Shown: positions 1 through 64,000 of the stretch, in pieces
Position numbering within the stretch: the first letter of the stretch is position 1
Layout: each line of letters begins with the position of its first letter
Origin: Patescibacteria group bacterium
GTDB lineage: Bacteria > Patescibacteriota > Kazan-3B-28 > UBA10110
Assembly (NCBI GenBank): GCA_043802665.1
Contig: JAZDKW010000020.1
Location: 7,036 to 71,035, forward strand
Direction: 5' to 3'
Length of the DNA: 64,000 nucleotides
Translations under genes and position numbers: made by a program
The notes under the pieces: generated by a model
The model's input: the letters and a program-made list of their open reading frames with translations, nothing else
Told to the model about the DNA's origin: nothing
The model's database searches: none

Positions 1-554
1 ACAATCAGAGCATCGTTGCCTGGCCGCCGCATAATCAGCCGGGTTAACACAATATTTAGGGCATAACTTAGTTCTGATAGTACAATCATTAGAATTCCGA
101 AACTGCTTCCCATTAATTTATTATCAAATAAAAAGATGTAAGCACCGACAAAAGCAACCAGTCCGCCGATAACCTGCCAGCTCCTTGGCTTCTCCCGCAA
201 AATTGTCCAGCTTAAAAACATCACTAAGGCGGATCCCAAGCCGGCAAACAAACCCGCTGTAGTTCCGGCTACATATTTTAACCCGATCACTGCAAATAGC
301 GGTGCCACCACAAACCCCATTATCCCTAAAAGAACTAAAACAGATATCTCCATTTTTTTAAATGGCTGGCTTAACTTAATGGGATGAAATAGGCTATAAA
401 TAACCAGACTGACTAAGGCGACTGCTTGAGTACATCCAGCTAACAACAAGGGAGTAGCAAATCCTAAACCCAATTTAAGAATAATCTTAGAGGCTGACCA
501 AAGAAAGGTCGCCGCAAGAGCCTGAGCCAACAAGATTAGCCGAGTGTCTTTCAT
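1..554 (-). CDS. DMT/EamA-like multi-pass membrane transporter, partial (runs off window start)
   Basis: Reverse-strand translation from ATG at 554 gives MKDTRLILLAQALAATFLWSASKIILKLG..., with repeated hydrophobic helices. Its ATG overlaps the recR stop (ATGA). Absent from the ORF track because it is truncated by the window edge. Confidence 0.4.
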   Translation of the reverse strand, partial: MKDTRLILLAQALAATFLWSASKIILKLGLGFATPLLLAGCTQAVALVSLVIYSLFHPIKLSQPFKKMEISVLVLLGIMGFVVAPLFAVIGLKYVAGTTAGLFAGLGSALVMFLSWTILREKPRSWQVIGGLVAFVGAYIFLFDNKLMGSSFGILMIVLSELSYALNIVLTRLIMRRPGNDALI

Positions 555-1150
555 ACTTCCCTCCGTCCTTCAAATGCCCGAAGCAAGGTTACTTCATCGG
601 CATATTCTAAATCGCTTCCCATTGGAAGACCGCTGGCAATTCGGCTGATTTTCACCCCGACGGTTTCTAACAGCTTCGTTACATACATTGCTGTCGTCTC
701 GCCCTCTATATTATGATTAGTAGCAATGATTACTTCGGTGACACCTCCGGTTTTGATGCGTTGAACCAAAGAAGATAGATTCAAATCCGTAGCAGTAACC
801 CCTTCTAAGGGAGATAGCCGACCACCCAAGACATGGTAATGCCCTTGGAAACCACCGGCTTTCTCGATAGCTAAAACATCCAACGGCTCTTCCACCACGC
901 ACAGCAGTTGGCTATCCCGAGCATTATCAGTGCAGATAGCGCAGGGGTCATGGTCGGCAATATTGTGGCATTGGGAACAATAGACTAAGTCTAATTTTAG
1001 ATTCAACAAGGCCTCACCTAAAGATTTCACATCGATGCTGGGATTTTTTACTAAATAAAAAGCCAGTCGGGAAGCGGTTTTCGGTCCGATCCCTGGCAAT
1101 TTGCTTAATTCTTCTATTAATTTAGAAACTGATTTAGGCAGGGAATACAT
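551..1150 (-). CDS. recR: recombination protein RecR
   Basis: 199 aa with an N-terminal helix-hairpin-helix, a C4 zinc finger (CSQCHN...CAIC) and a Toprim segment (VVEEPLDVLAIE); sits in the conserved dnaX-ybaB-recR arrangement. Confidence 0.9.
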   Translation of the reverse strand: MYSLPKSVSKLIEELSKLPGIGPKTASRLAFYLVKNPSIDVKSLGEALLNLKLDLVYCSQCHNIADHDPCAICTDNARDSQLLCVVEEPLDVLAIEKAGGFQGHYHVLGGRLSPLEGVTATDLNLSSLVQRIKTGGVTEVIIATNHNIEGETTAMYVTKLLETVGVKISRIASGLPMGSDLEYADEVTLLRAFEGRREV

Positions 1151-1237
1151 ATCAACAAATTAATGTAGTCCTTCTCCGCCGGCTGGCGGATACACTCAGG
1201 GATTATTGTCTGAGCAAGGTCGAAGACATACCTATGT

Positions 1238-1546
1238 TTATAAGCCGGGAATGCCCAAACCCCCCATAATCTCCTTGGTTTTATTAGAAGCCGCTTGCTG
1301 GGCTCTTTTAAGCGCAGCGTTGGTTGCTTGGGTCACAAATTTAATAAGACTGCTCTTCTCGTCTAAGCTAACCAAACTATCATCTATCTCCATGGCGGTG
1401 ATCTTTTGCTCTCCCGTTACAGTGACCTTTACTTTCCCTCCTAACTCCGTACCCGTAAACTCCATTTCCCGTAATTGATTCTGGAGTTTTTTAGCCTTGC
1501 TTTGCAAATCCCAAAGTTTTTTAGCTTTATCAAACATTTTAACCAC
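1238..1546 (-). CDS. ybaB: nucleoid-associated protein YbaB/EbfC
   Basis: 102 aa; typical YbaB sequence (coiled N-terminus, GGLGIPGL C-terminus); immediately upstream of recR. Confidence 0.85.
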   Translation of the reverse strand: MVKMFDKAKKLWDLQSKAKKLQNQLREMEFTGTELGGKVKVTVTGEQKITAMEIDDSLVSLDEKSSLIKFVTQATNAALKRAQQAASNKTKEIMGGLGIPGL

Positions 1547-1548
1547 TG

Positions 1549-1626
1549 ATTACACTGATAGAATACTGATTAGCAACTGATTTCACTGATTGACCACTAA
1601 CCACTGATTGCACTGATTTAATTAAT
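1549..1626. repeat. array of 7-8 direct copies of the 8-mer (C/T)ACTGATT at ~10-12 bp spacing, in the intergenic region upstream of ybaB-recR
   Basis: The sequence ccACTGATTacACTGATagaatACTGATTagcaACTGATTtcACTGATTgaccactaaccACTGATTgcACTGATTtaatt is read directly. Confidence 0.6.
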
Positions 1627-1635
1627 TTTGGCATC

Positions 1636-2391
1636 TTAACTACTGCTAATAATTACATCTTTTAAAATAATATCTGTTTTGGGCCGATCATTAGTGCTAT
1701 CAGTTTCAGTCTTGCCAATTTTATCAACAATATCCATGCCATAGACCACCTGACCAAAAGGAGTGTGCTGACCATCCAGCCAAGGGGTAGCATCTTTGGT
1801 AATAATGAAGAACTGGCTCCCATTGCTACCCTTGCCTTGCTCGTCTACCCCAGAATTAGCCATAGCTACAACCCCCCGCACCAACTTTGGGCTATCGGCA
1901 CTGATCTCGTCGTCAAAAGTATAGCCGGGACCGCCGGTGCCATCATTAGTAGGATCGTCATCCTTGGATAGCGGGTCCCCTGTCTGAATCATAAAATCAT
2001 CAATAACCCGATGGAATTTTACTCCATCATAAAAATCTTGCTTCGCCAACAACACAAAGTTAGCTACTGTTTTAGGAACAATTTCGTTCAAAAGCTCTAC
2101 TTTAATATCACCTTCGCTGGTAACTAAAGTAGCGAACTTGCTTTCCTGCAATTCTTTTTTAGCAATGCTACCAAATTCGCCAGATATTTTTCCCATATTC
2201 TCCGCCAAAATAATCCCTCGCGGCACTAACCAAACTAATAAAATTATTAAGATGGTGCTACTGACAGGCCAAAGCAGTTTCTTCCAGGGAAAAGCTACCC
2301 GATAAAGGTTGCGCTGAGCCCGTAACTCACGCAGAGCCTGCCTTTTTTCCTCGAGCCTTTGTTGTTTGCGTAGTCTTTGCCGTGTGGCCAT
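1636..2391 (-). CDS. ppiB: peptidyl-prolyl cis-trans isomerase, cyclophilin type, with N-terminal membrane anchor
   Basis: 251 aa; cyclophilin core motifs FHRVIDDFMIQTGDP and GQVVYGMDIVDKI; one N-terminal TM helix. Confidence 0.85.
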   Translation of the reverse strand: MATRQRLRKQQRLEEKRQALRELRAQRNLYRVAFPWKKLLWPVSSTILIILLVWLVPRGIILAENMGKISGEFGSIAKKELQESKFATLVTSEGDIKVELLNEIVPKTVANFVLLAKQDFYDGVKFHRVIDDFMIQTGDPLSKDDDPTNDGTGGPGYTFDDEISADSPKLVRGVVAMANSGVDEQGKGSNGSQFFIITKDATPWLDGQHTPFGQVVYGMDIVDKIGKTETDSTNDRPKTDIILKDVIISSS

Positions 2392-2678
2392 AGCATCTAA
2401 GTTACCTGTTTATTTTACCATTCTTACCAACAAATCAATAAATTAAACCGGCCCCACCAATGCATTGGTCCTAAGTTATTTTTTGCTACTTTTAGAACCA
2501 GTTAATTTGGTTAGCCGCAATGTTGGTCCCCCAAAAGATGATGTAAGGACCAACTATCTGGATAATGACTATGGAAACTATGATCACGGCTAATTGTCGC
2601 CAGAATGAATTAGTAAAATCCCTCTGGCGGGTCGCCTCTTCACGGAAATTCTGGATGAACTTTTGACTAACTATCATA

Positions 2679-3923
2679 TTAGCTTGCTGGGTTAAACATT
2701 GATCCAAAGAATTGGGCCCAGAAACCGACTTTTGGCGGAGGTGCCGACATAGCGGCAGGAGCACTATCCACCACCATACTAATTATACCCACATTGGTTA
2801 GTTGGCGCAAAGAAGCATCTATTATTGAGCGGGCGGCGGGTAACTCTGGTAGAACAGGGAAAGCCGTGTCTGCGGATAGTTCTCTAAGCGACATTAATTC
2901 ATTGGGGGTAATCAGTTGTGTCTTTTCGGAGACAATATAAGCATCGATAAATTGTTGCTGGGCAATAGCCTGTTGGCGCACCGTCCGCGAATCTACTGGC
3001 GGTGTCTGACTAACCGCATTATCATTGGTATGTACAACGAACAATATTATGTCTTTGTTCAGAGTATAGGAACCACTATCCTTTCCCTGGGCAGAGAGGT
3101 TGATCACCCGACGGGCAATGGGAGCATCAGCAGAAGTAGAAATCTCCAATTTGGCCGTAAAGGTTGGGAATCCCGAAGCCGGACTGAACATTGCTGTCAT
3201 ACCTTGTGGCAAACCAGTCAAAGATAAGACTACCTCGCTACTATAACCATTATTTGATAGCACAGAAATCTGATAAACCGCCGTTCCTCCCGCGGTAACT
3301 AAATGTTCGGCTGGTTGAATAACTAAATCAAATGCTTGCTCTGGAGGTGGAGTACTGCTGGGAATCAAAGATAGACTATTGATCGCCCAAAGGTTAGCTC
3401 CATAACGTTTGAAATTGAATTCTATATTGCCTCCTGCAGTAGCAGTTTTAAAAGTCAGGGTTTTCCAAATCCCCGGATCAGAATTGATAACATAGTTAGT
3501 ACCGTTAACAACTACTTTAGTAGTAATGGAATTATTTAACGTTCCACTTACTAAAGTCACTGTATAGTATTGTGCAGTAAGCCCACTAATGATGAAAGTA
3601 TTGTCGCCGACGCCTTGATTAGAATCAGTTTCAAATAAATTTGCTACCTGGGTACCGCTACTTTGTTCGGTAACATAGGGAGTCTGCCAACCATATTGTA
3701 ATTGACCAGAAACTTGGGGATAGACGCTGGATCCACCATTAACGGGAATACTCCCGGGTGCAATCTCCGTGCTGAGGCCAGAACCAAAATCAAAGGTTAC
3801 CGTAGGGTCACCTGCGGCAAAACCCAGACCTACCAGCACCACCAACAATAAAGCCAAAGCCAGCACTGTACGCAGTTCTATTTTAAATAATTCGAGCAAA
3901 GCTACGGCTGATTTTTTCTCCAT
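2679..3923 (-). CDS. hypothetical membrane-anchored exported protein
   Basis: 414-aa ORF with a single N-terminal hydrophobic segment followed by a Thr/Ser/Gly/Asn-rich beta-type sequence; no recognisable catalytic motif. Confidence 0.5.
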   Translation of the reverse strand: MEKKSAVALLELFKIELRTVLALALLLVVLVGLGFAAGDPTVTFDFGSGLSTEIAPGSIPVNGGSSVYPQVSGQLQYGWQTPYVTEQSSGTQVANLFETDSNQGVGDNTFIISGLTAQYYTVTLVSGTLNNSITTKVVVNGTNYVINSDPGIWKTLTFKTATAGGNIEFNFKRYGANLWAINSLSLIPSSTPPPEQAFDLVIQPAEHLVTAGGTAVYQISVLSNNGYSSEVVLSLTGLPQGMTAMFSPASGFPTFTAKLEISTSADAPIARRVINLSAQGKDSGSYTLNKDIILFVVHTNDNAVSQTPPVDSRTVRQQAIAQQQFIDAYIVSEKTQLITPNELMSLRELSADTAFPVLPELPAARSIIDASLRQLTNVGIISMVVDSAPAAMSAPPPKVGFWAQFFGSMFNPAS

Positions 3924-3982
3924 TGTCTACTCCTCTCTTTTTATTATAACAAGCTTACGTGTTAAGAGAGAGCAGAGCACCC

Positions 3983-5365
3983 TTAAACACTGGTTTCTTC
4001 AATGGCCACCAGGGACTCGGCGGTTAATTCTCGTTCGGTTTCCAGGGTGCGGAATGTCATTGTTTCAGGTTTAAAGTAAAGTTCCACCTGACCGGTAGGA
4101 CCATTACGATGTTTGGCAATAATAATATCGGCAATATTAGGATGTTCGCTATCTTTATTATAATAATCGTCCCGATAAATAAGCATTACTACATCCGCAT
4201 CCTGTTCAATGGCGCCACTTTCGCGCAAGTCTGATAACTGCGGGATCTTTCGGGGACGCTTTTCCACCTCCCGTGATAATTGCGACACGGCGATGACCGG
4301 GATATTAAGTTCCCGAGCTAAACCTTTAAGCCCTCTTGAGATTTCAGATATTTCCTGAACTCGATTATCCGAATTCCTCCGTGACTCCATCAACTGCAAA
4401 TAATCCACAATCAACAAGTCTAATTTTTTCTCCGCCTGCAAACGGCGAGCTTTAGTACGCATCTCCATTACATTTGATCCCGGGGAATCATCAATATAAA
4501 TAGGGAACTCAGCTAATTTGCTCATCGCTTCACTTAAGCGAGCAAAATCCTCTTCTCGCAAATTACCTGTTCGCAACCGCCAGGAATCGATTCCGGATTC
4601 CGCACTAATCAACCGATCAACCACTTGATCTTTAGACATCTCTAAATGAAACATCCCAACCGCATAACCTTCGGTGGCGGCATTGAGAGCAAAACTCAAA
4701 GCCAAACTAGTCTTGCCAATACTGGGACGGGCAGCCACCACAATTAAATCGGATTTCTGAAAACCTGATAGTATGTTGTCTAATAGTTTAAATCCAGTAG
4801 GGACGCCGCGAGTCTGGCCGCGATGCTCGTGCAGTTTATCAATTCTTTCAAAGGCTTCATCCAACACATCTCGTACCGAAACAAATCCGCCATGCAGATA
4901 CTTTCTGGCCACAGCAAACAATCGCTTTTCGGCTTCATCCAAAAGGATATCCAACTCCTGGTTTTCTTGCCGGCCAAAAGCAGCAATATCAGCCCCAGCC
5001 GCAATCAAATTACGCAAAGTAGCTTTAGCAGAAACAATTTCAGCATATCTCGCCACACTCGCACTACTTGGCAAACTACCAGCCAGACTGGTTAAATAGC
5101 TCGCTCCGCCAACACTATCTAATTTCTTGCGATCACGCAGAACATCTGTCACTGTTACCACATCAATCGGCCTCATCTTTTCGTACAAAGCCAACATCGC
5201 CGAAAAAATAATGCCATGCCGATCCTCGTAAAAATCTTCTGGCTTAACAATATCAGCCACACGGATAACGGCATCTTTATCCAACAACAATGACCCCAGC
5301 AATGATTTTTCTGCGTCTACATTTTGGGGAGGCATTACATTTTCAGCTGATTGCGAAGCGCTCAT
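3983..5365 (-). CDS. dnaB: replicative DNA helicase DnaB
   Basis: 460 aa; Walker A GKTSLALSF in RecA-like C-terminal domain; DnaB N-terminal domain. Confidence 0.9.
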   Translation of the reverse strand: MSASQSAENVMPPQNVDAEKSLLGSLLLDKDAVIRVADIVKPEDFYEDRHGIIFSAMLALYEKMRPIDVVTVTDVLRDRKKLDSVGGASYLTSLAGSLPSSASVARYAEIVSAKATLRNLIAAGADIAAFGRQENQELDILLDEAEKRLFAVARKYLHGGFVSVRDVLDEAFERIDKLHEHRGQTRGVPTGFKLLDNILSGFQKSDLIVVAARPSIGKTSLALSFALNAATEGYAVGMFHLEMSKDQVVDRLISAESGIDSWRLRTGNLREEDFARLSEAMSKLAEFPIYIDDSPGSNVMEMRTKARRLQAEKKLDLLIVDYLQLMESRRNSDNRVQEISEISRGLKGLARELNIPVIAVSQLSREVEKRPRKIPQLSDLRESGAIEQDADVVMLIYRDDYYNKDSEHPNIADIIIAKHRNGPTGQVELYFKPETMTFRTLETERELTAESLVAIEETSV

Positions 5366-5382
5366 AGATGATAATTTAGACC

Positions 5383-6912
5383 TTACATTATATCAAAGAC
5401 TTGTGCCACTTCTGTAACAGTATTAGCGACGGGCTCGACCACATACTCAACAATAATATCTCCTATTCCTGCTTGCACTAACTGTCGGGCGAAAAGCTCC
5501 CGATTAGCTGCCTTATCTAACGTATCCTGAAGAAATTTACTGGGGACTTTAATGCACATCTTCCCCGAATTAAAGGTGAATTGACAGGTTTTCAAAATCG
5601 CTCCCAGCGAAGGGCTCACCGAGCTAATCCCCTGGCAAATCTGCGCGCTTATTTCGGCAAAATTATCTTCTGTTAAAGCAACTTCCTTGACTAAAGTTGG
5701 GGAAGCCGCAGACGAAACGGTCGGAGCCAAACCAGATATTGTTCTTTTCTCCGCCGTTGTCTCCGAACTGGCTGGGACTGTTGGTTTGCTATCTACTCCC
5801 CCGCAACTTTTGGCTACAACCAACTCCAGGGCCAATTGAGGCAAACTGACTACCCGATACTGATTCATCGCCTCCACTAAGCGCTGTAATAAATTGATTA
5901 ATTCACTAATTGTTAGAACCGCCGACTGACGAGCCATCTCTTTTTTCTCGTCAACAGACTTTTGGACCAATTGGCCATTCCCCAATTTAATCATCAGCAA
6001 CTCCCGCAAATAATTTAGCCATAATTTCCCAACTTGGTTGATATCGTAGCCCTTAAAATATACCTCATTGATCAAGTTAATACCCGCGGGAGCATCCTGA
6101 TCTAAAACAGCCTGGGTAAGAGTGCGCGCTACCTGTGTATCCACTACCCCCAATAGGTCTTTCAGGACTTGCTGATCCACTTTCCCGGATGTAAAACTCG
6201 CCGCTTGGTCCATCAGGCTGATGGCATCCCGCATACTACCCTCGGAGTTATCTGCGATCGTCACTAAGGCCGCTTCATCAATTTTGATTTTTTCCTGCTG
6301 GGCAATTTTTTTAAGCTGTTCGGTCAGCTCGGCATGCGAAAGATAATGAAAATCAAAATACTGGCATCGAGAGACTACCGTGGAGGGTAATTTATGTACT
6401 TCGGTAGTAGCCAGAATAAATATGGCATGGGCAGGCGGCTCCTCCAAGGTCTTCAGGAGCGCATTGAAAGCACTGCGCGAGAGCATATGCACCTCGTCTA
6501 TGATATAGACCTTATAGCGGGCTATAGAGGGAGCATAATTAACCTTTTCAATAAGGTTGCGAACATCGTCCACACTGGTATGGGAGGCGGCATCAATCTC
6601 GATTAGATCAATCATTCTCCCTGAGGACAGAGCTGAACAATTAGCACACTTTCCACAAGGTTCGCCCTCTTTGTTATCTGAACAATTCACTGCTTTGGCA
6701 AGTAACCGAGCCAACGAAGTCTTTCCCGTACCCCGAGGGCCAGCAAATAAATAGGCATGGCTGACCTTGCCAGTCTTGATGGCATTAAGAATCGTTTGTT
6801 TGATGTGGTTTTGCCCTATTAAATCCGCAAAAGTCTGCGGCCGCCACCGACGGTATAAGGCCTGATTATCTGCCATTTTTCCTCCTAAGTTGCACTTTTT
6901 ATCATAGCACAA
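5383..6912 (-). CDS. dnaX: DNA polymerase III subunit gamma/tau
   Basis: 509 aa; AAA+ clamp-loader motifs GPRGTGKTS and the zinc module CGKCANC; the true start is probably the internal MADNQALYRRWRPQTF, 12 codons into the ORF. Confidence 0.9.
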   Translation of the reverse strand: MCYDKKCNLGGKMADNQALYRRWRPQTFADLIGQNHIKQTILNAIKTGKVSHAYLFAGPRGTGKTSLARLLAKAVNCSDNKEGEPCGKCANCSALSSGRMIDLIEIDAASHTSVDDVRNLIEKVNYAPSIARYKVYIIDEVHMLSRSAFNALLKTLEEPPAHAIFILATTEVHKLPSTVVSRCQYFDFHYLSHAELTEQLKKIAQQEKIKIDEAALVTIADNSEGSMRDAISLMDQAASFTSGKVDQQVLKDLLGVVDTQVARTLTQAVLDQDAPAGINLINEVYFKGYDINQVGKLWLNYLRELLMIKLGNGQLVQKSVDEKKEMARQSAVLTISELINLLQRLVEAMNQYRVVSLPQLALELVVAKSCGGVDSKPTVPASSETTAEKRTISGLAPTVSSAASPTLVKEVALTEDNFAEISAQICQGISSVSPSLGAILKTCQFTFNSGKMCIKVPSKFLQDTLDKAANRELFARQLVQAGIGDIIVEYVVEPVANTVTEVAQVFDIM

Positions 6913-7021
6913 CCCATTGGCATGTAGAGATTAGAGTTTTAGCGGTTAGCGAATAGTGAAGAACCTCTTATGCTCTTAAACTTTAACCTACCCCGCTAGT
7001 CGCTATTCTCTAGTCTCTAAT

Positions 7022-7903
7022 TTATTTATAATACACCCGGTCTAAAATGCGCAGATCAACATACTGGCGAGGATGAGCCCCATCGCGGAGGATTTTAGCC
7101 AGATTATTTAATTGGGTATCCGGACTTTTAGTAGCATCAAAGATAATCTTCCAGCCTTCATTGGTTATAACTTCAACTTCAAAGGTGGTTTCTGGTACTA
7201 CTATCTGTCGCACATTCAAATTGGTTTTGCGAGGAAGATTCGCCGCCACAAAGTTCACAAACTCAATAAAATCGGTGGTTAGAATCTGTTGCTTCAAGCT
7301 CACCGGCACATTCTTTAGATCCTCCACTACGAGTAGCGGGCTATCAGGAGGAGCAATATCATAAACCACACCCGCCCGATTCACCAAAAACTGTTCGTTG
7401 TTGGTACGCCAGATTAAGGACGTTTCATGTTCTTCTATAATAATTTGCAACTGGTGTTGCCAAATATTTTTGTGAAAATCTATTGTCTTGATTTGGGAGA
7501 TAGTCATTGCTTGCCGCATTGCCTTGACCTCATTGAACAACAAAGCATTCACTCCTTTAAACTCTTGCTTAAAAATTGTATCTACAAGGGTCTGGTTGTC
7601 CACTAAACGATTGCCTTGAATATCTAACTGATCTAAGACAAAGAAGTGCGATCCAAACACCCAATAAAAAAGCACGATTAAACCTGCCCCCACCAATGTT
7701 CGGAGCAGTGGTGCGGCTACTGTGCTTAAAGATTTATGCTTAAATTTAGGCGTCCAGGCTAATTTTTTTAGCCGATGTTTGCGGGGTTGGACAAGAGAAG
7801 GTTTAGTCGTATAAAAGCTTACGCAGGGACGAATAGTAGACGCCAGTGCCGGCGGCAATTTTTTTTTGAACACTTTTTCGAAAGCAAATCCCCTCTTTAC
7901 CAT
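7022..7903 (-). CDS. ftsQ: cell division protein FtsQ/DivIB (POTRA domain)
   Basis: 293 aa; basic N-terminus, one TM helix, then POTRA-like beta/alpha region; located directly downstream of murC. Confidence 0.7.
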   Translation of the reverse strand: MVKRGFAFEKVFKKKLPPALASTIRPCVSFYTTKPSLVQPRKHRLKKLAWTPKFKHKSLSTVAAPLLRTLVGAGLIVLFYWVFGSHFFVLDQLDIQGNRLVDNQTLVDTIFKQEFKGVNALLFNEVKAMRQAMTISQIKTIDFHKNIWQHQLQIIIEEHETSLIWRTNNEQFLVNRAGVVYDIAPPDSPLLVVEDLKNVPVSLKQQILTTDFIEFVNFVAANLPRKTNLNVRQIVVPETTFEVEVITNEGWKIIFDATKSPDTQLNNLAKILRDGAHPRQYVDLRILDRVYYK

Positions 7904-7905
7904 AG

Positions 7906-9306
7906 CTAATCGGTTTGGGAATATGCCGAAACAAACTCCTTAATCCAATCACTGTTTTTCCCCGCTCCGAGCGATATAACCACTTCACCTGGTTGCAAGG
8001 CGGCAGACAGATAGTCGCTAATCTCCTGGAAGTCTGAATAAGCCCGAGCATTATGGCTTATTTTATCGATCGCTTCCGCTAAGCGATTGTTGTCAATTGC
8101 TTGGATGTCTTCCTCACTATCTCGCACCGCCAAGATCGGAGCAATTAAGACTTCGTCCGCATCACCAAAACTCTGGGCAAACTCGTTTAACAGAAGTCGC
8201 GTCCGACTATATTGATGAGCCTGAAACACCACTCGAATTTTTCGGCCGCCAAAATAATCCCGGGCAGCCGCAAGGGTCGCCTGGATCTCCGTAGGGTGAT
8301 GTCCATAATCATCCACAAAAGCGACGCCACCAATATTACCTACGATTTCAAACCGGCGATCCGCTCCCTGAAATTTATTCTCCAACACCATTTTAATAAC
8401 AGCATCACTTACTTTTAAGTGTTTAGCTACAGCGATAGCAGCTAAAGCATCCATTACCAGATGTTTACCAGGAAATTTCAACCAAGTCTGGATGCCATCA
8501 ACAGCAAACTTCATCTTGCCATCCTGATAGATGATATCTCTGGCCACTAAATTATTGCCAATCTCCGATGAGGTGGAAAAACCAAATTTAATTACTTTGG
8601 ATTTGGCTTGTGGCAAAATTTCCAAAATATTGGGGTCATCGCCGCAGGCAACGACCAGGCCATCTGTCGGCACTAATTGTAAAAACTGTGCAAATGCTTG
8701 TTTAATTTCATTAATATCTTGATAATAATCCAAGTGATCAGCATCAATGTTAGTAAGGACTGCGATTTTGGGTCGCATATCCAAAAATGCTCGATCATAT
8801 TCACAAGCCTCTATCACCCAATACTCACTCCGACCTAAAATGCCACAGCCTTCCAAGCTTTTTACCTCCGCTCCAATCAAAGCGGTAGGATCCATCCCAG
8901 CCTCCTGCAGAATCAAAGTGATTAACGTGGAGACAGTGGTCTTGCCGTGGGTACCGGACACAGCGATTCCGATTTTATTCTTCATCAACTCGCCAATAAA
9001 TTCGGAACGTTTCCAGGCTGTTCGCCCCATTTTTTTGGCCTGCTCAATCTCTAAATGGACAGTATCCGGCCTCGCCGCGGCAGAAGTATAGATTAGTTCA
9101 TTGATATCCGTTGGAACGTTCTCGGCAATCTGTTCCCCAATTATTACTTTGGCCCCCTTACTCTCCAGACGCTTCCGACCCGGGAAATCCTGAATGTCAC
9201 TGCCCGTAATCCGATTCCCCATACCCAAAAGCACATCGGCAAGTGCCTGCATCCCAATGCCACCGATCCCCACCATAAAATAGTGTTTAGGAGTTACTTT
9301 TTTCAC
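7906..9306 (-). CDS. murC: UDP-N-acetylmuramate--L-alanine ligase
   Basis: 466 aa; Mur ligase P-loop GTHGKTT; N-terminal Rossmann motif GIGGIGMQALA. Confidence 0.9.
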   Translation of the reverse strand: MKKVTPKHYFMVGIGGIGMQALADVLLGMGNRITGSDIQDFPGRKRLESKGAKVIIGEQIAENVPTDINELIYTSAAARPDTVHLEIEQAKKMGRTAWKRSEFIGELMKNKIGIAVSGTHGKTTVSTLITLILQEAGMDPTALIGAEVKSLEGCGILGRSEYWVIEACEYDRAFLDMRPKIAVLTNIDADHLDYYQDINEIKQAFAQFLQLVPTDGLVVACGDDPNILEILPQAKSKVIKFGFSTSSEIGNNLVARDIIYQDGKMKFAVDGIQTWLKFPGKHLVMDALAAIAVAKHLKVSDAVIKMVLENKFQGADRRFEIVGNIGGVAFVDDYGHHPTEIQATLAAARDYFGGRKIRVVFQAHQYSRTRLLLNEFAQSFGDADEVLIAPILAVRDSEEDIQAIDNNRLAEAIDKISHNARAYSDFQEISDYLSAALQPGEVVISLGAGKNSDWIKEFVSAYSQTD

Positions 9307-9350
9307 CCCTCTATTGTATCAAAATCTCCTTACTCCTCTGTTATCATCCC

Positions 9351-9462
9351 ACCCTATTGTCATTCCCGCAGAGGCGAGGATCCAGGCCTGGATCCTGCCT
9401 GCCCGGCCAGGGAATCCGAACTTGGCCTTTGGCCAGTCGGTCCAGGATGACAAAGAAAAACC
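9351..9462. mobile_element. MITE-like element with terminal inverted repeats TGTCATTCC ... GGATGACA and an internal perfect palindrome GGATCCAGGCCTGGATCC
   Basis: Terminal inverted repeats read directly; same inverted-repeat family recurs at >=6 other sites in the window. Confidence 0.45.
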
Positions 9463-9480
9463 CCGCCAGAGATGACAGTA

Positions 9481-10143
9481 TTATGATTTTTCAGCTATTT
9501 CACTGATGACAAATTGTTTGCCCTCATAATCGATCGCATCAGCAGTCAGAGTTCCCCGAATCTCTACCTTAATATCCTTATCAGTGACATCCACAATTTT
9601 GGCTTTAACCCCTGGATCGGCAATTTTATTTTGCATAACTGATTCAATGCCAAAAGTTTCGCCAGTATCGGCAACAAAATAATCATCAAATTGAGCCCCC
9701 TCGGGCGTAGATTTAATTACCCCTATATAAGTTAGTAAGCCATCATCGCCTGGATTGCCGTTGATCGTAACCAAGAACTCATTTGCCACATCGGTTTTAT
9801 CCCAGGGTCGTAGATATTTCATCACGATATGCGACCGTTCCACCTTCAAAACCTTGAAAGTCCAGACTTCTTCGCCTCCTGCACCGACCAGATTTTCCGT
9901 ATTGTATTTATCGGTAACTTGGTATGTATTATCTACCCGTTCCAGCACCCCCGCAGTAATATCCGTCACTTGCCATTGATAACCAGTAGATTGATTGGAC
10001 GGTAAAACAACTTTAAATTGCTGACCTATTGGGAAATCAAAGTTTTGCCGGTGATCCTTAAGAGTAATTTGGGGCAAAGTACTAACTAAAGCACACCCCC
10101 CTGCCAACAAGAGCGGAACTAAGCAAAAGATTAATCTTTTCAT
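9481..10143 (-). CDS. hypothetical exported protein, probable lipoprotein
   Basis: 220 aa; signal peptide ending LLAGGCALVS, which is lipobox-like. Confidence 0.5.
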   Translation of the reverse strand: MKRLIFCLVPLLLAGGCALVSTLPQITLKDHRQNFDFPIGQQFKVVLPSNQSTGYQWQVTDITAGVLERVDNTYQVTDKYNTENLVGAGGEEVWTFKVLKVERSHIVMKYLRPWDKTDVANEFLVTINGNPGDDGLLTYIGVIKSTPEGAQFDDYFVADTGETFGIESVMQNKIADPGVKAKIVDVTDKDIKVEIRGTLTADAIDYEGKQFVISEIAEKS

Positions 10144-10160
10144 AAAACCATCCTTAAAAA

Positions 10161-10433
10161 TTAATTTCTATTCCTCAGTAACAAAATACTAAGTACCAAG
10201 GCAATAGTAAAGAACACTGCCCCCCAGAAACAAGGAGTGACAAAAAGATTAATCAGGGCAGGGCAACTAACCTCAAAGCACTGGGCACCTGTACACGGAT
10301 AACAAATCTGCTGGCTCCGCCAATTTATCACTTCCAAAACAAAGTTCCCCCAAGCAAATAAAGTGCCCAGAAGCAATACCCAAAACTGTGCCCAAATAAT
10401 TTTATTCACCCCGTTAGAGATAGAAAACTTCAT
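10161..10433 (-). CDS. small Cys-rich integral membrane protein
   Basis: 90 aa, three hydrophobic segments, CxxC-like pairs (CYPCTGAQC, SCP). Confidence 0.4.
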   Translation of the reverse strand: MKFSISNGVNKIIWAQFWVLLLGTLFAWGNFVLEVINWRSQQICYPCTGAQCFEVSCPALINLFVTPCFWGAVFFTIALVLSILLLRNRN

Positions 10434-10533
10434 CGTTTTCGTAAGTTAATAATAATTTCTAAATAAAGCTTGATTTAATAATTGATATATAAGTTGGTGA
10501 AAAATAGTTGCTATTGGTTATCTCTAACGGGGT

Positions 10534-10710
10534 TCATTTCCGCCAGTCTTTAATAATTAAATGACGCCCGGCGGCCCGGACAACCAGCTTTTGACGCTCC
10601 TGCCATCCCAGCTTACGCACCACTTCTGCAGGCAAAGTCAGCCCCAAGCTATATTTAGCAATGCGAGTGAGCTTTCTAATATCTTTTTTACCGCTTCTAT
10701 TTCTCGCCAT
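10534..10710 (-). CDS. SpoVT/AbrB-type (MazE-like) swapped-hairpin DNA-binding protein, 58 aa
   Basis: Manual minus-strand translation: MARNRSGKKDIRKLTRIAKYSLGLTLPAEVVRKLGWQERQKLVVRAAGRHLIIKDWRK. This fits the AbrB/MazE fold pattern (LPAEVVRKLGW..G..L). It is below the 60-aa ORF-track cutoff. Confidence 0.5.
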   Translation of the reverse strand: MARNRSGKKDIRKLTRIAKYSLGLTLPAEVVRKLGWQERQKLVVRAAGRHLIIKDWRK

Positions 10711-10714
10711 AATA

Positions 10715-10784
10715 TTACTTACTATATTACTTACTATGTTAAGTAATTATTTAGAACGTTCGACGTTCCTTACGTAATTATTTT
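10715..10784. promoter_or_regulatory. repeat block A: TTACTTACTAT x2, then TAAGTAATTATTTAG, palindrome GAACGTTCGACGTTC and TTACGTAATTATTTT; sits in the promoter region of the AbrB-like gene
   Basis: Read directly; near-identical block B at 12122-12173. Confidence 0.55.
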
Positions 10785-10839
10785 ATCATACAATCATTTA
10801 TCCAAGCCGATTCTGCTCTCCAGCAATAACCCCACCTAA

Positions 10840-10862
10840 CCTCCCCTTATCTTAAGGGGAGG
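10840..10862. repeat. stem-loop CCTCCCCTTAtcTTAAGGGGAGG (copy 1 of 2)
   Basis: Perfect 10-bp inverted repeat; near-identical copy at 15142-15162. Confidence 0.5.
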
Positions 10863-11214
10863 AGATGAGAGAGAAGATTCAACACCCCTCTTAAGACAAA
10901 AGGGCAGGCGGTGCCCCGCACAATTCAATATATATCCAGAGAGGATAAATATCATATTCTGGATGAGACTGAATTGTGCTGGGGGAAAGTTATGATACAT
11001 TTTTACAACAATATAACCCCTGGTCAACGCCTGATATTAACAATCTGAAAATCAACAATAAAACCGCTCTCCAAGCCAAAAATATGCTTGACCAGCCGAA
11101 ATAAATAAGTTATACTGCGGGCAAATTCAGTATTAACTGGATGACCTTTGAAAAGGAGGTCGCTCGAGATGCGACAGATCATTTTTCTTCCAAACAAGAA
11201 CAGAGGTGAAAAAG

Positions 11215-11991
11215 ATGACTGTAAATGAGATGGAAGAAGTATTAACAAAGCACATAGAACGCGTTGAGAGACAGAACAGATGCGCTATGAGAATCGCTTG
11301 GATTCTGGGAGCCACATTAACATTATTACTGGCGCTATTGGTATTATTGGGTGTTTATGTTTATTTAGGACCAACCTGGGAAACTAAAACTATTCGTACG
11401 CAGGCTATTGAAATCTTAGATGAGGATGGGAACTCCCGTATTAAACTCCGCATCTTTGAAGGAGAACCCAGTATTGCTCTCTATAACAAGAATGGGAATA
11501 ATCGTGTCTTACTCACTCTTTTTAAAGGGGAGCCGTGTTTTGCGCTCTATGATGCGATTGGAAGCCAGCGTGCCTTGCTCTCTATCCCTGAAGAAACACC
11601 GGGTTTATGGATTTACGACAAGAATGGAAATTGTCAGGTTGCGCTTGCCACCCCTGAAGAGAAACCTGGTTTATGGCTTTATGATGAGAATGGAAATCAT
11701 CGAGCTGGACTCTCCATCTCTGAAGGAGCACCAGGTCTTGCGCTCTATGATGTAGATGGAAGCCAGCGTGCCTTGCTCACCGTCTCTAAAGGAGAACCTG
11801 GTTTATGGCTTTATGACGAGAATGGAAATCATCGAGCTGGGCTAGAGATACTCTCTAAAGGAAAAGGAACACCTGGTTTATGGCTCTGGGACGAGGATGG
11901 AAATCATCGAGCTGGGCTAGAGATCGCGGAAGGAACACCAGGTTTATGGCTCTGGGACCAATATGGCCATTCTACCTTTAAAACTCCTTAG
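11215..11991 (+). CDS. membrane-anchored protein made of ~8 tandem ~20-aa repeats of the form G(E/T)PGLWLYDxNGNxRAxL (YD-repeat-like)
   Basis: The ORF may start at GTG 11206 or ATG 11215; an AGAGGTGA SD-like sequence lies upstream. It has an N-terminal cytoplasmic segment plus one TM helix. The tandem 60-63-bp repeats are visible at DNA level from 11440 to 11960. Confidence 0.7.
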   Translation: MTVNEMEEVLTKHIERVERQNRCAMRIAWILGATLTLLLALLVLLGVYVYLGPTWETKTIRTQAIEILDEDGNSRIKLRIFEGEPSIALYNKNGNNRVLLTLFKGEPCFALYDAIGSQRALLSIPEETPGLWIYDKNGNCQVALATPEEKPGLWLYDENGNHRAGLSISEGAPGLALYDVDGSQRALLTVSKGEPGLWLYDENGNHRAGLEILSKGKGTPGLWLWDEDGNHRAGLEIAEGTPGLWLWDQYGHSTFKTP

Positions 11992-12121
11992 GAAAGACCG
12001 TGGATGAGAGTGTCCCCTTCCTCGGTAAGTTTCTACCGTACGGTAAAGAATTCAATGCGGACCTAATTTGGTCCGCTTTTCTATTACTAAATATCTTTAC
12101 CTGATTGGGACTAAAAAAAAA

Positions 12122-12173
12122 TTACTTACTGAATTACTTACTATAGTACTTACTACATTACGTAATTATTTAG
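12122..12173. repeat. repeat block B: TTACTTACT x3, then TTACGTAATTATTTAG; direct repeat of block A, overlapping the stop codon of the nuclease gene
   Basis: Read directly. Confidence 0.55.
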
Positions 12174-12921
12174 CTTTGAGTTGGCTGATAGCATTGCGGT
12201 AGGTGCAGAAATCGCATTCGGGACCGGCGGGTGGGATTTTGTCGGACATCAAACAATCTTTAATTTTCTCCAAAGTCGGTGCGATCCAATCAGTGGTACC
12301 CTCATAAGAGATCAGTTTAATCCTGAACTCCAATTTACCGTCAAACGCCTCCCTGTCGCGCTTACCATTGCAATAAACAAAATAGCCTGCCGGCGCTACC
12401 GAAAAACCATTTTGCCGGAAAAGCCATTGATAAATCTCCATCTGACGCTTATAGCCCTTTTGCCACTCGGCGTCTAAGGTAACTTCCTTGTCTTTGCTGG
12501 TCGCCTTGTAATCCACAATGATCAACTCACCTTTCGGGTCCACCCAAACATCGTCTACTCCTCCATAAACCAAAAAATTGGTGACTGGATCCAAATACTG
12601 GATACCGCTCCGAGCATTACGCCAAGTCTCTAAATCTTCATGGGGGAAAGGAACTGCATCTACTCCATACTGTGTCATTAAGGGATGGGGCTGACCTTTG
12701 GCCCGATGGATATCAAATTCTTTCTTCAAGAGATGATCTACAGCCGAGTTCAAAGTAAAAGGATAGCCGGGCGGCTGGCCCACTCCCAGGCGTACATCGA
12801 TATAAAAACAGCGGGGACAATTACAATACAGATCAATTTTGGAGCGACTAATCTTAAACGGATCTGTTGATGCGGGGTCAAATAACCCCCGAGTGCGCTG
12901 ACCATGATAATATTCCGACAT
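12166..12921 (-). CDS. PD-(D/E)XK nuclease, Cas4/RecB-like, with Cys clusters
   Basis: 251 aa; motif ELIIVDYKATS matches the hhDYK(T/S) motif III of RecB-family nucleases. Cys clusters lie at the N-terminus (CNCPRC) and C-terminus (CDFC), as in Cas4-type Fe-S nucleases. No cas genes or CRISPR array lie nearby. Confidence 0.6.
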   Translation of the reverse strand: MSEYYHGQRTRGLFDPASTDPFKISRSKIDLYCNCPRCFYIDVRLGVGQPPGYPFTLNSAVDHLLKKEFDIHRAKGQPHPLMTQYGVDAVPFPHEDLETWRNARSGIQYLDPVTNFLVYGGVDDVWVDPKGELIIVDYKATSKDKEVTLDAEWQKGYKRQMEIYQWLFRQNGFSVAPAGYFVYCNGKRDREAFDGKLEFRIKLISYEGTTDWIAPTLEKIKDCLMSDKIPPAGPECDFCTYRNAISQLKAK

Positions 12922-13049
12922 AGATAGGTAGGGGTTAGAGAATAGGGATTAGAAAATAGCGGATAGAGACGAGGGAATAAAGGAAGAGATAAAGTTTCAG
13001 CCAAAACGTAACACATTTTGGCTGAAACTACCAAAACTTGTTTTAAACC

Positions 13050-13253
13050 TTACTTGGTCATCTTCGGCAAAAAGACAAAGAGCCCGTAGAGAGCAGACAA
13101 ACCTACGAGATCGTAGATCAGTTTAGACAAAGTGGTCATATCCCCGAACAGGGTTGCGACCAAGTCAAACCCGAACAAACTAACGAACCCCCAATTGAGT
13201 CCGCCCACGATCAAGAGGATAGCGGCAATCCAATTAATGATCTTCATACCCAA
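13050..13253 (-). CDS. DUF378-family small membrane protein
   Basis: 67 aa; GGLNWGFVSLFGFDLV motif typical of DUF378. Confidence 0.7.
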   Translation of the reverse strand: MGMKIINWIAAILLIVGGLNWGFVSLFGFDLVATLFGDMTTLSKLIYDLVGLSALYGLFVFLPKMTK

Positions 13254-13320
13254 ACCCCCGAATAAATTAATAATAACAATTTTATTATATCAACTTTATT
13301 TTATTTGTCATCCGCCAACG

Positions 13321-13356
13321 AAAAAAGCCGCTTCCTAAGAAGGAAACGGCGGGGCT
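13321..13356 (-). terminator. rho-independent terminator after the 13381-13824 gene
   Basis: On the minus strand: GCCGTTTCCTTCTTAGGAAGCGGC followed by TTTTTT. Confidence 0.6.
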
Positions 13357-13380
13357 GATTTGATCTCGTATCCACTTTAC

Positions 13381-13824
13381 TTACAAAAGTCGCAAAAAAC
13401 CTAATTCGGTAGATAGTGATTCAAATGCGAACAGCGCTTCGTAGTCGTTAGCAAAAACCTTGGCTTTGGATGTCTCTATCCACCCCATGGTTGTCAAATC
13501 CTCACCGAACGTCACAGAGAAGGCTGGAGGTATTACCCCACGACGGTACTTAATCGTCCCTGAAACCACTAAAATATTATTGATAATCACCAACCTCTTC
13601 TCGTCTATAACTACCGTTTCAGGATTTTCACCAGCAGTCACCAAGCACTGCAGAAAGGGAAAAACATCAATGTATTTCAACAATATCTTTCCTAACGTAT
13701 CTGCACTTGCCCGGAACAAACATTGTCGCGGATCTGGACGGCAATAATCATAAGCGATATGTTGTTTCAGCGCCAATGTTAAGAACTCGCTGATATTAAC
13801 GTCAGCATTTTCCAAATTTATCAC
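13381..13824 (-). CDS. hypothetical protein
   Basis: 147-aa ORF with a terminator downstream; no recognisable motif. Confidence 0.45.
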   Translation of the reverse strand: MINLENADVNISEFLTLALKQHIAYDYCRPDPRQCLFRASADTLGKILLKYIDVFPFLQCLVTAGENPETVVIDEKRLVIINNILVVSGTIKYRRGVIPPAFSVTFGEDLTTMGWIETSKAKVFANDYEALFAFESLSTELGFLRLL

Positions 13825-13937
13825 TCCTTTTTAAGGTACAGGGATCAGGTAATTTTGCTTAATATACCACAGGCTTTAGCCAACACCAACTTTTTTATCC
13901 AGAGGGGATGAGCTACCTCAGCAACATCTCATATTGG

Positions 13938-14417
13938 TTACGGTTCTAAAACTGCGGGGCGTTCGCCGTGGTTAATAGTAATTTTTATATCTTTAACAGT
14001 AGGAAATTGGGTTAGGGTTTTAAAAATCTGTTGGTAGACCGCCTGTACCCGAGCCGAACCGCCCATTTGAAAATCAAATTGATCATCAAAATCAACTGTG
14101 GCCACTCCATCGGCGATATTAACATAATTCAGAGCTGTTCCTTCAGCGATCGCCGTGCTCAAGCCCTCGTTTTTCTCGGCTTCTGTGGGACCTTTCAGCA
14201 ACTCTTGGATGGCGGCAGTCGCCACCATCACAGTTTTAGGAATCGTGCGATCAACTGCTACTTGCACAATATCGGTTGGTTCACTCTTACAAAAATAGAT
14301 TAGGATATCTTGGGTGGTATCGTCTGAATAATTATCTGGTTGATAATAATATTGGACTAACCAATACCCACCCACTGCTACTATTAAACAACTAACTATC
14401 CACAGTAAATATCTCAT
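13938..14417 (-). CDS. GerMN-domain protein, membrane-anchored
   Basis: 159 aa; N-terminal TM; GerMN pattern (LLKGPT..E...GL.T.I..GT.L..V.I.DGVATVDF ... V.I.I). Confidence 0.65.
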   Translation of the reverse strand: MRYLLWIVSCLIVAVGGYWLVQYYYQPDNYSDDTTQDILIYFCKSEPTDIVQVAVDRTIPKTVMVATAAIQELLKGPTEAEKNEGLSTAIAEGTALNYVNIADGVATVDFDDQFDFQMGGSARVQAVYQQIFKTLTQFPTVKDIKITINHGERPAVLEP

Positions 14418-14429
14418 AACCTTATTTTA

Positions 14430-15185
14430 CTATATTCGGACTGGGGCTAAATCATTGATTGACGCAATGCGATGTAAATCTGTCGCTTGCGATAAAGTAT
14501 AGTCTCCTATTTTGGTCCGTACTAAACCGGACATATATGCCCCCACGCCTAACTTTTGACCAATATCATTGATCAATGATCGGATATAGGTTCCGGAAGA
14601 TACTTTGACATTGAATTTCAGAATAGGATATTGATAATCCAATAGCTCAATCTTATGGATAGTAACCGGCACTGGCTTTAATTTTACTTCCTTGCCTTGC
14701 CGAGCTAAGTCATAAGCTTTCTTGCCTCCAACTTTCTTAGCCGAAAAGATAGGCGGCATTTGTTCCTGTGCTCCTATAAAACTTTGCAGAGTTTTAATTA
14801 TTTCTTCTTGGCCAGGTGATTTAGAATTACCAGACGGAATAATCTCTCCTTCAGCATCGTAAGTGGTGCTGGTGGAACCTAATGTTGCAATAGCGACATA
14901 GTCCTTATCTAATTTGATGAACTCCGAGATACGTTTAGTAAATTCCCGGCCAATGGCAACAATCATCAGCCCAGAGGCTAAAGGATCTAACGTACCCGCG
15001 TGACCAACAGTTTTTTCTCCGGTGACTCTACGCAAATAATCCACTACGTCATGCGAAGTGATGCCAATGGGCTTGTTGATTAAATAAATTCCATTCATAT
15101 AATGATTCGGATGATATTTCTCTAAACTAATCCCCTCCCATCCTCCCCTTATCAAGGGGAGGTGCAGGCGGGAATTGCCTGACAC
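14430..15185 (-). CDS. truB: tRNA pseudouridine(55) synthase TruB
   Basis: GHAGTLDPLASGLM catalytic motif; the true start is probably the internal MNGIYLINKPIGITSHD, around 15098. The first 29 codons of the ORF just translate the intergenic hairpin at 15142-15162. Confidence 0.85.
   Translation of the reverse strand: MSGNSRLHLPLIRGGWEGISLEKYHPNHYMNGIYLINKPIGITSHDVVDYLRRVTGEKTVGHAGTLDPLASGLMIVAIGREFTKRISEFIKLDKDYVAIATLGSTSTTYDAEGEIIPSGNSKSPGQEEIIKTLQSFIGAQEQMPPIFSAKKVGGKKAYDLARQGKEVKLKPVPVTIHKIELLDYQYPILKFNVKVSSGTYIRSLINDIGQKLGVGAYMSGLVRTKIGDYTLSQATDLHRIASINDLAPVRI
15142..15162. repeat. stem-loop CCTCCCCTTAtcAAGGGGAGG (copy 2 of 2)
   Basis: Near-identical to 10840-10862. Confidence 0.5.
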
Positions 15186-15205
15186 ATGATACTTGATACT
15201 TTCTA

Positions 15206-15646
15206 TTAGCGGAAACGGACAGGGATAATAAAGCTATCGTCATTGTCTGGTAAACCCGAAGGATTATCTTTTTTTAGCACTAATTTGCCCGTATCCCCCA
15301 AAGGCATCTCAAATTTTATCTCTGCCGTAAATGGTACTAAATCTTCAGTCATCCAATCCCCTTGTGCTATCCCCAGAGCCTGGGCTAATACTTGATCATT
15401 TTGGTCTAAAATCTGGATAGGAAAAGAGGCTTCAAAAAACCAATTTCCCCGAGCTCTACCGTTGATCTTCAATGGGCTCTTGATCAGTGAATCTTCCTGT
15501 AAACGATAAGTACAAATCTGTTCTATTTCTTCATTATTATAATGGCAGATTAATTTAGGCTTAGCCCCACCTAACTGATACCAGCCCAATACGCTAATCA
15601 GTAATACTGCCACTACAATCCAGCCCCAATTTTTCATCATTTTCAT
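15206..15646 (-). CDS. hypothetical exported protein (possibly Gmad2-like Ig-fold, the usual partner of GerMN)
   Basis: 146 aa with signal peptide; no strong motif. Confidence 0.45.
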   Translation of the reverse strand: MKMMKNWGWIVVAVLLISVLGWYQLGGAKPKLICHYNNEEIEQICTYRLQEDSLIKSPLKINGRARGNWFFEASFPIQILDQNDQVLAQALGIAQGDWMTEDLVPFTAEIKFEMPLGDTGKLVLKKDNPSGLPDNDDSFIIPVRFR

Positions 15647-16755
15647 TAGTTAAGGTTATCATTGTTATCATACAAGACCAAGTGAGCTATTTTAAGATCG
15701 GCGTCTTTTTGAGTTATAGATTTAATATTAAATATTAGGCGAGGACCAAGATCGGAATTCATAATTTTGAAAATTCTTTCTTGCAATACTTCCGGTGTCA
15801 GATCTTCTTGCTTGATTAGAACGGCCGCTCCCCGATCTGCTAAATACTCCGCATTGTACAACTGATGTTGATTAGCTGAGCTGGGCAAAGGAACCAAAAT
15901 AACCGGCCGGGCGCTCGCAGCAATTTCGGCAATGGCGGTAGCCCCAGCTCGGGAGATAATTACTGCCGCTTTTCGCATCAAATAAGCCACTTGTTCATTG
16001 GGCAAACTCTCGAATAAGTAATAGTGGCGGAATCTTTCGGTTTCTGCCCATTCTTTTAGGGTGGCGAAATCACGGGCTCCGGCTAAATGCAATACTTGGT
16101 AATCCTGAATCAGGGCCGACAAGGACGCTTGGACTAATCGATTAATCGCTTGGGCACCCTGAGAACCACCCATAACTAACAAGAAAGGTTTTACTTCCGA
16201 AAAAGGAATGCCAGTGTTATTTTCTATCTCTGGAGTGTAGAAAATCTCGTTTACGGGAGTTCCGGTATGAATTAACTTAGCAATGTATTTCTTAGGTAAT
16301 TTATAGGAATCTACTGGAAAAGAAACACAAATCCGTTTAGCTAATGGGGTCAGTAAACGATTAGCCAGACCCATCCGAGCATCCGATTCATGAATAATTA
16401 TTGGCCGAGCCAGTATCCAAGCGGCAAAACCAACGGGCACCCCCACATAGCCACCTTTTATAAAAACGCGATTCGGTTGAAAACGCAGAATGATAGCCAT
16501 AGCGGAAAACCAGCCAGCCAAAGTAACAAATAGGTCTATTATATTCTGCCAATCCCAATACCGGCGCAATTTGCCCGCCGGAATACTAATAAATTTAAAT
16601 CCGGCTGATTGTACCACCTCGCGATCTGCCGAGCGGCGAGAACCCACAAACCAGACCTCACTCTGTGGGCTTTCTTTCAAGATAGCGCGCCCGACGGATA
16701 AAGCCGGCAACACGTGACCAGATGTCCCCCCACCAACCAAAAGGATCTTCATCAT
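15646..16755 (-). CDS. murG: UDP-GlcNAc:undecaprenyl-PP-MurNAc-pentapeptide GlcNAc transferase
   Basis: 369 aa; N-terminal G-loop GGGTSGHVLPAL; glycosyltransferase family 28. Confidence 0.9.
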   Translation of the reverse strand: MMKILLVGGGTSGHVLPALSVGRAILKESPQSEVWFVGSRRSADREVVQSAGFKFISIPAGKLRRYWDWQNIIDLFVTLAGWFSAMAIILRFQPNRVFIKGGYVGVPVGFAAWILARPIIIHESDARMGLANRLLTPLAKRICVSFPVDSYKLPKKYIAKLIHTGTPVNEIFYTPEIENNTGIPFSEVKPFLLVMGGSQGAQAINRLVQASLSALIQDYQVLHLAGARDFATLKEWAETERFRHYYLFESLPNEQVAYLMRKAAVIISRAGATAIAEIAASARPVILVPLPSSANQHQLYNAEYLADRGAAVLIKQEDLTPEVLQERIFKIMNSDLGPRLIFNIKSITQKDADLKIAHLVLYDNNDNLN

Positions 16756-17860
16756 CTTTAGTATAAATGGTTTGCCTCGAAATATTCAATAATATACCCG
16801 AAGCGGCCAAAACAAACAGTAAGGAGCTTCCTCCTTGGCTAATAAAAGGTAATGGTACACCTGTAAGCGGAATAAGGCCAATGATTGCTCCGATATTCAC
16901 GGCGGCCTGCCAGCCAATCCATGTGGTAATCCCCACAGCCAATAACCGCCCGAAAGTATCCGGTGCACGCCGAGCTGTTTGCAACCCCCGCCAGACAAAA
17001 ACAGTTAGCGGCAAAAGGACCAAAAAGATTATTCCCAAGAAACCCAATTCTTCGCCAATGATAGCAAAAATGGAATCCGAGGATGTCTCCGGCAAAAAGT
17101 TGTACTTTTGGCGACTACGACCAAATCCCAATCCTAAGAACCCACCCGAACCCAAGGCAATGAGAGCTTGGTTAATGTGATACCCCGCTCCTAAAGGATC
17201 GTCCGATAAATTAAGGAAGGTCATTAAGCGAGCCGCTCGATAAGGTGCCGCCCAGATTAAAACCCACGCTATTGTCACTCCACCAAAAACAATCAGAGAG
17301 AGATGTTGCCATCTTCCTCCTGCAGAATAATACATTGCTAAGGCAATTCCAGCAATCACCATAGTAGTTCCCATATCAGGTTCAGCCACAATTAGACCGC
17401 AGATCACGACAAGCAAAACAATAAAGGGCAGGCAAGTATGATAAAAACTATTGATTCTGGGTCCTTTTTGTTCCAACCAATACGCCAAATAAAAAATTAA
17501 CCCCAACTTTAAAACTTCTGTAACTTGCAACGTCAGATCGCCTGCCCCTAACCACCGGCGCGATCCCCCTGCCTCCACCCCTAAACCTGGGATAAACACC
17601 AACACCAGCAATACCGCACTGATCAACAAAGCCGTTGTGGCAACGAAACGATAATTATGGTAATCAAATCTTTGCAAGAAGAACCATAACATCAAACCAA
17701 CCAAAGCAAAGATAGCCTGCCGAAAGAAATAATAGGTATTACTCCCGGTCACTTGAAAAGATTCCACTACGGAAGCTGAGGATACCATAATAATACCGAA
17801 GATCACCAAAGCTAAGGTCGCGAGGATTAGATAAGGATCGGGGGAATGAAATTTACGCAT
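16658..17860 (-). CDS. ftsW: SEDS-family peptidoglycan glycosyltransferase FtsW
   Basis: 400 aa; ~10 TM helices; position between murD and murG. Confidence 0.85.
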   Translation of the reverse strand: MRKFHSPDPYLILATLALVIFGIIMVSSASVVESFQVTGSNTYYFFRQAIFALVGLMLWFFLQRFDYHNYRFVATTALLISAVLLVLVFIPGLGVEAGGSRRWLGAGDLTLQVTEVLKLGLIFYLAYWLEQKGPRINSFYHTCLPFIVLLVVICGLIVAEPDMGTTMVIAGIALAMYYSAGGRWQHLSLIVFGGVTIAWVLIWAAPYRAARLMTFLNLSDDPLGAGYHINQALIALGSGGFLGLGFGRSRQKYNFLPETSSDSIFAIIGEELGFLGIIFLVLLPLTVFVWRGLQTARRAPDTFGRLLAVGITTWIGWQAAVNIGAIIGLIPLTGVPLPFISQGGSSLLFVLAASGILLNISRQTIYTKDDEDPFGWWGDIWSRVAGFIRRARYLERKPTE

Positions 17861-19284
17861 TAAGAATGGATAATTTTATTAACCAATGATTTAAATTGCT
17901 GGCCGCGGTCATAGGCGTCAGTGAACCAGCCAAAACTTGCGCAAGCCGGAGAGAACAGCACTGTGCCTCGAGGCTCTGCATAATGATAAGCTTGTTGCAC
18001 AGCGGCAGAAAAATCTTTGGCCTGGCTGACAGGAAACTTAACTTTGGCGGCTTTGAGTAATTGATGAATTTTTTTGGCTGTTTCTCCAATTAATATTACC
18101 CCTTGCACAGGATAATGTTCTAAACTATTAACCAACCCGCGAAAATCTTCTTTTTTACTCGCTCCTCCCAGTATGAGAGTTAGCGGTCCAGCCACAGTTT
18201 CCAATGCTGCCAAAGTGGCCACCGGAGTGGTGGCTAATGAATCATTAATAAACTTTATTCCCTTTTTTTCTCCTACCAATTCTAACCGATGCTCTAAAGT
18301 AATAAATTTTTTCAGACGACGACGGATTTTTTCCGGTTTAACCCCCAACAAAAGTGCTACCGCTATTGCCGCTAAGACATTGCCAAGGTTATGCTTACCA
18401 GGCAAAGAAATTTCCGACACCGGCATTACCGGATACCGATGACCAGTTTTAATATCGCGGTGGATAATCTCCCCGTCGGCAATATAAAGCCCTCTGGGCA
18501 AAACCTTGCGAGTCGAATATCTTACTTTCTTTCCACGGATGGATAATGCAATGGTAGATGAAATTTTGTGGTCACTGCTTACTATCGCCCAATCGTTTTT
18601 AGTTTGGTGATGCACAATGTTCATTTTAGCTGCCAGGTAGCTTTTGAAAGTCCGGTGGCGATTAAGATGCTCAGGCACAACATCCAGCACCACGGCGATG
18701 TGTGGGCTTTTAGTCATATCTTCTAACTGAAAACTGGATAATTCCAACACCACTACATCTTTTTTAGTTAACTTGGGCAACAAATTCAATGGCGGATAGC
18801 CAATATTCCCTCCCATATAAACTTTGCCCGATGACCGCCCCTTTAATAAGTGGTAAATGAGAGAGGTGGTAGTGCTTTTGCCTTTAGTGCCCGTAATGCC
18901 CACAATAAGAGCAGGACAAAGATCAAAAAACAATTGGATGGGAGAGCTGAATCGCACCCCGCGGCGGCGGGCACGCTTTATTGGAAGCAAATCCAAAGAC
19001 ACTCCAGGACTACGAAAGACGAGATCAAAATCGCCTAAATTATCCAAATAATGTTTTCCTAATCGTAGCTCATGAGTCAGATGCTTAAATTCAAGGTAGC
19101 GCCGATCAGTCGGTACTAAGGATTTTTCATCTAATCCGACTGAATTAATATCTAACTTACGCAAAAAATGGAGCAGATCAAGTCCTTCTTTACCTAATCC
19201 CAAGACAGCAATCTTACTTAACTGTTCTGCAAGTTGTGACATAGTTTTAACTTTACGATGGTCCGCCACCGACGATACCAACAA
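17860..19284 (-). CDS. murD: UDP-N-acetylmuramoylalanine--D-glutamate ligase
   Basis: 474 aa; GITGTKGKSTTT P-loop. Confidence 0.9.
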   Translation of the reverse strand: MLVSSVADHRKVKTMSQLAEQLSKIAVLGLGKEGLDLLHFLRKLDINSVGLDEKSLVPTDRRYLEFKHLTHELRLGKHYLDNLGDFDLVFRSPGVSLDLLPIKRARRRGVRFSSPIQLFFDLCPALIVGITGTKGKSTTTSLIYHLLKGRSSGKVYMGGNIGYPPLNLLPKLTKKDVVVLELSSFQLEDMTKSPHIAVVLDVVPEHLNRHRTFKSYLAAKMNIVHHQTKNDWAIVSSDHKISSTIALSIRGKKVRYSTRKVLPRGLYIADGEIIHRDIKTGHRYPVMPVSEISLPGKHNLGNVLAAIAVALLLGVKPEKIRRRLKKFITLEHRLELVGEKKGIKFINDSLATTPVATLAALETVAGPLTLILGGASKKEDFRGLVNSLEHYPVQGVILIGETAKKIHQLLKAAKVKFPVSQAKDFSAAVQQAYHYAEPRGTVLFSPACASFGWFTDAYDRGQQFKSLVNKIIHS

Positions 19285-20302
19285 TCACGCCTAATAGCGC
19301 CATGAAAGCTCCGATAATCCAAAAACGCATCGTTACTTTTGTTTCCGGCCAACCTAATGCTTCGAAATGGTGGTGCAAAGGAGCGATTAGGAACAGCTTT
19401 TTATGGCGAAACTTACGATAAAACAATTGTAGAATATCAGAAACTACTTCCATCATCGGCACAAAAGCAATCAATGGCAAAACCGCCAATCCGACATTGC
19501 TTTGAATCAACATCGCCACCACTCCTAACGTCGCGCCCATAGACAAGGCATACGTATCACCTCCAAAAAACCGAGCCGGATAAATATTAAACCACAGGTA
19601 GGCCAACAAGGCCCCTGCCGCCGTAGCACAAAAGATGGCTAAGCTTATTTGACCATTCAAAAAAGCTAAGATGCCATAAGCCACAAAGGCAATACTCAAT
19701 AGCCCCCCTGACAAACCATCTAAACCATCCGCAATATTAACCGCGTTAGCGGTAGCCAAAATAATAAAAATAAAGATGGGGATATACCACCATCCCACAG
19801 TAATATCCCCATAGGCAGGAATATGGAGACTGTCGATGCCTAATTTAGCAAAAAACCACCAAGCACCTAAAGCCGCTACACCAAATAACCAAGCCATTTT
19901 GTGACGGGCACGCACTCCTTTTATGCCCCCCACTCCCCGGATATTAAACCAATCATCTACCGCTCCTAAAATTCCCACCGCCACCATAAAAAATAGCGGC
20001 AAATAAGTTTGATTACGCGTCAGATTGAACAGCAGTGTAACTATCAAGATTGTTCCCCACACTAACACCCCCGCTAAAGTAGGGATATGGCGGCGATGCT
20101 TCTCGCCGTGCAACTTTTGAAAAACAGTGGCGTAACTACCATATAAGGTTTCTTCTTTGGCTTGTTTCCAAAATTTATACCGATACAAGATGTTACTCCA
20201 AAATGGCGTTGCCGCCATTGCTACAAGGAAAGAAATAACGCCGATAACGAGCGTACGAATTAAATTCCCTTGCTCAGTAATAATCTTAGTTAAATCATTC
20301 AT
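19253..20302 (-). CDS. mraY: phospho-N-acetylmuramoyl-pentapeptide transferase
   Basis: 349 aa; polytopic; MraY motifs (NAVNIADGLDGL, HHHFE). Confidence 0.9.
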   Translation of the reverse strand: MNDLTKIITEQGNLIRTLVIGVISFLVAMAATPFWSNILYRYKFWKQAKEETLYGSYATVFQKLHGEKHRRHIPTLAGVLVWGTILIVTLLFNLTRNQTYLPLFFMVAVGILGAVDDWFNIRGVGGIKGVRARHKMAWLFGVAALGAWWFFAKLGIDSLHIPAYGDITVGWWYIPIFIFIILATANAVNIADGLDGLSGGLLSIAFVAYGILAFLNGQISLAIFCATAAGALLAYLWFNIYPARFFGGDTYALSMGATLGVVAMLIQSNVGLAVLPLIAFVPMMEVVSDILQLFYRKFRHKKLFLIAPLHHHFEALGWPETKVTMRFWIIGAFMALLGVIVGIVGGGPS

Positions 20303-21521
20303 TTAGGTGGTCCTTGAACAAATCTACAATTTTATCCATCCGGAGGGCTCGCGACCCCTTAACCAGTACTATACTATTATCCTGCAAAATAGTGGAGATT
20401 GCATCGGGGGAAAAATCTCGCGCCTGGCCAGGAGGCAATCCAGCCTGGACAGCTGCTTCCTTTATCAAAGCTCCCCCTTTTCCTACAACCCAAAGCTGAT
20501 CTACCGTTTTAGCAGCATATTCCCCTACGCTCCGGTGTCCTTTATCATGAGCACTGCCCAACTCGCGCATTTCTCCTAAAATAGCAACCTTGCGGCGATT
20601 GGCACCCAAGCGAGCCAAACTTCTCAAAGCCGCTGTCACAGAAGTAGGATTAGCGTTGTAGGTATCGTCGATCACTATGATGCCCGCTAACCGGATAACT
20701 TCAAACCTACTCTTTGGCAAAGTATAGCGACTAAGCCGCTTGGCCATAGTATCCCAGGGTACCCCAAAGTAATGTCCCACGGTTAACGCCGTTAAAGCGG
20801 CGTAAACAAATTGGTAGCCATAGACTGGCAAGTCTATCTGGGTGACATGATTATCCGCTCGTGCACTAAAGTGAATACCCCCGCTACCAAAACCAATATC
20901 ACTAGCCCAAACATCGCCTTCTCCTTCAGCACTGATAAAAACTTTTTTAGCAGATGTCTTGCGTGAAATTAATTTACTAAAATCGTCGTCTTTATTAAGG
21001 ATGGCCAGTCCCTTTCGTTTGACATTGGCAATCACCAAACTTTTCTCTTCAACCAATTCCGATTTTGACCCGAAGAACTCCAAATGTACATCACCGATAT
21101 TAGTCAGCACTCCTACTTCTGGAACAATAAACTTCATAAAATAGCTGATATCCCCTGGCCGATCAGCCGCTAATTCTAAAATGAATATTTGCGGATAAGA
21201 ACATTTTCTAACTAATTTTTGGATGGCTAACCATGTTAGCCTCCCCACATCTTGCCAAGTTATTTTAACCCTGCCATCAATTTCAGTGCCGACAAAATCG
21301 GGATCAATAATTGTAGCCGTAACTCCAAATTCGGTATTTAGATTTCCGCGGGTAGCGGCGATATGAGAATCTTCTTTCTGCCCTCGTAGCACCACGAGAA
21401 TAGCCTCTTTTGTGCTAGTTTTTCCGGTACTGCCAGTAATCGCCACAATCCGAGGGTGGTATTTGGCCAAAATTTTAGCGGCCCAGTATCTGAACCAAGT
21501 TTTGAGAAATCTTCTTGCCAT
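20295..21521 (-). CDS. murF: Mur ligase, most likely UDP-MurNAc-tripeptide--D-Ala-D-Ala ligase MurF
   Basis: 408 aa; ITGSTGKTSTKE P-loop; sits between ftsI and mraY. No separate murE is present in the window. Confidence 0.7.
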   Translation of the reverse strand: MARRFLKTWFRYWAAKILAKYHPRIVAITGSTGKTSTKEAILVVLRGQKEDSHIAATRGNLNTEFGVTATIIDPDFVGTEIDGRVKITWQDVGRLTWLAIQKLVRKCSYPQIFILELAADRPGDISYFMKFIVPEVGVLTNIGDVHLEFFGSKSELVEEKSLVIANVKRKGLAILNKDDDFSKLISRKTSAKKVFISAEGEGDVWASDIGFGSGGIHFSARADNHVTQIDLPVYGYQFVYAALTALTVGHYFGVPWDTMAKRLSRYTLPKSRFEVIRLAGIIVIDDTYNANPTSVTAALRSLARLGANRRKVAILGEMRELGSAHDKGHRSVGEYAAKTVDQLWVVGKGGALIKEAAVQAGLPPGQARDFSPDAISTILQDNSIVLVKGSRALRMDKIVDLFKDHLNE

Positions 21522-21536
21522 TGATTATACTATATC

Positions 21537-23249
21537 TTATTTATCCGGAGGGATCTGCCAATAATCAAACAGGAATTTAGCGATATCACTAAATAACGGG
21601 GCAGCGGAAACCTCTGCAAATTTAGCATCCTTGGGACGATCGATGCGTGTCAGCATAACAAACCGCGGATTGTCCACCGGAGCAAACCCAACAAAAGTGC
21701 CAATGCTGACATTTTTCTCATAACCACCCGGGGAAGCAATCTGGGCGGTCCCAGTTTTGCCAGCTATGCGGTATCCAGGCACACCAGCCAATTGACCATG
21801 GCCACGTTCAACTACGCTCACCATCATCGCCCCCACCAATTGAGCTGTCTGCGGTTTCATCGCCACTCGTACTACTTGAGTATCTATAGAAGCCGCTCCG
21901 CCAGGATAAATAATTTTATCAACAATATGCGGTTTAACTAATTTACCCTGGTTAGCAATCGCGCCGACAGCCGCTATCAGCTGTATGGGAGTTACGGCTA
22001 CTGCTTGGCCAAATGACATTGAAGCCAAGTCAATATCCGCCCATTCTCGGAATGACCGGACAGATGCCGCTATCTCCCCATCTAAACCAACATTAGTGGA
22101 GGCATCAAACCCTAAATCTTTCAGGTATTTATAGAAAAGTTGACGCCCCAACTTTTGCACCACAAAAGTAGCTCCCGTGTTTAGTGATTTTTCTAACACT
22201 TGGGTCATTGTCTGCACACCATACGCCGCTAAATCAGAGTTGCGTACTACGTCATCGTCAATTTTTACCTCTCCCGTATCAACATATGTAGTGCTTGGGG
22301 AGATTAACCCTGTATCTATTCCGGCCGCGATAGTAAATATTTTAAATACCGATCCCGGCTCGTAAGCTAAAGACACATTTGGATTGGCAAAGTTTTCTAA
22401 GGAATATTGGTTGTAATAATTGGGGTTAAAGTCAGGATAGGACGCCATAGCGATAATGCGACCGGTGGTTGGTTCCATAATAATAACGTCACCCCCAGTG
22501 GCTTCGTGTTTTTCTACTGCCTCTTTTAATTTCTTCTCCACATAATACTGGATTGCTCGATCGATGGTCAAAACGATATCGGCTCCATCTTCCGGATTAA
22601 CAATCTTGCGATTTCCCACAGTAATATGCGATCCCAATGAGCTCTTTTCTACCTGTTCCAACCCAGCCTTTCCACTAAGCTCCTGATCAAAATAACCCTC
22701 AATCCCATACTGGCCCAACTGATCTCTGTTCACAAACCCTAACACTTGAGAGGCTAAGCTGTCTTCCGGATAATAGCGGTATTCTTCCGACCGAAAATAG
22801 ACACCATCCAAGTTTAGATTTTGGATCTCTTCTTTTTCTTTCACCTCCACCCTTCGCTTCAAAGGCGGTGCATAAACCTTATTTGATTCGAGAATATCCA
22901 GTAGCTCCGCCTCAGTGATATCGAACAAATAAGGCATTAGTTTATTGGCGACCAACTCTGGTTGCTTAACTTGAGTGGGGACTACATTCAAACTATACAA
23001 AGCCACATTAACAGCTAAAGGATAGTAACTGTTAAGTTGGGGGTCATAAACCAAAATCTTGCCACGAGGAGCCGGAGTATTTTCATTTACCACATGCTGT
23101 TCACGGGCTAAGGCCGCGAAATTAGTGTACTCAATAATTTGCCGTTGGAAAATCTTGCCTATAACCAGGGCAAGGAAAACGGCAAAGAAAAGAGTTAACA
23201 CATTAAGCCGATGTAGCTGTAGTGACTCATTTAATGCGTTATAAGCCAT
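21537..23249 (-). CDS. ftsI: penicillin-binding transpeptidase FtsI/PBP2 class
   Basis: 570 aa; SxxK (GSVFK), SxN (KSLNTG) and KTG (GKTGTA) motifs; N-terminal TM. Confidence 0.9.
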   Translation of the reverse strand: MAYNALNESLQLHRLNVLTLFFAVFLALVIGKIFQRQIIEYTNFAALAREQHVVNENTPAPRGKILVYDPQLNSYYPLAVNVALYSLNVVPTQVKQPELVANKLMPYLFDITEAELLDILESNKVYAPPLKRRVEVKEKEEIQNLNLDGVYFRSEEYRYYPEDSLASQVLGFVNRDQLGQYGIEGYFDQELSGKAGLEQVEKSSLGSHITVGNRKIVNPEDGADIVLTIDRAIQYYVEKKLKEAVEKHEATGGDVIIMEPTTGRIIAMASYPDFNPNYYNQYSLENFANPNVSLAYEPGSVFKIFTIAAGIDTGLISPSTTYVDTGEVKIDDDVVRNSDLAAYGVQTMTQVLEKSLNTGATFVVQKLGRQLFYKYLKDLGFDASTNVGLDGEIAASVRSFREWADIDLASMSFGQAVAVTPIQLIAAVGAIANQGKLVKPHIVDKIIYPGGAASIDTQVVRVAMKPQTAQLVGAMMVSVVERGHGQLAGVPGYRIAGKTGTAQIASPGGYEKNVSIGTFVGFAPVDNPRFVMLTRIDRPKDAKFAEVSAAPLFSDIAKFLFDYWQIPPDK

Positions 23250-23374
23250 AAGATTATTATAACAATACCCTCTATTTTTTCCTGGAGAATCCCCTCGCTA
23301 AGCTCAACCTAATTACCTTTAACTAAAGCACGCCTGCTTACGCTTTCAGTCGCTTAATCTAAAAATAACTGAAA

Positions 23375-23836
23375 TTATTTTTGAGCCAAAGGGCCACTCG
23401 TGTCTTCCAGATAAGTCAACGAACCTATCTGTATCATTTTCGGGACATAAGTAGTTTGATTGGCTGGTTCTATTTGATCCGTGGAAGATTCTGTAGCAGG
23501 CTTTGTCCGTCCAGTGGGCTGACCATTGTCCCCTATTTCAATCTGTTCAGTTGCACCCTTTTCAATCACGGCTAATGATTGTAGCCGGGCCGCTTCTACC
23601 GCCAATCTTTCGTTCTCAGCCGCTAATCCTTTCTTGGTCAAATCTAAGGTATGGATTTGGGCCCCCTTGGTTGAAACTACATTGATAATAACGATGTACG
23701 AGCAGGTCAAAACTACAAACAGTACCAAGGATATTGAAGTAACTGAAATTGCCCCCCATTTAATTTTGTTGAACTTACGAAAACGGACTGCTTCCTTTGA
23801 TTTAATACCGCCTTGTTTGGGAGACCAACTTGCCAT
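23375..23836 (-). CDS. ftsL: FtsL-like cell division protein
   Basis: 153 aa; one TM helix plus coiled-coil; lies between rsmH and ftsI. Confidence 0.5.
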   Translation of the reverse strand: MASWSPKQGGIKSKEAVRFRKFNKIKWGAISVTSISLVLFVVLTCSYIVIINVVSTKGAQIHTLDLTKKGLAAENERLAVEAARLQSLAVIEKGATEQIEIGDNGQPTGRTKPATESSTDQIEPANQTTYVPKMIQIGSLTYLEDTSGPLAQK

Positions 23837-23845
23837 AACAAATTT

Positions 23846-24739
23846 TTATATTTTCTCAATAACTCGTAGCTTAGCACTTCGGGCCCGGGGATTGCTGTGA
23901 ATCTCGTCCGGGGTAGGCACAACTGGCTTTTTGGTGATCAATTTCACTAATTCAGCCCGTGCTTGGTCACGAAAAACATTTTTCACAATTCGATCCTCTA
24001 AAGAATGGTAACTGATGACTGCCAATCTGCCTCCCTGATTCAAGCAAGCTATCGCCCGCGGTAACGCTGTGGTCAATAAGCCTAATTCGTCATTAACGGC
24101 GATTCTTAGAGCTTGAAAAGTTTGAGTGGCTGGGTGAATCCTACCGTGCCGGCCGCCTTTGGCGGTGGCTACAATATCGGCTAATTCACCAGTAGAAGTA
24201 ATTTTCTCTCTCCGCCGGGCAGTAAAGATAGCATCAGCAATTTTGCGACTGGCTCGTTCTTCTCCAAACTCCCAAATTATCCGGGCCAGCTCTTCTTTCG
24301 GATAGGAATTAACAATTTCAGCGGCCGTAAGCTCCTGATTGGCATCAAAACGCATATCTAAAGGTGCATCTTCTTTAAAGGAAAAACCTCGCCTCCCACT
24401 TAACTGGCGAGACGATAAACCCAGGTCAAATAATATTGCGTCAACTCGCTTATGTCCATGCTCTTTAATGAGGTCACCAAGATCATTGTAATTGCCAGGG
24501 ATAACAACCAGTTCAACTTTCGATTTTTGAGAAGATAATTTTTCATAAGCACTTTCTACTGCTTCCGAGTCGCGATCCAATCCAAGGAAAAACCCTCCCG
24601 GGCTAATCTGGGGGAGAATTTTAGTGGCATGCCCGCCACCCCCCACTGTGGCATCTACCACTGCTTCACCGGGACGCAAGTCCATCAGCGCAATAGCTTC
24701 TTCCACCAGCACTGGAATATGAATTAAATGGATTTCCAA
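23846..24739 (-). CDS. rsmH: 16S rRNA (cytosine1402-N4)-methyltransferase
   Basis: 297 aa; SAM motif DATVGGGGHA. Confidence 0.9.
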   Translation of the reverse strand: MEIHLIHIPVLVEEAIALMDLRPGEAVVDATVGGGGHATKILPQISPGGFFLGLDRDSEAVESAYEKLSSQKSKVELVVIPGNYNDLGDLIKEHGHKRVDAILFDLGLSSRQLSGRRGFSFKEDAPLDMRFDANQELTAAEIVNSYPKEELARIIWEFGEERASRKIADAIFTARRREKITSTGELADIVATAKGGRHGRIHPATQTFQALRIAVNDELGLLTTALPRAIACLNQGGRLAVISYHSLEDRIVKNVFRDQARAELVKLITKKPVVPTPDEIHSNPRARSAKLRVIEKI

Positions 24740-24906
24740 ATTATTAAAACTGATAAAATTGTCATCGGTAGTCCGCGCAGGAAGGCATTCTTTTTTGTTC
24801 CCTTGGGTGGAGGGAAAATTTCACTTAGGAGGTGAAAATTGTTGGCTAATTGTTGCACAATAATGACAAATTGTCGCCTTCCTGCAGACTACCCCGTAAA
24901 TAAGAA

Positions 24907-25329
24907 TTAAATGAACAGCTGCTCGACAAGAGTTTCGCTCTCTTTTTCAGTAGATTCTTTGTATTCTTGCCAGACTTTTGCATCCCAAATTTCTATACGA
25001 CTCAAAAGTCCAGCAACAATTATGGCACGATTTAGATTAGCATAATCCATCAAATATTTTGGCAAAATGATCCGACCCTGTTTATCCAGTCCCACTTCCA
25101 TCGCTCCCGCTAAAATTAAACGAGAAAAGGCTCGGGCGCTTTTTTGGGAGATCGGTGTGCTATTTAGCTTATCTACCAATTTTTGCCATTCGGTCAAAGT
25201 ATAAAGGAACAGACAACCATCTAAACCCTTTGTGACAACCGCTCCGCCCGCTAAATCAGCACGGAACTTGATGGGAATTGCCAGCCTACTCTTTTCATCA
25301 ATTGTGTGTGAATACTCGCCAATAAACAT
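24907..25329 (-). CDS. mraZ: transcriptional regulator MraZ
   Basis: 140 aa; duplicated MraZ half-domains; first gene of the dcw cluster. Confidence 0.9.
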   Translation of the reverse strand: MFIGEYSHTIDEKSRLAIPIKFRADLAGGAVVTKGLDGCLFLYTLTEWQKLVDKLNSTPISQKSARAFSRLILAGAMEVGLDKQGRIILPKYLMDYANLNRAIIVAGLLSRIEIWDAKVWQEYKESTEKESETLVEQLFI

Positions 25330-25642
25330 TTATCCACTTTTAATCTCCACTTATCCCCACCCTTCTCCACATCGTTATTATTATAAACCACACCAACCCA
25401 TTGGCAACCATTAGATATCCCCACTAAATGAAAATTGGCTCTGGAAGCCAAGACTTTTTAAATTTATTATTGCCAAACCCGACTATTTGGATTGTAGACT
25501 TACAATAGGGCTCTCTATTACCTATCTTAATACCGAAGGTGGTACCTTTTGACATCCATATCATCTACCCTCTGACTGGCTGGGTGGCTATTATTACTCT
25601 AATTCTATAAAATATAAGTGTTAATAGGATAACCTTTTATTT

Positions 25643-26377
25643 ATGAAAAAATCGCGACCTTCTTTAAGCACTGAAGCTCTGGCAGTAATACTGTTGGTAT
25701 TAGTTTCTGCCGGATTAACTTGGGCCAATACCACCAATAACACCGTCTCCTCTGCAGTAACTTGGCCCGGTATGACCTCCGATACTTTCACTATCCCTTC
25801 TGGGATAAATACGGACAACACAACCAGCTCCAGCACCAGCGGTTGTTGTAGCAAACGCGTGGTTAATGGCAAAACCAGTGGAATTTGTGTTAAAGGCACC
25901 GGTTGTCCCAGCAACAATCAATGTTCCAATATCGGCGGGGCTTGTAGTAACTACAGCGGCAGTGGCGGATCTGGAGGATCTGGCGGTGGCACTACTCCCA
26001 CTCCCTCTACCCCCACCACCCCAACCCCCACTCCGGTTGACCCCGACCATGATGGTAAACATTGGGCCTGCGTTCCTGTTAGTTATGGAACGATAGCCTA
26101 CAAATGCGTGGAAGTCAACGGAGAAGCTGAAGATACTTGCGGAGAAGAAAAAGGCCCTTGTCTAAACAAGCCCGCTGGCACTCCCGCTGATTATTATTAC
26201 ACTTGCCGAGCAAACAAATGTGTAGCCGTTGCTAATATACCAGGACAATTACCTGGCAGAAGCAGTTGTAGTAGTGATACAGATTGTACCAAAAACGTTT
26301 TTACCTCTGTAGGCAATAGCATCGGCAATTTCTTCGGCATGATTTGGTCTACTGTTCTTTCTTGGTTTGGTCGCTAA
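25643..26377 (+). CDS. secreted Cys-rich protein with a GS/TP-rich linker
   Basis: 244 aa; signal/anchor then ~20 Cys and a (GSG)n(TPTPS)n linker. Confidence 0.55.
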   Translation: MKKSRPSLSTEALAVILLVLVSAGLTWANTTNNTVSSAVTWPGMTSDTFTIPSGINTDNTTSSSTSGCCSKRVVNGKTSGICVKGTGCPSNNQCSNIGGACSNYSGSGGSGGSGGGTTPTPSTPTTPTPTPVDPDHDGKHWACVPVSYGTIAYKCVEVNGEAEDTCGEEKGPCLNKPAGTPADYYYTCRANKCVAVANIPGQLPGRSSCSSDTDCTKNVFTSVGNSIGNFFGMIWSTVLSWFGR

Positions 26378-26422
26378 TTATCGGGGTTTTAATAATGGGG
26401 ATCGTCCCCTTCTACCTTCCCA

Positions 26423-26462
26423 ACGGCTCTCCGATGAGTATCGGAGAGCCGTTGCTTTTTTG
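26423..26462 (+). terminator. rho-independent terminator
   Basis: AACGGCTCTCCGATgagtATCGGAGAGCCGTT followed by a T-run. Confidence 0.7.
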
Positions 26463-26474
26463 TTTGGTGTATTA

Positions 26475-26501
26475 AAAAACCCGCATTTCAGCGGGGTTTT
26501 T
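26475..26501. terminator. bidirectional terminator hairpin
   Basis: AAAAAACCCGCatttcaGCGGGGTTTTT. Confidence 0.65.
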
Positions 26502-26610
26502 AAAATAAAAGAAAACATTCGGTGGGCACCTAATTGGGTGGATAACAGACCCACCCTGCTACTTCCTGACATGGTCGTCTGGAATGGTGCGTACTTCAGG
26601 GATCCCAGGT

Positions 26611-26793
26611 TCACAACAAGCTCCACCAGCCAAAGGTGGCTCCTCCCAGTATGGCACCTCCGCCAAAGATAAAAGCTATTCCGATGAGAGTGGGACCCAA
26701 CTCTTTTTTGGTGGTGCCGATTACCATGAGGATAAGACCAAGAATAAGAACAGCGGCTCCGAAGATTTGAGCGGATGACTCGAAGAATGACAT
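26611..26793 (-). CDS. small glycine-zipper membrane protein (60 aa)
   Basis: Perfect SD AAGGAGGAA 4 nt before the ATG; two hydrophobic helices with GxxxG runs. Confidence 0.6.
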   Translation of the reverse strand: MSFFESSAQIFGAAVLILGLILMVIGTTKKELGPTLIGIAFIFGGGAILGGATFGWWSLL

Positions 26794-26820
26794 TTCTTCC
26801 TCCTTAAGGTGCGACTACTT

Positions 26821-26881
26821 TTTCTCTATCTCCGTCCTAAAGACAGAAACAGGGAGAAAGGCCAATGCGAGAAGCATTGGC
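26821..26881. repeat. structured ~62-nt repeat, copy 1: TTTCTCTATCTC-CGTCCTAAAGACAGAAA-CAGGGAGAAAG-GCCAATGC(gagaa)GCATTGGC
   Basis: Read directly; 4 copies in 1.6 kb. Confidence 0.7.
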
Positions 26882-26905
26882 GGATGAATTTCTGACACAG
26901 GATGA

Positions 26906-27145
26906 TTAGGACTTTATGAATGCATCGTATTCCGGGCGACCGAATAGCTCCACTGTGAGAAAGTTAAAGCCGCCTTTGCAGCTAGGGCAAAGATTTAATT
27001 TAGCTAGCTCCTTATAGAGAACGATCGCTGCTTTTCGTTCCGGACTACCGTTAGGAGCATTCTTGGCGGCACAAAGGATTTTTTTGCCTTTCTCTTGAAG
27101 CTCCGATTTGTGTCCGCAGGTGCACTTATTATTTTTTCCTACCAT
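26906..27145 (-). CDS. small zinc-ribbon-like protein (79 aa; CxC...CxxC)
   Basis: SD GGAGGAGAAACC immediately before the ATG. Confidence 0.55.
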   Translation of the reverse strand: MVGKNNKCTCGHKSELQEKGKKILCAAKNAPNGSPERKAAIVLYKELAKLNLCPSCKGGFNFLTVELFGRPEYDAFIKS

Positions 27146-27385
27146 GGTTTCTCCTCCAGAGAAAACAACAAGGGTTACAAGCCCTTTTGCTGCCGGATCA
27201 CTCGCAGAGATGCGCCTTCAGTAAAGACAATAAGATATATATGGGTGTCAATCCATATACAGAGATTATCGCTTTACCTACTCAACCACATCTGTGTGCC
27301 TGATTAGATCCGATGATACTGGACAAGCAATCCAGTCCCTTTCCAGGGGGTTCTATTTGAATGACTTTATTTTCAAGATACGATT

Positions 27386-27449
27386 CTTTCTCTCTATCTC
27401 AATCGGGTTGATTGGGACAGGGAGAAAGGCCAATGCTTCTTGCATTGGC
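27386..27449. repeat. structured repeat, copy 2: CTTTCTCTCTATCTC-AATCGGGTTGATTGGGA-CAGGGAGAAAG-GCCAATGC(ttctt)GCATTGGC
   Basis: Read directly. Confidence 0.7.
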
Positions 27450-27680
27450 CAGGAGAACTTATGCATGGTCTCTCCTGGTAACCATATAACGGCGCACCGT
27501 CTCACGCCCCATCTATATACGTACAACGTTATTCCGGCTTCTCCATATGGGTTTTTGTTTATTTGTACCCACATGGTGGAACTAACTGTATATACGATGG
27601 ACTTACGATGCACCGTAAGAAGAAACTGGGCCAAATAAAGCAGGGGTTTGCCTGCTTGGATTTTTGATGTGAAAGTACAA

Positions 27681-27744
27681 TCTTTCTCTCTATCTCAATC
27701 GGGTTGATTGGGACAGGGAGAAAGGCCAATGCAAGGCATTGGCG
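27681..27744. repeat. structured repeat, copy 3 (same variant as copy 2; loop AAG)
   Basis: Read directly. Confidence 0.7.
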
Positions 27745-27764
27745 CTGGGAAGAGCAATTAAATT

Positions 27765-28190
27765 TCAAAATGTAGTGTGCTTCGCTTCCGCAATGAGCTC
27801 ATTCTCGCCCGTCATGTCCAACAGCTTGTCAAAGCTATCGGGGAACCCTGTCTGGAATTTAATCCAGTCTTGGGGCATCAGATACACATGACGCCCATCG
27901 TGAGGGTACATCCCGCATTGACCATTGGACATTAGGATAAGGGCTTTTCTAGTGACATCTTCTTCAATCACCTGGATCATGCCTCGGCAATCGAGACAAC
28001 CCTCTCCAGAATCCACGATGACGTAGTCGAGGGATTCGGAAGAAAACACATTTACGCATTCCTCGTGGACTTGAAATCCGAGAAAATTACCTTTGCTACC
28101 AGCGACAGGGCCCCTTATATTGGCAGTGAGTTTTTCCCATTTACCTTCAGGGAATGTCATGGATGCCATGGATGTCATAACTGATTTCAT
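27765..28190 (-). CDS. hypothetical protein (141 aa)
   Basis: SD GGGAGGAGAAAA before the ATG; no recognisable motif. Confidence 0.55.
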   Translation of the reverse strand: MKSVMTSMASMTFPEGKWEKLTANIRGPVAGSKGNFLGFQVHEECVNVFSSESLDYVIVDSGEGCLDCRGMIQVIEEDVTRKALILMSNGQCGMYPHDGRHVYLMPQDWIKFQTGFPDSFDKLLDMTGENELIAEAKHTTF

Positions 28191-28345
28191 TTTTCTCCTC
28201 CCAGAGAAGCTCAGTTTATTTACTGGTCATGAGCTTGACCAGGCCAGCTTATATCCATAAACAGTAATTTAGATGGATATACATGCAAGGCATGTATATC
28301 AGACGTAAGCTGTTATGGAGTGGCATAAATTTTTAAGGAACTATT

Positions 28346-28410
28346 CCTTTCTCTCTATCTCCGTCCTAAAGACAGAAACAGGGAGAAAGGCCAATGCAGA
28401 GTACATTGGC
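28346..28410. repeat. structured repeat, copy 4 (same variant as copy 1; hairpin GCCAATG(cagagta)CATTGGC)
   Basis: Read directly. Confidence 0.7.
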
Positions 28411-28728
28411 ACCGACCAGTTGAGGAGGAGAATTTTTTCAGGGATAGGCATCTCCTCGTAACCATTTTTTGTTAGCTACAGCTAACCCCTTCGCTGTCTA
28501 CATGGTGATACATGGGTATGAGTGATATACTCACTCTGCCCATATAGCCCATGGCTGATCAGCATAATAATAATGACTCTTTTGCTTAAGGTACTTGTGA
28601 TGGATTAGTGGCTCTCAGAGCTAACTTTGTCCATCAACGTTAAGCCGAGTATACGCCCGACTACGATTTTTGTCAATTTGAATTATCTCTTAGTTGGCTT
28701 TTGCTCGTCTGACATTGGTAATTATATC

Positions 28729-28784
28729 TGTCAAAATTGTCAAAGAGTATTGACAGATTAAACAAATAAGAGTAAAATGTAACT
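28729..28784 (+). promoter_or_regulatory. sigma70-type promoter for the TrmB-like gene: TTGACA (28750-28755), 17-bp spacer, TAAAAT (28773-28778). The -35 is overlapped by the palindrome TGTCAA-agagta-TTGACA, with a third TGTCAA half-site upstream. The ATG lies 6 nt after the -10, so the mRNA is leaderless.
   Basis: Read directly. Confidence 0.6.
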
Positions 28785-29573
28785 ATGAAACTACCATCTC
28801 AAGATAGCGTATTGCAAGCTTCTTTAGAAGCCATCGGCTTGTCGGAAAAAGAAGCTAAAATCTACATCACCTTAGTTAAATTCGGCACCCTTACCCTATC
28901 TATGCTGGGCAGACACGCTGGGTTAAAACGCGGGATTGTTTATGATTTAACTAAAAAATTAATGACGAAAGGAATTGTTTCTTTATTCGAAAAAGACAAA
29001 AAATTAGTGGCTCAAGCTCAACCCCCGGAAAACTTACGAGCATTAGCAGAGGCGCAGGAAATGGAAACCAAATTAGCTAAGAAGCAACTAGAACAAAATA
29101 TTGTTGAACTAAAGAATATTTATGAGAACATCAACCTTAAACCTAATATTTCTTATTTGATTGGCGACACATCAATAGATTTTTTACACAATGATATATT
29201 ATCGGATAAGAAAACAGTATTCTTAGTTAGATCACTATACGATAGGATTATGAGGGAAGATATTCTATACTACATTAGTAAAAGGGCTAAATTAGGTATC
29301 TTAACAGAAATTACAGCTCCAAAAGATCCCAATAGAACTGACAAAGAACTATTGGAAAAACATCCACCATCGCTAGATAAGAAAAGATTGCTGATACGCA
29401 AATGGTTGCCACGAGGAGAATATGACTCACCTATCGCAATCCAAGTTTACGGTAATAAACTTTCTTTTATCAACTACCGCGAGAATAGAAAAATGGGGTT
29501 ATTAATCGAAGACAAAGACATTGCCGAATCAATTAGGCAAATTCTGCAAGCTCTGCGAAAGAGACTGGATTGA
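28785..29573 (+). CDS. TrmB-family transcriptional regulator
   Basis: 262 aa; N-terminal winged HTH (LGLSEKEAKIYITLVKFGTLTLSML), coiled linker, C-terminal effector-type domain. Confidence 0.65.
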   Translation: MKLPSQDSVLQASLEAIGLSEKEAKIYITLVKFGTLTLSMLGRHAGLKRGIVYDLTKKLMTKGIVSLFEKDKKLVAQAQPPENLRALAEAQEMETKLAKKQLEQNIVELKNIYENINLKPNISYLIGDTSIDFLHNDILSDKKTVFLVRSLYDRIMREDILYYISKRAKLGILTEITAPKDPNRTDKELLEKHPPSLDKKRLLIRKWLPRGEYDSPIAIQVYGNKLSFINYRENRKMGLLIEDKDIAESIRQILQALRKRLD

Positions 29574-29578
29574 GACAA

Positions 29579-30892
29579 CTAACAATTCAGCTTATTTTTC
29601 AGCCAGTCCCCTAACTCGGTAATATTTATCCGGTCTTGCTTCATAGAGTCGCGGTGGCGGATGGTGACAGTTTTGTCATTCAGGGAATCAGAATCTACCG
29701 TGATACAGAAAGGCGTTCCGATCTCGTCCTGGCGGCGATAACGTTTCCCCACTGTGCCGTCTTCGTCATATTCCACAAAGAAATGCGGTTTTAACTCTTC
29801 GTAAATTTCTTTGGCGATCTTGACTAATTCAGCATCTTTTTTTACCAACGGCAGAATGGCGGCTTTAATCGGTGCTAATTTTGGGTGCAGAGATAGCACC
29901 ACTCTTTGTTCGCCCTTAACTTCTTCTTCTTTATAGGCATCCACCAAAAAAGCTAAGGTTGCCCGATCCACTCCGCCGGAAGGTTCTATAACAAATGGTA
30001 ATAGTTTTTCTTTGGTTTCTTCGTCAAAATAAGCAAGATCTTGGCCACTCACTTTTTGGTGTTGAGCCAAGTCGTAATCTCCGCGATTGGCAATCCCTTC
30101 CAATTCCGACCAACCAAACGGGAATTCATATTCTATGTCGCTCACCGCTTTAGCATAATGTGCTAAATCTTTTTTATCATGATCCTGGAACCGCAATTTA
30201 TTTTTAGTAATACCTAAATCGCTGTACCAATCAAACCGAGCCTGCCGCCATTTTTTGAATTCGGCATCGGCATTTTTGGGATAGCAAAAATATTCCAGTT
30301 CAAATTGTTCAAACTCCAGTGTCCGAAAAGTAAAATTACCAGGGGTAATTTCGTTTCTGAAGGCTTTGCCGATCTGGGCTATGCCAAATGGAAGTTTGAC
30401 TCGGGTGCTGTCCAAAACATTTTTGAAATTAGTAAAAATCCCCTGCGCAGTCTCTGGCCGTAAATAAGTTACGCTTTTTTCATCTTCAACTGGCCCAACA
30501 AAAGTTTTGAACATTAATTGAAATTCTTTGGCTTCGGTTAGTTCTCCTTTGCAATTAGGACATTCGTTACTGGTAATATCATCAGCCTTGAAGCGTTGCT
30601 TGCATTTCTTACAATCTATCAATGGATCGTGAAATTCCTTAAGGTGACCAGAAGCTTCCCAGACTTTGGCATTCATTAATATGGAGCTATCCAATCCGAC
30701 AATGTCTGCTCGTTCCTGTACCATTGTGTGCCACCAGGCCTGTTTGACATTATTCTTTAACAAAACTCCGTAGGGCCCATAATCCCACGTGTTGGCAAAA
30801 CCGCCGTAGATTTCGGAATTAGGGTAGATAATCCCACGGCGCTTGCACAATGCAACAATGTCTTTCATTAATTCTGGTTCTTGTTTAATCAT
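29579..30892 (-). CDS. glyQS: glycine--tRNA ligase (alpha2 dimer type)
   Basis: 437 aa; class II aaRS motifs; the typical GlyQS N-terminus MIKQ...YPNSEIYGG...WDYGPYG. Confidence 0.9.
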   Translation of the reverse strand: MIKQEPELMKDIVALCKRRGIIYPNSEIYGGFANTWDYGPYGVLLKNNVKQAWWHTMVQERADIVGLDSSILMNAKVWEASGHLKEFHDPLIDCKKCKQRFKADDITSNECPNCKGELTEAKEFQLMFKTFVGPVEDEKSVTYLRPETAQGIFTNFKNVLDSTRVKLPFGIAQIGKAFRNEITPGNFTFRTLEFEQFELEYFCYPKNADAEFKKWRQARFDWYSDLGITKNKLRFQDHDKKDLAHYAKAVSDIEYEFPFGWSELEGIANRGDYDLAQHQKVSGQDLAYFDEETKEKLLPFVIEPSGGVDRATLAFLVDAYKEEEVKGEQRVVLSLHPKLAPIKAAILPLVKKDAELVKIAKEIYEELKPHFFVEYDEDGTVGKRYRRQDEIGTPFCITVDSDSLNDKTVTIRHRDSMKQDRINITELGDWLKNKLNC

Positions 30893-30901
30893 ATTCTACT
30901 T

Positions 30902-31151
30902 TTTTGTCATTCTGAGCGAAGTCGAAGAATCTACTAGCACAAACCCCGAGATCCCTCCACTCCGGTCGGGATGACAGGAAGGAAATCCTGAATCCCGTCC
31001 TTCGCTCTCCGAGCTTCCGGCCTTCGCCCAAGGGCTACGGCGGACAAGACGGAGGACTGACACAAGTTCCCGCCGTCGCCAATGCTATGGCGGGCAGGCA
31101 GGATGACGGAAAAAGGGGCCTGGATTCCCGATCAGGTCGGGAATGACAGAT
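30902..31151. mobile_element. GC-rich ~250-bp MITE-like block bounded by TGTCATTCTGAGCG ... CGGGAATGACAGA
   Basis: Terminal inverted repeats of the (C)GTCATYCYG family; local GC far above the window average; lies between glyQS and rplI. Confidence 0.45.
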
Positions 31152-31219
31152 GAAGTTAAAGATGACACATTGCTGTTGTTATCAGTGAAATCTGTACCCA
31201 ATCAGTGTTATCAGTGGTT

Positions 31220-31666
31220 TTATTCGGAGAGGATGGTTATTTTTAGTTCGCCTTGGAGTTCGGGAGAAAAAACTACTGGCACAGTGTGTTCACCCAATTT
31301 CTTGAGAGGTTTATTTATCCTAACGGCGGCCGGATCAATCCGGCTTTTAGTTTTATCCGAGAGTTCAGCGGCAATGTGATCGGCCCCTACTCCCGCAAAT
31401 AGTCGGCCCAATTTAGAGGCCTTGCGCTGAAAAACAAGATGGATCTTGGGCAATTCGCGAATGATATCCTCCCATTTTTTATGGAGCGTTTCGAATTCCT
31501 TTTTCCGCTTAGCTTCCCGCTTTTTGAGTCGTTCCAGCCTTTCTGGAGTTGCTATCTCGGCTAAACCCCTAAGAACCAGAAAATTCCGAGCGTAACCATC
31601 GGCTACCTCCTTGATATCACCATCGTGGCCCAATCCTGCCACTTCTTTAGTTAGAATAACTTTCAT
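31220..31666 (-). CDS. rplI: 50S ribosomal protein L9
   Basis: 148 aa; [30 protein letters not shown]. Confidence 0.9.
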
Positions 31667-31783
31667 CCCGTTAGAAGCAGGAAACCTTTAGGTTCCCGAC
31701 GTTTAATAATAAGATATCTGATAATAAATGGGTTATTGAGTAATTCATAGAATTTGATACTGAATAGAGCACTTCTAACGGGA
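31667..31783. repeat. stop-to-start intergenic element 1: left end CCCGTTAGAAGCAGG, right end CACTTCTAACGGGA
   Basis: Exactly fills the gap between the ctpA stop (31788) and the rplI ATG (31666); terminal inverted repeat of 11-12 bp. Confidence 0.7.
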
Positions 31784-31787
31784 TGGA

Positions 31788-33002
31788 TCATTTTATTAGT
31801 TTCTTTAGTTCTTCTATAGCCTTATCTAACTGCACATCTGTTGCCTCGTCCTGACCCTCTTCTATTAATATATCAGGCTTAATCCCCCCCTGGCTAATGG
31901 ATTTACCGGAAGGCGTATACCAATGTGCTACTGTAATCCGCAGAGCGGAACCATCTGGCATCTCTTCAATCTCTTGGACACTTCCCTTGCCATAGGTGTT
32001 GGTCCCCACGATTGTCGCTCTCCCATTGTCCTTAAGAGCACCTGCCAAGATCTCTGCCGCCGAGGCACTACCATCATTCACCAAGACAACCACAGGGATA
32101 TCTGATAATTTCCCGGAACCATCAGCATAAAAAGGTGTCACTCGGCCATCTTTGAATCGCTCTTCCACAATCATGCCATCAAACATAAATTCATTGACGA
32201 CCTTAACCCCAACATCCAAAAACCCGCCGGGATTATTGCGCAAATCTAATACTATCCCGGTAACGCCGCCCTTGACTATAGTGCTAACAACATTGCGAAA
32301 CAATTTTTCTGTATCACTGCTAAATTTAGTGATTTCAATAACGGCCAACTGGTCCTCAAAAGAAACTAAAGTAACACTGGGTATTTTAATTAGACCACGA
32401 GTCACCACAAACTCTAACGGATTGGCTTCCCCTTCCCGGCTGATAATCAAAGTAACTTGGCTACCGCGAGCCCCCTGAATGAGCTGTACCGCCCCATCTA
32501 AACCCAAACCGATTGTGATGCGGCCATCAATGGCCATAATCGTATCGCGCGGCTTAATGCCGGCCTTCTGCGCTGGCGAACCTTCCATAGGAGTAATGAC
32601 TACTAACTGGCCATCAATATCATCCATTTCGACACCGATACCTTCATAAATGCCGTTTAAATTAGTAAAGAACTCTTTGCTTTCGGCTGGTGTGCTAAAC
32701 GAAGTGTAATGATCCCCTAAAGAATCTACCGCCCCCTTAATACTGCCATATAACAAATTGAGCTGATCTATATCACCGTAATATTTTTCTTGCAATAAAC
32801 TAATCACGTCCTCATACAAGGAAAAACTGGGGGTGACTTCACGATAGTTGCTGATCTCTTGTTGCCAAGCCGCTAAAAGATTCTGGTTGGTAATGCGATG
32901 ATAATATCCCCGAGTTACTCCCAACCAATAGCCCATCAACAAGGACACTAAAATGCTTAGGATACAAAGCGCGTTACGAGTTTTGTCATCAATTTTAAAC
33001 AT
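31788..33002 (-). CDS. ctpA: C-terminal processing peptidase (S41) with PDZ domain
   Basis: 404 aa; PDZ segment plus the S41 catalytic region. Confidence 0.8.
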   Translation of the reverse strand: MFKIDDKTRNALCILSILVSLLMGYWLGVTRGYYHRITNQNLLAAWQQEISNYREVTPSFSLYEDVISLLQEKYYGDIDQLNLLYGSIKGAVDSLGDHYTSFSTPAESKEFFTNLNGIYEGIGVEMDDIDGQLVVITPMEGSPAQKAGIKPRDTIMAIDGRITIGLGLDGAVQLIQGARGSQVTLIISREGEANPLEFVVTRGLIKIPSVTLVSFEDQLAVIEITKFSSDTEKLFRNVVSTIVKGGVTGIVLDLRNNPGGFLDVGVKVVNEFMFDGMIVEERFKDGRVTPFYADGSGKLSDIPVVVLVNDGSASAAEILAGALKDNGRATIVGTNTYGKGSVQEIEEMPDGSALRITVAHWYTPSGKSISQGGIKPDILIEEGQDEATDVQLDKAIEELKKLIK

Positions 33003-33006
33003 AACC

Positions 33007-34167
33007 TTAACTTATCAGATAAGCCAGGGGATTACGCAATACCCCTTCATACCACACCTCAAAATGTAGGTGCGGCCCGGTGGTGAGCCAGCCTGCACCA
33101 GGAGTGCCGGGAGTACCGCCGCTATATCCAATTACTTGGCCTAAACTCACTCTGGCTCCATTGCCTACTGCGAACCCGGATAAATGCATATAAACTGTAG
33201 CTAAGCCATTGTCATGATTAATCACTAAGTAACTCAGGCCTTTGGCCCCACCGTTCACTATTTTAGTTACCGTTCCACTAGCAGGTGCAGTTATCGGCGT
33301 ACCTTGGGGACAAGCAATATCCATGCCCGTATGTTGCAGGCCAAATCGTTTAAAGTAATCAGGATCGCGAAAAGTAGCAGTGATAGTTCGATACGGAATC
33401 GGCCACATTAAGGTCAAAGGCCCCACCGGATGAGTGGAAGGGGTCTGCCGTATTAAAGTGGCAACGGCATCCTCGACGGCCACTGCCTCTGCTTTGGATT
33501 CGGCTAATTTTCCCTGATATTCCGTTTCGCTTAATTTAAGATCCTTCATAATCTTATTTTTGGCGTCAACTTGAATACCCAAACTTTGTTCTTCTATTGT
33601 TCTTTGTTGACGGATATCTAACAAACGTTCGTTTTTATCTTCCAGAAAAGCTTTTTTGGAAGATAGTGATTCTTGGATTCCCTTCAAAGCCTGCAGATTA
33701 GTAGTGATTTTGTTTTGGATATAGTTAATATATTCCATCCGAATCCAGAAATCGGCTATGCTATTAGAACCCAAAACAATCTCGATTAAATTATTTTGGC
33801 TATATATATAAGAAGCGCGGATGGCCTGTTTAAGATCTATGCGCCGAGCCAAAGCCTGTTCCTCCAAATCTACTAAATCGTGATTGATAGTATTTTTTTC
33901 TATACCGATAGTAACAACCTCAGCATCAATAGCTTCTAAAGCCAATTGAGCCGTAGTGATTTGTTGGTCAAGCAACTTAACCTGATTGTCCAAAGTAAGC
34001 GTTTGTTTGCGAATATTGGATAATGTTTCTTCCTGCTGAGTAATTTTTTTTTGGATATCTTTTAGCTCTTGCTGTTTATCGGACAATAAATCGGCCCGGG
34101 CTGGGCTGTTTGTCAATATTAATCCAGCTATTAATGCTATGTTGAGTCCAAAAAGTATTTTTTTCAT
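33007..34167 (-). CDS. envC: M23/LytM peptidase with N-terminal coiled coil (EnvC-like FtsEX partner)
   Basis: 386 aa; signal peptide, long coiled coil, C-terminal M23 motifs (HTGMDIA ... GPHLHFEV). Confidence 0.8.
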   Translation of the reverse strand: MKKILFGLNIALIAGLILTNSPARADLLSDKQQELKDIQKKITQQEETLSNIRKQTLTLDNQVKLLDQQITTAQLALEAIDAEVVTIGIEKNTINHDLVDLEEQALARRIDLKQAIRASYIYSQNNLIEIVLGSNSIADFWIRMEYINYIQNKITTNLQALKGIQESLSSKKAFLEDKNERLLDIRQQRTIEEQSLGIQVDAKNKIMKDLKLSETEYQGKLAESKAEAVAVEDAVATLIRQTPSTHPVGPLTLMWPIPYRTITATFRDPDYFKRFGLQHTGMDIACPQGTPITAPASGTVTKIVNGGAKGLSYLVINHDNGLATVYMHLSGFAVGNGARVSLGQVIGYSGGTPGTPGAGWLTTGPHLHFEVWYEGVLRNPLAYLIS

Positions 34168-34287
34168 CCCGTTAGAAGCAGGAAACGCCTTCGTTTCCGT
34201 CGTTTAAAGATAAAGTGGTTAATTGGTTAGTCATGGCACAAGGCATAGCTTTTATTAAGTTGGAATCCTTTGCTGCTTCTAACGGGA
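34168..34287. repeat. stop-to-start intergenic element 2: CCCGTTAGAAGCAGG ... GCTTCTAACGGGA
   Basis: Fills the gap between the ftsX stop (34289) and the envC ATG (34167). Confidence 0.7.
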
Positions 34288-34288
34288 C

Positions 34289-35206
34289 TCATATTCTTAG
34301 ATATCGCCGGGTAGATAAGTAACTGCTGATGGCTCCTACTGATACTCCGAAAAACAACTGAACAACAAAAAGCTTCACTGCGAAAACATAATCAAAAATA
34401 TTGTGAGCACCGACCAAGGTCTGTAATGACCAGTACTGTTCGCCCAATAATAATATTATTCCTTGATACACACCCAGGGTAAGCAAAAAAGCTAACACCG
34501 CTCCCAATAATCCGTAAATTACTCCTTCTAAGATGAGCGGCCACCGAATATACCAATCGGTAGCTCCAACCAGCTTCATAATTTCTATCTCCTCTTTATG
34601 GGTAAAGATAGTGATACGGATAGTATTAAAAATAATCAGCAGGGCGATAATAATCAAAATCAAACTTAGTGCTAAATTGCCCCAAGCCAAAAACCAATTG
34701 AACTTGCGCAATTTATCTACAACGACCTGATTATTTTCTAAACTGGTTTTGGTGACAATGTGATTGGTATCTTGATCCTTCACCCGCTGCACCACCGTTT
34801 CCAAGAGGTTCGCATCGGTTACTTCAATCTGTAAACTCACAGGGAAAAAGCTACTGTCATCCCCGACAATATCTAAGAGAGCCTGATCGTGCTGACTACT
34901 GGTAGTATATCTCTCCAAAGCTTGTTCGCGTGAAATAAATTGGACATCTTTAACTCCTTTTAGATATTCAATCTTGTCCTGGAAAGCTAAAACATCGCTA
35001 TCCGGAACATAATCTTCAAAGAATACAGCCACATTAATCTGTTCGTTAAGGGCCTGAATAGCCTTATTAACTCCCAAATTAACCGTCAGGAAAATTCCCA
35101 CTAAAAGCAAAACCTGCATCATAATAAAGATCGCCACGAGACTTAACCAACCGTTGCGCCAAAAACCATGCCAAGCCGTTTTTATAATGCGTAAAAATAT
35201 TTGCAT
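34289..35206 (-). CDS. ftsX: cell division ABC permease-like protein FtsX
   Basis: 305 aa; 4 TM helices with large periplasmic loop; downstream of ftsE. Confidence 0.85.
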   Translation of the reverse strand: MQIFLRIIKTAWHGFWRNGWLSLVAIFIMMQVLLLVGIFLTVNLGVNKAIQALNEQINVAVFFEDYVPDSDVLAFQDKIEYLKGVKDVQFISREQALERYTTSSQHDQALLDIVGDDSSFFPVSLQIEVTDANLLETVVQRVKDQDTNHIVTKTSLENNQVVVDKLRKFNWFLAWGNLALSLILIIIALLIIFNTIRITIFTHKEEIEIMKLVGATDWYIRWPLILEGVIYGLLGAVLAFLLTLGVYQGIILLLGEQYWSLQTLVGAHNIFDYVFAVKLFVVQLFFGVSVGAISSYLSTRRYLRI

Positions 35207-35217
35207 TGATTGGGTAA

Positions 35218-35898
35218 TTAATTTAACCGATATTTTCCGTGCCTTTTGTCGCTAACCAACTTTCCATCCTTTAAAGAAACTACTCGTTTTCCAATTGAAT
35301 CAACAATCTCCCGATTGTGAGTAGCCAAAATTACTGTTGTGCCTAAGCGATTGATTTTTATCAACAATTGCGCGATCTCCCACGCATTGTGAGGGTCCAG
35401 ATTCCCAGTCGGTTCATCTGCAATTAATAACCGAGGATGGAGCACTAAGGCACGGGCGATCGCTACTCGCTGAGCCTCTCCTCCCGATAGTTCATGCGGA
35501 AAATTATCGGCCTTGTTTTTAAGACCTACTAAATCTAATATCTTCATTGTCTCGGTCCGAATAGCCTCGTCCGAAGCCCCCGTAACCTCTAAAGCAAAAG
35601 CTACATTTTCATATACTGTTTTATTGGGCAATAACTTAAAATCTTGATAAACTACGCCAATCTGTCTCCGATAATAAGGAATGTATGCCTTGCTCAACAA
35701 GTGAATGTCCTTTCCGTCAATAGTGATTTGACCAAAAGTGGGCTGTTCCTCACAAGTCAGCAAACGGATGATAGTCGATTTGCCCGCTCCCGATGGCCCC
35801 ACCAAGCTGATGAACTCTCGCGGCAGAATGGTAAAACTAACCCCGTCTAAGGCTCGGACCGTCCCATAATGTTTGGTTACCCGATTTAATTGAATCAT
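35218..35898 (-). CDS. ftsE: cell division ATP-binding protein FtsE
   Basis: 226 aa; Walker A GPSGAGKST, signature [15 protein letters not shown], Walker [13 protein letters not shown]. Confidence 0.9.
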   Translation of the reverse strand: MIQLNRVTKHYGTVRALDGVSFTILPREFISLVGPSGAGKSTIIRLLTCEEQPTFGQITIDGKDIHLLSKAYIPYYRRQIGVVYQDFKLLPNKTVYENVAFALEVTGASDEAIRTETMKILDLVGLKNKADNFPHELSGGEAQRVAIARALVLHPRLLIADEPTGNLDPHNAWEIAQLLIKINRLGTTVILATHNREIVDSIGKRVVSLKDGKLVSDKRHGKYRLN

Positions 35899-35946
35899 AA
35901 TTTATTATCCTGAGCGTAGTCGAAGGACTTCATTTTTATTATATGC

Positions 35947-37045
35947 TTACTTCAACCTATCTTTAAGATTTAAGGTAACACTATTAATTATTTCGTCTAA
36001 ATTACCCTCTTCCAACACCTCTTTAACCCGGGTGGTAACAAAACCACTACGATGATCTTTAATTTGATGGTATGGGTGCAGTACATAAGAACGAATTTGT
36101 TGGCCAAAATCGCCTGACTCCCCTGCGCCTTTCAGGCCCCGCTCTTCATTCTCGCGTTCTTGTTCCTTCAACAAATAGACACGGTGCTTTAGGACACGCA
36201 TAGCGATTTCCTTGTTTTGCGCTTGTGATCGTTCGCCCTGTGCTGATGCGGATAATTTAGTGGGTAAATGAGTAATGCGCACAGCCGAATCAGTGGTATT
36301 GACTGACTGACCACCGTGTCCGGAAGAACGGAAAACATCAATGCGCAGATCTTTAGCTGGCAGTTCGGCTTCGACGATCTCCCCTAAATCCGGGATAACT
36401 TCTATCAAAGCAAATGAGGTCTGCCGCAAATTCTGGGCGTTAAATGGCGACAACCGAATCAGCCGATGGACACCTTTCTCCGCCTTTAGCAGGCCGTAAG
36501 CTAAATCACCTTCTATTTTGATGGTAGCGCTTTTAATACCCGCTTCCCCACCGGCGGTTTTTTCAATTAACGTAGTGCGCCACCCTCTCCGAGCCGCATA
36601 TTTTGTATACATTCTGAGGAGCATCTCTGTCCAATCGGCGGCATCTACTCCTCCTGTCCCGCTATGTAAAAAGAGGTACGCATCGCGCCGGTCGTAGGGA
36701 CCGTTCAGTACCGTCTGCCGCTCCAATTCATCTAATCTCTTTTGTACTTTATCCAGCAGAACCACTGCCGCTTCATCAGTACTGGTAAAATCCTCATCTT
36801 TCATTACAGCGGATAGACCCCCCAGTTGGCTGTCTAAATCACTGATTTCATCAATCAGTTTTTTATTCCGCTCAAATTCAATAGTTAGCTCTTTGGCTTT
36901 CGCTGGGTCTTGCCAAAAAGCTGGTTCGCTCATTTGTTCAGCAATCGATTTGTTTTTTATAGATAGACCCGCCGGGTCAAAGATACCTCCGCAATCTATC
37001 CAACTGATCCACTGCCTCTTCCGCTGACAATTTTAATTCCTTCAT
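35947..37045 (-). CDS. prfB: peptide chain release factor 2, with programmed +1 frameshift
   Basis: ORF1 (ATG 37045) encodes MKELKLSAEEAVDQLDRLRRYL and ends at UGA 36979-36977. Its context GGAGG UAU CUU UGA C is the canonical RF2 frameshift site. The +1 frame continues into the annotated 328-aa ORF, which carries the GGQ motif (SGHGGQS). Confidence 0.85.
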
Positions 37046-37161
37046 CCCGTTAGAAGCAGGGAGCCCAGGGCTCCCGACTGGTTAACAATATAGTATCTGA
37101 TAATAAATTAATAATTAAATAATCCATAGGTTTTATACGTAATGATGTGTTTCTAACGGGA
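37046..37161. repeat. stop-to-start intergenic element 3: CCCGTTAGAAGCAGGG ... GTTTCTAACGGGA
   Basis: Fills the gap between the infC stop (37166) and the prfB ATG (37045). Confidence 0.7.
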
Positions 37162-37165
37162 TAAA

Positions 37166-37678
37166 TTATTTTGGATTTAATACTGTAAAAAGTTGTCGAT
37201 TTTGGATTGCAGGTGTTTTTTCTAAACTATAAGTTTGTTGTAACATCCCCAAAAATTTGTCTAGGACCCGTTGACCTAATTCTGGGTGAGTGATTTGACG
37301 CCCTTTGAAACGAACCACCACCTTTACCTTATGCTGTTTGGCGAGAAACTGATCGACTTTTTTAGCTTTAACTATCAGATCATGATCGTCAATCCCGAGG
37401 CTAAGCCGCATTTCTTTTTCTTCACGGTTTTTTTGTCGCTTACGTTGTTGTGCTTGAGATTTCTCCTGTTCGTATTGATATTTACCGTAGTCAATAATTT
37501 TACAAACTGGAGGCCGTTGGTTAGCTACAACTTCGACAAGATCCAAGCCAACTTCTTTAGCTTGTTGTAGTGCTTGAGAAGTGGCAATTATTCCTACCCG
37601 TTGTCCATTCTCGTCGATTAATAGGACTTGAGGTAGGCGGATTTGTTCATTGATGCGCAAACGTGATTGTGAGGTCAT
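37166..37678 (-). CDS. infC: translation initiation factor IF-3
   Basis: 170 aa; IF3 N- and C-domains (VRLIDENGQ..., KVKVVVRFKGRQITHPELG). Confidence 0.9.
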   Translation of the reverse strand: MTSQSRLRINEQIRLPQVLLIDENGQRVGIIATSQALQQAKEVGLDLVEVVANQRPPVCKIIDYGKYQYEQEKSQAQQRKRQKNREEKEMRLSLGIDDHDLIVKAKKVDQFLAKQHKVKVVVRFKGRQITHPELGQRVLDKFLGMLQQTYSLEKTPAIQNRQLFTVLNPK

Positions 37679-37730
37679 ATGAAGTATATATAGACACTAT
37701 CATAAGAGGTAGCTAGCGTCAACAAACTTG

Positions 37731-38531
37731 CTAGCTGGTCTGGTTAGGTGATTTAGAGGAAGTTAGGACAGTAATGGTTTTACCGATGGCATGGATCTTG
37801 ACAGGAGTATGAGCCACCGTATCATTGCCAGATATTATAGGCATATTTAAACTGCTCTCAATTTCTATATGATTTGCCCGAAATATACTTTTTTCAGGGC
37901 TCTTTTCGTTACAGGTATTAAGATAGATTTTCATCTTCTTGCCAAATTCATCTTGAAAATAAATGGCCATAGTATGTAATTGGCATTTGATGACAAATTC
38001 GTTGTCTATTTTTATTGTACAAGCAACATGGTGTTCTTCCTTGGGGATTGCTCTAGTATTGGCCCCGATGAAGTTGCGCAATAGGCTTTTCTTTTCGAAG
38101 AGATTAGCTAACAGGGTGCGTTTTGGGCTAATCAAAAGTGACCCCGCAAAATATCTTTCCCCAATTTTACCCAGACGTAGTTGTTTCTTTTTGTGTTGAG
38201 CTAATATTTTAATCCCAGTTTTCCAATCCCGAGCGCCCAGTGTATTAGCCAGCAGGTTGGCTTTGCTAATAGGAATAATAGCTAAAGGCAAATTGCGGTA
38301 ATCTGCCAAAGCATCAATCACAGCATTAACAGTACCATTGCCTCCCACTGCCACCACTGCCTTTAAACTAGTTTTGGCATGTTGTTTAATTAAATCTTCT
38401 ACATTAGCTAAATCGTCGATGATAACTATTTTATATTTAATATCCAACTTATTGAGTAAGCTGGTAAAAGGTCGTTCAATTCGACGGTAGCGCTGATTTC
38501 CTGCTTTGGGGTTGACTAGAAGAAGGTACAT
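37731..38531 (-). CDS. diacylglycerol/lipid kinase catalytic-domain protein (YegS/BmrU family)
   Basis: 266 aa; VVAVGGNGTVNAV nucleotide-binding motif of DAGK_cat. Confidence 0.65.
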   Translation of the reverse strand: MYLLLVNPKAGNQRYRRIERPFTSLLNKLDIKYKIVIIDDLANVEDLIKQHAKTSLKAVVAVGGNGTVNAVIDALADYRNLPLAIIPISKANLLANTLGARDWKTGIKILAQHKKKQLRLGKIGERYFAGSLLISPKRTLLANLFEKKSLLRNFIGANTRAIPKEEHHVACTIKIDNEFVIKCQLHTMAIYFQDEFGKKMKIYLNTCNEKSPEKSIFRANHIEIESSLNMPIISGNDTVAHTPVKIHAIGKTITVLTSSKSPNQTS

Positions 38532-38532
38532 T

Positions 38533-38943
38533 TTAATCTAGTTTTTCCTCTTCTACTTCGAAAGTTGGTTTAGCTGTTGGCGTGTCTTCGGATACATTTT
38601 GCATCTGACTGCTACCTTTTAGAATGCCCCCGGGTTCAATTGATAAAGCTTGGCTAGTAACATCACCCATAACTCTTCCAGTTTCAAGAATTTGTAATTT
38701 TGCTTGAGCTTTGATGTCTCCATCAACCTCGCCACTCACATAAACATTTTTGGCATCAATTTCTGCTTTGACTTTACCATGTTCTCCCACAATCAAATCT
38801 CCGGAAATTTCAATTTCGCCAGTAAACTGTCCATTAATTTGTACATCACCTTCTCCTTTTAACTCGCCTTCTACAACAACCTCTTTGCCGATCAAAGTAT
38901 CGAGATGTTCGGAGTCAGCAAAATCTTTGCGATCTTTTGCCAT
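38533..38943 (-). CDS. bactofilin
   Basis: 136 aa; repetitive beta-helical (V/I)xGx(V/I) pattern typical of bactofilin/DUF583. Confidence 0.75.
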   Translation of the reverse strand: MAKDRKDFADSEHLDTLIGKEVVVEGELKGEGDVQINGQFTGEIEISGDLIVGEHGKVKAEIDAKNVYVSGEVDGDIKAQAKLQILETGRVMGDVTSQALSIEPGGILKGSSQMQNVSEDTPTAKPTFEVEEEKLD

Positions 38944-39114
38944 TAATTGATTTTAAATACCACAAATATTATATGTGTTAATCCAAAGTTCGTAAAGATA
39001 AACTATTTTTTAAATAATGATCAAAAATGGCTCTGAGATTGACATATTTGACCATAATCTGCATAGGGGGTATAATCTAACTTCTGCTCAAATCTCTTAA
39101 TCTTTAGATTAAAT

Positions 39115-40686
39115 ATGAAAGCAAGATACATTATTATACCAGTAGCGGTAGTGGGAGCAATTGTGCTGACTATTTGGTTATTGGGCCGAGCATTAAATAA
39201 AACTCCCCAGTATGAATTATATGAAGTGCGTAAAGGGTCAGTAGCTAAGACTGTTTCTGTTTCAGGGTCAGTCATCAGTGACCAAAAATTTGAGTTAGGT
39301 TTTTTGTCCCCCGGTATTGTTCAAACAGTTAATGCAAAAGTTGGAGATATTGTAAAACAAGGAGATTTATTAGTAGCATTGGATACTAGTATTTTGCGCG
39401 AGCAAGCTAATCAAGCTAGGGCCAGTATAGCCGCGTCTAGTGCTATGCTGTCCAAATCTCGCAATGCTTTGCGCCCGCAAGATGTTACGGTATTAAATCG
39501 ATCTTTGGATAGTGCCAGAGTTGCTTTGAATACTGCCCAAAAAAATTTGCAGGATGCATATCGCACCAGGGATTTAGATATTAATAATTCTGTTGCTAGT
39601 TTAGCCACTGCTGAAACTGCTTACCAGAATGCCATTAATACTTACAACGCTCGCCAAGCTGTTATTGACCAATCGACAGTTAGTGCACAAGTGGCGCTAA
39701 ATAATGCTAGCAATGCTTTAAGTATCGCCCAATCTTCTTATAGTCAAGTTCTAAATTTGTATAATTATGGGCAAGCGACGATGTTTGATCTGCAACAAGC
39801 CCAGTTGGCATTAAATACTGCTAATAGTGGTTATCTGACTGCCCGATCTACTTATGACAATGTCATACAACAGGCTAATTTAGAGAAAGTATCAGCTAGC
39901 GCTAGTGTTAATAGTGCGCGAGCCCAGTTAGATAGTGCTCGGGCAATGTATAATTTTTCTCTTTCGGGTATTGATACAAAGATAAACAGCGCTCAAAATG
40001 CTTTGTCGGCTGCACAAGCCACTTACAATTTGGCGACTGCTCAATATCAGCAATCATTAGCGCCAGCTCATTTTGCAGATGTCGCATCAGCCTCTGCCCA
40101 AGTAGCTTCAGCTTCAGCTTCGTTGCGGGCCGTGCAAGCCCAAATTGATAAGGCTTATATCAAAGCACCAATTGACGGTATCATTACGGCAGTTAATGCT
40201 ACCGAACACGAAATTTCGCCAATGAGTGCGCCAGCCATAGTGTTGGAAACAGTCGGTGCTTATCAAATCGAGGCCTATATCTCCGAAGTGGATATCGAAA
40301 AGATTACCCCAGGAGCAGAAGCGCGCATTACTTTAGATGCGTTGCTTAATGTCGAGGCCCATGGCAATGTTGCGCAAATCGATCCAGCCGCCACTATTGT
40401 TTTGGGAGTAGTGAATTATAAAATTAATGTAGCAATTACTGATCAAATCGACCAATTAAAATCAGCCATGACGGCAGATTTAGAAATTTTGACTGAACAA
40501 CGCGATGATGTTTTATTTGTTCCGCGCAAGGCAGTTACTCGCTCAGAGGGCAAGTATTCAATTAAAGTTTTAGTTAATGATAAAGTTGAGGAACAAGAAG
40601 TACAAGTAGGTTTAGTGGGCGACAATGAATTAGAGATTTTAACTGGGTTAATCGAAGGCGATCGTATAGTGTTAAAAGAACTATAA
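39115..40686 (+). CDS. periplasmic adaptor subunit (HlyD/MacA family) of tripartite efflux system
   Basis: 523 aa; N-terminal TM, biotinyl-lipoyl-like half motifs flanking a very long Ala/Gln-rich coiled coil, C-terminal beta-barrel. Confidence 0.75.
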   Translation: MKARYIIIPVAVVGAIVLTIWLLGRALNKTPQYELYEVRKGSVAKTVSVSGSVISDQKFELGFLSPGIVQTVNAKVGDIVKQGDLLVALDTSILREQANQARASIAASSAMLSKSRNALRPQDVTVLNRSLDSARVALNTAQKNLQDAYRTRDLDINNSVASLATAETAYQNAINTYNARQAVIDQSTVSAQVALNNASNALSIAQSSYSQVLNLYNYGQATMFDLQQAQLALNTANSGYLTARSTYDNVIQQANLEKVSASASVNSARAQLDSARAMYNFSLSGIDTKINSAQNALSAAQATYNLATAQYQQSLAPAHFADVASASAQVASASASLRAVQAQIDKAYIKAPIDGIITAVNATEHEISPMSAPAIVLETVGAYQIEAYISEVDIEKITPGAEARITLDALLNVEAHGNVAQIDPAATIVLGVVNYKINVAITDQIDQLKSAMTADLEILTEQRDDVLFVPRKAVTRSEGKYSIKVLVNDKVEEQEVQVGLVGDNELEILTGLIEGDRIVLKEL

Positions 40687-40687
40687 A

Positions 40688-41401
40688 ATGACCAGCTTGG
40701 TGAATGTGCATGAATTGTACAAAGCCTATGGTAGTGGTGACACGCAGACTGAAGTTTTGAAAGGAGTGGGTTTAACCATTCAATCAGGTGAATTCGTAGC
40801 GATTATGGGACCATCTGGTTCGGGCAAATCAACCTTAATGCATATCTTGGGTTTATTGGATAAACCCACGAGTGGTACGTATGAATTGGATGGGGTAAGA
40901 ACTGATAGTTTATCCGAAGATCGTCTAGCAGAATTACGCAATCTTAAACTTGGATTCGTATTCCAATCGTTTAATTTATTAGCGCGGACGTCGGCTTTAG
41001 AAAATGTTGAGTTGCCTTTGATTTATAATAATAAATTTTCTTCTAGTGAACAGCGCAAAATTGCCGAACAAGCTCTGCAATCAGTCGGGTTAAGCCACCG
41101 TCTCAAATCATTTCCTAACCAGTTGTCTGGTGGTGAACAGCAAAGAGTAGCAATTGCACGAGCTTTAGTCAGCAACCCGCAAATTATTTTTGCCGATGAG
41201 CCTACTGGCAATTTAGATACTAAGACCAGCATTGAAATTATGGAAATTTTGAAGCATCTTCATCAGCAAGGTAAAACAATTATTTTAGTTACTCATGAAA
41301 CAGCTATCTCCAAATTTGCCGAGCGAATTATTAATATTCGTGATGGTTTGATTATTAACGATCAAACCAATAATCAATTTACTGATGAAACCATTAGTTA
41401 A
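40688..41401 (+). CDS. ABC transporter ATP-binding protein (MacB/LolD type)
   Basis: 237 aa; [35 protein letters not shown]. Confidence 0.9.
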
Positions 41402-42623
41402 TGTTAAATTAGCTCTGCATGCCTTGTGGATCAACAAAGTTAGATCTATTTTGACTTTATTGGGTATTGTTATAGGTATCTCTGCGGTTGTGATTATCGT
41501 GGCATCGGGAGAAGGTGTTCAACAATTTATTTTAAATCAATTCCAAGGCGTGGGTACAAATATAATTGGTATCACCCCAGGTGGCTCAGAAGGTGACCAG
41601 ATTGGTCCACCGGCTTCTGTGATGGGAGTAACAGTCACTACGTTAACCATGGATGATGTAGAGGCTTTGGGGGATCCTAGGAATGTACCAGATGTTATTG
41701 ATGTGGGTGCAGCTTCTTCGGCGGTTCAGGTAGTAGTCAAAGCCATTGATGGTGATATGATCACTAATGTTTTTGGGATCACTCCCAATTATTTTGATTT
41801 GATGAGTTTAGATTTCGCAGATGGGATATCTTTTGATGATGATGATGTTAAAACTTTAAATAAAATTGCGGTGTTGGGAGACACTATCAAAAAAGATTTG
41901 TTTGATGATGAAGAAGCTATAGGTAAAAAAGTCAGGCTTAAAAATAATAATTATCGTATTGTTGGAGTATTGGGTAAAAGCACTGGTTTTTCTTTTGGGA
42001 TGGATTATGGTAAATTCATTTTTGTGCCGGTAACCACCGCCCAAAAATTTTTGCTGGGTGTCGATTATCTTTATGAAGCCATGGTGAGAGTCGTGGATGA
42101 ATCACAAGTAGAAACAGCTCGTACTGATGTGGTAGAAACTTTACGTATACAACACGATATTGCCGAAGGCCAAGGTAGTGATTTTACCATTCGGACTATT
42201 CAAGATGCTATCGAAATTATTCGTTCGATTATGGGTGCGTTAACATTGTTTTTGGCCGCGATTGCTGGTATCTCATTGCTCGTTGGTGGTATTGGCATCA
42301 TGAATATTATGTTAGTTTCGGTAACTGAACGCACGCGAGAGATTGGTTTGCGTAAAGCCTTGGGTGCTCGTCGGCGGGATATTCTGTTACAATTTTTGTT
42401 CGAAGCAATTTTGTTGACTCTGATTGGCGGGCTAATCGGTTTTCTCGTTGGTATTTTAGGCGCATTTGGTGTTTCTCAGGTAGGGAATTGGGATTTTCGT
42501 ATTAGTTGGATAGCGATTGTGTTGCCTTTGGCGATGACAGCTGGATTTGGGATTGTTTTTGGCATGTATCCAGCCATTAAGGCTAGTAAATTAGATCCCA
42601 TCGTTGCCTTGCGATATGAATAA
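41385..42623 (+). CDS. ABC transporter permease (MacB/FtsX-like fold)
   Basis: 412 aa; N-terminal TM, large periplasmic domain, C-terminal 3 TM helices. Confidence 0.85.
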   Translation: MKPLVNVKLALHALWINKVRSILTLLGIVIGISAVVIIVASGEGVQQFILNQFQGVGTNIIGITPGGSEGDQIGPPASVMGVTVTTLTMDDVEALGDPRNVPDVIDVGAASSAVQVVVKAIDGDMITNVFGITPNYFDLMSLDFADGISFDDDDVKTLNKIAVLGDTIKKDLFDDEEAIGKKVRLKNNNYRIVGVLGKSTGFSFGMDYGKFIFVPVTTAQKFLLGVDYLYEAMVRVVDESQVETARTDVVETLRIQHDIAEGQGSDFTIRTIQDAIEIIRSIMGALTLFLAAIAGISLLVGGIGIMNIMLVSVTERTREIGLRKALGARRRDILLQFLFEAILLTLIGGLIGFLVGILGAFGVSQVGNWDFRISWIAIVLPLAMTAGFGIVFGMYPAIKASKLDPIVALRYE

Positions 42624-42678
42624 AATCAGCTTTACTTTTTGGTTAATTTCTTTAATATATAAAGAGTAAATTGAGACA

Positions 42679-42900
42679 ATGATAGGAAATATTTTGATGA
42701 TTGTACAGGTAGTTTTAGCCATTATATTAATGGTAAGTATTTTGGTTCAAGGTCGCGGGGCATCGTTGGGGGAGGCATTTGGCGGCAGCAGTTCTTTTTA
42801 CACTACGCGCCGTGGTGCGGAGCGGACATTGTTTGTTATTACGATTGTAGTAGCAGTTTTGTTTGTGGTGACTGCGTTGCTCAACCTCTTCTTTAAATAA
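42679..42900 (+). CDS. secG: preprotein translocase subunit SecG
   Basis: 73 aa; two TM helices and the SecG loop motif LVQGRGASLGEAFGG. Confidence 0.7.
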   Translation: MIGNILMIVQVVLAIILMVSILVQGRGASLGEAFGGSSSFYTTRRGAERTLFVITIVVAVLFVVTALLNLFFK

Positions 42901-42966
42901 AGGGAGGTCAAAATTTTTAGGGTCAGGAAAAGGCTTAGCCAAGAATTACAACAGACTCACCAGCTT

Positions 42967-44673
42967 TTGCGCTGGCTATCTGGTAGTCATCGGGTTGGTT
43001 TTGTCGGAATAGCTTTGTTAAAGGTATTTGCTGGTAGATTTTCGCGGGCCGAAAAATTAATTATGGCTGGTTTGTTAGTGATGATTACAGTATCACTAGG
43101 AACGTTGGCAATTTGGCGAGATAACATAGGTACCGAGCAACCTCTTAAAGGTGGGGTATTTGTGGAAGGTGTGATTGGCAAACCGCAGATTATTAATCCT
43201 TTATATACCCGCGCGAATACTGTTGAAGGAGATCTTGTTAAATTGATTTTTGCTGGTTTAGTTAAAATCAATGCTTCCAGAGAATTTGAACCAGATTTAG
43301 CTGAGAATTGGGAAGTGCAGAACAAGGGCAAAACTTATTTATTTAAATTACGAGAAAATCTTAAATGGCAAGACGGCGAAAAAATTGATGCGGACGATGT
43401 TGTGTTTTCTATTCAAATTATGCAAAGCGAATCCTACACTGGCCCGTATCGGGCAGACTGGTTAAATACGGTTGTGGTTGCAGTCGATGACAGAACAGTC
43501 AAAATTGATTTGCCCGATCCTTCCACCTTCTTTTTAGCTAAAGCAACCATTGGTATTATCCCCTCACATTTATTTGCATTGTTGCCAGTGGCAGAAATTG
43601 GTGATCCAACTAACAATACTAAACCGATCGGAGCTGGCCCTTATCGTTTAGTACAATCATCTTTTGGGCAAGAAACTATTAATTTAGAGCCGAATCAATA
43701 TTATTATGCGGGCGCTCCCCTAATTGATAAAATCGTTTTTACTTCTTTCGATAGTCAAAAAGAATTACTAGTTGCATTAGCTAATGGCAATATTACTGCT
43801 GGTGGATTTTCTAATGATATCTCTGCTAGTGATCTTTTGCTCCCCAATCTGAATAAATATATTTATCCTTTGCCGCAGTATCGGGCTATTTTCTTTAATC
43901 AACTAGGTGATAATAAAATTTTGGCCGATATTAATGTGCGCCAAGCCTTAGCCTATGCCACCAACAAAGATAAAATTATTAAAGAAGTAGCGGGTGGTAA
44001 CGCCGAGATTGTTGATAGTCCAATCCTTGCTGGTTTTTGGGGGAATCTTCCAGATGTTGCTAAATATGATTACGATTTGGGGTCGGCTGCCAGTGTTTTA
44101 ACTAGAGCGGGATGGAAAGATATTGATGACGATAAAATTTTAGAAAACAATAAGCAAAAATTATCTTTTACGCTGACTTTTAAAGATGATAAAGCTAATA
44201 CTACGATGGCAAAAATTCTTCAAGAAGGTTGGCAAGCGATTGGCGCCGAGGTTAAATTAAATCCTGTAAATTCTAATGATTTGGTTAATACAATTATCCG
44301 TCCACGCAATTATGAGGTATTAATTTTTGGTCAAAGTTTAGGAGCTGATTCCGATCCGTATGCGTATTGGCACAGTAGTCAAACTGCTGACCCCGGCTTG
44401 GCTTTATCAGTAATGTACGACAAAGATATTGATAATCCTCTCGAAATGGCGCGCTTGTCTTCCGATTTAGGCCGAGCGATTAGTTACTATCATAATTTTC
44501 AAAATGCCTTTGCTAAAACTGTGCCAGCAATTTTGTTATATCAGCCAAATTATACTTATTTAGTAGATACAAAAGTTAAAGGTACAACAGCGTCAATTAA
44601 TATCAGCAGTACCTCTGACCGGTTTATGAATATTGAAAAGTGGTACATCCGCTCCAAAAAAACGATGAATTAA
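42967..44673 (+). CDS. ABC transporter substrate-binding protein, family 5 (peptide/nickel type)
   Basis: 568 aa; SBP_bac_5-like core; the start is uncertain (MAGLLVM... at 43051 is the alternative). Confidence 0.7.
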   Translation: MRWLSGSHRVGFVGIALLKVFAGRFSRAEKLIMAGLLVMITVSLGTLAIWRDNIGTEQPLKGGVFVEGVIGKPQIINPLYTRANTVEGDLVKLIFAGLVKINASREFEPDLAENWEVQNKGKTYLFKLRENLKWQDGEKIDADDVVFSIQIMQSESYTGPYRADWLNTVVVAVDDRTVKIDLPDPSTFFLAKATIGIIPSHLFALLPVAEIGDPTNNTKPIGAGPYRLVQSSFGQETINLEPNQYYYAGAPLIDKIVFTSFDSQKELLVALANGNITAGGFSNDISASDLLLPNLNKYIYPLPQYRAIFFNQLGDNKILADINVRQALAYATNKDKIIKEVAGGNAEIVDSPILAGFWGNLPDVAKYDYDLGSAASVLTRAGWKDIDDDKILENNKQKLSFTLTFKDDKANTTMAKILQEGWQAIGAEVKLNPVNSNDLVNTIIRPRNYEVLIFGQSLGADSDPYAYWHSSQTADPGLALSVMYDKDIDNPLEMARLSSDLGRAISYYHNFQNAFAKTVPAILLYQPNYTYLVDTKVKGTTASINISSTSDRFMNIEKWYIRSKKTMN

Positions 44674-44739
44674 TTGTTAGTACCGAGTATCTAATGGCAG
44701 GTGTTAGAATAAGATTATTCTAAGAGTGTGATGTAATAA

Positions 44740-45225
44740 TTATTTCTTTGGTTGTTTTTGTCTGCAATTTTTCCCCCTGTATGTTTCAGTTAAACTATGG
44801 CAGTTCGGGCAAAGAATTCTTAGATTTTTAATTCGATTATCGTGCCTGTCCCCATTAATGTGGTCTAACTCTAATGGCAAATGTCCGGTAGCACTACATT
44901 TAGCCCAGCCACATTGTTCACAATACATAGGTTTTAATTTGGCACTAAATAATCTTTTTTTAAGCTTGAAGCTTTGGAAGTTACTATTTTTAGTGAGAAT
45001 TTTATCTAGGGGAATGCGCGGTTTACCGATACCTTTCATGCCAGCATTCCAGCCTTTACCTCGAAAGTGTTGAATATCGAGATTAAATTCTTGAATATAT
45101 TTCTGAATCTGTTCATAATTGCCACCAGCAGGACGCAATCCTAGTTTTAGCAATACTTGGCGTATGCTAAAAGATTTTCGCACAGCTTGCCTCAATGCTT
45201 TTATTGTCCATTTTCTTTTACGCAT
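44740..45225 (-). CDS. HNH endonuclease (free-standing homing-endonuclease-like)
   Basis: C-terminal HNH/zinc motif CEQCGW...HLPLELDHINGDRHDNRIKNLRILCPNCH. The ORF-track N-terminus overlaps tRNA-Leu, so the start is placed at the internal MRKRKW (45225), preceded by a TATAAT box. Confidence 0.65.
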   Translation of the reverse strand: MRKRKWTIKALRQAVRKSFSIRQVLLKLGLRPAGGNYEQIQKYIQEFNLDIQHFRGKGWNAGMKGIGKPRIPLDKILTKNSNFQSFKLKKRLFSAKLKPMYCEQCGWAKCSATGHLPLELDHINGDRHDNRIKNLRILCPNCHSLTETYRGKNCRQKQPKK

Positions 45226-45285
45226 ATTATCATTATACGATAAGGGTAAAGGCATAAGTAATGCTATTTTTGTGCGTGTTCTATT

Positions 45286-45369
45286 TGGTGGGCAGAGTGG
45301 GACTCGAACCCACAAGCCTTGCGGCACAGCATTTTAAGTGCTGCGTGTATACCATTCCACCACCTGCCC
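45286..45369 (-). tRNA. tRNA-Leu(UAA), type II with long variable arm, CCA encoded
   Basis: Manual fold: GGGCAGG acceptor, anticodon loop CUUAAAA, long variable arm, T-arm GGGTTCGAGTCCC. Confidence 0.75.
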
Positions 45370-45383
45370 ATCAGGTATTTATG

Positions 45384-45460
45384 TGGAGCGGGAAACGGGA
45401 TTCAAACCCGCGACCTCTTCCTTGGCAAGGAAGCGCTCTAATCAACTGAGCTATTCCCGC
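45384..45460 (-). tRNA. tRNA-Gly(GCC), CCA encoded
   Basis: GCGGGAATAGCTCAGTTGATTAGAGCGCTTCCTTGCCAAGGAAGAGGTCGCGGGTTTGAATCCCGTTTCCCGCTCCA. Confidence 0.8.
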
Positions 45461-45536
45461 AGAAAATCTATTCTTAATTTATCACATATTAATGCAGTCA
45501 AGATTTTATTCAATCAACCCCGAAGGGGCCCCGTTG

Positions 45537-45556
45537 GGGATGAGCTATTCCCGCGT
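45537..45556. repeat. duplicated 14-nt fragment of the tRNA-Gly 5' end (TGAGCTATTCCCGC)
   Basis: Exact match to 45447-45460, lying ~80 bp away. Confidence 0.5.
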
Positions 45557-45592
45557 AGCAGTTTAATAAAAAGTTTGAATAAAGAGATTGTG

Positions 45593-45886
45593 TGGTGCCG
45601 CGGGACGGGATCGGACCGCCGACGCATGCCTCTTCCGAAGCATTTGGACTATCTCATTCTCCATTTAGCAATGGAGATTGGGCGCTAATGTGGGATTATC
45701 GTTGGGACTCACCCACTAGTCTCTACACCTTCCTCGCTATCATATGCCCGGCGAGGCTTGGCTCGGGATTGTCAAACACATGGCGTGTGTTTGGTTTTCC
45801 CCGAATTCACCCAATTTTTCAATCCTAGTTACCTAGGAAAGCCCCGAAGATTCCAGGGCATCGCTCTACCACTGAGCTACCGCGGC
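45593..45886 (-). tRNA. tRNA-Phe(GAA), interrupted between U33 and G34 by a group I intron
   Basis: The 5' exon is 45855-45886, GCCGCGGUAGCUCAGUGGUAGAGCGAUGCCCU. The 3' exon is 45593-45635, GAAGAGGCAUGCGUCGGCGGUCCGAUCCCGUCCCGCGGCACCA. Joined, they give a canonical 75-nt tRNA with anticodon loop CUGAAGA. The T-loop UCCGAUC is atypical. Confidence 0.6.
45636..45854 (-). ncRNA. group I intron (~219 nt) in the tRNA-Phe anticodon loop
   Basis: The 5' exon ends in U and pairs with the intron GGGG (P1). The intron UCUUC pairs with the 3' exon GAAGA (P10). The P7 halves GUAGAGACUAGUG (R-like) and GAGAUAGUCC (S-like, consensus AAGAUAUAGUCC) are present, and the intron ends in G. There is no internal ORF. 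Confidence 0.6.
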
Positions 45887-46788
45887 AATATTTATTCACA
45901 CCAAAATAATATCAGCATTAAACCTATTTTTCAATGCCGTATCGGTAGAACAGAAAACTAGATTTCTAATTAACTGTTCCACAATTAGTTATAAAATAAA
46001 CCCTTGATCTTCGGGGGATTTTGGGTTGTGGTATAGGAGGAAAGTGGGTGTGGATATCACAGAAAGTGGCTCTGGGAGTATAATATTCTTGACAGGAACC
46101 TCAATTAGGAGTATGCTTAAATTATAAGGGTGATAAACAGATTTGGTTGATTCGGCAGATTAAAAATTAGGTCTAAGAGGAGAGACGCGAGATCGGCGTT
46201 ACGGATCACATTAGACCTGGGTCTAAATAATTTAGATCTAAGGAAGCTAGCAGAGGTCTGCTACGCGACTGCATGGCTAATGGCTACTAACTGTAAATAA
46301 TAAATTTTATCGTCATTCTGGCTTGTCCAGAATCGTATAAATAAAAGAGCAGTTGGGAGATCTCTTCTTTGGTAAAAATACGAACGAAGAGATCTCTTGA
46401 CTGCTTTTTTGTTTACCCCGTAGCTCCACTACTAGCGGATGGTATCGGGGTTTAGTCGCAGGAGACGCATTCTGTTTGTCATCCTGAGCGGATCCGCCAG
46501 TTGGCGGAGGAGTCGAAGGATCTGTCTGTAAGATCCTGACCTGTGCCAGCATGACTGAATTGAAAAATTGTTTAGTCGCAGGAGACGCGAAGAGGAGAAA
46601 TATAAATGGGGAATCCAGGCACATAATTATGTAGGCCTAGGTAATTTCTCTCAAGCACTCATCTTCGCATCTCCTCTGATTATGTTATTCGTCATCCTGA
46701 ACTTGTTTCAGGATCTCAGATATCACATCGGAGAGAACATTTGAAAAAATCTGGTGACGCAATGTCGCCATTCCCTGGGAGGGGAAAA

Positions 46789-46938
46789 ATGGAAGAGAAA
46801 GACGGACAAGAAACTCAACAAAGTACTTCTGATGATTCGACGGGCACGACGGATTCGTTCGATGGTGATCGGTCGTGGGACACAGACCGCAATAACCACC
46901 GGTTACCCCTTGGGAATGGGGGGTATGTGTTCGCATAA
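46789..46938 (+). CDS. possible small acidic protein (49 aa)
   Basis: GGGAGGGG SD before the ATG; low-complexity D/T/S-rich product; weak. Confidence 0.25.
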   Translation: MEEKDGQETQQSTSDDSTGTTDSFDGDRSWDTDRNNHRLPLGNGGYVFA

Positions 46939-47202
46939 AACGGCTAGGGGAGAGCCATCAATCTCCCCAAAATCTTTCTTTGCGGATTCTGGCATTTCGG
47001 GTCGAATCTGCAGGGGTTCGACAATGATCGGACGAAACTTTCCCTAACGGGAAATGATTAACAATATCTCTGAGCCCTCAGCCTCTGCGTAGAGATACGG
47101 ATTGGCGCTATAGGGCAAGTGGAATCGGTCGGACTGCCACTTTAAATAAAGAATCCGAAAATGGGAGAGCTCTGTTGCTGGACACGCATTACCCAGCAAA
47201 CC

Positions 47203-47265
47203 ATCTCTCCCCCTCTTCTGAGTTTGTTACTTCGATAAGATAAAGTAGCAACTTCAGATGAGGGC
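47203..47265 (+). repeat. cassette hairpin element H0 (degenerate): CCCTCTTCTGAGTTTGTTAC ... AACTTCAGATGAGGG
   Basis: Inverted repeat read directly; followed by the conserved CGAATCTTGAAAATT motif. Confidence 0.55.
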
Positions 47266-47394
47266 TTGCTCTCAAAACGAATCTTGAAAATTAAATTCAA
47301 TCCAACTCTTGTAGAGAGCAATTTGGGTATAAATTATTTTCTGAAATGTTCGTATCCAAGTTGCTCTCTAAGAAGAGCAAAGGAGGCATGTCAA

Positions 47395-48588
47395 ATGCCT
47401 AAATTAATTAAGGTCGCCATTGGTGGCCCACCGAAATCCGGCACGACATGCTTTCTTGCCGGGTTATGCGAAAACCTTCCGAGGTTTTCGCGCTATCTCT
47501 TCCGGGCTTGCCCGGACGGAGAGGGAACTTGGACTTACAGGTCCGAGGCCTCTGCCAAGTATCGTCGCAAGGGGCAGTTCGCCCCGGGGCTGGTTGACTG
47601 GTACTGCCAGTCGCTAGCCAAGTGCGTGATGGCCCCGATCGTCCTCGTGGACATCGGTGGCCGTTGCTCTGATGAGAATTCCCGAATCCTTCGCGAAGGC
47701 GGAGTACAATTCGGGATAATCCTTTCCCCATCTCTGGAAGCAATTCCAGAATGGGAGAGATTTTTCCGCTCTTGCGGAGTGGAAGTAATCGCTCGAGTAA
47801 TCAGCGATTACAACGGCACTGATGACATTACTATTGATGCCGACCCGATGGTCGTGCATCATCTTGATCGGGAGGTAAGCGCAGAGGAATTGGCAACTCG
47901 GCCAACCATTCAGAAGGTGGCTGAAATTATTTTGGGGTTGATCGCCCCGGAGGAAACAGAAATGAACATTCTTTCTTCATTGATTACTCCCGACGGGGTC
48001 ATCACGGTTGCCGCTCTTGCGGCCGCCCTCGGTAAGACTGCAGTTGAAAGGGCTTTGCCGAATGGCAAAGTCATCCCCCAGATCGTCTGGGAGGGTGCGG
48101 ACTTGGTCCGCATCGCCGAGCTCCTGCACAACCGCTCGGCAGAAATGCCGGAAGTTGTGAGGATCGACGGCCCCGCTCCGGCGTGGCTCGTTGCGTCGCT
48201 CACTCACGAGTGCCATCCGCGGATGGTGGCATTGAATAGTGCTGACGGATTCGTCAATGTTGGGTGCCGCCGGCCTTCCGGCGGCGGCGAGGGGATCAAC
48301 TTCAAGGTTGAGACCCGTCCCGACGACTGGAAAGTCGTCACATTCGAGCTGGACCCCTCGGTCCCGCTCTCTCCGGCCGATCTTGACCGGATTGCCCCAC
48401 CTGACCTGGGCACCCTTGACTCGAAAGTAGTCCTTTCGGGTCGGGGGCCAAACTGGCTCTTTGCCAGTTTGGCCTTGGCATACCACGGCCGCGCCGGGGC
48501 CGTGGCCCGCTTCCAGCCGGGGACTGGTAGCACGGTCGTCTGGACCCACACTCAGAGTGTGGTACTCGGGGATAATATCCCTGAGTAA
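47395..48588 (+). CDS. P-loop-containing protein of unknown function (cassette gene A)
   Basis: SD AAAGGAGG 7 nt before ATG 47395; the ORF track extends to 47266 but no SD lies there. The N-terminus has a Walker-A-like KVAIGGPPKSGTT. The C-terminal half carries a duplicated motif GPAPAWLVASLTHECH / GRGPNWLFASLALAYHG. GC is ~60%, against ~40% for the window. Confidence 0.6.
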   Translation: MPKLIKVAIGGPPKSGTTCFLAGLCENLPRFSRYLFRACPDGEGTWTYRSEASAKYRRKGQFAPGLVDWYCQSLAKCVMAPIVLVDIGGRCSDENSRILREGGVQFGIILSPSLEAIPEWERFFRSCGVEVIARVISDYNGTDDITIDADPMVVHHLDREVSAEELATRPTIQKVAEIILGLIAPEETEMNILSSLITPDGVITVAALAAALGKTAVERALPNGKVIPQIVWEGADLVRIAELLHNRSAEMPEVVRIDGPAPAWLVASLTHECHPRMVALNSADGFVNVGCRRPSGGGEGINFKVETRPDDWKVVTFELDPSVPLSPADLDRIAPPDLGTLDSKVVLSGRGPNWLFASLALAYHGRAGAVARFQPGTGSTVVWTHTQSVVLGDNIPE

Positions 48589-48627
48589 GAATTGCACATT
48601 TTCAGAGGGAGAGCTTCGTCTCTCCCT

Positions 48628-48799
48628 CCTTCATCCGAGTTCACCATTATTCATTGTCCGTCATTCCGGCCTACGAGCCGGAATCTAGATCCTGAATCGT
48701 ATTAATTATACGATCCTGGACAAAGCCAGGATGACGAAGTAAGGAATACTTCATCAGTTCAGGATGACGCATAAGTAAATGATGAATTCAGATGAGGGA
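48628..48799 (+). repeat. cassette hairpin element H1: CCTTCATCCGAGTTCACC ... AATGATGAATTCAGATGAGGGA, with a ~130-bp MITE nested in its loop
   Basis: Arms read directly. The insert at 48646-48777 has terminal inverted repeats CGTCATTCCGG/CAGGATGACG. The element is preceded by the hairpin GAGGGAGAGcttcgtCTCTCCCTC. Confidence 0.65.
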
Positions 48800-48956
48800 G
48801 AAATCTCTTAACACCGAATCTTGAAAATTGAAAATTATTTCTCTTGTGGAGAGTCACATCCTCACAATCTATTTTGTGATGAGCTGACTCTCCATCAGGA
48901 GAGAAAAATATAGCCGGAATGCCCTGTAAACCGGTCAAGGGGCAAGGAGGCCAAAA

Positions 48957-49766
48957 ATGGCCAAAAAAATATTACGTCTGAATGAAGAGCAGTTTAATCT
49001 GCTCAGGAACGCTGTGCGAGAGAATCAGATTAAACGGGATAAGTTGAAGAGTCGGATGGTAGAAATACTATCCGAACTCAACTCTCTTTGCCGAGGCTTT
49101 ATTTTCTCGGATGGTACTTCTGTTGTGTCAGTTAATTTCTATGCTTTCTGGTCTTTTTCGACCGGGAGATGGAATTGCGAGGATCTGGGGTATAAGTCGG
49201 GTTTTCCGACTATCCCCCAGCGCGACAAGCGTTGGCCGGAGTTGACTGTTGCCGTGCCGGAACTGTCGGCATTAATGACGGAGTATGAGTTAAACAAGAA
49301 GGCAATGGGGGAAATTGCACATCTCACCATCGCGCCTCAGTACAGGAAAGTGCGAGGGTACTATGAAGTTGACTCAACAGAGTGGGATCGTCTTGTAGAT
49401 AGCCCCAACACCTCTTCTGGATTTTTCTGGGAAACGGAAGAAAGCGGGGGAGGCATGACAAACACCGGCTATAGCCAGGTTGTTTGTCTTCTGAGCGGTA
49501 ATCCCGCAATTGCATATTGTCTTGGACATCACGCAAATGATGTGCATGCGCGGTTCCGGTTCAGGTCCAAGTTCAGGTGGATTGAAGTTCGTGTTAAACG
49601 CTATCGGGAATCAGTTGAGATATCTGGTTGCGAAATGCCGAGTGGGGAAGAAATCTTTTATGCCACATGCATCGAAGAAGTTCCAGAATTTCTTCTGGAC
49701 GCCACCAAAGCGGCGATGGCCAAGGCAGATGATTATCACTGCCGGAAACCATATTTCATTTTTTGA
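48957..49766 (+). CDS. hypothetical protein (cassette gene B, 269 aa)
   Basis: SD AAGGAGG before the ATG; no recognisable motif. Confidence 0.6.
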   Translation: MAKKILRLNEEQFNLLRNAVRENQIKRDKLKSRMVEILSELNSLCRGFIFSDGTSVVSVNFYAFWSFSTGRWNCEDLGYKSGFPTIPQRDKRWPELTVAVPELSALMTEYELNKKAMGEIAHLTIAPQYRKVRGYYEVDSTEWDRLVDSPNTSSGFFWETEESGGGMTNTGYSQVVCLLSGNPAIAYCLGHHANDVHARFRFRSKFRWIEVRVKRYRESVEISGCEMPSGEEIFYATCIEEVPEFLLDATKAAMAKADDYHCRKPYFIF

Positions 49767-49795
49767 CCACCTTGTTCTTTCTTGGGTAATAAGAC

Positions 49796-49860
49796 GGGGG
49801 CCTTACGGCCCCCCTTTCATCTGAGTTTACCATCTGTAAATGATGAATTCAGATGAGGGA
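49796..49860 (+). repeat. terminator-like hairpin GGGGGCCTTACGGCCCCC followed by cassette hairpin H2 (CCTTTCATCTGAGTTTACC ... TGAATTCAGATGAGGGA)
   Basis: Read directly. Confidence 0.65.
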
Positions 49861-49913
49861 ATCATCTCTCAAATTTTCTCGGCAAAATGCCGAAATGAAC
49901 CTTGAGGTGTAAC

Positions 49914-50171
49914 ATGGCTGTTGGTAAGTGGACCACTACTGTTATCGGAGTATATTGGGACAAAATGATCGACGGTATAGCTGAGGAATTTGTCTATAGG
50001 CTATACAAAGAGTTATCTGCCGAAGAGATCAATATACTTGTAGATGAGGCGTTCAAAAATATGTCTCTTTTGCCACCACAACTTGCAGATTGTATAAAAG
50101 CAACGGTTGTTGAAATGAAGAACCGAAAACCGATAATTGCTTATCCTCCTACCACGGGAGAATCTGGATAG
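49914..50171 (+). CDS. hypothetical small protein (cassette gene C, ~85 aa)
   Basis: SD GAGGTG before ATG 49914; the ORF track starts at 49902. Confidence 0.5.
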   Translation: MAVGKWTTTVIGVYWDKMIDGIAEEFVYRLYKELSAEEINILVDEAFKNMSLLPPQLADCIKATVVEMKNRKPIIAYPPTTGESG

Positions 50172-50177
50172 ATTCTC

Positions 50178-50245
50178 CCCCTTCATCCGAGTTCAGCATT
50201 CGGCAAGCTCATGACAGAGCACGAATAATGAATTCAGATGAGGGG
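50178..50245 (+). repeat. cassette hairpin H3: CCCTTCATCCGAGTTCAGCAT-(27 nt)-AATGAATTCAGATGAGGGG
   Basis: Read directly. Confidence 0.65.
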
Positions 50246-50287
50246 CAACTCTCAATTCGAAATTTGAAAATACAAGGAGGCACGAAA

Positions 50288-50572
50288 ATGCCGAAAAAGC
50301 CATGGTTCATTAAGATTTTATGCTACGGGATGATTATCGGGAGCATAGCATTGATTGTTGTTATGCTCTCGAGTGGTTTCTATTCTGAACTATTCATTTC
50401 CCCAGCGGAGTCACGCTGGTGGTGGGTGCTAATTAACCCAACACCAGAAGCTATTGATCACGGGACACTGTGGATGTGGGTGCTTGCAGTGTTCCCAGTT
50501 GTGACGGCGATACTTGGGGTTCTGGGTTTGGGTCGTTGCTCCCTCGGGGCATCATCCCCCTTGGTCTCTTAG
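50288..50572 (+). CDS. small two-TM membrane protein (cassette gene D, ~94 aa)
   Basis: SD AAGGAGG before ATG 50288; the upstream part of the ORF-track version just translates hairpin H3. Confidence 0.55.
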   Translation: MPKKPWFIKILCYGMIIGSIALIVVMLSSGFYSELFISPAESRWWWVLINPTPEAIDHGTLWMWVLAVFPVVTAILGVLGLGRCSLGASSPLVS

Positions 50573-50607
50573 CTCTCTGCTATCCTCTTTGTTCTTTTGT
50601 GGATACA

Positions 50608-50673
50608 CGGGGGCCTTACGGCCCCCCCTTCATCCGAGTTCAGCATCTACAAATGATGAATTCAGATGAGGGA
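50608..50673 (+). repeat. terminator-like hairpin CGGGGGCCTTACGGCCCCC followed by cassette hairpin H4 (CCTTCATCCGAGTTCAGCAT-tacaaa-TGATGAATTCAGATGAGGGA)
   Basis: Read directly. Confidence 0.65.
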
Positions 50674-50733
50674 GATAAGCACGCAAAAAATATAATAAAG
50701 AATATAATAAAAATAGATTAACAAATAGTCGGT

Positions 50734-50916
50734 GGGAGGCTGTAAGAAATTTGAAAGGAATTTTACCCCGTAAAAAGTTTTACTTTTTTCGGGGCGAATC
50801 AGGGTTCAATGTTTGGTCCCTGAAACCGAAAGGAAGAGGGGATTAATTTCTCTCCTCAAGAGCATCGGTTCTTGATTCGTATAATTTCAATCTAAATTTT
50901 CTTACAGCCTTCTGTT
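50734..50916. other. ~180-bp structured non-coding element bounded by the 15-bp inverted repeat GGCTGTAAGAAATT / AATTTTCTTACAGCC, with nested hairpins (CCCCGtaaaaagttttacttttttCGGGG)
   Basis: Read directly; no ORF; lies between the cassette array and the pseudo-tRNA. Confidence 0.4.
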
Positions 50917-50975
50917 GGCTATTTTTTATTGTTGTACTTTTCTGTAGAATAGATGTAGCTTATCTTTGAGAAGAT

Positions 50976-51105
50976 ATGGGCACTTAGCTCAGTCCGAACG
51001 GGACCCCTTCGGGGTTGGTTACCCGCCCGTACCGAACGGGTACGTTCGGGTGGGGAGCGTTCGGTTTACATCCGAAAGGTCGGGGTTCGCCCCGCATCTG
51101 AAGAT
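50976..51105 (+). pseudogene. degenerate tRNA-Val-like sequence
   Basis: It keeps a tRNA-like 5' end GGGCACTTAGCTCAGT and an anticodon arm identical to tRNA-Val (CGGTTTACATCCG). A ~55-nt insertion sits in the D-loop, the T-arm is truncated, and no acceptor 3' strand or CCA is present. Confidence 0.5.
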
Positions 51106-51228
51106 GTTAATGTATAACTAAACAAGATTGATCTACTATTTTTACAATATTACTGAAATAAGTAGTAGCGCGGGGCGCCCTGCGAATGCTGGGGCGAGCC
51201 CTGAATAGATATTTAACTAAAATAATGC

Positions 51229-51304
51229 GGACGATTAGCTCAGCGGTTAGAGCACTCGGTTTACATCCGAGGGGTCATAGGTTCAAATCCTATATCGTCC
51301 ACCA
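51229..51304 (+). tRNA. tRNA-Val(UAC)
   Basis: GGACGATTAGCTCAGCGGTTAGAGCACTCGGTTTACATCCGAGGGGTCATAGGTTCAAATCCTATATCGTCCACCA. Confidence 0.8.
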
Positions 51305-51309
51305 CTTTA

Positions 51310-51395
51310 GGACAGGTGGCGGAATGGCAGACGCGCTAGGTTAAGGGCCTAGTGAGAGCAATCTCGTGGAGGTTCAAGTCCTCTCCTGTCCACCA
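51310..51395 (+). tRNA. tRNA-Leu (type II), anticodon reads AAG in loop UUAAGGG
   Basis: Acceptor GGACAGG/CCTGTCC, long variable arm, CCA encoded. Its D-, variable and T-arms are identical to the tRNA-Leu(CAG) at 52295. The A34 anticodon is unusual for bacteria. Confidence 0.65.
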
Positions 51396-51715
51396 AAACA
51401 CGGTGCTCTGCAAAGCAGGGCAGTAAGTTTTGGTGTGGATGGAGTGGATTTGATAAGTCCTCCCTGCCCCGTCTCATTTGGCGAAGACAAATGCATCGGG
51501 GTCCTGTCCACCAGCCGGCGCTCTCCGAGCTATGGCTGGCTACGCCATTTTTTATTGTTCACAAGAAGCCCCGTGTATACTGGGACGACTGACATGGTCC
51601 ACTGATTAGATATTGGAAATAGCTATTGACGCAATGGTGTTTTGGTGGTACACTTTTATTCGTACATTTGAACCTTTGAATTCTTTGAATTCTTTCTTAC
51701 ACTGAAAACATCGAG

Positions 51716-51982
51716 GTGATTCTCGTGTCTATTACTCTAGACTTGGATAATCGTACTCAGGCATGCCAGTTGATGGGTAATCTTGTCTCTCGCATAAAAG
51801 CGGGGGATAAAACTATCACGACCAAAGACTTGTTAGTTGCGTATACTCATGCGCAAGATTGTTCCCATTGTTCTCCAATGGCAGGTGCCATATCAGTATT
51901 GATGTTTTATAAGTTGGCTGGCGTTCTAAGAAGTTTCCCACCCCCAACTGGGGGAAGATATCTTCGCCATCATCGCTGGTAG
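51716..51982 (+). CDS. hypothetical small protein (88 aa)
   Basis: GAGGTG SD with GTG start; followed by a strong terminator. Confidence 0.4.
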   Translation: MILVSITLDLDNRTQACQLMGNLVSRIKAGDKTITTKDLLVAYTHAQDCSHCSPMAGAISVLMFYKLAGVLRSFPPPTGGRYLRHHRW

Positions 51983-52026
51983 CACATTAATGTGGTCCCC
52001 TCCTCCCCTTGTGATAGCGCCCTCAT

Positions 52027-52063
52027 GAATTTAATTGAGGGCGCGTTTTTTTATATTGAGAAA
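52027..52063 (+). terminator. rho-independent terminator
   Basis: GCGCCCTCatgaatttaattGAGGGCGC followed by TTTTTTT. Confidence 0.7.
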
Positions 52064-52111
52064 TTTTATTTGATTAGGGTACACTATTAATTAGTAGGGG
52101 ATATTAAAATA

Positions 52112-52185
52112 GGCCTGGTGGCCGAGCGGTTAGGCAGGGGTCTGCAAAACCTCGTATAGCGGTTCGACTCCGCTCCAGGCCTCCA
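52112..52185 (+). tRNA. tRNA-Cys(GCA)
   Basis: GGCCTGGTGGCCGAGCGGTTAGGCAGGGGTCTGCAAAACCTCGTATAGCGGTTCGACTCCGCTCCAGGCCTCCA; anticodon loop CUGCAAA. Confidence 0.7.
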
Positions 52186-52294
52186 TACGTGGTTGATAAT
52201 TTTCGGTCGGGTCTTTGACCCGGTCTCCGACTCGGATAAGTCTCCGACTTGGAGAGAGGTCCTCCAGTCGCCGAAAGCGGCTCCGGACCGGAGG

Positions 52295-52380
52295 GGGCGG
52301 ATGGCGGAATGGCAGACGCGCTAGATTCAGGTTCTAGTGAGAGCAATCTCGTGGAGGTTCAAGTCCTCTTCCGCCCACCA
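52295..52380 (+). tRNA. tRNA-Leu(CAG), type II
   Basis: Acceptor GGGCGGA/TCCGCCC, anticodon loop UUCAGGU, long variable arm, CCA encoded. Confidence 0.75.
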
Positions 52381-52688
52381 AAACTTAATTATTCAAGTCC
52401 TCCCTGCCCGGCCGAAGTTCTGCTATATAGCAGAACGAAGGAGGGTTCCGCCCACCAGATATAAAACTATAATAGCTTGGCTTTTTAGGGTAGGGGAGTT
52501 TTGGTATGAAAAATCCTATACCTATAACTTAAACGGCTCAACGACGTTCTCGTTGAGCCGTTTAGGTATGTGACATAAAAACAGGTCTGGGAGCGTAAAA
52601 ACCTTGACTCATAGGAGGTTTTGTAGTATATTTAATTGAGTTTGCTAGGGGATGTCTGGATGCAATAAGTTAAAAAATAGCTAGTCGG

Positions 52689-52712
52689 TTAGAGTTAAAT
52701 CCTATCCCTTAG
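52689..52712. pseudogene. tRNA-Val remnant (D-loop CGGTTAGAG fused to T-arm TTAAATCCTAT)
   Basis: Matches segments of the tRNA-Val at 51229. Confidence 0.35.
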
Positions 52713-52870
52713 TTTTCTTAAGTATTTTGCATCTTAAATTTAGTTTTTGTTCAGGACGATTTGGTCATAAATCAGATAGTTTGGGTTTGATTGTGCCTAG
52801 ATTGTCCTGAATAAATCGGGACGGTTGGCCTAGAGTCGCCAGCTAACTTTCATACGGGGTGGATAATGCT

Positions 52871-53203
52871 ATGGGAAATTCTGTTTTTGTTCTTGGGAGA
52901 GAGCCCATGACTGTTGCGAGGATCGCCGCGGTATTGGGTGATTTGCCCGATGATTTCATCGGGCCGCTAGAATGGAAGCGTTTTCCTGAGTATCCAGATG
53001 AATTGCACCATCTCTTAGATTGCAACCCCTGTGTAATAGATTTCGATACTCTCGATGATGAGAGTATCGAAATGGTGTGCAATGCAGCGCAAAATTCATC
53101 TGGCATTATCTGCAGTTTCTGGATTTATTCCAGAAAAGATGGCACCATGAAACTTATTATGCGGGGATACAAATCCCCACTAGTTTCAATGACTGTCGGC
53201 TAA
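52871..53203 (+). CDS. hypothetical protein
   Basis: ORF of 110-114 aa (GTG 52859 or ATG 52871); no motif. Confidence 0.4.
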   Translation: MGNSVFVLGREPMTVARIAAVLGDLPDDFIGPLEWKRFPEYPDELHHLLDCNPCVIDFDTLDDESIEMVCNAAQNSSGIICSFWIYSRKDGTMKLIMRGYKSPLVSMTVG

Positions 53204-53485
53204 AACGAAGGAGTTCCCGTTCAACCAAGATGAGTGGAAATAACGAAGGAAGGATTTCCACTCACTTTCTCTTGTTTGTTCATTGTTTTCGATCAGTTAC
53301 TGGGGATAGACCAAGAAGTTTTTTAAACTTGAGCCTATCCCCGTTCTTTTTTCAAGCAGAAGCTTGGAGATAAATTTAAAGTAATTTGTCTCTAAACTTC
53401 TTCCTGGCTAGAGTAAAATCGGGGTCAGATAGTATCTTAAAATTTTCCCTGCCAAAAATTGGCCGGGATATCAAGGAGAACCTGA

Positions 53486-54148
53486 ATGTACAGGACAACA
53501 ATTAATACGACTCTTATGTCGTTCCTGACAAGAGATGGTCGGAAGGAATTGGCGGGGAAACTCGAGGAACTCATCGAGTGGCTCGAAACCTTCGCCAATG
53601 ACGCCTTGCGATTAGAGGATGGATGTGTCGGTAAGTACACCACAGAGATTATTGGGTTGATGTCAGCCGTGAGAGATCTCAAGAAAGTCATCTTGCGTTA
53701 TTACAAGCAAGATGAAAAAGATGTGTATTTTAGCTGGTCCGAAATACAGTACAGCATAATGCACCACGTTCGGGCATGGCAGTGGACATTCCGCGCCATT
53801 CCTGAAGCCGATGACCACGCTCGGTACCTCGAAATGATATTGAAACACTGCCGAACCGTGATTGTATCTTTGGATGGCAATTTCTGGGTATATGAGGAAG
53901 GCGATCATCTCCCTCAGGAAGTGCTGGATAGATGGTTGGCTGGCAAACGGCCAGATCCAGTCCAGACAGAAAGTGGCCCGGTCTCACCGAGCTGGGGTTA
54001 TGAGATCGTAACGATTGTTCCTGGGTTTGTCATGCACCCGACGTTGGAACTATTTTTTACGATCAGTCCGAAGGTGGATATCAAAATAACGGTCTACCCG
54101 GTTTCGGGAGAGGTTGAAGAATCTGCTGAAGTACCGGCGACAGTATAA
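53486..54148 (+). CDS. hypothetical protein (220 aa)
   Basis: Strong SD AAGGAGAA; terminator downstream. Confidence 0.55.
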   Translation: MYRTTINTTLMSFLTRDGRKELAGKLEELIEWLETFANDALRLEDGCVGKYTTEIIGLMSAVRDLKKVILRYYKQDEKDVYFSWSEIQYSIMHHVRAWQWTFRAIPEADDHARYLEMILKHCRTVIVSLDGNFWVYEEGDHLPQEVLDRWLAGKRPDPVQTESGPVSPSWGYEIVTIVPGFVMHPTLELFFTISPKVDIKITVYPVSGEVEESAEVPATV

Positions 54149-54187
54149 GCTAGTTGTCGATCATATCTCCTTAATTTGCACACAGTC

Positions 54188-54214
54188 AAGCCCCGTCTTA
54201 AAGATGGGGCTTTT
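54188..54214 (+). terminator. rho-independent terminator
   Basis: AGCCCCGTCTTAAAGATGGGGCT followed by TTTT. Confidence 0.7.
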
Positions 54215-54245
54215 TCGTATCTAGAGATGTTGTATAATCAATGAT

Positions 54246-54350
54246 GTGTTGGTTGCATCATTTCCGCCAGTTGGCGGACTGGTCTTATTCAGAATCGTAT
54301 AATATATAATGAATCTATAAGATTCTGGACGCACTTTGTTTGCCAGAATG
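54246..54350. mobile_element. MITE-like element (GCATCATTTCCGCC ... GCCAGAATGACGAA) sharing the internal 16-mer TCCGCCAGTTGGCGGA with the copy at 46478
   Basis: Read directly. Confidence 0.45.
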
Positions 54351-54355
54351 ACGAA

Positions 54356-54643
54356 TTGGAGAAAAAAATGAGGAAATACGAGAAATTAAGCCGCAAATAT
54401 AAATATCGGATGAAGCAAAAATATTCCGAAGATCCCTTCGCTTTTCTTATTTTATGGTCCCTATTTTTCAGCGCAGTTTTTCTGGTGTTTGCCTTTAGAG
54501 GATTAATTGCGGCAATTTTTATGCCAAAGGTAGATGTATCCGATCAACCAATTGTTAGCGAGGATACTCTTAACCCCAACTCAGCAAATTCTACAGATAA
54601 ATCCCCTGCCAATAATTCTGATTTATCAAATACAACCGAATGA
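54356..54643 (+). CDS. small membrane protein
   Basis: 95 aa; basic N-terminus, one TM, Ser/Asn-rich tail. Confidence 0.4.
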   Translation: MEKKMRKYEKLSRKYKYRMKQKYSEDPFAFLILWSLFFSAVFLVFAFRGLIAAIFMPKVDVSDQPIVSEDTLNPNSANSTDKSPANNSDLSNTTE

Positions 54644-55236
54644 AGTGGTTGTTTTGGTTAATTGGTTTTCCAGTCTTGCTGGTGGCCGTTGTCATAAGTG
54701 GCATTATTAGTGCCGGATTTTTCTTGTCTCCACAGGATGCTTTAGAAAAAAGCGATGTGATCATTGCTATTTCGGGTGGAGAAACTCAACAACGGGTGGC
54801 AGAGGCGGTGCAGTTGTATCGAGATGGTTGGGCCCCTCTAATGATTATGTCGGGAGCGGCGCGGGACGAAGGCCCGTCCAATGCTTTAACGATGCAAAAT
54901 ATAGCAGTAGCGGCTGGTGTGCCCAAGAATAAAATACTTATTGAAGAGTCAGCTACTACCACTGCCCTTAATGCAACTTTTGTGCGTAATATTATTGAAG
55001 AGAAAAAATTTACTAAAGTTATTTTAGTCACTTCGCCTTATCACCAACGTCGAGCCAGTTTAGCTTTTATTAAGGCCTTAAAAGGTTTGCCAGTAAAAAT
55101 AATTAATCATTCTTCTACTGACTCGATTTGGCGTAAGAAAGGTTGGTGGTGGGATGAATGGGCCAGAGAATTAACCTGGACAGAAATTCAGAAAACTATC
55201 TATACCTGGGCTATGCCTTTAGATAAATTAACGTAG
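54640..55236 (+). CDS. DUF218 (YdcF/ElyC/SanA-like) domain protein
   Basis: 198 aa; N-terminal TM; DUF218 pattern (VIIAISGG ... PLMIMSG ... TTALNA ... VILVTSPYHQRRA). Confidence 0.65.
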   Translation: MKWLFWLIGFPVLLVAVVISGIISAGFFLSPQDALEKSDVIIAISGGETQQRVAEAVQLYRDGWAPLMIMSGAARDEGPSNALTMQNIAVAAGVPKNKILIEESATTTALNATFVRNIIEEKKFTKVILVTSPYHQRRASLAFIKALKGLPVKIINHSSTDSIWRKKGWWWDEWARELTWTEIQKTIYTWAMPLDKLT

Positions 55237-55277
55237 GCTATAATAGATGAGGGTGTTTTAATCTTAATTAGAATAAA

Positions 55278-55856
55278 ATGAATACTTTTTTGTGGATTCT
55301 ATTAATACTTGTAGTTGTAATTGTGTTTTGGCTGATCGGTATTTTTAACGGCCTGATTGTTTTAAAGAATCGAGTAGCCGAAGCTTTTAGTGATATTGAT
55401 GTACAGCTTAAGCGTCGCTATGATCTCATCCCCAATCTTATCAATACTGTTAAAGGTTATGCAGAACATGAGCGGGAATTGTTTGAAAAGGTTACCGAAG
55501 CGCGGACGGCTGCTATGGGCGTTCCCACTAAAGATGTAGCCGAAAAAGCCAAGCGAGAAAATGCTTTAGGCGAAACATTAAAAACCTTGTTCGCCGTAGC
55601 CGAAAATTATCCCCAATTAAAAGCCAACGAGAATTTTTTGGCTTTGCAGGAAGAATTGTCTGATACCGAAAATAAAATTATGTCGGCTCGCCGTTTTTAC
55701 AACACCAATGTAAAAGATTTTAATACCAGACAAGAAACCTTTCCTGCTAATACAGTAGCCAATATGCTAGGTTTTACTAAAGCTGAATATTTTGATTTGG
55801 AGTCTAATCCAGCCGAACGCGAAAATCCTAAAGTCGATTTTTCCACTAAGGAATAA
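55278..55856 (+). CDS. lemA: LemA family protein
   Basis: 192 aa; N-terminal TM plus LemA core (LKNRVAEAFSDIDVQLKRRYDLIPNL ... ENYPQLKANENF). Confidence 0.85.
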   Translation: MNTFLWILLILVVVIVFWLIGIFNGLIVLKNRVAEAFSDIDVQLKRRYDLIPNLINTVKGYAEHERELFEKVTEARTAAMGVPTKDVAEKAKRENALGETLKTLFAVAENYPQLKANENFLALQEELSDTENKIMSARRFYNTNVKDFNTRQETFPANTVANMLGFTKAEYFDLESNPAERENPKVDFSTKE

Positions 55857-55874
55857 TAATCTTTTTCGCCATCC

Positions 55875-56771
55875 ATGTATAAAGAGATTGCGGCGAATCG
55901 CCAGAAAACAATTTTTCTTATCACTGTATTTTTGGTGATATTAATTGGTGCAGGTTATGCCGCATCGGTATATTGGGATAGTCCAGATGTGTTGTTTTTG
56001 GCTGTGATAGTTAGCATTGGGATGAGTTGGTGGAGTTATTTCGCTGGTGACAAGGCGATTTTGTCTATGTCGGGAGCCAGATTAGTTCGACAGGGTGCAA
56101 AGTTAAAAGAAACTCAGATTGTACATTTAGTTGAGAATCTTTGTATTACTGCTGGCTTGCCCACACCAAAGGTTTATTTGGTAAATGATCCTGCCCCCAA
56201 TGCGTTTGCAGTGGGCAGAGATCCCAAGCATGCTAGCATTGCTCTGACTACTGGCATAGTAGAAAAGCTAGATAAAGTTGAACTAGAGGGTGTGATTGCG
56301 CATGAATTATCGCATGTAAAAAATTATGATATTTTATTGGCCACGGTAGTTATAACATTGTTAGGTGTGATTACTTTGGTCGCTGATTGGATGAGTCGGC
56401 GTAGTCGATGGATGAATTTTAATAACAACAACCGCAACAACCAGGGCAATAATATTATGGCGATAGTTGCAATCGTCTTCTTAATTTTGGCGCCAATATT
56501 TGCTCAGTTAGTTTATTTAGCCATCTCGCGTCAGCGGGAATATTTAGCCGATGCATCGGGTGCTTTGCTTACTCGATATCCCGAGGGTTTGGCTAGTGCT
56601 TTAAAAAAATTAGCCGCTGATACCAATCAATTAAAATTTGCTAATCGCGCCACCGCCAGCTTGTATATTGTGAATCCTTTCAAGAAAACAAATGCCATGT
56701 TGGCAGAAACATTATCTACCCATCCGCCACTAGCAAAACGGATTGCAGCACTGGAGCGGATGAATGTTTAG
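55875..56771 (+). CDS. htpX: M48-family zinc metalloprotease HtpX-like
   Basis: 298 aa; HExxH (AHELSHV) in TM context; partner of LemA. Confidence 0.8.
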   Translation: MYKEIAANRQKTIFLITVFLVILIGAGYAASVYWDSPDVLFLAVIVSIGMSWWSYFAGDKAILSMSGARLVRQGAKLKETQIVHLVENLCITAGLPTPKVYLVNDPAPNAFAVGRDPKHASIALTTGIVEKLDKVELEGVIAHELSHVKNYDILLATVVITLLGVITLVADWMSRRSRWMNFNNNNRNNQGNNIMAIVAIVFLILAPIFAQLVYLAISRQREYLADASGALLTRYPEGLASALKKLAADTNQLKFANRATASLYIVNPFKKTNAMLAETLSTHPPLAKRIAALERMNV

Positions 56772-56806
56772 TTTCATGATAAAATGATAAAAACGATGGG
56801 GGAGCT

Positions 56807-57628
56807 ATGAATTACAAAAAAATAATATTTTTAGTCGCGTTATTAGTCATTTTGGGAGCGGCTAGTTGTAGTAAGAGCAGTTCATCAATTGCCACGATTG
56901 GTGAAATGGCAGTAACAACTCAAATTAATAATGATAATACTCCAATCAGCAGTTTGCCAGTTATTTTGGATACCTCTCAAAAGATTTATGCCACAGTTGA
57001 ATTAATTAATATCCAAAGAGGGGACAACGTGCAAGTAATATGGAGTTATACTCCCAAAAATCAAATTATTGCCACTGAGACATTTAATGGTCGGCGCGCA
57101 TCGGATCAACCATATGATTTTATTGGTGGGCCTAGCCCAGCCACCAGTTGGTTGGCTTCTTCCGTAACCCTAACAGATTTAAATTGGCCCAATGGTGATT
57201 ACGAAATAGTAGTACAGCTAAATCGTAAAGAGATTAAAAAATTAGGTTTTACTGTTACTAATGAACATGAATTAGATACAGTCACCAAACAAGCCATGAT
57301 TAAAAATACATGGCTTGGTAAAGGCATTAACAGTAACCATCAAATTACTCTGCCAACTACTAATTTTTCCAAAACAGATGACAATATTTATGCTGTTGTG
57401 TTAACCAAAGATATTCCAACCAATACTCGTCTGAAAGCCCAATGGGAGCTTTTAGAAACAGGTCAGATTATTAACGAATTTATTACCACTGTTTCGGGCA
57501 GTGAGTATGTCCCATTTGTGTTAAATTTACAACAATCCAACCGAACAACTTGGGCCAAGGGGAATTATACATTCAGTTTGTTTGTGGATAATGTCATGGT
57601 TGGTACCAAAAATTTTCAGATTAGTTAA
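56807..57628 (+). CDS. hypothetical lipoprotein
   Basis: 273 aa; signal peptide ending in the lipobox-like LGAASCS. Confidence 0.5.
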   Translation: MNYKKIIFLVALLVILGAASCSKSSSSIATIGEMAVTTQINNDNTPISSLPVILDTSQKIYATVELINIQRGDNVQVIWSYTPKNQIIATETFNGRRASDQPYDFIGGPSPATSWLASSVTLTDLNWPNGDYEIVVQLNRKEIKKLGFTVTNEHELDTVTKQAMIKNTWLGKGINSNHQITLPTTNFSKTDDNIYAVVLTKDIPTNTRLKAQWELLETGQIINEFITTVSGSEYVPFVLNLQQSNRTTWAKGNYTFSLFVDNVMVGTKNFQIS

Positions 57629-57775
57629 AGAGATTATTATAACGGTTATCCCCAATTTATAGGAGAAGGTTACTTTTTCATTGCATCTAGCGCAGTAAAT
57701 TGTTGACAAATCCCAGTGTAATTGTTAATTTGGGATTATGGCAAAATTTTAAACTAAGGCTCCTACCCTATCTTT

Positions 57776-60700
57776 TTGGTAAATATAATCAAAAGGGCAA
57801 TTTTTATGTTAGCCAAATCATCTTCATTATCTACAATCGACAACTCAAATTTTGTTGATAAGTGGTACGCGCCAGCCAAAGACTTGGCTATTTTGCCTGA
57901 TTTAAATTCTTTACAAGTTAATTCATACCAGTGGTTTATTAAAGAAGGGCTCAAGGAATTATTTGAAGAGATTAGCCCTGTAGAAGATTTGACTGGCAAA
58001 AATCTTGAGTTGCATTTTGTGGATTATTATTTGGATGAATCCAAGGTAGATGAAGATACTTCCAGAAATTCAGATATGACTTACGAAGCTTCTTTGCGGG
58101 TCAAATTAAGATTAATTAATAAAGAAACAGGCGAAATTAAGGAACAAGAAGTATTCTTGGGCGACATTCCTGTTATGACTGCTGCGGGCGCTTTTATTAT
58201 AAATGGAATTGAACGAGTAGTTATTTCTCAATTAATTCGTTCAGCAGGGGTGTTATTTACCAGAAGTGAAGGGTTAACCCATGGTCAATATGGCACTAAA
58301 ATTATTCCTGAAAGAGGGGCTTGGCTAGAGATTGAAACCAATAATAAAGGTATTTTAACGGTTAAAATTGATCGTAAGCGCAAAACCTACTTAACTACTC
58401 TGTTACGTGCTTTTGGTTTGGGTAGTGATAGTGAGCTAATTGAAGCGTTTAAAGATGTTAACACTAATCCTAAAATGGATTACATCCAAACTACTATTGA
58501 TCGTGATCCCACCAAGTCTAGTGATCAGGCTATCTTAGAGGTATATAAAAAGATGCGCCCAGGTGATTTAGCCACTGTGGATAATGCGCGTAACCTTTTC
58601 CACAATGTTTTTATGAGTTTGCGTCGTTATGATTTAAGCAGTGTTGGACGCTACAAGCTGAACAAACGCTTAAAGCTGGATTTACCTAACAATAAAGAAT
58701 TCCGAGTTTTAACTATAGATGATTTAGTCGCTATCACTAAAGAAATTATCAGGTTAAATAATGAAGGCGGTCCAGCTGATGATGTGGATAACTTAAAAAA
58801 TCGTCGGGTTAAAGCTGTGGGAGAGTTGGTATTAAATAGATTTCGCACTGGCATGATGCGAGTAGAGAGAATTGTGAAAGATCGCATGAGTGTATCTGAT
58901 ATCCACACAGTTACTCCGGCTCAATTAATTAATGCCCGTCCCATCACAGCTATCCTACAAGAATTCTTTGGTAGTTCGCAGTTGTCACAGTTTATGGATC
59001 AGACTAATCCCCTATCTGAGTTAGAGAATAAACGCAGGATGTCCGCTATGGGTCCAGGTGGTCTTTCGCATGAACGGGCTGGTTTTGAGGTGCGAGACGT
59101 TCACTCGTCGCATTATGGTAGAATTTGTCCCATCCAAACTCCTGAAGGACCTAATATCGGTTTGGTGATGTATTTGTCCTCGTTGGCCAGAGTTAACCAC
59201 TATGGGTTTATTGAAACGCCTTACCACAAAATTATTCACGAAGTAGCCAATGACGGGAAATCACTTGTTGGCCATGTGTTATTTAAGGATATTGTGGCGC
59301 CAGGCAGTACTAAAGTTTTGGTATCTGCCGGTCAATTAATTAGTACCGAAACTGCAGAAATGTTGACCAAGTATAAAGACATTACAGTTATCCCAATAAA
59401 ATCAAGGATTCTTGATCATATTGATTATTTAGATGTTTACAGTGAAGAAAAGGCTTTGATTGCTCAGCCCAATATTTCTCAAGATGAAAACGGTGTTATC
59501 TTGTGTGATCGAGTGATTGCCAGAGAGGGCGGCGGTGGTGATCCGCTGACTACTTCGGTAGGGCATCTGGACTATGTTGATGTATCTGCTCGGCAGACAC
59601 TCAGTATTGCTGCATCGTTGATCCCGTTCATTGAACATGATGATGCTCGTAGAGCTCTTATGGGTGCCAATATGCAACGCCAAGCTGTTCCTTTGGTCAA
59701 ACCACAGGTTCCCTTAGTGGGTACTGGCATGGAGGGTGCAGCGGCGGTAGGTTCTGGCTGGGTCATTACTGCCCCCGTAGCGGGGACTATTAAATACGTT
59801 GATGCCAATAGAATTGATTTAGTTGGTGATAAGGATAGCAAAACACACACATTTAAACTAGCTAATTTTCGTAAGTCTAATGCTGAGACAGTTTTGCACC
59901 AGAGCCCAATTGTAAATCTTGGTCAAAAAGTTACCAAAGGACAAGCTTTGTGTAATGGCCCAGCAATTAGTAATGGTAAATTAGCACTTGGTCGTAATTT
60001 GCTAGTTGCTTTTATGCCATGGGGTGGGGCTAACTATGAAGATGCCATTATTTTGTCAGATAATTTAGTCAAAGAAGATGTTTATACATCCATCCATATT
60101 AAAAGACAAGAAATTGATGTACGAGAAACTAAATTAGGTCCAGAAATTACCACCAGAGATATTCCCAATGTAGGAGAAGATGCCGTAGCAGATTTAGATG
60201 AGGATGGAGTTGTCCGAATTGGTGCCAGAGTTAAGGCTAATGATATTTTAGTGGGTAAAATTACACCAAAGGGAGAAACAGAGCTAACAGCCGAAGAAAG
60301 ATTATTGCGTGCTATTTTTGGCGAAAAAGTAAAAGATGTGAAAGATACTTCATTAAAATTACCTCATGGTGGATATGGCAAAGTGGTTGCGGTAAAAATA
60401 TTTGATCACGATAAGGGTGACAAATTGGAAGTGGGAGTGATTAAGCGTATTTATGTTTATATTGCTCAAATGCGCAAAATATCAGTTGGAGATAAGTTAT
60501 CTGGTCGCCATGGTAATAAAGGTGTTATTTCGCGAATTATGCCAGCTGCTGATATGTCATTTATGGCTGATGGCACACCAGTGGACATTATTTTAAATCC
60601 ACTCGGTGTTGTTTCGCGGATGAATTTAGGTCAAGTATTAGAAACCCATTTAGGTTGGGCAGCTGCTAAGCAAGGATTTAATAGTAGTAATCCGGTATTT

Positions 60701-61219
60701 GAAGGTATTGATATGGATGGTATTGTTGATGAATTGAAAAAAGCTGGTTTACCAGAAGATGGCAAGATTCAATTATTTGATGGGCTGACTGGTGACGCAT
60801 TTGATCAGAAAACTATGGTGGGTATGATTTACATGCTAAAGCTTAACCATATGGTTGATGATAAAATTCATGCTCGGTCGATTGGCCCTTATGCTCTTGT
60901 TACTCAACAACCATTAGGAGGTAAAGCCCAACTTGGCGGTCAAAGAGTTGGAGAAATGGAAGTTTGGGCCCTAGAAGGCTATGGAGCCGCACATATTTTA
61001 CAAGAAATGTTGACAATTAAATCTGACGATGTGTTGGGTAGGTCCAATGCATATAAATCAATCATTCGGGGTGAGGAAATTCAAAAACCACAAACCCCCG
61101 AAGCCTTTAACGTTATTGCGAAAGAATTGCAAGGTTTAGGTCTTAATATTGAATTATTAGATGCTGATGGTAAATCAATTGGTGATAGCCCGGCGCCACG
61201 CAAATTTAGAAAAAAGTAA
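57776..61219 (+). CDS. rpoB: DNA-directed RNA polymerase subunit beta
   Basis: 1147 aa; all conserved beta-subunit regions; the real start may be 57806 (MLAKSS...). Confidence 0.95.
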   Translation: MVNIIKRAIFMLAKSSSLSTIDNSNFVDKWYAPAKDLAILPDLNSLQVNSYQWFIKEGLKELFEEISPVEDLTGKNLELHFVDYYLDESKVDEDTSRNSDMTYEASLRVKLRLINKETGEIKEQEVFLGDIPVMTAAGAFIINGIERVVISQLIRSAGVLFTRSEGLTHGQYGTKIIPERGAWLEIETNNKGILTVKIDRKRKTYLTTLLRAFGLGSDSELIEAFKDVNTNPKMDYIQTTIDRDPTKSSDQAILEVYKKMRPGDLATVDNARNLFHNVFMSLRRYDLSSVGRYKLNKRLKLDLPNNKEFRVLTIDDLVAITKEIIRLNNEGGPADDVDNLKNRRVKAVGELVLNRFRTGMMRVERIVKDRMSVSDIHTVTPAQLINARPITAILQEFFGSSQLSQFMDQTNPLSELENKRRMSAMGPGGLSHERAGFEVRDVHSSHYGRICPIQTPEGPNIGLVMYLSSLARVNHYGFIETPYHKIIHEVANDGKSLVGHVLFKDIVAPGSTKVLVSAGQLISTETAEMLTKYKDITVIPIKSRILDHIDYLDVYSEEKALIAQPNISQDENGVILCDRVIAREGGGGDPLTTSVGHLDYVDVSARQTLSIAASLIPFIEHDDARRALMGANMQRQAVPLVKPQVPLVGTGMEGAAAVGSGWVITAPVAGTIKYVDANRIDLVGDKDSKTHTFKLANFRKSNAETVLHQSPIVNLGQKVTKGQALCNGPAISNGKLALGRNLLVAFMPWGGANYEDAIILSDNLVKEDVYTSIHIKRQEIDVRETKLGPEITTRDIPNVGEDAVADLDEDGVVRIGARVKANDILVGKITPKGETELTAEERLLRAIFGEKVKDVKDTSLKLPHGGYGKVVAVKIFDHDKGDKLEVGVIKRIYVYIAQMRKISVGDKLSGRHGNKGVISRIMPAADMSFMADGTPVDIILNPLGVVSRMNLGQVLETHLGWAAAKQGFNSSNPVFEGIDMDGIVDELKKAGLPEDGKIQLFDGLTGDAFDQKTMVGMIYMLKLNHMVDDKIHARSIGPYALVTQQPLGGKAQLGGQRVGEMEVWALEGYGAAHILQEMLTIKSDDVLGRSNAYKSIIRGEEIQKPQTPEAFNVIAKELQGLGLNIELLDADGKSIGDSPAPRKFRKK

Positions 61220-61221
61220 TT

Positions 61222-64000
61222 ATGAGTATGATCACCGAAAAAAATAGTGATAAGAAAAATATTTCCGATATGTTTGAATCGGTGCGAATATCATTAGCAT
61301 CCCCAGAAAAAATTTTGGAATGGTCTCACGGAGAAATTACAAAACCCGAAACGATTAATTATCGCACACTTAAGCCAGAAAAAGATGGGTTGTTTGATGA
61401 AAGGATTTTCGGGCCCACCAAAGATTGGGAATGTTATTGTGGCAAATATAAAAAAATTCGTTACAAAGGCATAGTTTGTGATAAATGTGGTGTAGAAGTT
61501 ACTCGATCATTGGTACGACGCGAGCGTATGGGACATATTAGTTTAGCAGTACCAGTAACTCATATTTGGTATTTACGAGGCGCACCATCTAAATTGGCCT
61601 TGGCTTTGGATGTACCTTCGCGCAAATTGGAACAGGTAGTTTATTTTGCCGCTTACATTGTTACCGAAGTGAATGAAGAAATGCGTCAGCAGGCGATTAA
61701 TCAATTAGCTTCAGAGTATGCTCAGCACACTAAAGGAATTAAAAATGATTATAAAACGAAAATGGATGGGGCTAATAATCTTACTGAGCGAGAGCGCATC
61801 AGTAAAGAATTAGCTGAAAAATTAGATAAACTCAAAGTAGCTTATAATACTGCTGTTTCAGAAATTGGTAGTATTAAACTTAAAACAATTTTGTCAGAGT
61901 TAGAGTATCGTGATTTAAGTTTAAAATACGGAGGAGTTTTTAAAGCTAGTATTGGTGCAGAGGCAGTCTATGATTTGGTTGGTAAATTAGATGTTGTCAC
62001 TGATATGGCTGAGTTAAGCAAAGCATTAATCGATGCTGTTGGGCAAAAGCGTAAACGTTTTCAAAAGAGATTGCGGTTACTAAGAAATTTTCATGAGGCC
62101 AGTATTATCCCAAGGTGGATGTTATTGACCAATTTGCCAGTTATACCTCCCGATTTGCGACCTATGGTTCAGTTGGATGGTGGCAGATTTGCTACATCAG
62201 ACCTCAATGATTTATATCGTAGGGTAATTAATCGTAATAATCGACTTAAGAAACTATTAGATTTAGGTGCCCCAGAAGTTATCACCCGCAATGAAAAAAG
62301 AATGTTACAGGAAGCTGTTGATGCTTTGCTAGACTTAACTGCTAGAGAAACTTCTACCTCGACGGTTAGTAAACGAAAACTAAAATCTTTATCTGATTTA
62401 TTGCGCGGGAAACAAGGTCGTTTCCGTCAGAATTTGCTTGGTAAGCGGGTAGATTATTCTGGCCGAAGTGTGATTGTGGTGGGGCCAACCCTAAAGCTTG
62501 ATCAATGCGGTTTACCCAAAACGATTGCTTTAGAAATATTTAAGCCATTTGTAATTGCTAATTTGATGCGCAATGAAATTGTGCATAATGTTAAAACTGC
62601 TAGCAAAATGGTTGAGCGTCAAGTGCCAGAAGTATGGGATGCCCTTGATGAAGTGATTGGGCATTACTATGTATTGTTGGATCGTGCTCCAACTTTACAT
62701 CGTTTAGGCATTCAGGCGTTTAAACCTATATTAGTAGAAGGTAATGCTATCCAATTACATCCCCTAACTTGTCTTGCCTTTAATGCTGATTTTGATGGTG
62801 ATCAAATGGCTGTTCATTTGCCACTTTCTCGCGCGGCTCAAGCGGAAGCAAGAGATATTATGTTATCAACTCATAACCTACTGAAACCGGCTACGGGTGA
62901 TCCCATTATTGTACCTAGTCAGGATATTGTGCTGGGATGTTATTACGCTACGTTAATGAAACAATCAACCAAGAGCACAATTGTGAAAGCCTTTAAAAGC
63001 GTTGATGAGCTAACCCTAGTTCATATAAATGGGTTAATTGATTATCATGACATTATTAAAATAAAATTAACTGCCGAAAGTGATTGGTTAGAAACTACTT
63101 TGGGGCGAGTATTATTTAATCAAATTATTCCCGAAGGTATTGCTTATGTTAATGCACCAGTAGTAAAGAAGACGTTAAAAAATATAATTCGTGCGGTCTA
63201 TGAAATGTATGGTGATGAGGTAACTGCTAAATTCGCCGATGATTTAAAAAATATTGGTTTTAAATTTGCTACAGCTTCGGGGGCCACTTTTAGTGCCACT
63301 GATATTATCATCCCTCCAGAAAAAACTCAGATAATGCAAGAAGCGGAAGATAAGGTTGAACAAATTCGGTTGCAATATAAAGAAGGTTTAATCACTACTG
63401 AAGAAAAGAAAAGGTTATCTATTGAAGCATGGTCTGATGCTAAATCTGATATCGAGAGTTTTGCTCATAAAAAAGATGATCCATTTTTTTCAATTAATCT
63501 AATGATGGATTCACAGGCTCGTGGCAGTATGGAACAACTCAACCAAATGGCTGGGATGAAAGGTATTGTGGTGAACCCAGCTGGTAGAGCGATTGAATTG
63601 CCAGTTAAATCTAACTACAAAGAAGGTTTAACTCCACTGGAATACTTTATTTCTACTCACGGTGCTCGTAAGGGTGGTGCTGATACAGCTCTCAAGACAT
63701 CTGATGCAGGTTATCTTACTCGCCGGTTAGTGGATGTAGCCCAAGATATGACTGTTATGCAAGCTGATTGCGGTGTCAAAATCGGTCGTACTATTACCAA
63801 GGAGTATGTTGAATCAATTAATGATAAACTTTCGTCAGTTGTGGCCGGTCGATTTACTCTAGAACCAATTATTAGTGCTGATGGCAAAGAAGTAATACCT
63901 ACTGATACCTATATAGATAAAATAGCAGAGCAGATTATTGAAGAATCTGGCGTCACTGAAGTTGCTGTTCGCTCAATTCTACATTGCCAATCCGAACATG
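61222..64000 (+). CDS. rpoC: DNA-directed RNA polymerase subunit beta' (partial, continues beyond window)
   Basis: Starts 2 nt after the rpoB stop. Carries the N-terminal zinc-binding CYCGKYKKIRYKGIVCDKCGVEV and the catalytic NADFDGD region. The ORF track stops listing at ~59.8 kb. Confidence 0.9.
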   Translation, partial: MSMITEKNSDKKNISDMFESVRISLASPEKILEWSHGEITKPETINYRTLKPEKDGLFDERIFGPTKDWECYCGKYKKIRYKGIVCDKCGVEVTRSLVRRERMGHISLAVPVTHIWYLRGAPSKLALALDVPSRKLEQVVYFAAYIVTEVNEEMRQQAINQLASEYAQHTKGIKNDYKTKMDGANNLTERERISKELAEKLDKLKVAYNTAVSEIGSIKLKTILSELEYRDLSLKYGGVFKASIGAEAVYDLVGKLDVVTDMAELSKALIDAVGQKRKRFQKRLRLLRNFHEASIIPRWMLLTNLPVIPPDLRPMVQLDGGRFATSDLNDLYRRVINRNNRLKKLLDLGAPEVITRNEKRMLQEAVDALLDLTARETSTSTVSKRKLKSLSDLLRGKQGRFRQNLLGKRVDYSGRSVIVVGPTLKLDQCGLPKTIALEIFKPFVIANLMRNEIVHNVKTASKMVERQVPEVWDALDEVIGHYYVLLDRAPTLHRLGIQAFKPILVEGNAIQLHPLTCLAFNADFDGDQMAVHLPLSRAAQAEARDIMLSTHNLLKPATGDPIIVPSQDIVLGCYYATLMKQSTKSTIVKAFKSVDELTLVHINGLIDYHDIIKIKLTAESDWLETTLGRVLFNQIIPEGIAYVNAPVVKKTLKNIIRAVYEMYGDEVTAKFADDLKNIGFKFATASGATFSATDIIIPPEKTQIMQEAEDKVEQIRLQYKEGLITTEEKKRLSIEAWSDAKSDIESFAHKKDDPFFSINLMMDSQARGSMEQLNQMAGMKGIVVNPAGRAIELPVKSNYKEGLTPLEYFISTHGARKGGADTALKTSDAGYLTRRLVDVAQDMTVMQADCGVKIGRTITKEYVESINDKLSSVVAGRFTLEPIISADGKEVIPTDTYIDKIAEQIIEESGVTEVAVRSILHCQSEH

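Follow-up and report, generated by a model that had tools for sequence, protein, structure and literature searches.

Based on a screen of 80,413 bacterial genomes, Williams 2020 (bioRxiv 10.1101/2020.01.27.920355) distinguished 21 classes of bacterial tRNA introns, where 4 had been known before. The classical bacterial tRNA introns, Leu.3Ug, Arg.5Ug, fMet.2Ug and Ile2.5Ug, all belong to subgroup IC3 (Williams 2020, bioRxiv 10.1101/2020.01.27.920355), while 0.49 interrupted tRNA genes per genome were counted in the same study for metagenomic assemblies of unnamed phyla. One of its seeds, 'Mba55.Phe.2Ug', stands for an intron of tRNA-Phe that is inserted after loop nucleotide 2 and possesses U(-1) and omega-G. 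Group I introns were also reported by Lui et al. 2021 (PMC8172020) to be frequent in the tRNAs of complete CPR genomes. [quoted passage not shown] For the locus of this study, an insertion in tRNA-Phe between U33 and G34 had originally been predicted to occupy a site that is not commonly described. This was overstated because Phe.2Ug is already contained in the survey by Williams 2020 and fMet.2Ug uses the same loop position.

The locus lies within a window of 64,000 nucleotides (64 kb), which means the whole stretch of DNA that was analyzed. Due to the presence of rpoB and of genes for a PBP, ABC-transporter components and a Csx3-domain protein, the window can be regarded as chromosomal and not as phage DNA. 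A cyanobacterial host, initially considered in view of Csx3, rpoB and the classical occurrence of tRNA introns, was dismissed, since the HNH protein described below is 100% identical to a protein of a metagenome-assembled Patescibacteria genome and nearly all relatives of the intron belong to CPR. The tRNA cluster, too, is syntenic with those of other CPR genomes, and the window is thus assigned to a Patescibacteria (CPR) genome. On its minus strand, a split tRNA-Phe(GAA) gene extends from position 45886 to 45593, in which 219 nt are inserted between U33 and G34 (preceded by GCCGCGGUAGCUCAGUGGUAGAGCGAUGCCCU and followed by GAAGAGGCAUGCGUCGGCGGUCCGAUCCCGUCCCGCGGCACCA). ARAGORN in its default mode did not call a tRNA-Phe at 45886-45593; with introns enabled (option -i), the program reported tRNA-Phe(gaa) i(33,219), and the boundaries agree. 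The 5' exon (45855-45886, minus strand) has a length of 32 nt, ends with GCCCU and comprises the 5' strand of the acceptor stem, the D arm, the 5' strand of the anticodon stem, C32 and U33. The 3' exon (45593-45635, minus strand) has a length of 43 nt, starts with GAAGA and ends with CCA. It contains G34, A35, A36, G37 and A38, the 3' strand of the anticodon stem, the variable loop, the T arm with C55, the 3' strand of the acceptor stem, A73 and the encoded CCA. According to ARAGORN -i, the joined exons form a canonical cloverleaf of 75 nt including CCA, the ligated junction being …GAUGCCCU followed by GAAGAGGCAU…. Thus, the original prediction of a 32-nt 5' exon ending with CCCU, an intron of about 219 nt ending with G and a 43-nt 3' exon starting with GAAGA was exact on the minus strand. 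An uninterrupted tRNA-Phe gene elsewhere, which had been thought to bear on the prediction, was looked for within the 64-kb window and no second tRNA-Phe was detected there. The split gene is very probably the sole tRNA-Phe(GAA) gene of this genome.

The intron begins with G at position 45854 and ends with the omega-G at position 45636 (minus strand). Its 219 nt are too small for an ORF and none is present. The Rfam model Intron_gpI (RF00028) matched the minus strand from 45864 to 45626 with 66.1 bits and an E value of 1.5e-14, the gathering score being 50. The match spans the full model (1-253 of 253). When the local region alone was searched, the E value was 2.5e-16, and a permissive Rfam scan of this region did not reveal any competing RNA family. 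A comparison with the Rfam group I model had been suggested along with the original prediction, and its outcome, together with the ARAGORN -i result, bears out that a group I intron resides in the anticodon loop of tRNA-Phe(GAA) at U33/G34. In addition to the covariance model score, the structural features by which group I introns are recognized were all detected, i.e. a U.G wobble in P1, P10 and omega-G, and a core made up of P4-P6 and P3-P8 with the P3/P7 pseudoknot. The minimum free energy fold of the intron alone (-71.8 kcal/mol, z = -2.95) recovered P2, P3, P4, P5, P6a, P7.1 and P8.

All helices described in the following are located on the minus strand. In P1 (45841-45859), the exon sequence GCCCU (45859-45855) is paired with the guide GGGGC (45845-45841), U33.G forming the wobble at the 5' splice site; the helix can be extended into the intron via GGA:UUC. 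The P10 guide UCUUC (45846-45850) pairs with GAAGA of the 3' exon (45635-45631). P2 (45823-45838) is a hairpin with a GNRA loop (UCCUAG-GUAA-CUAGGA). The 5' strand of P3 (UUGGGUG, 45808-45814) pairs with CGCCCAA at 45684-45678. P4 (45804-45799 / 45768-45763) encloses P5 (45793-45786 / 45780-45773), both together covering 45763-45804, while P6 (45762-45760 / 45729-45727) and P6a (45756-45751 / 45737-45732) span 45727-45762. The guanosine-binding helix P7 is composed of the 5' strand G(A)GACUA (45717-45723), in which one A is bulged, and of UAGUCC at 45651-45646. Between P7 and P3', there is an extra hairpin, P7.1 (45690-45716; GUGGG-UGAGUCCCAACGAUAAU-CCCAC), the 17-nt loop of which is conserved. 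P8 (45658-45677; UCUCCAUU-GCUA-AAUGGAGA) was identified as an inverted repeat and by the pair count of 32 sequences described below. The J6/7-P7 stretch reads GUAGAGACUA and the J8/7-P7' stretch GAGAUAGUCC; hence the predicted P1 (CCCU:GGGG with U.G), P10 (UCUUC:GAAGA) and R- and S-like P7 strands are present. In the intron of the window, a P9 hairpin is practically missing, and P7' is connected to omega-G by about 10 nt. Such a short tail is common to most members of the family; some members have a GNRA-capped P9 instead.

Relatives of the intron were searched for by scanning 185,579 species, each represented by a single genome, with the P7/P7.1 pattern GTAGAGACTANNGGGTGAGTCCCAAC. The scan yielded 37 loci, nearly all of them in metagenome-assembled genomes (MAGs) of Patescibacteria (Saccharibacteria, Magasanikbacteria, Paceibacterota, Uhr-, Jorgensen- and Harrisonbacteria). 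A few loci carry the labels Gammaproteobacteria or Methylomirabilis, as given for the MAGs. For 28 of the 37 loci, ARAGORN -i reported tRNA-Phe(GAA) with an intron of 202-291 nt at the same insertion point. By use of a rule that demands U(-1) and omega-G as well as pairing of the anticodon and acceptor stems, 31 loci, mostly from CPR, could be cleanly delimited, and all have the intron at the same site as the window; the remaining ones are truncated at contig ends or do not comply with this rule. By synteny, one more relative (L038/L040) was found. It was absent from the motif scan due to one substitution in the loop. The closest relatives of the window intron are those of L038 and L003, which are 84-87% identical. 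In several of the intron loci, tRNA-Gly(GCC) follows directly downstream, as in the window. A blastn search with positions 45200-46000 against 50,697 phage genomes matched only the uninterrupted tRNAs and not the intron.

As the source is a metagenome-assembled genome, one may think of an assembly chimera or of a chance resemblance, by which the intron-like stretch would be an artefact of the MAG. However, the same split gene and tRNA cluster were assembled independently from JGI/NCBI, ENA and Logan data (L038, L039 and L040), the split gene recurs in 30-odd other MAGs, and the Rfam E value argues against chance. The probability of an artefact is therefore negligible.

To the alignment of 32 sequences (MAFFT; 31 homologs plus the window), the helices P1-P8, P10, P6a and P7.1 were mapped from the window and their pairs counted. 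Standard pairs made up 94.2% of the cells, compared to 36-52% when the 3' partners were slid by one to three columns. Changes on both sides were observed in 34 of the 64 pairs, and the covariation score of 0.416 was not reached by any of 500 shuffles (0.153 ± 0.007). Pairing of the individual helices ranged from 76 to 100%, whereby imperfections of the MAFFT alignment in the variable P5 and P8 stems lowered the percentages and did not raise them. P3, P5, P6a and P8 covary. P3 is 100% paired with two covarying pairs; in P5, the variable stem that MAFFT aligned imperfectly, all eight pairs covary; and P6a is 94-100% paired with double changes in 6/6 pairs, as they were also found in 6/6 pairs of P2. 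P4 (99.5% paired) is nearly invariant. P7 is 100% paired and invariant, its 5' strand and part of the P7.1 loop being fixed by the search pattern while its 3' strand was free to vary. The five base pairs of P7.1 are 100% paired, and double changes occurred in two of them. At every column that is invariant in the family, the residue of the window agrees.

The pairings between exons and guides deserve particular attention. The U.G wobble at the splice site in P1 exists in 32/32 sequences; U(-1), like omega-G and the GAA anticodon, was imposed by the delimitation, the G was not. Compensations between exon and guide concern two pairs of P1, with CG and GC exchanged in eight sequences and CG and AU in five. 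In P10, the guide has a C in all 27 sequences with G37 in the exon and a U in all five sequences with A37. This co-evolution of exon and guide in P1 and P10 suggests that the intron has resided at this site for a long time. It appears to be inherited and to co-evolve with its host gene rather than to be actively homing.

Residue 37 is A in bacterial tRNA-Phe as a rule, G37 being unusual. The assumption that G37 is an oddity driven by the intron for the sake of P10 was dropped, as G37 occurs not only in 27/32 split genes (A37 in 5/32) but also in the intron-less tRNA-Phe of a Kazan genome, the loop of which is CUGAAGC. Thus, G37 can be considered characteristic of tRNA-Phe in CPR instead of an effect of the intron. 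As a peculiarity of tRNA-Phe, C55 is rarer than G37. It replaces the near-universal U55 in the mature tRNA and is also found in L038 and L031.

Because of C55, it is conceivable that the window contains a dead copy, i.e. that the intron no longer splices or that the tRNA is non-functional, and that an intact tRNA-Phe gene elsewhere serves translation. The minimal P9 would be in line with this idea, and the search for a second gene covered the 64-kb window only. However, the comparison with L038 points in another direction. The exons of the window and L038 are identical at 75/75 positions, the introns at 192/229 (84%), and the differences include compensatory changes from U-A to C-G in P2 and P7.1. 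Identical exons around an intron that has diverged by 16% with compensatory changes in its stems argue for a functional gene that requires the intron to be spliced out. The 5' exon, moreover, is nearly identical across the 31 delimited homologs, mostly from CPR. Against a dead copy also speak that the same C55 was kept in L038 and L031, that the helices of the catalytic core are all intact with agreement at each family-invariant column, that CPR genomes with the same cluster have tRNA-Phe at the syntenic position and that no second tRNA-Phe lies in the window. A dead copy is therefore very improbable. As far as can be judged from the aligned sequences, the pattern is the one that would be expected of a functional tRNA relying on a functional ribozyme, and the intron presumably splices itself.

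On the basis of established group I chemistry, the following route may be envisaged. The precursor would be transcribed from a promoter just upstream of tRNA-Phe. About 20 nt upstream of the 5' end of the gene, there is a promoter-like site (TTGAAA-17-TG-TATTAT with TGnTATTAT; 45906-45934, minus strand), which is a consensus match only (10/12 with TG), the regional count of such sites not being above that of shuffles. The last five nucleotides of the 5' exon, GCCCU, which correspond to the 3' part of the 5' strand of the anticodon stem plus C32 and U33, would pair with the guide GGGGC to form P1, and the U.G wobble would mark the 5' splice site. This site would then be attacked by an exogenous guanosine bound in P7. 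Afterwards, GAAGA of the 3' exon (the anticodon, G37 and A38) would be aligned on the adjacent guide UCUUC by P10, omega-G 45636 would take the place of the cofactor in P7, and ligation of the exons would release the 75-nt tRNA with its encoded CCA.

Downstream of the split gene, tRNA-Gly(GCC) (45384-45460), an order Phe-Gly that is found in many CPR genomes, and an uninterrupted tRNA-Leu(UAA) (45286-45369) are located, followed by a gene for an HNH-motif protein of 161 aa (44740-45225; all on the minus strand). The protein exceeded the cut-off of PF13392 (HNH_3) with 26.9 versus 24.8 bits. Its gene is 368 nt away from the 3' end of tRNA-Phe, which corresponds to the predicted distance of about 370 bp beyond tRNA-Leu and tRNA-Gly. 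The HNH protein is similar over its full length to the phage HNH family phrog_10822 (E 1.7e-46) and 100% identical to an NCBI protein of a 'Patescibacteria group bacterium' MAG. NCBIfam gave only sub-threshold matches of the HNH motif, to IscB and ZorE, and a PDB sequence search with the protein nothing meaningful. A weak tblastn match at positions 968-1186 of the window, taken for a paralog at first sight, turned out to be spurious because the ORF encodes RecR (TIGR00615, E 8e-76).

In the original prediction, the HNH gene was likened to free-standing homing endonucleases that mobilise loci with introns. Zeng, Bonocora & Shub reportedly described in 2009 such a collaborative homing for F-CphI and the cyanophage psbA intron. 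Applied to the window, the HNH protein would cut intron-less tRNA-Phe alleles and thereby mobilise the ORF-less intron. The HNH_3 motif and the full-length similarity to phrog_10822 fit this idea. In the window and in the related genome L038/L040, the distance between the HNH gene and the split tRNA-Phe is about 0.4-0.7 kb, and the presence of the intron varies within CPR, the Kazan genome L041 being devoid of it. However, no HNH homolog was detected by tblastn in the 37 intron loci of the motif scan (2-8 kb each), nor was any found in six viral intron loci discussed below. More than 4,200 homologs with 65-87% identity exist across many CPR phyla (Kazan, Magasanik-, Wolfe-, Lipton-, Azam-, Jorgensen-, Buchananbacteria and others); for a selfish homing gene, this would be unusual.

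The genomic contexts of the HNH gene point in the same direction. In every context examined, it is situated inside a tRNA cluster, beside tRNA-Leu(UAA) or tRNA-Cys. While the order in the window is Phe(intron)-Gly-Leu(UAA)-HNH, L038/L040 have Val-Leu(UAA)-Leu(AAG)-HNH, divergent from Phe(intron)-Gly-Cys-Leu(CAG). In the Kazan genome L041 (Leu(AAG)-Val-Phe(no intron)-Gly-Cys-Leu(UAA)-HNH-Leu(CAG)), the HNH gene coexists with an intron-less tRNA-Phe at a distance of about 0.8 kb. In Jorgensen-, Azam- and Liptonbacteria, the order is infB-rbfA-(DHH)-Cys-HNH-Leu(UAA), the stop codon of HNH being 0-3 nt away from the next tRNA, and no tRNA-Phe was found in the 3 kb inspected on either side of these HNH loci. 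Thus, the conserved neighbors of the HNH gene are tRNA-Leu(UAA) and tRNA-Cys, and the gene occurs together with an intron-less tRNA-Phe or in clusters devoid of tRNA-Phe. Furthermore, the co-evolution of exons and guides in P1 and P10 favors long residence over frequent homing. Homing introns encode their endonuclease or are tightly linked to it and co-occur with it; here, neither an endonuclease gene within the intron nor one accompanying it across the 37 genomic and six viral loci was found, and collaborative homing is therefore improbable. The HNH protein is better described as a conserved member of CPR tRNA clusters, and its participation in the intron system is not supported. That a highly conserved HNH protein is embedded in tRNA operons of CPR is less expected and may merit a separate study.

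Taken together, the locus is in all likelihood a CPR tRNA-Phe(GAA) gene, very probably present as the sole copy, that is split by an ORF-less ribozyme of the Phe.2Ug class, apparently resident for a long time, with the HNH gene standing outside the intron system. Beyond this explanation, one may speculate, with considerable doubt, that either the HNH protein (about 156 aa) has been domesticated in CPR, where it would be passed on vertically and target tRNA genes or their transcripts, or the Phe.2Ug ribozyme couples the supply of tRNA-Phe to the availability of guanosine nucleotides. If domesticated, the HNH protein would not be a selfish homing endonuclease and would be co-transcribed with tRNA operons, one possibility being that it helps to maintain or process tRNA loci, among them intron-bearing ones. 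The coupling to guanosine would arise because many CPR lineages could obtain tRNA-Phe solely by way of the Phe.2Ug ribozyme.

Of the known systems that bear a resemblance to the locus, F-CphI/psbA shares with it an ORF-less group I intron with a gene for an HNH-type nuclease nearby. Unlike in this system, the HNH gene of the window is two tRNA genes away from the intron and is unlinked to it in other genomes, and the HNH family is kept beside intron-less tRNA genes or in clusters without tRNA-Phe. [quoted passage not shown] Some tRNA-fMet introns carry their own endonuclease, as does the Synechocystis copy, which encodes I-SspI, while the intron of the window is ORF-less. The fMet.2Ug intron has the same loop position (U33/34), a P1 made of nucleotides of the anticodon stem-loop and group I chemistry in common with the window intron. 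It differs in that it interrupts another tRNA, belongs to IC3 and lacks P7.1, as can be seen from gaps in Williams' alignment.

The IC3 introns of Azoarcus tRNA-Ile and Anabaena/Nostoc tRNA-Leu(UAA) are, like the window intron, ORF-less elements of about 200-250 nt located in anticodon loops of bacterial tRNAs, and the core motifs AAUUCGGGGAAA, AAUCCCGAGCC, GGUGUAGAGACUA and GAUAGUCC are common to all of them. However, the insertion point is loop position 5 in Azoarcus, 3 in Anabaena/Nostoc and 2 in the window. The Azoarcus and Anabaena/Nostoc introns have no P7.1 and a developed P9 with a tetraloop, where the window intron possesses only a short single-stranded-like tail. The four classical IC3 seeds likewise show gaps in the P7.1 columns of Williams' alignment. 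Since IC3 introns are characterized by the lack of a helix between P7 and P3' and by a developed P9, the intron of the window, with its covarying P7.1 and without a P9 hairpin, does not conform to this subgroup.

Six IMG/VR contigs contain cores with the same P7/P7.1 signature, GUAGAGACUA-NNGGGUGAGUCCCAAC. P7.1 is a hallmark of subgroup IA. The signature in the six viral contigs suggests kinship with phage introns of the IA type, and the window intron may tentatively be regarded as IA-like. The viral cores are different from the window intron insofar as they are not located in tRNA genes (ARAGORN found none) and two of them have an ORF in P8.

The closest match is the Phe.2Ug class itself. Its seed 'Mba55.Phe.2Ug' is identical to L005 (Parcubacteria GW2011_GWD2_38_12), which is a member of the alignment of the window; there, both sequences can be matched across all core elements, and 83 columns are invariant. 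What both have in common is the tRNA, the insertion after U33, U(-1) and omega-G, the plan of the helices, the very short 3' tail and a P7.1 hairpin with the loop UGAGUCCCAAC.AUAAU. They differ in P5 and in the loops of P6a and P8, besides genome and sequence, and a difference at the level of the class was not found. The class is defined by the site together with U(-1)/omega-G and by homology to the seed, and the window intron agrees with it in both respects. As class, site and host phylum have already been reported, it represents a further member of Phe.2Ug and does not raise a new question. It is nevertheless a further well-supported case of an ultra-small bacterium whose translation seems to rely on a ribozyme. 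In addition, an alignment of 32 sequences with clean covariation between exons and guides has been obtained. Since split genes of this kind are missed by default tRNA finders, CPR genomes can wrongly seem to be devoid of tRNA-Phe, a discrepancy which is resolved by the Phe.2Ug class.

In the window, the tRNA cluster consists of two halves that adjoin each other in the close syntenic relative L038: Phe-Gly-Leu(UAA)-HNH occupies 44.7-45.9 kb, and Val-Leu(AAG)-Cys-Leu(CAG) occupies 51.2-52.4 kb. They are parted by a segment (~46000-51200) with a GC content of 0.47-0.51, compared to ~0.40 in the flanks. Within it, 47266-48588 codes for a protein of 440 aa whose C-terminal domain is Csx3. This segment may be an inserted island. 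The second half harbors a tRNA-Leu with the anticodon AAG (51310-51395, plus strand), which is shared with the syntenic clusters of L038 and of the Kazan genome L041. An A34 is uncommon among bacterial tRNA-Leu.

The tRNA-Phe/tRNA-Gly spacer (45461-45592) comprises 132 nt in the window but only 2-27 nt in relatives. In it, the first 14 nt of tRNA-Gly recur without mismatch (45541-45554, identical to 45447-45460) and are followed by a GC-rich palindrome (CCCCGAAGGGGCCCCGTTGGGG) at 45514-45543. The spacer thus resembles a scar, left either by an insertion or by the replacement of tRNA-Gly. While the adjoining tRNA-Phe exons of the window and L038 are identical, their tRNA-Gly genes are very different. 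The tRNA-Gly(GCC) of the window (45384-45460, minus strand) combines A19 (D loop AGUUGAUUA) with U56 (T loop UUUGAAU), apparently a case in which the two bases of the G19:C56 elbow pair have changed in a compensatory manner.

Comparison of the tRNA-Phe(GAA) 3′ exon (45593-45635, minus strand) with its homologs (L001-L035 and L041 3147-3221) revealed that most CPR genes possess G37: among the split genes it is present in 27 of 32, and the Kazan gene, which lacks the intron, has it as well. The typical base of bacterial tRNA-Phe is A37, and its replacement by G37 therefore implies that the modification at this position is different or absent in CPR. Moreover, C55 replaces U55 in the tRNA-Phe of the window, L038 and L031. 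The tRNA-Phe intron of the window has counterparts at this site in five MAGs labelled Gammaproteobacteria or Methylomirabilis (L023, L024, L025, L031, L036), indicating either mis-binning or spread beyond CPR. Four of them fall into a sub-group in which the exon reads GAAAA (A37), the guide is UUUUC and P9 bears a GNRA cap, while L025, with GAAGA (G37), lies outside it.

Group I cores with the P7/P7.1 signature of the tRNA-Phe intron also occur in six IMG/VR viral contigs (L045-L050), none of them inside a tRNA gene. The cores of L045-L048 start at P3, directly after a TTGACT/TATAAT-like promoter, and show no obvious P1 or P2. In L049 and L050, P8 holds an inserted ORF with its own promoter-like site.

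The HNH-motif protein (44740-45225, minus strand; ~156-161 aa) has more than 4,200 homologs, with 65-87% identity across many CPR phyla. In every context examined (including L038 4001-4471, L041 4001-4474, L051 2193-2663, L053 3001-3471 and L054 3001-3609), its gene is located in a tRNA cluster next to tRNA-Leu(UAA) and/or tRNA-Cys(GCA), often with infB-rbfA upstream. In several phyla, only 0-3 nt separate its stop codon from the next tRNA. For a homing endonuclease, such conservation would be unusually high.

Follow-up and report, generated by a model that had tools for sequence, protein, structure and literature searches.

A cassette-like gene array with conserved double-hairpin linkers in a Patescibacteria genome

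The locus described here is a real, cassette-like array that is not an integron. It lies on a contig from a Patescibacteria metagenome-assembled genome and consists of four + strand genes (A to D) whose boundaries carry the same hairpin in five copies (H0 to H4) within the 64-kb stretch of DNA that was analyzed (the window), the number of linkers being n + 1 for n genes. The most likely reading, held tentatively and drawn from sequence comparison, is that the linker acts as RNA (in processing, stability, and translation) and also provides a source of homology for the swapping of ORFs in a resident accessory operon. The earlier note on this DNA had described the repeats as not classical attC and the integrase as missing, and the searches of the window bore this out: no recombinase or transposase domain was detected in ORFs of at least 120 aa, and no attC core (RYYYAAC or GTTRRRY) was detected within 15 nt of any hairpin.

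Genes and linkers of the array

The genes, linkers, and platform features given below are all on the + strand. The earlier note had counted four Shine-Dalgarno (SD)-driven genes in a window where most housekeeping genes have no SD, and both points were confirmed: the four ORFs are present, each with a strong SD 6 to 9 nt upstream of the ATG (AGGAGG for A, B, and D; GAGG for C), while 37 of the 47 large ORFs of the window have no SD-like motif. A GC jump to about 55 to 60% had also been claimed. This was overstated, as it holds for gene A (58%; GC3, 64%), the sole GC-rich member, but not for B, C, and D (47%, 40%, and 49.5%, respectively; background, 42.9%). Over 46 to 51 kb, successive 1-kb segments have 45, 49, 54, 47, and 42% GC.

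Gene A (47395 to 48588; 397 aa) is assigned by Pfam and PADLOC profiles to the AAA-Csx3 (Crn3-AAA) proteins and is, on this evidence, a predicted CRISPR-type, defense-related protein. The match to Pfam Cas_csx3 scored 64.2 bits (cutoff, 21), the PADLOC AAA-Csx3 profile covers residues 6 to 393, and 115 homologs were found. In the alignment, the Walker A motif reads GPPKSGTT, with Thr in place of the lysine, and the C-terminal Csx3 domain does not retain residues H57, D69, and R71 of AfCsx3. Compared with six other homologs, gene A of the window lineage has a 4-residue extension, MPK(L/S). No cas genes or CRISPR array were found in the window. Genes B, C, and D match no named family. Gene B (48957 to 49766; 269 aa) is an ORFan in its present form, with a beta-rich C-terminal domain that belongs to an unnamed family of 130- to 200-aa proteins; the fold of its AF2 model (pLDDT, 80.5) weakly matched that of the AFV1 ORF157 nuclease (E = 8e-3). 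Gene C (49914 to 50171; 85 aa), taken from the ORF list, had zero matches in Pfam, PHROG, and PADLOC, and gene D (50288 to 50572; 94 aa) is a hydrophobic ORFan whose 3' UTR is homologous to that of B. Of the defense or addiction module proposed earlier, the defense part was retained through the assignment of A, while addiction was not, B and D being ORFans and C being without a family match.

Each linker was resolved into SL1, a gene-specific GC stem-loop; SL2, a conserved hairpin of ~20 bp; an A/U-rich leader, often with a TTGAAAAT box; and a shared start region, ATG CCN AAA or ATG GCN, after the strong SD. Arm searches and a covariance model (R1) together supported five copies of one imperfect inverted repeat, as the earlier note had proposed. 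The right arm, ATGATGAATTCAGATGAGGG, has four matches at no more than one mismatch, all in the array (0.02 expected by chance), and the left arm has three (0.00 expected). The model found exactly five sites in the window, four at 71 to 76 bits and H1, which is split by an insert, at 37 bits. It gave no sixth copy in the 64 kb, the next match having E = 0.76. The check by covariance model also bears on the generic terminator that the earlier note had set against its own reading: the hairpin is missing from the remaining 60 kb of the window and is therefore not a generic terminator. Folding z-scores of the copies range from −3.8 to −6.8.

SL1 of H0 (47163 to 47211 by MFE fold) is GGGAGAG...CTCTCCC with an inner hairpin, and its SL2 (47212 to 47264) has diverged and shows compensatory changes close to the loop (model match, 47203 to 47282; 71.2 bits). 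The standing of H0 as the fifth copy (47209 to 47264) was upheld. For H1, folding gave SL1 as GAGGGAGAG..CTCTCCCTC (48605 to 48628), and arm search and the model gave SL2 as 48629 to 48798. The MITE reported in the H1 loop was recovered as a MITE-like insert of ~130 nt (~48648 to 48775), which matches repeats at 46.3 to 46.7 kb and is missing from the L012 copy. H2 has GGGGGCCTTACGGCCCCC as SL1 at 49796 to 49813, detected as a repeat, by folding, and by terminator scan, and SL2 at 49814 to 49859 (76.3 bits). In H3, SL1 by fold is GGGAGAATCT..AGATTCTCCC (50156 to 50179) and overlaps the stop codon of C, and SL2 (50180 to 50244; 71.6 bits) has a structured loop of 28 nt. H4 is the terminal copy, with SL2 at 50627 to 50672 (72.5 bits) and an SL1 (50609 to 50626) found by direct repeats to be identical to that of H2. 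The identical stem-loop before two copies and the box after three were likewise both found: GGGGGCCTTACGGCCCCC lies immediately ahead of H2 and H4, and a direct-repeat family, the CGAATCTTGAAAAT box (47278 to 47295, 48815 to 48832, and 50258 to 50275), lies 3' of H0, H1, and H3 (78% identity at H3). The latter box also occurs 3' of SL2 in two other loci, L017 and L002.

Conserved flanks and strain-variable content

The left platform (promoter, 49-aa ORF, mini-ORF, and first hairpin) and the right flank are conserved in relatives. The locus is headed by a promoter-like site, TTGACA-17-TATGCT (46089 to 46117), detected by a promoter scan, and this site plus the next ~100 nt is conserved in L010, L012, and L013. 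An inverted-repeat search gave a hairpin with 37-nt arms followed by a T-run (46338 to 46415), 84% conserved with L012 and L010, which is a canonical terminator or attenuator ending a conserved untranslated unit. An acidic 49-aa ORF with an SD (MEEKD...GNGGYVFA; 46789 to 46938) has a homologous ORF in L010 and L012. Alignment with relatives also revealed a 7-codon mini-ORF, MIGRNFP* (47024 to 47047), a candidate leader peptide with the counterparts MIGLNFP* (L010 and L012) and MIGWTFP* (L013). An invariant noncoding motif, GAGCCCT..GCCTCTGCG..CGGATTGGCGCYATAGGGCA (47072 to 47118), lies 5' of the first linker and is matched at 85% by L013 2083 to 2130. The right flank of the variable segment (50792 to 50992) has 92.5% identity to L010 and L012. 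The tRNA clusters said to flank the array are present on both sides, with a broken tRNA-Val-like gene at ~50981 to 51105. An island inserted at a tRNA, as suggested from these clusters, was not supported, the platform and the right flank being kept in relatives.

Between these flanks the content varies from strain to strain in a cassette-like manner, as the earlier note had anticipated. In L001, a near-identical strain, gene A (97% identity) is followed by an unrelated 182-aa gene, while in L007, L010, and L012, which have flanks in common with the window, one hairpin and one unrelated 87-aa gene replace A to D. Positions 1 to 119 of L001 correspond to the H3 linker as far as ATG+9 of D, and positions 97 to 1684 correspond to the window from the SD of A to ATG+9 of B. 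The start ATGCCNAAA (MPK) is common to A of the window, A of L001, and D of the window and is contiguous with near-identical leaders. Homology between strains restarts at the first base of SL2. The breakpoints are thus at start codons (ATG+9) and at the SL1|SL2 junction, with none inside the hairpin, and the distance from the SL2 end ranges from ~43 nt (H3/D linker) to ~158 nt (H1/B linker). The earlier proposal of the boundary hairpin as a recombination site is left without direct support; the breakpoints lie at variable distances from it.

Folding of the linker and its possible roles

The structure of SL2 is maintained across distant lineages, with 90% of cells paired and 8 of 20 pairs changed on both sides; none of 500 shuffles was as good, and slid controls reached 36 to 51%. 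In 15 of 19 elements, compared to 3% of random positions, a GC-rich hairpin (6 bp or longer) ends no more than 2 nt from SL2, and SL1 directly abuts SL2 in 16 of 16 folded elements. The sequence is also conserved: 12 nt of the SL2 3' arm are invariant in 10 of 10 family copies, and 39 nt are 100% identical across species, the left flank being only ~71% identical. As judged from these alignments, arm conservation points to a putative partner that recognizes the sequence, or else to a recent spread by horizontal transfer. A general double-stranded RNase such as RNase III has no need for an invariant arm sequence. It is very improbable that selfish palindromes of the REP or MITE type, gathered in a permissive intergenic hotspot and with no role for the genes, account for the repeats. 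The region is MITE rich, SL2 loops have taken insertions at least three times, and REP elements are imperfect palindromes found also within operons, all of which count for such an origin. Compensatory change, the confinement of all copies in the 64 kb to the array, the strict position and orientation (right after SL1 and before leader and SD), and the missing RAYT in the window argue against it.

All copies found at all loci have the orientation of the flanking genes and always lie between co-oriented ORFs. Summed over 15 copies, the fold energy was −337 kcal/mol for sense versus −284 kcal/mol for antisense. The gain of the + over the − strand SL2 was 0.1 to 3.1 kcal/mol in four window copies (H0 and H2 to H4), and in L003 the sense fold was better by 6.6 to 12.3 kcal/mol in four of five copies and by 0.0 in L003c. 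The claim that mismatches become G-U on the + strand only was overstated: three stem positions are indeed G.U on that strand, but the commonest SL2 mismatch, C.A (7 of 10 copies), would be G.U on the − strand.

From these data we infer action at the RNA level. Covariation and co-orientation are, however, compatible with a DNA-level role because single-stranded DNA folds as RNA does and tolerates G.T better than any other mismatch. The hairpins would then be single-stranded-DNA recombination sites, attC-like without an integrase or of the IS200/IS605 type (HUH/Y1), where an enzyme from another part of the genome would excise and insert cassettes. This would suit the co-oriented, apparently promoterless ORFans, the species-specific structured repeat, and the strain-variable content, and the SL2 loops resemble the variable part of attC in accepting inserts of 5 to 130 nt. 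The highly conserved arm suggests a sequence-specific protein, the + strand would be the lagging-strand template if the origin is near 39 kb (as GC skew suggests), and Y1_Tnp genes lie near AAA-Csx3 in L014 to L016 and L019. The DUF1874 motif is a precedent for an attC-like arrangement without an integrase (PMC5737381). We nevertheless consider such sites unlikely, since zero tyrosine, serine, or HUH recombinases were found in 64 kb, the cores occur at none of the hairpins, the better-folding strand is sense rather than the bottom strand as for attC, the breakpoints have no fixed point, and the common unit holds a leader, SD, and start codon that a recombination site would not need.

No U-tract was found after SL2, and canonical terminators occur elsewhere at the same loci (window 46338 to 46415, L010, and L014). 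SL1 with the pyrimidine-rich 5' arm of SL2 could still form a leaky intrinsic terminator or attenuator that sets the ratio of AAA-Csx3 to downstream product, SL2 only modulating read-through. The GC stem of SL1 is followed by TTTCATCT, TTTTTCTG, TTTCTCTG, or TTTCTCCG in H2, L017b, L014, and L020, the terminator scan flagged the H2 SL1, and the element is directly 3' of AAA-Csx3 in five to six lineages. This was deemed rather improbable, as a simple terminator rule is satisfied by the SL1 of just one of the five window linkers, several tails are C rich (CCTTCATCC), terminators with real T-runs end the same operons, and both the conserved 20-bp SL2 and the copy 5' of the first gene would be left unexplained.

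The SL1+SL2 element lies 20 to 365 nt 3' of AAA-Csx3 in the window/L001, L003, L014 to L016, L017, L020, and, weakly, L002, lineages in which A is only 55 to 65% identical. It was not found after AAA-Csx3 in L018/L019, L021, and L022, which are type IV CRISPR linked or of other kinds; AAA-Csx3 homologs adjoin type IV CRISPR-Cas in L018, L019, and L021. Overall, the hairpin follows AAA-Csx3 at five to six of six loci without CRISPR and at zero of three others, an association subject to ascertainment bias, as the loci were fetched through A. HTH (TrmB) regulator genes adjoin AAA-Csx3 in L002, L003, and L014. SL2 RNA might accordingly be a specific ligand or substrate of AAA-Csx3 or a partner, both forming one unit, for example, for sensing or regulation in a defense or antidefense module; arm conservation beyond pairing needs and a Csx3 crystal structure with bound RNA (PMC7371418) fit this. 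We rate it as a slim prospect in view of that bias, of the six hairpin-found loci (L007, L008, and L010 to L013) with no A in the retrieved DNA, and of the window A itself, which has neither the Walker A lysine nor D69 and R71 in its C-terminal Csx3 domain.

On the preferred reading, an RNA-acting linker in a resident operon, the locus would be a strain-variable accessory operon of the Patescibacteria genome, with horizontally acquired genes behind a conserved platform of promoter, untranslated leader, 49-aa ORF, and 7-codon leader ORF. In the transcript, the linker would separate and insulate the cistrons, possibly with endonucleolytic processing at or beside the double hairpin, after which every mRNA would carry a protective SL1 at its 3' end and SL2 at its 5' end. 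It may also give foreign ORFs an efficient translation start in a host most of whose genes have no SD. Because the linkers are repeated and common to strains, they would offer homology for whole-ORF exchange and hence cassette-like variation. Homologous recombination covers swapping between existing linkers and not the first in-frame fusion of unrelated ORFs to the start region.

Comparison with known systems

Like integron arrays and CALINs, the array has co-oriented, mostly ORFan, apparently promoterless genes with a structured, species-specific inverted repeat, imperfect and of variable loop, between them, and its conserved platform is followed by content that differs from strain to strain. 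Unlike them, it has no intI and no R''/R' cores, its sense strand folds at least as well as the antisense strand, its breakpoints are not fixed in the repeat, and its unit includes a leader, SD, and start codon. The DUF1874 motif of Weinberg et al. (2017) is a multistem structure with conserved nucleotides in 5' UTRs and consecutive intergenic regions, arranged motif-ORF-motif-ORF, for which an integrase was not seen and the function is unknown (PMC5737381). Its name comes from a ring-nuclease family, and the array carries a gene of the Csx3 ring-nuclease family; in Rfam scans at E values up to 5 to 10, the linker matched no described RNA family.

In phage T7 and SP82 early genes, RNase III processing hairpins yield stable monocistronic mRNAs. 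There, as here, similar conserved hairpins of ~20 bp lie before the first, between, and after the last genes of an operon, but the linker, known from sequence, has conservation beyond RNase III needs, an SL1 abutting each hairpin, and a chromosomal CPR location. REP/BIME elements with RAYT are likewise species-specific imperfect palindromes in operons and can stabilize upstream mRNA; REPs are dispersed genome-wide, often in alternating orientation, whereas here there is one array in one orientation and no RAYT in the window. Gene A matches AAA-Csx3/Crn3-AAA (PADLOC PDLC01059; Pfam PF09620) over its full length, with an N-terminal P-loop domain and two Csx3-like stretches, and departs from such proteins in having no cas genes or CRISPR array in the window, Thr for the Walker A lysine, and a C-terminal Csx3 domain that does not keep the AfCsx3 residues named above. 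Finally, by analogy only, the locus resembles antidefense (acr-type) operons of mobile elements, which likewise have strain-variable, small, unrelated ORFans between conserved flanks; the HTH (TrmB) genes beside AAA-Csx3 and the member of a ring-nuclease family, as with AcrIII-1, extend the likeness.

The array genes and the AAA-Csx3 protein

The four-gene array described in the earlier note, with its hairpins, is real and lies at 47.2-50.7 kb of the window. Four open reading frames (ORFs) on the + strand were confirmed by ORF listing: gene A at 47395-48588, gene B at 48957-49766, gene C at 49914-50171, and gene D at 50288-50572. Their Shine-Dalgarno (SD) sequences were likewise found as claimed, 6-9 nt 5' of the ATG (AGGAGG at A, B, and D and GAGG at C), and the scarcity of such sites elsewhere was borne out, 37 of the 47 other large ORFs in the window having no SD-like motif. 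The reported jump in GC content held for gene A, at 58% (GC3 64%), but not for B (47%), C (40%), or D (49.5%), the background ORFs being at 42.9%. Housekeeping genes make up the rest of the window: the dcw cluster, DnaB, RpoB, and ribosomal and tRNA genes.

Gene A encodes an AAA-Csx3 fusion. Pfam PF09620 (Cas_csx3) was matched in two stretches at 64.2 bits (gathering cutoff 21), and the PADLOC model PDLC01059 'AAA-Csx3' covered residues 6-393 of 397 (E=2.9e-33). Homologs of ~390 aa numbered 115 at 32-61% identity, plus one at 97%. As a member of this family, A is atypical in its Walker A motif: Lys is replaced by Thr at codon 17 (47443-47445), giving GPPKSGTT, so that GxxxxGK[ST] is not intact, whereas seven homologs, including the 97%-identical copy from the near-identical strain L001, keep GPP(H/R)SGK(S/T) (GPPHSGKS or GPPRSGKT). 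The ring-nuclease residues of AfCsx3 are H57, H60, D69, R71, and H80 (PMC7371418). In the C-terminal Csx3 domain of A, H60 and H80 are kept, while H57 is replaced by L, D69 by Q, and R71 by G; for the middle domain, the reading was by eye alone. Because the Walker A motif is altered and H57, D69, and R71 are not kept, the activity of A is uncertain. The GC content of A exceeds that of its surroundings by 9-22 points in every lineage, which is consistent with horizontal movement of the gene.

Neither cas domains nor a CRISPR-like array was found around A in the 64 kb window. Some AAA-Csx3 homologs do have Cas6 and type IV cas genes (Csf1, Csf3, helicase) as neighbours, in the relative loci L018 (246-1082 and 3039-8216), L019, and L021 (1244-4413), and a CRISPR array is also present in L018. 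The usual cited context of Csx3 is type III, unlike this type IV setting. A divergent gene for a TrmB-family regulator was observed upstream of AAA-Csx3 in three lineages (L002, L003, and L014-L016); in L002 and L003 it adjoins the gene for a protein of 800-900 aa in which no domain was matched confidently.

The sole database record for protein B is a hypothetical protein from a 'Patescibacteria group bacterium' MAG. Structure prediction, which the earlier note had recommended, gave B a confident beta-rich C-terminal domain (pLDDT 80.5), but the fold search returned only a weak resemblance to the viral nuclease AFV1 ORF157. An exhaustive HMMER search placed this domain in an unnamed family of small proteins and found no other family, and a PDB sequence search gave no match. 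D was likewise an ORFan in the homolog search. Pfam, PHROGs, and PADLOC gave nothing usable for B and no match for C or D; the cassette genes of the relatives likewise drew no usable match from Pfam or PHROGs. When the cassette proteins were compared among themselves, no two were related.

Anatomy of the linker

The right arm of the repeat, ATGATGAATTCAGATGAGGG, occurs four times at ≤1 mismatch, all within the array (0.02 expected), and the left arm occurs three times (0.00 expected); the fifth copy, H0 (47209-47264), is divergent. The covariance model of the hairpin that had been called for (A1/R1), trained on ten family copies, matched exactly five places in the 64 kb window, all in the array, with the next best match at E=0.76. 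Since the matches are limited to these places, the hairpin is no generic terminator, and the pattern that the earlier note had set against its own reading, a hairpin after most genes, is not seen within the 64 kb.

The repeat extends beyond what was first noticed. The conserved hairpin, SL2, is built of 8 bp, a mismatch, 7 bp, a mismatch, and 3 bp (18-22 bp overall) around a loop of 4 to ~130 nt, and a GC-rich stem-loop, SL1, stands 0-2 nt ahead of every SL2. The sequence of SL1 changes from gene to gene, the minimum free energy folds being GGGAGAG..CTCTCCC for H0, GAGGGAGAG..CTCTCCCTC for H1, GGGGGCC..GGCCCCC for both H2 and H4, and GGGAGAATCT..AGATTCTCCC for H3. A hairpin of the SL1 type ends ≤2 nt from SL2 in 15 of 19 elements from six lineages, compared with 3% of random window positions. 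On the 3' side, SL2 is followed by CTCTYAA, often by a TTGAAAAT box, sometimes by an extra small hairpin, and then by the SD sequence and ATG. There are n+1 linkers for n genes.

The shared sequence reaches into the genes. The start ATGCCNAAA (MPK) is common to A of the window and of L001, to D of the window, and to the third L001 gene, while ATGGC is common to B, its L001 replacement B', and C. In the window lineage, A carries a 4-residue extension, MPK(L/S), relative to six other homologs, and it looks as if the start codon had been donated by the linker. B and D have their 3' UTR and SL1 in common.

The claim that mismatched positions become G-U pairs on the + strand only was correct in part: on the + strand, three positions of the stem form G.U, but C.A, which is the most frequent mismatch (7 of 10 copies), would be G.U on the - strand. 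The preference for the + strand is modest in the window, at 0.1-3.1 kcal/mol in four of the five copies, H1 not among them. Over 15 copies, folding energies sum to -337 kcal/mol on the sense strand versus -284 kcal/mol on the other, and the advantage of the sense strand is 6.6-12.3 kcal/mol in four of five copies of the relative locus L003.

Rfam at gathering thresholds matched only tRNAs and a group I intron, and at E up to 5-10 nothing credible was found over the hairpins. A self-cleaving ribozyme of known kind was discarded as there was no Rfam match in the window. In the relative locus L013, a type III hammerhead-like sequence (CTGATGAG...CGAAAC) was observed 3' of the cassette gene at 2613-2676 (+), its 35.8 bits being below the Rfam gathering score of 48.5. 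MITE-like elements of the GTCATCCTGA / GTCATTCCGG type were observed in SL2 loops, representing at least three separate insertions (window 48648-48775, L010 2890-2975, and L013 2178-2250); relatives of these elements occur at 46300-46720 of the window, and the L012 hairpin is uninterrupted.

Several further readings of the linker were rejected. The TTGAAAAT box has no usable -10 at 16-18 nt in H0, H1, H3, or L002 and was not accepted as a -35 element, and a helix closing around SL1 and SL2 (ATTTTCA/TGAAAAT) was present in H1 only. A frame running from an ATG in the SL2 3' arm to a TGA in the TTGAAAAT box (47255-47287, 48789-48824, and 50235-50267 in H0, H1, and H3) has 9-10 codons, the stop not counted; it is probably coincidental, having no SD and an ATG buried in the stem, and is not kept in L017.

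Exchange of genes among relatives and wider distribution

Comparison with relatives, as had been proposed, showed gene content to vary by strain, which makes the array cassette-like. L001, an ENA contig of 2.7 kb, carries a 97%-identical A behind an H3-type linker that equals the linker of window D up to ATG+9. The H1 linker of the window, loop insert included, comes next after this A. Beyond this linker lie an unrelated 182-aa gene, another SL1+SL2 pair, and a third unrelated gene. The breakpoints coincided with the limits of the ORFs: sequences match across the linker as far as ATG+9, then cease to match, and match again from the first base of the next SL2. Between the window and L001, homology ends at ATG+9 of both D and B, which puts the 5' breakpoint ~43 nt past the end of SL2 in the H3/D linker and ~158 nt past it in the H1/B linker.

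Six real loci were recovered when metagenomes were scanned with the arm of the hairpin. The relatives L007, L010, and L012 are syntenic with the window: the tRNA clusters, the promoter, the 49-aa ORF, the mini-ORF, and the conserved motif all recur in them, as does the right flank at 92.5% identity, with DUF218 and LemA downstream in L007 and L010. Where the window has A-D, each of the three has one linker, an 87-aa gene, and a canonical terminator. L008 and L013 have a small membrane-protein gene behind a linker. The proposal that the array is an island inserted at a tRNA was not upheld, as both flanks and the left platform are kept in the relatives. Over a 39-nt stretch that comprises the SL2 3' arm and a further 16 nt, L010 and the window are 100% identical, against only ~71% for the left flank. 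Such an invariant arm would imply either a sequence-specific partner or very recent spread.

The flanks hold further features. At 45588-45890 (-), a group I intron (Rfam Intron_gpI, 66 bits at 45626-45864) interrupts a tRNA gene whose two halves correspond to the intact tRNA-Phe(GAA) of L008, and an HNH endonuclease ORF adjoins at 44740-45327. At 46089-46415 (+), a promoter-like TTGACA-17-TATGCT precedes a conserved untranslated unit of ~300 nt that ends in a strong hairpin and T-run. This unit matched no Rfam family, is kept in L010, L011, L012, and L013, has an analog in L017, and may act as an sRNA or as the leader/attenuator of the array. A conserved acidic ORF of 49 aa with an SD follows at 46789-46938 (+) (MEEKD...GDRSWD...GNGGYVFA; homologs in L010 and L012), and its product looks like a small secreted-peptide or precursor-like protein. 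At 47024-47118 (+), a seven-codon mini-ORF with its own SD, MIGRNFP* (MIGLNFP* in L010 and L012 and MIGWTFP* in L013), is followed by the invariant motif CGGATTGGCGCYATAGGGCA; together they are a candidate leader-peptide or attenuation element controlling the array.

On the right, a 34-nt long-range inverted repeat surrounds ~140 nt of conserved sequence at 50719-50928 (+) and has a T-run behind it, immediately ahead of the tRNA cluster. It overlaps the conserved right flank (50792-50992, 92.5% identical to L010 and L012) and is presumably a large terminator or structured RNA. At 3587-3780 of L010, the anticodon region of a tRNA-Val-like gene contains a complete tRNA-Val gene, and the window counterpart at 50981-51105 is a broken tRNA with an insert in the D-arm region, scoring 28.5 bits against Rfam tRNA, just below the gathering score. 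Farther away, the cumulative GC skew has its minimum at ~38900-39100, where gene orientation turns from - to +. This is consistent with a replication origin, in which case the array would be co-directional with replication.

For the wider distribution, R1, trained on the window family alone, was tested on untrained hairpins of other AAA-Csx3 loci. It scored 50 and 31 bits in L017, 31 bits in L014 and L015, 35 bits in L020, and weakly in L002 and L003. Each match was an SL1+SL2 pair 20-365 nt past the AAA-Csx3 stop codon, and in L003 six such pairs set A and small unknown genes apart. In the cross-lineage SL2 alignment, 90% of cells were paired and changes on both sides were seen in 8 of 20 pairs, with 0 of 500 shuffles as good. 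The linker recurs beside AAA-Csx3 in distant candidate-phyla lineages, the association of hairpin with A being biased in that L002, L003, L014, L015, and L017-L022 were fetched through A. A was present in the retrieved DNA of none of the six hairpin-fetched loci, and the element was absent from three AAA-Csx3 loci of other kinds: L018/19 and L021, whose neighbours are type IV cas genes and, in L018, a CRISPR array, and L022. Searching 185,579 species-representative genomes with the arm of the hairpin gave one chance match, as did IMG/VR; the family is therefore narrow, with no sign of phage origin.

Proposed action of the linker and comparison with known systems

The linker is proposed to be an intercistronic module that would act in the transcript. 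It would insulate the polycistronic RNA and probably have it processed beside the double hairpin, leaving each cistron with hairpin-protected ends. It would also give an efficient translation start in an SD-poor genome, and its repetition would allow ORFs to be swapped through homologous recombination. Action as RNA is supported by the following: the linkers are oriented strictly as the genes and lie between cistrons; n genes are accompanied by n+1 copies; folding on the whole favours the sense strand; SL1 is particular to the gene upstream, whereas SL2, leader, SD, and start are shared; and canonical terminators are used at the operon ends of the same loci. The mechanism is read from sequence, and we prefer it with a confidence falling somewhat short of even.

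The hairpins could instead be single-stranded DNA (ssDNA) recombination sites, as sequence analysis alone does not distinguish ssDNA from RNA action. However, there is no recombinase within 64 kb and no attC core at the hairpins, the strand that folds better is not the one that attC uses, and the distance of the breakpoint from SL2 is variable, and we consider such sites unlikely. These gradings weigh the transcript evidence against three points: ssDNA would fold as RNA does, the SL2 3' arm is invariant, and exchange between linkers would not account for the first in-frame fusions to a common start. An attenuator, a protein partner, and a selfish repeat were each ranked below both action in the transcript and DNA sites. 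A double-stranded operator of the dif/Xer or TrmB type was rejected for SL2 as a loop of 4 to ~130 nt is incompatible with fixed half-site spacing.

A conserved linker joining interchangeable foreign genes would show how accessory genes, possibly for defence or anti-defence, can be kept and shuffled without an integron in candidate-phyla bacteria, which have tiny genomes and few recognised mobile-element systems. It confers a strong SD and a common start on each foreign ORF, most ORFs of the host window having no SD. It is a structured element with good covariation support and no Rfam family, and its repeated co-occurrence offers a way into AAA-Csx3, an AAA fusion without a published function (PMC12409355). 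More doubtful than ssDNA sites is the broader idea that the linker marks an undescribed integrase-independent cassette system of these bacteria that travels with AAA-Csx3 and has an in-frame portable start, with either ORF-precise capture by a new ssDNA/RNA mechanism or an RNA partner of AAA-Csx3. If true, the system would parallel the unexplained DUF1874 motif arrays, and ring-nuclease-family genes would be tied to hairpin-delimited defence/anti-defence cassette arrays.

The earlier description of the array as integron-cassette-like was apt for its outcome, which resembles that of an integron or CALIN in its co-oriented genes, structured repeats between them, and content that varies among relatives, but the array departs from integrons in four defining tests. 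As the earlier note had stated, no integrase is present: no Phage_integrase, resolvase, Y1_Tnp, or DDE domain was found by Pfam in window ORFs of ≥120 aa and the array genes across 64 kb. The absence of RYYYAAC/GTTRRRY cores was also confirmed, none lying ≤15 nt from the five hairpins (regex, both strands, 47150-50720). In attC, the strand that folds for recombination is the bottom one as seen from the cassette ORFs, whereas here the sense strand folds as well or better. Finally, crossover in integrons falls at a fixed position of the repeat, whereas here the distance from SL2 varies from ~43 to ~158 nt. The literature on CPR or Patescibacteria, when searched, turned up nothing relevant on integrons or attC sites.

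Other repeat classes fit to differing degrees. REP/BIME-RAYT systems differ in that the palindrome is limited to the array within 64 kb and the window has no Y1_Tnp domain. Intrinsic terminators also differ, as only SL1 of H2 passes a terminator scan and a T-run never follows SL2. The early operons of T7 and SP82 carry RNase III sites, which resemble the array in arrangement; the ~20-bp stem between cistrons of such a site is matched by SL2, with its 18-22 bp and n+1 copies, as known here from sequence. The closest published precedent, likened by description, is the DUF1874 motif (PMC5737381), a multistem structure repeated from one intergenic region to the next that has neither an integrase nor an assigned function. 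The hairpins here matched no Rfam family. The strain-variable array, with its conserved, covarying two-hairpin linker outside Rfam, is a real and non-trivial feature, and it is the cassette-array theme in a new form rather than an integron.
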